Shown here piece by piece: positions 1 through 34,134 of a stretch of DNA of 34,134 bases. Under the pieces are notes generated by a model. The model saw only the letters and a list, made by a program, of their open reading frames with translations, did not search any database and was not told where the DNA came from. The number at the start of each line of letters is the position of its first letter. The stretch's first letter is position 1. The translations under genes and the position numbers were made by a program. This stretch comes from a bacterium (GTDB lineage: Bacteria; Babelota; Babeliae; Babelales; RVW-14), in the NCBI GenBank assembly GCA_043822925.1, contig JBDRBF010000065.1, forward strand, positions 1 to 34,134, written 5' to 3'.

Positions 1-20958: not shown

Positions 20959-22122
20959 TTATAGCGTGGCGACCCAGGCTATAGCTAGGGTAAGTCCAAA
21001 AGAGAGTTGAAAGTCCAAGAAGAATAGTTGCATAGGGTTTACAAGTAAGATAACAAGCGCAAGTAATGAGAGAATATGTAAAAAACTTGTTTGCCGGTAT
21101 AGCAGTGCGCCAACTTGTAAAAGTAAAAAAGTAAAATATGCACGTGAAAATGGGATGCTTGGCCAACTAAACATGCTGTATAGAACGCACATAAGTAAAA
21201 GCAAAATTCTTTTAAGTACCAGGTGTATGGGTATTAAACGTAAAAAATATCGCCAGATAATAACAAAAAGAGAGATATGCAGGCCTGCACGTGCTAGATA
21301 GTGGGCAAGGCCCCAATAGTTAAATGTTTTTCTGATACCATTGTTTTCATGTTGTGGCAGTTGCTTATTACCTAAGAATATAAGCGAAAAATAATAGCTA
21401 CTTGTACGAGATAATTTGTTTTTTATGCGTGTGTACAGATTGTTTCTGGTGTTCCAGAACCAGCGAGAAAGAGAGAGACGGGGGCGATAGAGTTGTTTAA
21501 TTTCGATATTTTTGTTTGCAGTAAAAACAGTTGTGAATATTTTCTCTTTAAATAAATAATCAGAGAATGCTGGGTTGCCGGACAAGTTTTCTTGGATTTC
21601 TGTTTTGATTGGTACGTTTGTTATTTCTATGGTGTCTGCTGGGAGCATTTGTGTTTTGAGTTGTACGTATAACTGTATGTTAAATTTTTGTAAATAATAA
21701 TTCTTATGATTAGTTATATGAGCTTCAGGTAATAGTGGTACGTGAAATTTTTCTTGCGGGTGAATTTTTTTGACAGAAATCGTGAGTATTTCTTGGTAAA
21801 ACGCTGAGTCTGCATACTCTTTATTGGTTATGGTGCCTATAAGTGAAAGCGTTTTATTTTCATATTTTTTGTGTAAATTTTCAAAATCTGTTTTTTGAAG
21901 TTCGAGAGTGAGGGCTCCTGTTGTCGCAAAGAGTAGTGCAAGTATTACTTGTGTTGCGAGCTTTTGCGTGTGTATGAGCAAAGCTATTATTATTAAGCTT
22001 ATAATTGTGATAATTAAAATACGTGCTTGTATGCAAAATATAGCTTGCGCGTAAATGCCAAGTATAAGTCCAGCTAGTGGGAGATAAAATATGGATAAGC
22101 GTGTTTGTTTCTTGGCGTTCAC
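20959..22122 (-). CDS. comEC: ComEC/Rec2-family competence membrane protein without a C-terminal MBL domain
   Basis: GLAHYLARAGLHIS, NPMQLFFLDFQLSF, N-terminal TM helices plus an OB-like region. Confidence 0.82.
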   Translation of the reverse strand: MNAKKQTRLSIFYLPLAGLILGIYAQAIFCIQARILIITIISLIIIALLIHTQKLATQVILALLFATTGALTLELQKTDFENLHKKYENKTLSLIGTITNKEYADSAFYQEILTISVKKIHPQEKFHVPLLPEAHITNHKNYYLQKFNIQLYVQLKTQMLPADTIEITNVPIKTEIQENLSGNPAFSDYLFKEKIFTTVFTANKNIEIKQLYRPRLSLSRWFWNTRNNLYTRIKNKLSRTSSYYFSLIFLGNKQLPQHENNGIRKTFNYWGLAHYLARAGLHISLFVIIWRYFLRLIPIHLVLKRILLLLMCVLYSMFSWPSIPFSRAYFTFLLLQVGALLYRQTSFLHILSLLALVILLVNPMQLFFLDFQLSFGLTLAIAWVATL

Positions 22123-22125
22123 GGT

Positions 22126-22392
22126 TTATCTTATAATCTCTATTGATTGCTTAAGAATCTCGACTATTTCGCCTGTGTTTTTTTGAATTAATACTGAATG
22201 TTGATAGATATGGATAATGGTTCCAGAAATATTGCCATGTGCTTGTACCCATGTGCCCGGTGTTAAGTTAGTGGCCAGAATGCGTAGTTTTTTGTCTAAT
22301 AATCTTTGGGGTTTGATAATCAGTAAGTATGTTGCCAAGCTCAATATAAAAGAACTTAAAGTATAATAGATAAGTGTATTATGTATCATCAT
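22126..22392 (-). CDS. yajC: Divergent preprotein translocase subunit YajC
   Basis: Single TM, then IIKPQR...NLTPGTWVQAHGNISGTI (compare L.kGD.V.T.GGI.G.I); 88 aa. Confidence 0.65.
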   Translation of the reverse strand: MMIHNTLIYYTLSSFILSLATYLLIIKPQRLLDKKLRILATNLTPGTWVQAHGNISGTIIHIYQHSVLIQKNTGEIVEILKQSIEIIR

Positions 22393-22580
22393 GATTAAAC
22401 TACCGGAGTAATTTTGGGTTAAAAACGTGTTATTTTACGCGTTTAGACAGGATATAAAATGTGCCATTTAAAGCAATTAAAATAAGCTTTTTTTAACTTC
22501 GGCTGGCGATAAAGCTATGGTACATTTGTGTTTTAGGTATATTTTTTGACGGTGTTTACTTAAAAAAGGGTATATGTTTT

Positions 22581-23912
22581 ATGAAAATACAAAAAATTAC
22601 GGCGCGTGAGATTCTTGATTCTCGTGGTTTTCCAACGGTCGAGTGCTGTCTTGAGTTGGGCGATGAGGGTTCTCATAATCGTAAAGTCTGGTCAAGTGTG
22701 CCGTCTGGCGCTTCTGTTGGTCAATTTGAAGCGATAGAATTACGTGATGGCGATATGAGCCGTTTTGGTGGCAAAGGGGTACTTAAAGCTATATATAATA
22801 TAGAGCAGGTTATAGCCCCTGGGCTTATTGGCAAAGCTCCCGATATTTTAACTACAGACAAATATCTTATTGAGCTTGATGGCACAGAAAATAAATCTAA
22901 ACTCGGCGCTAACGCTTTGTTGGCCGTGAGTATGGCTGTTGCCCGCGCTCAGGCGCTGTGCGCAAATCAGCCGTTATTTAAATTATTAAACGATGTTTTT
23001 TGCAAGAGAGCTTGTAAGAGCGCTCACCCTGCCGTGCCCGGCGTAGCTTCACGCGAAGCCTGGGAGTTTGTCGAAGGGGCTCTGGTTATGCCAACCTGTA
23101 TGTATAATATTATAAATGGAGGGGCACATGCTGATTCAGGCATTACGTTTCAAGAATTTATGATCATGCCAAAAAATCAAAAAACAGTTGCTGACAGTGT
23201 GCGCATAGCAAGCACGGTATATCATGAGCTTAAAAAGATTTTAAAAGAAGCTGGATATTCAACAAATATTGGTGATGAAGGTGGTTTTGCGCCACGTATT
23301 TTGGGTAACGGGTTAGAGAAAGAACTTACTGCACTTAAATTATTGGTTAAAGCAATAAAACAGGCTGGTTTTTCAGAGAAAGAAGTTGTTTTGTGCTTAG
23401 ATGTTGCAGCTTCTCAGTTTTATGATAACAAGAAGCAGGTCTATATTATTGATGGCAAGCCTATGCAACCAAAAGAACTGGTCGCTTTTTATGTTAAATT
23501 AGTAGCAGAGTTCCCATTATATTCTATAGAAGATGGCATGAGCGAAGATGATGCTGTTGGCTGGCAGTTGCTTACAAAAGAATTAGGCCACAAGGTACAA
23601 ATTGTTGGTGACGATATTTTTGTAACAAATAAGTCACGCATTCAAGCTGGAATTAATGATAAAATTGCTAATTCTGTACTTATCAAGCTGAATCAAATAG
23701 GCACCGTTACTGAAACGTGGCAGGCAATAAAATTAAGCAAAGATAATAATTATACGACCGTTGTCTCTCATAGATCTGGCGAAACGAACGATTCGTTTAT
23801 AGCCGACTTAGTTGTTGGATGCGCTGCAGGACAGATTAAGGCTGGCGCGCCGGCGCGTGGGGAACGTGTTGCGAAATATAATCGCCTAATGGAAATTGAA
23901 AAAAGCCTGTAG
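22581..23912 (+). CDS. eno: Enolase with an in-frame palindromic-element insertion
   Basis: REILDSRGFPTVE, VPSGASVG, GDEGGFAP, SIEDG, VGDD, VSHRSGET, IKAG. Confidence 0.98.
   Translation: MKIQKITAREILDSRGFPTVECCLELGDEGSHNRKVWSSVPSGASVGQFEAIELRDGDMSRFGGKGVLKAIYNIEQVIAPGLIGKAPDILTTDKYLIELDGTENKSKLGANALLAVSMAVARAQALCANQPLFKLLNDVFCKRACKSAHPAVPGVASREAWEFVEGALVMPTCMYNIINGGAHADSGITFQEFMIMPKNQKTVADSVRIASTVYHELKKILKEAGYSTNIGDEGGFAPRILGNGLEKELTALKLLVKAIKQAGFSEKEVVLCLDVAASQFYDNKKQVYIIDGKPMQPKELVAFYVKLVAEFPLYSIEDGMSEDDAVGWQLLTKELGHKVQIVGDDIFVTNKSRIQAGINDKIANSVLIKLNQIGTVTETWQAIKLSKDNNYTTVVSHRSGETNDSFIADLVVGCAAGQIKAGAPARGERVAKYNRLMEIEKSL
23021..23079 (+). repeat. Nested palindromic element inside the eno coding sequence
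   Basis: CGCTCACCCTG[CCGTGCCCGGCGTAGCTTCACGCGAAGCCTGGG]AGTTTGTCGAAGGGG; the inner 33 bp is frame-preserving with a GCTTC/GAAGC stem. Confidence 0.8.
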
Positions 23913-24030
23913 AAATCAGTGTTTTAGTGCCCCCCCCCCATTTGATAATTTTATACAGACATATACACTTATTCTGTAAGACGTATGTGTCTTTTTTCTT
24001 TGGGGGACTTTATTTAATGGGGGATCTATT

Positions 24031-24681
24031 ATGGTATCTGTACGTAATTTGAGACTTTTGCAGTTAGCATTGGTTTCTTCTTTTTTAATACTTGGGTCTT
24101 CTGTGCATGCAACAAAACTGGTTTCAGACTCAAGCGATGTATCTACTCAGACATTTAGTCAACAAGAACTTAATAAAATAGTTGCAGAAGAGCTTGTTGT
24201 AAATTCGCCGATAAGCTCTCCAGGAGATATGGAAAGCTTTCTTGCTCAACATAGTGTTATTAGAAAAGAACTGTCTAAATATAATGTTACTGGATACTCG
24301 TCTTGTCTTGATGGGAATTTTGCATTTTTCTTTAACAGACAGAATCCAGTGTTTTGGGTTAATTTTAAAGATGATAGCGGAACTGTAATGTCAAAACGTT
24401 ATCAGGCTGCTATTTGGTCGTTTGGTTTAAAGTTTGAGTTGGCTTTTAAGTTAGACTTTATCTTCTTAGTGAATACAGATTCTTGTTTTTATAATATAGA
24501 AAAACCAATCAATTTAAGTTGCGGTGTGGACGTAAATGCAAGTTTTGGTCTAGGGTTTACTTTTACTTATGTTCCATTTGCAGATGTTTCTGGTGGTATG
24601 ATTATTATTGGAGTGCCAATAACACCTAGTATCCTAAGTTATAGTATTGTTACTGGTGGATCGTTGACTCCTCTCGCGTAA
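24031..24681 (+). CDS. Hypothetical secreted protein with a beta-rich C-terminal half
   Basis: GGGGGA RBS; signal peptide ending SVHA; 216 aa. Confidence 0.75.
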   Translation: MVSVRNLRLLQLALVSSFLILGSSVHATKLVSDSSDVSTQTFSQQELNKIVAEELVVNSPISSPGDMESFLAQHSVIRKELSKYNVTGYSSCLDGNFAFFFNRQNPVFWVNFKDDSGTVMSKRYQAAIWSFGLKFELAFKLDFIFLVNTDSCFYNIEKPINLSCGVDVNASFGLGFTFTYVPFADVSGGMIIIGVPITPSILSYSIVTGGSLTPLA

Positions 24682-24724
24682 CTTCGGTTAATTTCTTGAA
24701 AATAAAAGAAGAGTGCTTGTTCTA

Positions 24725-24744
24725 GAGGTTTTCTAGAAAACCTC
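24725..24744. repeat. Perfect 20-bp palindrome
   Basis: GAGGTTTTCTAGAAAACCTC is its own reverse complement; intergenic. Confidence 0.6.
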
Positions 24745-24761
24745 AGAGCGCTGTCTAAATT

Positions 24762-24805
24762 AAAAGAGGCCTGTAGATGTAAAAAACTATGGACCTCTTT
24801 TTTTT
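24762..24805 (+). terminator. Intrinsic terminator-like hairpin
   Basis: AAAAGAGGCC...GGACCTCTTTTTTTT. Confidence 0.55.
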
Positions 24806-24825
24806 GTTAAAAAATAGAAGAAATA

Positions 24826-25087
24826 TTACAGGAGTAAGATTTTTGTGGTTTTTAATTGCAAAAGCTGATACAAGATTTATAAGTGATGTATCAGCTTTGA
24901 AGAACTTGGACGATATATGGCAAAACAACTTGCAGATAGCTAAGGCAAGCAAGCGATGAGCATGAGAGACCTTGAAGAACGAATGATGAAATATATAGAA
25001 TTAAGATGCAAGCCGCCGCAAGAGATTCGGTCATCAGGAAGTTCAGCCTGGCCGCTTGTATTTTTCTTAAAAATTCTTGAAAAATAG
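24826..25087 (+). pseudogene. Degraded paralog of the downstream 25161-25760 gene
   Basis: YMAKQLADS*GKQAMSMRDLEERMMKYIE...GSSAWPLV versus FIAKQLAISPVLNVKNLEDNLRSYIE...GSNFWRYI. SDVSA (other frame) versus SDVPA. Same TTACAGGAG RBS context. Confidence 0.7.
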
Positions 25088-25160
25088 TTTTGAGATAATT
25101 TTGAGTTTATCCGTATTTGTGATAATAGGCGTGTTGGTTTGAGAAATTTACAGGAGCTTT

Positions 25161-25760
25161 GTGATGTCGTTTTTATGCAGTATGAGAATGTTTCAATCTT
25201 TGCTTTTTTCTTTGTGCTTATTGGTTGGCTATTCAGTAAAGGCTAAAAATATAGTTACCAGTGATGTGCCTGCTCAAGCACAGGACGCTATCGGCATGCC
25301 GTTGAGTGATGTTGATATGCAAAAGCTTTCGCTTAAGGTTGAAGAATTTATAGCCAAGCAGCTTGCAATTAGTCCTGTATTAAACGTGAAAAATCTTGAA
25401 GATAACTTAAGAAGTTATATCGAAGAAAAAATGAAGAACGTACGTGTTGGTAACGTAAGAGGCAGTAATTTCTGGAGATATATAGCGCTTGTTGCTGGTG
25501 GAGTTACTATTTTGACCCTAATATATACGTTTATCAAGTTGAATGAGATCTCTCAATTGCAGGAAAAAGTAGAAAAACTTGAAAAGACTATTGAGCAAAA
25601 TACACAAGATTGTAAGCGATTGAGCGAAACACAGAAACAACCTGATGTTGTTGAGCAACTTTTATCAGGATTGCTAAGAAAAATGCCTATAGATGCAAAG
25701 TTCCTTGTAGGTGCTGGGTTAGATGAGAAAATTTTTAATCCTGGTAATTTTATAAATTAG
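25161..25760 (+). CDS. Hypothetical membrane protein (signal peptide, TM, coiled coil)
   Basis: AGGAG RBS; YIALVAGGVTILTLIYTFI TM; QLQEKVEKLEKTIEQ heptads. Confidence 0.75.
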   Translation: MMSFLCSMRMFQSLLFSLCLLVGYSVKAKNIVTSDVPAQAQDAIGMPLSDVDMQKLSLKVEEFIAKQLAISPVLNVKNLEDNLRSYIEEKMKNVRVGNVRGSNFWRYIALVAGGVTILTLIYTFIKLNEISQLQEKVEKLEKTIEQNTQDCKRLSETQKQPDVVEQLLSGLLRKMPIDAKFLVGAGLDEKIFNPGNFIN

Positions 25761-25791
25761 AGAAAAATAAATATAGAAGATTTTTAATCTA

Positions 25792-25836
25792 ACAAAAAAG
25801 AGGTCTGGATATTTTGTCTCCAGACCTCTTTTTTGT
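25792..25836. terminator. Bidirectional intrinsic terminator between convergent genes
   Basis: ACAAAAAAGAGGTCTGGA...TCCAGACCTCTTTTTTGT. Confidence 0.85.
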
Positions 25837-25861
25837 GTGGGTGTTAACGAGATACTTTTTT

Positions 25862-25890
25862 TTGTCATCCTGGACTTGATCCAGGATCCA
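25862..25890 (+). repeat. Palindromic element family C
   Basis: TTGTCATCCTGGACTTGATCCAGGATCCA hairpin; relatives at 17926-17954, 27163-27187, 2924-2935 and 32182-32191. Confidence 0.75.
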
Positions 25891-25902
25891 AGCCGTTTGT
25901 TC

Positions 25903-27144
25903 TTAGGTGTTTTTTTTATCTAATTCTTTCTTAAATATAAATAACAAAGTAACCGCGCAAAAAGCAACAATACTTGTAAAATAAAGTGCGATGTTTGATC
26001 CCATATATTGCCAAAGTAGGCCGATAGTTGCTCCAGCAGCTAAAACTATTATTCCTGTAATAGTATCAAAAACACCCAGTGCCGTAGCGCGTATATGGGC
26101 TGGTATCAGGTCAGAAGCAAATGCTTTGTGGTTAACTTTAATAATTGCCAGTGTTATGCCATACAAAATAAATAATAAAATAAGTGATGTGAGAGATTGT
26201 GCGAAAGCAAAACTAAGCGTTAGACTTGCAAACAAAAAGTAGCCAAACACGAGTAATTTCCAGCGGCCAATTTTGTCTGATAGTGCGCCAATCGGTATAG
26301 CAAAAATGGTGTAAGAAATATTAAAAAGCACGTAAAGCAAGATAGGTGTTACGGTTGATGGTGAGTTGGGTAAAAGTTTTTGGGCTTTGATAATAAAGAA
26401 CATATAACTTAGGTTTGAGAGTGAAAAGATGCTCGCGATAATCGTGAATGTTTTAAACGCTGGTGTTAGTTGTGAGAATGTTATTTTTTGTTCTTGGGCG
26501 TGTGTCTGCTGGTTTTTGGTTGGCGTAGGTGTTTGCTCATGGGCATTTGTGTTTTCTTGTATTTGCATGTGAGTATTTTCTTGTACCCATAATAATGGAA
26601 TAAGTGAAAGTAGGGCGATAGCGGCGGAACATAAAATAATCGTCTGAAAATTAATGTGCCAGTGCCAGAGCATAAAGAACACGACGAGTGATCCCAAAAT
26701 GGCACCAATAGTATCAAGTGCTCGGTGCACGCCAAATCCCAACCCCTTATTATTTGAAGACGATTCAGCAATAAGCGCATCGCGTGGTGCTGTGCGCAGC
26801 GCTTTGCCAATACGCTCAAGGCCAACAAGACTAAATATAAATATCCAGGATTGCGCAAGAGCGAGAAAGAGTTTAAAAAATGCCGATGTGCCGTAGCCTA
26901 AGTAAATAAAAATTTTTCTTTTGCCTATTTTGTCTGATGTATAACCTGCAAAAAGTTGCAAGATGTTTGCAAAACCCTCACGTACTCCGCCGATTAAGCC
27001 TATAGCTAGGCCTGCGCCTCCTAGTTGTGTAATCAAAAGTGGGAGTATGGGGGTGATCATTTCGCTACTTAGGTCATTAAGTAGGCTTGAGCTCCCGAGT
27101 AACAGAATGTTTTTAGGAACATTTTGCTCTTTTATGTTAAGCAT
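25903..27144 (-). CDS. MFS transporter
   Basis: NDLSSEMITPILP, GYTSDKIGKRK, ERIGKALRTAPRDALIA, GALSDKIGRW; about 12 TM segments. Confidence 0.93.
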   Translation of the reverse strand: MLNIKEQNVPKNILLLGSSSLLNDLSSEMITPILPLLITQLGGAGLAIGLIGGVREGFANILQLFAGYTSDKIGKRKIFIYLGYGTSAFFKLFLALAQSWIFIFSLVGLERIGKALRTAPRDALIAESSSNNKGLGFGVHRALDTIGAILGSLVVFFMLWHWHINFQTIILCSAAIALLSLIPLLWVQENTHMQIQENTNAHEQTPTPTKNQQTHAQEQKITFSQLTPAFKTFTIIASIFSLSNLSYMFFIIKAQKLLPNSPSTVTPILLYVLFNISYTIFAIPIGALSDKIGRWKLLVFGYFLFASLTLSFAFAQSLTSLILLFILYGITLAIIKVNHKAFASDLIPAHIRATALGVFDTITGIIVLAAGATIGLLWQYMGSNIALYFTSIVAFCAVTLLFIFKKELDKKNT

Positions 27145-27306
27145 TTTTTCTTTCTTGGTTTCTTGTCATTTTGAACTTGATTTAGACTTAAGAGCCTTGT
27201 TTTTATTACTATAATTACATTGATAATAAAAAAACAAGATTACTCAAAGAAAAGCTGTTAAGTATTTATTTTTATGGCATTATTCAGAGCTAACAATGTG
27301 TAGCGG

Positions 27307-28017
27307 GTGAGCAAGTTTTATTTTTTCAAGAAAGTTTTGAGTGTGAGTATTATTTGTAAAGTTTTATTTGTTTTATTTATATTTGGCGTCATGAGTTCTG
27401 GAATCCATTCTATGCAAAAAGATACAGCTAAAAAAATAGAAAAAAAACTTTCGCTATTTTTTTTCTGGTTTGGTGACGTTTTGATTAAAAAGTTTGAAGA
27501 TTTTGAAGATTTTGAAGCTTTGAAAGATGTAAATTTAAGTGAAGACATAAAAAGGATTAAGTCGGTGAAGAATTTTTTTAAAAAGGAACTGGCCCGTTTT
27601 GAGGTTGCTTGTTTTGCTTTTAATGTATTTATAAATAAAATCAAACCAAGAGAATTTGGTTTGATTTGTGATCAAGAGCGAGAATGCTTTGATTTGATGA
27701 GTGATGATGTTTTGATTAAAAAAGAGATGTTTTATAAAGATTTTATGTCTATTTTTAGACAGGAAGCTGATCGTTTAAATTTTAAAGAGATTTTGTGCAA
27801 TTTGAGGTCCCATTTTGGGATTTTTTTTAACGCACAACGAGCGAGGCTTAGCCTGTTATTTGAGGTGTTTGATGCTTATTTAGAAGAGCGAGATGTGCGG
27901 TTGACTGAAGGCTTAATAAGTGGCACTTCAAAACCACAGAGCGATATATCTTTAGGCGAAGATGGATCTGAGGGGGAGCAAGGTGATGAAGTATATGGGG
28001 AAGGGGTTTGTTTGTAG
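27307..28017 (+). CDS. Hypothetical secreted protein with an acidic tail
   Basis: Hydrophobic leader ending GIHS-MQK; 236 aa. Confidence 0.7.
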   Translation: MSKFYFFKKVLSVSIICKVLFVLFIFGVMSSGIHSMQKDTAKKIEKKLSLFFFWFGDVLIKKFEDFEDFEALKDVNLSEDIKRIKSVKNFFKKELARFEVACFAFNVFINKIKPREFGLICDQERECFDLMSDDVLIKKEMFYKDFMSIFRQEADRLNFKEILCNLRSHFGIFFNAQRARLSLLFEVFDAYLEERDVRLTEGLISGTSKPQSDISLGEDGSEGEQGDEVYGEGVCL

Positions 28018-28100
28018 TCTGGGCTATTATTGAGCTTTTATTCACAAAGAGTTCTGTTTTTACACGTTTTTAAACATTATTATTTATGAGGAAACATTTT

Positions 28101-28538
28101 ATGAAAACTATCGCAAAAATTTTATTGGGTGTTGTTTTAATGAGTTGCGTTGTTTTTTCAGTGCAGGCTACAAAACGATATGGGAAATTTGTTGAACCAA
28201 AGACGTGTGTTGAGGTGGCAATTGAAAAAATTTGCATGATTTTGCAAGAATTTAAAGAGTTTCCTGAGCGCATTGCGCGTATAACTCAAGACCTTGAGTT
28301 ATGCATGGGTAAATTAAAAAAAGAAAAAGAATACGATCTTCTTAATTGGAGTTGTTGTTATATGACAAGTGAGTTTGTGGCTAAGTTTACATCGGAACAG
28401 GTTTATGAGTGCTTTTTTAAGGCTATTAAGTTGTTAAAGATAGATGTAAAAAGTCTTAAAGAGATAAAAAATACTGCGCAGGAAAATAATTATGAACAGG
28501 TGTCTAACTTTTTTAAAGAATATATCATAAAGAATTAG
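28101..28538 (+). CDS. Hypothetical secreted protein
   Basis: GAGG RBS before the ATG at 28101; signal peptide ending SVQA. Confidence 0.7.
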   Translation: MKTIAKILLGVVLMSCVVFSVQATKRYGKFVEPKTCVEVAIEKICMILQEFKEFPERIARITQDLELCMGKLKKEKEYDLLNWSCCYMTSEFVAKFTSEQVYECFFKAIKLLKIDVKSLKEIKNTAQENNYEQVSNFFKEYIIKN

Positions 28539-28604
28539 TGTTGTTTTTTTGGACCAAGACCCGCTTGATCGTGAATTTTGTTGTTTGAAAAAAGGGGAAA
28601 AGAG

Positions 28605-29786
28605 ATGTGGTCTAAGCTTTTTGTAATAGTTTTTTGTTTTATGGTTAGTGGATTTAGTGATAGCGAGCTTTTTGGTCGTTCACGTAAAAAGTGTGAGCCG
28701 TGCAAAATGGTAGTTATTGCTCCTGTTGCTGATGTGCGGGTAAAAGCTGAGCCGGTAAAAAAAGGGGTCATAGCTCCTGCGCTTTCAGGTGATATTGGTG
28801 GGCAGTTAACGCAGGTTTTTTTAGGCGACCATGTTTTGGGAACTAATATTCCTGGTAAAAAAAAGTGGATGAGCGTCGATGTTCTTGGGCAAAAAGTTTT
28901 TACAAATAAAAAAACGCTTACAGATAAAGACACGTTTGTTCCATTAACTGGGTTTATGAAAAAGTCCCAGCTTGCTCAAGTATCAGATTTTTTGCAGCAT
29001 ACTATTGTGCTGCGTAATTTATGGACGCCGCTTTATAAACGCCCAGATGTGAAAAGTAAGATTTTAAAGCATGTGTGCATGGGAACGGTTCTGGGGGCAA
29101 AAAAATTTAATGGTAATTGGCTTGTCGCGTTTGTTGGGAATAAAAAATATTATCTTACCTGGCCTGCAGGCATTGGTGTTTTGCATGAGTTTAATCAAGA
29201 TAGTGATATTTCAAAAAAAATAGACGCGTTACGTAATAATATTATTAAGACAGCGTTACAGCTTGTTGGTACGCCGTATGTTTTGGGTGGCAGAAGTGGG
29301 GCTGGGAATATGGCGGGGCAAATTCTGGGTATAGATTGTTCAAAGTTTACAAGTTTGGCGTATCTAGCTGGCGCAGGTCTGACTATCCCGTGCAATTCGA
29401 CGTCTCAAAAATGCGCATGTACTCAGCTGCTTACAGGCGCAGATTTAAAGCCTGCTGATTTAATATTCTTTCACGATGATACGTGTAAAAGTATAAATCA
29501 CGTTGCTTTGTATTTGGGCGATGGCATGATGCTTGAAAGTGCTATCCCAACAAAAGAGGTTATATATTTCGCGCAAGACGCAAAGAAATATGGAGTTGAC
29601 CTAAAAGATTGCTGTGTGAAAAAAATATCGGTAAAAGAGAGAATTGGCGTTGATGTTAAAAAAATCAAAAATGGCAAAACGCGGGCTCTTGATGGCCGGC
29701 GTATTATGCTTGGGTCTCTTTTGAATTCTGAAGAAAAAATAAAAAAAATGCGCTTGCTTGCCTGTGGGCGTGATGTTAGTTGGTAA
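28605..29786 (+). CDS. NlpC/P60 (C40) peptidase with SH3b-like N-terminal domains, YkfC-like
   Basis: VIAPVADVR, GTPYVLGG, GIDCSKFT, PADLIFF, HVALYLGDG. Confidence 0.9.
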   Translation: MWSKLFVIVFCFMVSGFSDSELFGRSRKKCEPCKMVVIAPVADVRVKAEPVKKGVIAPALSGDIGGQLTQVFLGDHVLGTNIPGKKKWMSVDVLGQKVFTNKKTLTDKDTFVPLTGFMKKSQLAQVSDFLQHTIVLRNLWTPLYKRPDVKSKILKHVCMGTVLGAKKFNGNWLVAFVGNKKYYLTWPAGIGVLHEFNQDSDISKKIDALRNNIIKTALQLVGTPYVLGGRSGAGNMAGQILGIDCSKFTSLAYLAGAGLTIPCNSTSQKCACTQLLTGADLKPADLIFFHDDTCKSINHVALYLGDGMMLESAIPTKEVIYFAQDAKKYGVDLKDCCVKKISVKERIGVDVKKIKNGKTRALDGRRIMLGSLLNSEEKIKKMRLLACGRDVSW

Positions 29787-29815
29787 AAACTTTAGGAAAT
29801 TGCGTGGTTAGAGAT

Positions 29816-30937
29816 ATGTTTAGAACTCTTGGGCTCGCGTGGTTGCTTTTGTGCATGTTTTTTTATGGCGAGATATTTGCTTGGCGTAAAATGGTGGTTA
29901 ACATTCCTGTTGCAAATGTGCGTTTAGAACCTGAGCATATCAAAGAGGGGATTACAGTTCCCGCATTGTCTCAAGATATTGGACCGCAAGGTACGCAGGG
30001 GTTGTTTTTAGAGTCTATTTTGGGTGAAAAATTAGAAAATTCTGATTGGATAGCCGTGATGGTTCCTGGTCAAAAAATTTTTACAAAAGAAAAAGAGTGG
30101 GCTAATCATCCTGGGTTTGTGAAAAAAACAGACTTGATAGATGTAGAAAACTTCCCAAATTATACTATTGTTTTACAGGACTTATGGACGTCGCTTTATT
30201 CAGTGGAAAATAAAAAAAGTGATGTGATTATGTCGCTATCAATTGGAACTGTATTGCCGGCAAAAAAAATAGACGATAATTGGTTTGAGATAATATGTGA
30301 AGGAAAAAAGTATTATATAGAAGCTTGTGCTCATGTTTATGATTTATCTCGCGAAGTGCGCGAGGATACTGTTAAAATGCGTGAGAATATCGTGAAGGTT
30401 GCGCGAGCCCTTGTTGGCATACCATATGTATGGGGAGGGAGAAGTGCATATAATCCTGATCTTAAAAATCAAATTACGGGGCTTGATTGTTCCAAGTTAA
30501 CGAGTATAGCTTATTTAGCGGGAGCAGGGCTTGCGATACCATGTGGCTCACGTTCTCAAAAGTGTGCGTGCGATATTATTGATCAGGGGACAGATTTAAA
30601 GCCGGCCGATTTAATCTTTTTTTACAATCGTGAGACGGGGGTAGTTTCTCATGTAGCGTTATATCTTGGAGATGGGTTATTGATAGAGAGCACGGTTCCT
30701 ACTATCAAAAATGTAAATTCTCTTCAAGAGGTTATAGAGATAGGGGTTGCGCCTGAAAAGTGCTGCGTGAGGATAATTTCAGTAAAAGAGCGCATAGGTG
30801 TAGATGTTGCTCAACTTGAAAGTGGTAAAACCGTGGGACCAAATAATAAAATTATTATTCTTGGGTCGCTTTTGAATTCTGAAGAAAAAATAAAAAAAAT
30901 GCGCTTGCTTGCTTGTGGGCGCGATGTGAGCTGGTAG
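29816..30937 (+). CDS. NlpC/P60 (C40) peptidase, tandem paralog
   Basis: VNIPVANVR, GIPYVWGG, GLDCSKLT, HVALYLGDG. Start uncertain (GTG 29804 or ATG 29816). Confidence 0.9.
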   Translation: MFRTLGLAWLLLCMFFYGEIFAWRKMVVNIPVANVRLEPEHIKEGITVPALSQDIGPQGTQGLFLESILGEKLENSDWIAVMVPGQKIFTKEKEWANHPGFVKKTDLIDVENFPNYTIVLQDLWTSLYSVENKKSDVIMSLSIGTVLPAKKIDDNWFEIICEGKKYYIEACAHVYDLSREVREDTVKMRENIVKVARALVGIPYVWGGRSAYNPDLKNQITGLDCSKLTSIAYLAGAGLAIPCGSRSQKCACDIIDQGTDLKPADLIFFYNRETGVVSHVALYLGDGLLIESTVPTIKNVNSLQEVIEIGVAPEKCCVRIISVKERIGVDVAQLESGKTVGPNNKIIILGSLLNSEEKIKKMRLLACGRDVSW

Positions 30938-31102
30938 GGTAGAAAGTTCTTGTTCTGAAAAATAAATATAAAAAAGATTTAGGTTTTGTTGTGAGCAGAT
31001 TTTTAAAAAAAGCTGTTGCAAAAGCTTTTTTTTTGTTCAAAATGATCTCCCGCTTATTATTGAGCGTTTTTTATTATTTTTTTATTATTTAAGGGTTTTT
31101 GT

Positions 31103-31492
31103 ATGAGGTTGTTGTCTGGAATTTTACTGAGCATTGGTTTTGCGAGTTTTTTTGTTTATCTTTCTGTACATGCAATAAAGCTTGATTCTGTTGAGTTGCT
31201 AGATGAAAAATGCGAATCTATGGAGCTTATTATAAAAAAAATGCTTTATTTTCAAGACAATAAGCAGAAATTTGATATAGCGGCGCAGGAGCTGGATAAT
31301 TTTTGTATAAAAAATTTCTTATATGACAGTGGGATTTTTTTTAAAAAAGTAGCGAAGAAGCTTAAGTTGAAAAAATCGATGATTAAGAAATTTCAAAAGA
31401 TGTGTTTTTTTAATGAGACGGGCGTTTTTGTGTATGATGCAAAGTATCAACATGCATGGGCGTTATTTTTTAATTATTTAATAGATAATTAG
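31103..31492 (+). CDS. Hypothetical secreted protein
   Basis: Signal peptide ending SVHA; weak similarity to the neighbouring ORF. Confidence 0.65.
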   Translation: MRLLSGILLSIGFASFFVYLSVHAIKLDSVELLDEKCESMELIIKKMLYFQDNKQKFDIAAQELDNFCIKNFLYDSGIFFKKVAKKLKLKKSMIKKFQKMCFFNETGVFVYDAKYQHAWALFFNYLIDN

Positions 31493-31504
31493 TGAGTTTG
31501 TTAT

Positions 31505-32101
31505 ATGAGATTTATGGCAACAGTTTTATTGAGTATTGTTTTGTTATGTGTCGTGATAGATAGCTCTGTGCAAACAATGAAGAGAACAGAGAGTTTTGTG
31601 CGTATAGAGATTGAGCAAGACGAGCTAGAGTATCAACAGGAATCGGAAGATTGTAAGTTTTTAGGTAAGATATTACAAAAATTGAGTGAGTTTGAAGAGC
31701 TTACTAATTTAAAGTACTGCAAGGCGTTTAAGACCGTAATTGTCGCTTTGAATTGTTTTTGTAAAAAAAAATGCAAAGAAAATTGGAACCTATGGATTTC
31801 TTTCTTTGAAGAAAAAATGAATCAGCTTGGGTTAAAAGATGAATTAATTAAGATGTCATATGATGCGTTGCTTGAAATAGAGACTTTTGATGACCTTTAC
31901 TTGCGCCCTAGTGAAGTATTTAAGCATTATTTAACTCGGAAAAAATATAAGAGTAGTGTTGAAGCTGGGACTGTTCAGGGAATGAATGGAACATATCGAA
32001 AAGCATTTATTACGGGCAATATATATGAAGAGCCTGATGATGGTGCTGAAGAGTCTGATGATAGAGCTGAAGCGCCGGATTTGGGTAAGAATTGCGAGTA
32101 A
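31505..32101 (+). CDS. Hypothetical secreted protein with an acidic tail
   Basis: Signal peptide ending SVQT-MKR; 198 aa. Confidence 0.7.
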   Translation: MRFMATVLLSIVLLCVVIDSSVQTMKRTESFVRIEIEQDELEYQQESEDCKFLGKILQKLSEFEELTNLKYCKAFKTVIVALNCFCKKKCKENWNLWISFFEEKMNQLGLKDELIKMSYDALLEIETFDDLYLRPSEVFKHYLTRKKYKSSVEAGTVQGMNGTYRKAFITGNIYEEPDDGAEESDDRAEAPDLGKNCE

Positions 32102-32129
32102 TTTTTTTAATCTTATGAAGTTATATTGT

Positions 32130-32167
32130 TAGCCCTGTGGAAGCTTTCCATGGGGCTATTTTTTTTT
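32130..32167 (+). terminator. Intrinsic terminator, copy 1 of a 42-bp direct repeat
   Basis: TAGCCCTGTGGAA-GCT-TTCCATGGGGCTA followed by T9. Confidence 0.85.
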
Positions 32168-32541
32168 GGGGAAATGGTACAGGGATGACAAAGAAAAGGT
32201 ATTGGGGAACTTTGGGATAAGATGCTTGAAATTCATGTTGCATGGTAGCTATCCTGCAAAAAGCGAAGGGGCACAAGATAGTGACGCTTTTTTTTATGAG
32301 CTTTGTTGCTGTTATAAAAATATCTATTTTTGATTTATAGCCAAAAAATATCTTGAAGAACGGGAAACGATTGATCTATTGTTGTTTCTATAGAGTTTAT
32401 CTGAAATAAAAAAAGCTGGGTGCTTATGCTTCTTTTGCCACACAAAAAACAGGCTTAATTGACTTTGCTTTGTCAGTTTCTCTAAATTAATAATAGAAAT
32501 TCTATATTGCGACAATTTTATTGGGTAAAAAGGGGGAAATC

Positions 32542-33810
32542 GTGAAAAAGAGATTGTTATTTTTACTTGTGTTGGCAACAAGTTTTGTTGATACAGCAGG
32601 CATCTGGTCTATGCAAAAAGAAGAAGATATTGGGATTAGTAAAGGGCTGCAGCAAAAGACGCCTGTAAAAGATGAGAGGGGTGTGATTTTTGAAAAAATA
32701 GATGCATTACATAATAAAACTACACAAGAAGAAACATTTGTAACTAAAGAGCTTGTTAGCCATGTCCTTGATATTCGTTTTGATTTGCCATTTAAACCAA
32801 CACTAACAGAATTAGAACAAATCGAAACGATACGCGACAAAAATGCTGAGCTATCACCTGGGGCAGAAATTGCAGGGTTGCATGAAAAACAAACGTGGAG
32901 AGCAAAGTTTTTTTCCTGGATTTTTCCATCATTATTATCTGAAAGCTGGGGTAAAAAGTTGTGGCAATTTGCCGCGGACAATGTCCGGGATCAACAGGTT
33001 GCAAGCGAAATTCGTGAGCGATATTTGGCAAATAAGTACAGAGAAAAACTCACGCTTACTGGCCATACAAAAGGGGTAGAATGTGTAGAAATAGCCCCTA
33101 ATGGGAACATTGTTACAGGATCTTATGACAATAAAGCAAAGATATGGGATCCAAATACGGGGCAATGCCTACACACACTTAATGGACATATAGGTTCAGT
33201 TTGGAGCATAGCAATAGCTCCTAATGGGAACATTATTACAGGATCTGGTGACTATACCGCAAAGATATGGGATGCCAGTACGGGGCAATGCTTACGCACG
33301 CTTGCTGGCCATACAGGTCCGGTATTCGGTGTAGCAATAGCCCCTAATGGGAACATTGTTACAGGATCTGGTGACCATACCGCAAAGATATGGGATCCAA
33401 ATACGGGGCAATGCCTACACACGCTTAATGGACATACAGATTCAGTTCGGAGCATAGCAATAGCTCCTAACGGTAACATTGTTACAGGATCTAAAGACGA
33501 TACTGCAAAGATATGGAATCCAGACACAGGGCAGTGCCTACACACGCTTACTGGCCATAGAAAAGCGGTATACAGTGTAGCAATAGCTCCAAACGGGAAC
33601 ATTGTTACAGGATCTTGGGACAATACCGCAAAGATATGGGAACCATGGAGCAAGACACCATCAACAACAATGCAAGCCGCTCTTGTGGCAAAGTTATTTG
33701 ACCTAAAAGACAAAAATCAAACAATACGTTTGCATGCAGAGTGGCAAGAAGTGTTTGACGGTTTGCCGGACAACGTAAAAAATGAATTAAGAATTTGTAT
33801 AAGAGCATAG
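32542..33810 (+). CDS. Secreted protein with five high-identity 41-aa WD40 repeats
   Basis: AGGGGG RBS with GTG at 32542; signal peptide ending GIWS-MQK; repeats LxGHxxxVxxxAIAPNGNIVTGSxDxTAKIW. Confidence 0.93.
   Translation: MKKRLLFLLVLATSFVDTAGIWSMQKEEDIGISKGLQQKTPVKDERGVIFEKIDALHNKTTQEETFVTKELVSHVLDIRFDLPFKPTLTELEQIETIRDKNAELSPGAEIAGLHEKQTWRAKFFSWIFPSLLSESWGKKLWQFAADNVRDQQVASEIRERYLANKYREKLTLTGHTKGVECVEIAPNGNIVTGSYDNKAKIWDPNTGQCLHTLNGHIGSVWSIAIAPNGNIITGSGDYTAKIWDASTGQCLRTLAGHTGPVFGVAIAPNGNIVTGSGDHTAKIWDPNTGQCLHTLNGHTDSVRSIAIAPNGNIVTGSKDDTAKIWNPDTGQCLHTLTGHRKAVYSVAIAPNGNIVTGSWDNTAKIWEPWSKTPSTTMQAALVAKLFDLKDKNQTIRLHAEWQEVFDGLPDNVKNELRICIRA
33055..33645 (+). repeat. 123-bp tandem DNA repeats encoding WD40 units
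   Basis: Units start at 33055, 33178, 33301, 33424 and 33547. Confidence 0.9.
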
Positions 33811-33855
33811 CTCAATAGTTAAAAGATGGGGGCGATAGCTCCCAAAGTATATTGT

Positions 33856-33889
33856 TAGCCCCGTGGAAGCTTTCCATGGGGCTATTTTT
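33856..33889 (+). terminator. Intrinsic terminator, copy 2; insertion target of the intron
   Basis: TAGCCCCGTGGAA-GCT-TTCCATGGGGCTA-TTTTT, then GTGCG. Confidence 0.85.
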
Positions 33890-34134
33890 GTGCGCCGGGC
33901 ATGGCGCACTTTCTAGGAGTGAAAGTCTCTCACAGGCCGGAATGACCGGAACTGTACGTCTAGGCAAGGGTGTTCACCGTGAGGTGAAATCTGAAGGAAG
34001 CTAACGACGAAAATATGGATCCAACGAACAGGAACTGGATACAAGGCCTGCGCGATAGGTAATTCGGCAATAGACGAAGAGGCCGTATAGTCATTTGTAT
34101 ATCGTGGTGGTAAATCCAGTGGAGCCCATGTGAA
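33890..34134 (+). mobile_element. Group II intron, class IIC, 5' portion (domain I); truncated by the window end
   Basis: Starts GTGCGCCGGGCATGGCGC (GUGYG). Contains GTGAAAGTC and GGCAAGGGTGTTCACCGTGAGGTGAAATCTGAAGGAAGC, typical of IIC domain I. Lies 5 nt after a terminator stem. Confidence 0.88.

Follow-up and report, generated by a model that had tools for sequence, protein, structure and literature searches.

Short direct repeats flank some strain-variable segments of bacterial genomes, among them genomic islets, att-flanked elements mobilisable in cis, and the pdif modules of Acinetobacter, and such segments are lost or gained by recombination. The attC sites of integron cassettes have the geometry of an imperfect hairpin with extrahelical bases. 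According to Leon and Roy (2009), as presented in the excerpts of PMC7923331 and PMC3001079, it was proposed that the introns known as IIC-attC link genes with attC sites.

Class C group II introns, such as B.h.I1 from Bacillus halodurans, are the closest described systems to the intron reported here. As far as the excerpts of PMC1702495 and PMC4424553 describe them, the two are alike in their sense insertion a few bases past a GC-rich stem-loop and a T-run, in a IIC-like reverse transcriptase (RT) lacking the En domain, in a GUGCG 5' end and domains V and VI, and in the presence of copies behind different terminators, and nothing essential differs. The present family is distinguished by one copy that is decayed and one that stands beside the truncated relic of a second intron family. 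A search of the literature for cassettes that combine bracketing terminators and a group II intron returned nothing of the kind among the matches listed.

The window analyzed here is the whole 34,134-nt stretch of contig JBDRBF010000065.1 (hereafter C65), from the assembly GCA_043822925.1 of a bacterium of the order Babelales. An earlier note on this DNA had proposed that a shared hairpin assembles an array of secreted-effector cassettes, in the manner of an integron-like accordion. The locus is instead probably explained by the duplication of a terminator and by the gain or loss of a WD40 unit as a block, with the intron as a passenger and without integron machinery. It is in keeping with known processes, not with a new machinery for capturing genes.

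The 42-nt repeat and the segment it brackets

A 42-nt sequence is present twice in the window, with a spacing of 1726 nt from start to start (Table 1). The copies are identical at 41 of 42 positions, and they bracket the WD40-repeat gene and its upstream region; both the coordinates and the identity given in the earlier note were reproduced. None of 100 dinucleotide shuffles gave two matches to the 42-mer. Each copy is composed of 8 nt, a GC-rich 13-bp stem with a 3-nt loop, and a T-run, with nine Ts after copy 1 and five after copy 2. The same fold is formed by both copies. The stem is perfect and includes six or seven G-C pairs, and the sole difference between the copies changes a G.U pair in copy 1 to a G-C pair in copy 2. 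As DNA, copy 1 folds at -10.0 kcal/mol and copy 2 at -12.5 kcal/mol. The sequences flanking the copies are unrelated, and the repeat breaks off sharply on either side.

Table 1. Features of the locus, with positions in the window unless another contig is named
Feature	Position	Strand	Description
Gene 1	31505..32101	+	Orphan ORF of 198 aa, hydrophobic at the N-terminus; copy 1 is its predicted terminator
Predicted terminator, copy 1	32122..32163	+	Stem-loop 32130-32158, T-run 32159-32167; no intron
Spacer	32164..32542	+	Rearrangement debris with C23-like pieces
WD40-repeat gene	32543..33810	+	N-domain, five Pfam WD40 repeats (123-nt units), short C-domain
Predicted terminator, copy 2	33848..33889	+	Stem-loop 33856-33884, T5; serves the intron as 5' exon
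Class C group II intron, 5' 245 nt (domain I)	33890..34134	+	Cut off by the contig end
Probable 3' end of the same intron (domains V/VI)	C35:17499-17360	-	RF00029 match; adjacency from an X5 contig

Copy 1 begins 20 nt past the stop codon of gene 1, and copy 2 begins 37 nt past that of the WD40 ORF. They are the top two terminator-like sites within positions 24000-34134. Both copies show the features by which intrinsic terminators are recognized, a GC-rich stem-loop and a T-run just after a stop codon. The 42-mer is predicted to be the intrinsic (Rho-independent) terminator of gene 1 and would function as such in vivo.

The protein of gene 1 has no Pfam family and no paralogue in the genome. 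Among 200 genomes of the order, nothing was found except one weak match containing stops, and in the collection metagenome_contigs one locus (L081) was found, which ends inside gene 1 and is uninformative on the downstream DNA. Because gene 1 is an orphan, there is no close relative with which the locus can be compared. No orthologous locus for the DNA at 31100-33889 was found in 40 relatives, and other genomes gave only two short matches.

The WD40 gene is the only long sense ORF inside 32164-33847. Its start is preferably placed at the GTG at 32543 by analogy to a gene on contig C23 encoding a 686-aa secreted protein, and the TTG at 32521 is open too. Neither the N-domain nor the C-domain has a paralogue elsewhere in the genome. 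The GC content at third codon positions (GC3) of the WD40 ORF is 0.49, compared with 0.24-0.37 in 13 other window genes, which suggests a foreign origin. The spacer contains native-like debris, and this suggests a longer local history. Around 32289-32400, on the minus strand, a frameshifted fragment resembles residues 141-178 of the same 686-aa protein, and the sequence at 32456-32558 resembles the promoter, 5'UTR and start region of its gene (blastn 78% and 72%; tblastn E 1e-7). No intron relic was detected inside the spacer by Rfam search with E up to 10. A transposon with a target-site duplication was considered and rejected, as 32164-33847 is not framed by terminal inverted repeats and the unit has no transposase inside.

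The sharp edges and the unrelated flanks would suit a small mobile or copyable hairpin of the REP or MITE kind that reached gene 1 and the WD40 gene in separate events, each time downstream of the gene, with the one-terminator allele described below arising later through deletion by recombination between the copies. The genome does have other low-copy, sharp-edged hairpin families and four Y1 (IS200-like) nuclease genes. Such a module is nevertheless unlikely. REP and MITE families consist of many dispersed copies, but here there are two copies, 1.7 kb apart. The genome-wide search that the earlier note had suggested found just these two in the 1.52-Mb assembly at up to 3 mismatches. The 29-nt hairpin core is absent from 200 other genomes of the order at up to 3 mismatches, and it has no exact match in the public collections metagenome_contigs and genome_contigs. 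The hairpin is also unlike the ends of the Y1 elements at C83 and C5.

The group II intron and its target hairpins

The intron begins with GTGCG at 33890, directly after copy 2, and copy 1 is empty, as the earlier note had described; copy 1 is unoccupied in an independent contig as well. The Rfam model RF02001 (group II D1-D4) matched 33973-34134 with 117.6 bits (gathering score 32), the alignment covering model positions 1-160 of 170 up to the limit set by the contig end. Class C introns have a short IBS1-EBS1 pairing of 3-4 bp, an IBS3-EBS3 pairing and no EBS2; the part of domain I concerned extends in part past the end of the contig. The copy on contig C41, to which the window intron is 91% identical, matched the full model with 125.9 bits. 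On contig C35, RF00029 matched 17435-17360 over the full model (1-77) with 35.3 bits and an E-value of 3.4e-5, under the gathering score of 40, and the fold of domains V/VI has a z of -5.6. The 5' part on C65 and the 3' end on C35 are likely to belong to one intron.

The RT ORF was assembled on neither C65 nor C35, and the class was therefore assigned from the C41 copy, which is decayed. The RT fragments of this copy matched the structures 5hhj, 6ar1, 5hhl and 7uim at E-values of 2e-27 to 5e-26, and the matches to 6me0 (1.4e-10) and LtrA (5e-8) were weaker. The chain 6ar1 is named GsI-IIC RT in its record. We take 5hhj, 5hhl and 7uim to be IIC RTs, 6me0 to be IIB, and LtrA to be IIA. The C-terminus of the C41 RT aligns to residues 325-412 of the 428-aa GsI-IIC RT, and thus an En domain is absent. 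By its RT similarities, the missing En domain, and its location behind terminator hairpins, the intron falls in class C (IIC). This agrees with the class given in the earlier note. The note had further suggested looking downstream for the RT and for domains V/VI; the domains were found on C35, while the RT evidence comes from the C41 copy.

Three sites of this intron are seen in the organism: on C65, on C41, and in a near-identical copy from the public run X2. They lie behind three different hairpins with T-runs. The hairpin preceding the X2 copy was not found in this assembly at up to 3 mismatches, which is no proof of absence in a genome 92% complete. In the wider family, represented by 63 loci with the 5' 20-mer of the intron, a strong hairpin ends 10 nt or less upstream in 38 of the 63. 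Among 17 copies in one metagenome-assembled genome (MAG), the flank identity is at most 57%. Since the family copies elsewhere follow unrelated hairpins, the hairpin does not travel with the intron, and transduction of the 5' hairpin was ruled out.

Directly past the 3' end of the intron on C35 lies the relic of a second, IIC-like intron that has lost its 5' part. It retains the C-terminus of a maturase, in frame up to the T-run by manual reading, and has its own domains V/VI. In the joined locus an HtrA-like gene follows the relic. The hairpin has thus been used twice as a retro-targeting site, once by the older intron that left the relic and once by the present intron. The earlier note had seen in the hairpin a possible site of recombination or retro-targeting for assembling cassettes; the retro-targeting is borne out, and the integron-like assembly is not.

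Two features would agree with a capture of the WD40 segment by the intron itself: the right edge of the repeat is exactly the 5' splice site, and each of the two haplotypes seen has either both the segment and the intron or neither. Group II RTs can switch templates, and yeast mitochondrial introns co-convert 5' exon sequences. An RT homing into the terminator of gene 1 could have switched templates onto other RNAs or copied an unspliced precursor, laying down the WD40 segment and the second terminator as cDNA upstream of the intron. This is very unlikely. About 295 nt lie upstream of the C23-like promoter region, including an antisense gene fragment, and are unlike a copied mRNA. The identity of the two terminators would be left unexplained, and no carried-over 5' flank was seen in the 17 copies of the MAG or at the three sites in the organism.

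Comparison with integron cassettes

The locus resembles integron cassettes and IIC-attC introns in having a single gene followed by a hairpin, a hairpin that is a target of IIC introns, and a strain-variable unit. However, there is no IntI, and the R''/R' core sites are lacking. The stem is a bulge-free 13 bp with a 3-nt loop, in place of the attC geometry, and two copies are present instead of a cassette array. The identity of the repeat extends over 42 nt rather than a 7-bp core. The attC core motifs RYYYAAC and GTTRRRY matched neither copy on either strand, nor did RYYYACC, the form printed in the excerpt of PMC7923331. The lack of core sites and of attC geometry led to the rejection of the hairpin as an attC site. 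The intron shares the orientation of the genes; IIC-attC introns, according to the same excerpt, are oriented against cassette transcription.

Matches to PF00589 (tyrosine recombinase) were restricted genome-wide to three genes, on C31, C23 (32575-33120) and C32. None was found among the 26 ORFs of the window or the 5 ORFs from the last 10 kb of C35, consistent with the earlier note, which had seen no integrase. The 5 ORFs of C35 include a DDE (rve) transposase. None of the other five ORFs in the array at 27307-32101 has this hairpin behind it. The hairpin-built array of effector cassettes finds no support in these five ORFs or in the 200 genomes, which lack the hairpin. The tests of copy number, attC features, recombinase genes, intron orientation and intron family were all negative, and for this reason the proposed accordion is not upheld.

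A site-specific system was also considered, in which a tyrosine recombinase encoded elsewhere would act in trans on the hairpin as its core site, read as 11-bp inverted arms around a 7-nt center, and could excise the WD40 unit as a cassette like those of integrons or Xer modules. Direct repeats around a strain-variable single-gene unit, the three recombinase genes elsewhere in the genome, and the recurrence of repeat-bracketed accessory modules would all suit it. Nevertheless it is most improbable. Each bracketed module has a different repeat, and thus one recombinase cannot explain all of them. In addition to the lack of attC core sites, the low copy number, and the lack of a recombinase on C65 or the examined part of C35, the T-run and the position right past stop codons fit a plain terminator.

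Alleles and other repeat-bracketed genes

Contigs from independent public runs cover the locus. Record 1 of run X1 bridges 31400-32760 and covers gene 1 and the spacer with copy 1 between them, where no intron is present. Record 7 of X1 and record 15 of X2 bridge the 3' end of the WD40 gene, the hairpin of copy 2, and the intron. As the window is a contig of metagenome type with a repeat at its end, an artefact joining two loci or strains at a common hairpin might be suspected. It is scarcely credible, because independent contigs from two runs span the junctions of both copies, and the longest exact match between the copies is at most 27 bases.

A second allele was found in run X5. Record 24 (285 nt, depth ~5) covers 32080-32166 and continues with 30 letters that match C35 directly past the 3' end of the intron, an identity judged letter by letter. 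In this allele, which is represented by one low-depth 285-nt contig and not by raw reads, the terminator of gene 1 is joined straight to the relic, without the WD40 segment and the intron. The 27 shared bases are below the usual assembly word (k=31 assumed), and therefore a graph chimera is unlikely. The junction indicates that the 1,726-bp WD40 segment is strain-variable and bounded by the repeat. Run X5 also contains a contig identical to 32320-32577, and either both forms coexist or the spacer sits elsewhere in that strain. No contig of X5 falls on 32596-33883, and the coverage by X4 is patchy; such gaps are not readable as absence. The earlier note had recommended a comparison of strains and a search for empty alleles, and the X5 contig is such an allele. 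The note had also held that its reading would fall if two copies alone existed, as the product of an ordinary local duplication, and the gene order were fixed across strains; two copies are indeed all that exist, but the order is not fixed, since the allele without the segment and the intron exists.

The locus shares with islets, att-flanked elements and pdif modules a direct repeat on either side of an accessory gene and one copy left in the empty allele. It differs in that no recombinase or mobility gene is present in or beside the unit and in that the repeat is terminator-like. The preferred reading, terminator duplication with gain or loss of the unit, would proceed as follows. The direct repeats bracket a unit made of the spacer, the WD40 gene and a terminator, and the other strain would have one terminator and no unit. 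Gain or loss would have affected the whole unit at once, and the simplest route would be recombination at the two copies of the hairpin or between them. Class C introns independently use the hairpin and T-run as a landing site. An old intron of the second family landed there and survives as the relic, and the younger intron now stands between copy 2 and that relic. The intron would be a passenger of the terminator and not a builder of cassettes. The favored origin of the duplication is an insertion that would have duplicated its hairpin-bearing target, as may have happened around other accessory genes in this genome.

A survey of direct repeats in the genome revealed 41 pairs of 28-160 nt, located 0.25-8 kb apart. 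The bracketed genes include two toxin-antitoxin pairs and genes for Schlafen/AAA ATPases, LRR, tectonin and ankyrin proteins, and three of the four Y1 nuclease genes are bracketed as well. The Y1 cassettes are like the WD40 unit in being single-gene units within hairpin-containing direct repeats of 40-130 nt, but the WD40 unit lacks both a nuclease gene and inverted hairpins at its ends, and its repeat sequence is unrelated.

As a speculative extension, rather improbable at present, terminator hairpins may be general entry points for accessory genes in this reduced genome. Stalled DNA synthesis or a hairpin-acting enzyme would insert foreign or shuffled genes and copy the hairpin on both sides. 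This would create integrase-free cassettes of WD40, ankyrin, LRR, toxin-antitoxin, defense ATPase and Y1 nuclease genes, which could later loop out between the repeats, and class C introns would compete for the same hairpins. If this is true, the unit on C65, seen both in place and missing, would be the first example observed in either form.

Under the preferred reading of terminator duplication, the locus shows cleanly, in nature, how one terminator is reused by class C introns, the relic and the living copy being adjacent. A eukaryote-like repeat gene is here polymorphic for presence and absence, and a duplicated terminator marks the limits of the variable segment. If the repeat-bracket footprint around many accessory genes of this genome has one cause, it would explain how genes for host interaction and defense are shuffled in such small genomes without integrons, and for now it is a lead.

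The duplicated hairpin and the WD40 unit

The assembly comprises 1.52 Mb in 86 contigs, and the window is the entire contig C65. As claimed by the earlier note, a 42-nt hairpin unit occurs here behind two genes, gene 1 (copy 1) and a WD40 ORF (copy 2), with 41 of 42 positions identical and a spacing of 1,726 nt; both the coordinates and the identity were reproduced. Two matches were obtained in none of 100 dinucleotide-shuffled controls. In each copy, 8 nt lead into a stem of 13 bp capped by a 3-nt loop, and a T-run (T9 or T5) follows; the lone mismatch is a G.U pair in copy 1 versus a G-C pair in copy 2. They are the best two terminator-like sites within 24000-34134 and probably function as terminators. 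The sequences flanking the 42 nt are unrelated between the copies. The genome-wide search revealed exactly these two copies and no third, and neither two public collections nor 200 further genomes from the order yielded a match to the hairpin.

The spacer between copy 1 and the WD40 ORF (32164-32542) is no clean promoter. Contig C23 encodes a secreted protein of 686 aa, and a frameshifted piece similar to its residues 141-178 lies on the minus strand of the spacer (E 1e-7). A 100-nt stretch spanning the WD40 start is similar to the 5'UTR and start region of this C23 gene, with the relative orientation reversed. Together, the inverted fragment and this shared region suggest that the WD40 gene was built by rearrangement. 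The N- and C-domains of the WD40 ORF have no paralogue in the genome, and its GC3 of 0.49 versus 0.24-0.37 in 13 other window genes, including two other WD40 genes (15417-17823), suggests a foreign origin. The repeats at 33048-33662 show a 123-nt tandem periodicity with 74-85% DNA identity, which suggests recent internal expansion. Neither terminal inverted repeats nor a hidden intron relic was found in the WD40 unit, the segment bracketed by the two copies. Its coding part looks acquired; the region upstream resembles local debris. PMC4776705 describes WD40 and similar repeat domains from Dependentiae.

Elsewhere in the window, two tandem NlpC/P60 paralogues (28578-30937) are 93% identical in their terminal 84 nt (29702-29785 and 30853-30936). 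These 3' ends are far closer than most of the two genes, and gene conversion may be responsible.

Features at the locus and in related parts of the assembly (positions without a contig name are those of the window)
Feature	Position	Strand	Description
Gene 1	31505-32101		orphan 198-aa ORF; stop 20 nt before copy 1
Copy 1	32122-32163		42-nt hairpin unit
Regions shared with C23 gene	32276-32558; C23:17436-18080		inverted gene fragment and 5'UTR/start
WD40 ORF	32543-33810		five Pfam WD40 repeats
Copy 2	33848-33889		begins 37 nt past WD40 ORF stop
Intron copy (L003)	C41:31805 to about 30267	minus	complete, ~1.54 kb, decayed
Relic, second IIC-like family (L012)	C35:17357-17193	minus	maturase C-terminus and domains V/VI, 5'-truncated
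Relic, second IIC-like family	C66:10004-10145		maturase C-terminus and domains V/VI, 5'-truncated
Three-copy module (L009)	C9:17064-23200		terminator hairpin, (TA)n run, 60-nt conserved stretch
Bracketed module	C3		AAA_35 ATPase
Bracketed module	C83		Schlafen/HATPase_c_4 protein
Bracketed module	C63		Gp49-like toxin and HI1420-type antidote
Bracketed module	C42		MazF-like toxin (toxin-antitoxin pair)
Bracketed module	C11		LRR protein
Bracketed module	C20		tectonin/propeller protein; repeat overlaps ORF end
Bracketed module	C9		metallophosphatase-ankyrin protein inside paralogue array
Bracketed module	C19		195-aa ORF, no assigned function

The group IIC intron and its landing sites

Copy 2 is directly followed by GTGCG at 33890, and Rfam RF02001 (group II D1-D4) matches 33973-34134 with 117.6 bits, the match being ended by the contig end. 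The intron copy on contig C41 shows 91% identity to the C65 intron across 245 nt and follows another hairpin, one with a T-rich tail. Frameshifts, stops and an internal deletion disrupt its RT/maturase frame. The N-terminal RT fragment matched 5hhj, 6ar1 (deposited as GsI-IIC RT), 5hhl and 7uim with E-values of 2e-27 to 5e-26, versus 1.4e-10 for 6me0 and 5e-8 for LtrA. We take 5hhj, 5hhl, 7uim and 6ar1 to be IIC enzymes, 6me0 to be IIB and LtrA to be IIA. The alignment of the C-terminal fragment covers residues 325-412 of the 428-aa GsI-IIC RT and stops there; thus, the endonuclease domain is absent from the C41 RT. The 3' part of the intron, 96% identical to C41, was found at the end of contig C35. 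It terminates in ...CCCGAU and matches RF00029 (domains V/VI) at full length; the score of 35.3 bits (E 3.4e-5) falls short of the gathering score, which is 40. Class C introns are described as inserting at terminator motifs and lacking the En domain (PMC4424553; PMC1702495), and the features on C65, C41 and C35, with the RT read from the C41 copy, fit class C as described there. GTGCG and RF02001 place a group II intron at the second hairpin, and the IIC-type RT of the 91%-identical C41 copy puts it in class C, as the earlier note proposed; the domains V/VI that the note suggested looking for downstream are represented by the RF00029 match on C35.

In the public sequencing run X2, a contig matching window 33887-34088 includes another intron copy that shows 1 difference over about 200 nt; the hairpin before it, a third one, is missing from the present assembly. 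This extra copy suggests a polymorphic, recent insertion and recent mobility of the intron.

Public genomes were scanned with the 5' 20-mer of the intron, and 63 loci were obtained. A strong hairpin ends ≤10 nt before the junction at 38 of them, with a T-rich tail in 31 of these 38. One Zetaproteobacteria MAG has 17 copies (loci L014-L072) of a related intron 5' end. They lie mostly at contig ends, no two behind the same terminator hairpin, and their flanks are ≤57% identical. Three flank pairs exceed 80% identity, all between different genome records, two of them between species of one genus as named in the records. Because the flanks differ, this intron family lands after many terminators and carries none along. 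Such introns fragment assemblies, as seen in the 17-copy MAG.

An older relic and two haplotypes

Past the intron 3' end, C35 continues with TT and about 165 nt reading as a maturase C-terminus. This remnant is followed by its own domains V and VI, which end in CCCGAT; the stop of an HtrA-like gene, convergent with it, is four bases away. It is 83% identical to the relic on contig C66. The C35 stretch is an older relic at the same site, truncated at its 5' end and belonging to a second IIC-like family.

Logan contigs from four public runs were aligned to 31400-34134. A 1,515-nt contig from run X1 extends from gene 1 through copy 1 and the spacer into the start of the WD40 gene; contigs from X1 and X2 connect the WD40 3' end via copy 2 to the intron. 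Since these contigs cross both junctions, the two-terminator form is real. Run X5 belongs to a different study; there, a contig of 285 nt with a depth of about 5 covers 32080-32166, and letter-by-letter comparison revealed that its next 30 letters are those of C35 directly past the intron 3' end. Because this contig joins both, C65 and C35 are neighbours, and there is an allele, without the WD40 unit and without the intron, in which the T-run of gene 1's terminator adjoins the relic. A graph chimera is unlikely because the copies share only 27 exact bases (assuming an assembly word of 31). Thus, there is a strain that lacks both the WD40 unit and the intron, and gene order, which the earlier note had left to strain comparison, is variable. 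A further X5 contig matches 32320-32577 exactly; X5 may contain the two forms side by side, or the spacer may sit elsewhere in that strain. The WD40 unit was probably gained or lost via recombination at the repeats.

Repeat-bracketed modules in the genome

The earlier note suggested that the hairpin may be the site of an integron-like accordion of effector cassettes, with no integrase seen. The latter point was confirmed for the window: tyrosine recombinase genes are located on C31, C23 and C32 only, and none was found among the 26 window ORFs or the ORFs scanned in the last 10 kb of C35, which carries a DDE transposase. RYYYAAC, RYYYACC and GTTRRRY are absent from both strands of the hairpin, whose stem is perfect, and none of the other five ORFs of the 27307-32101 array has the hairpin behind it. 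IIC-attC introns are described in PMC7923331 as oriented against cassette transcription, whereas the C65 intron lies in the sense direction. With only two copies, no attC core motifs and no nearby recombinase, an integron-like array on the 42-mer is unsupported.

Further terminator-like hairpins, with 2-3 copies close together, emerged from the genome-wide scan. Direct repeats of 28-160 nt with ≥88% identity, 0.25-8 kb apart on one strand, form 41 pairs, many of which contain hairpins and bracket accessory genes. Eleven of the 41 pairs were examined and their inner genes scanned. Some of the remaining pairs fall within paralogous or repetitive coding sequence and are not cassettes. Three of four Y1 nuclease genes (on C2, C68 and C83) are bracketed likewise. 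On C9, the copies of the three-copy module lie between successive genes in an array of metallophosphatase paralogues.

The repeats differ from module to module, and a single site-specific enzyme therefore cannot account for them. A replication-type insertion would re-copy the hairpin-bearing target and thereby duplicate the terminator, a possible origin of the two copies. Both junctions show 3-4-nt microhomologies (AAG ahead of each copy, the T-run behind copy 1), which are loosely compatible with such an insertion. The WD40 unit of C65 is one instance of a recurrent repeat-bracketed pattern in this genome.
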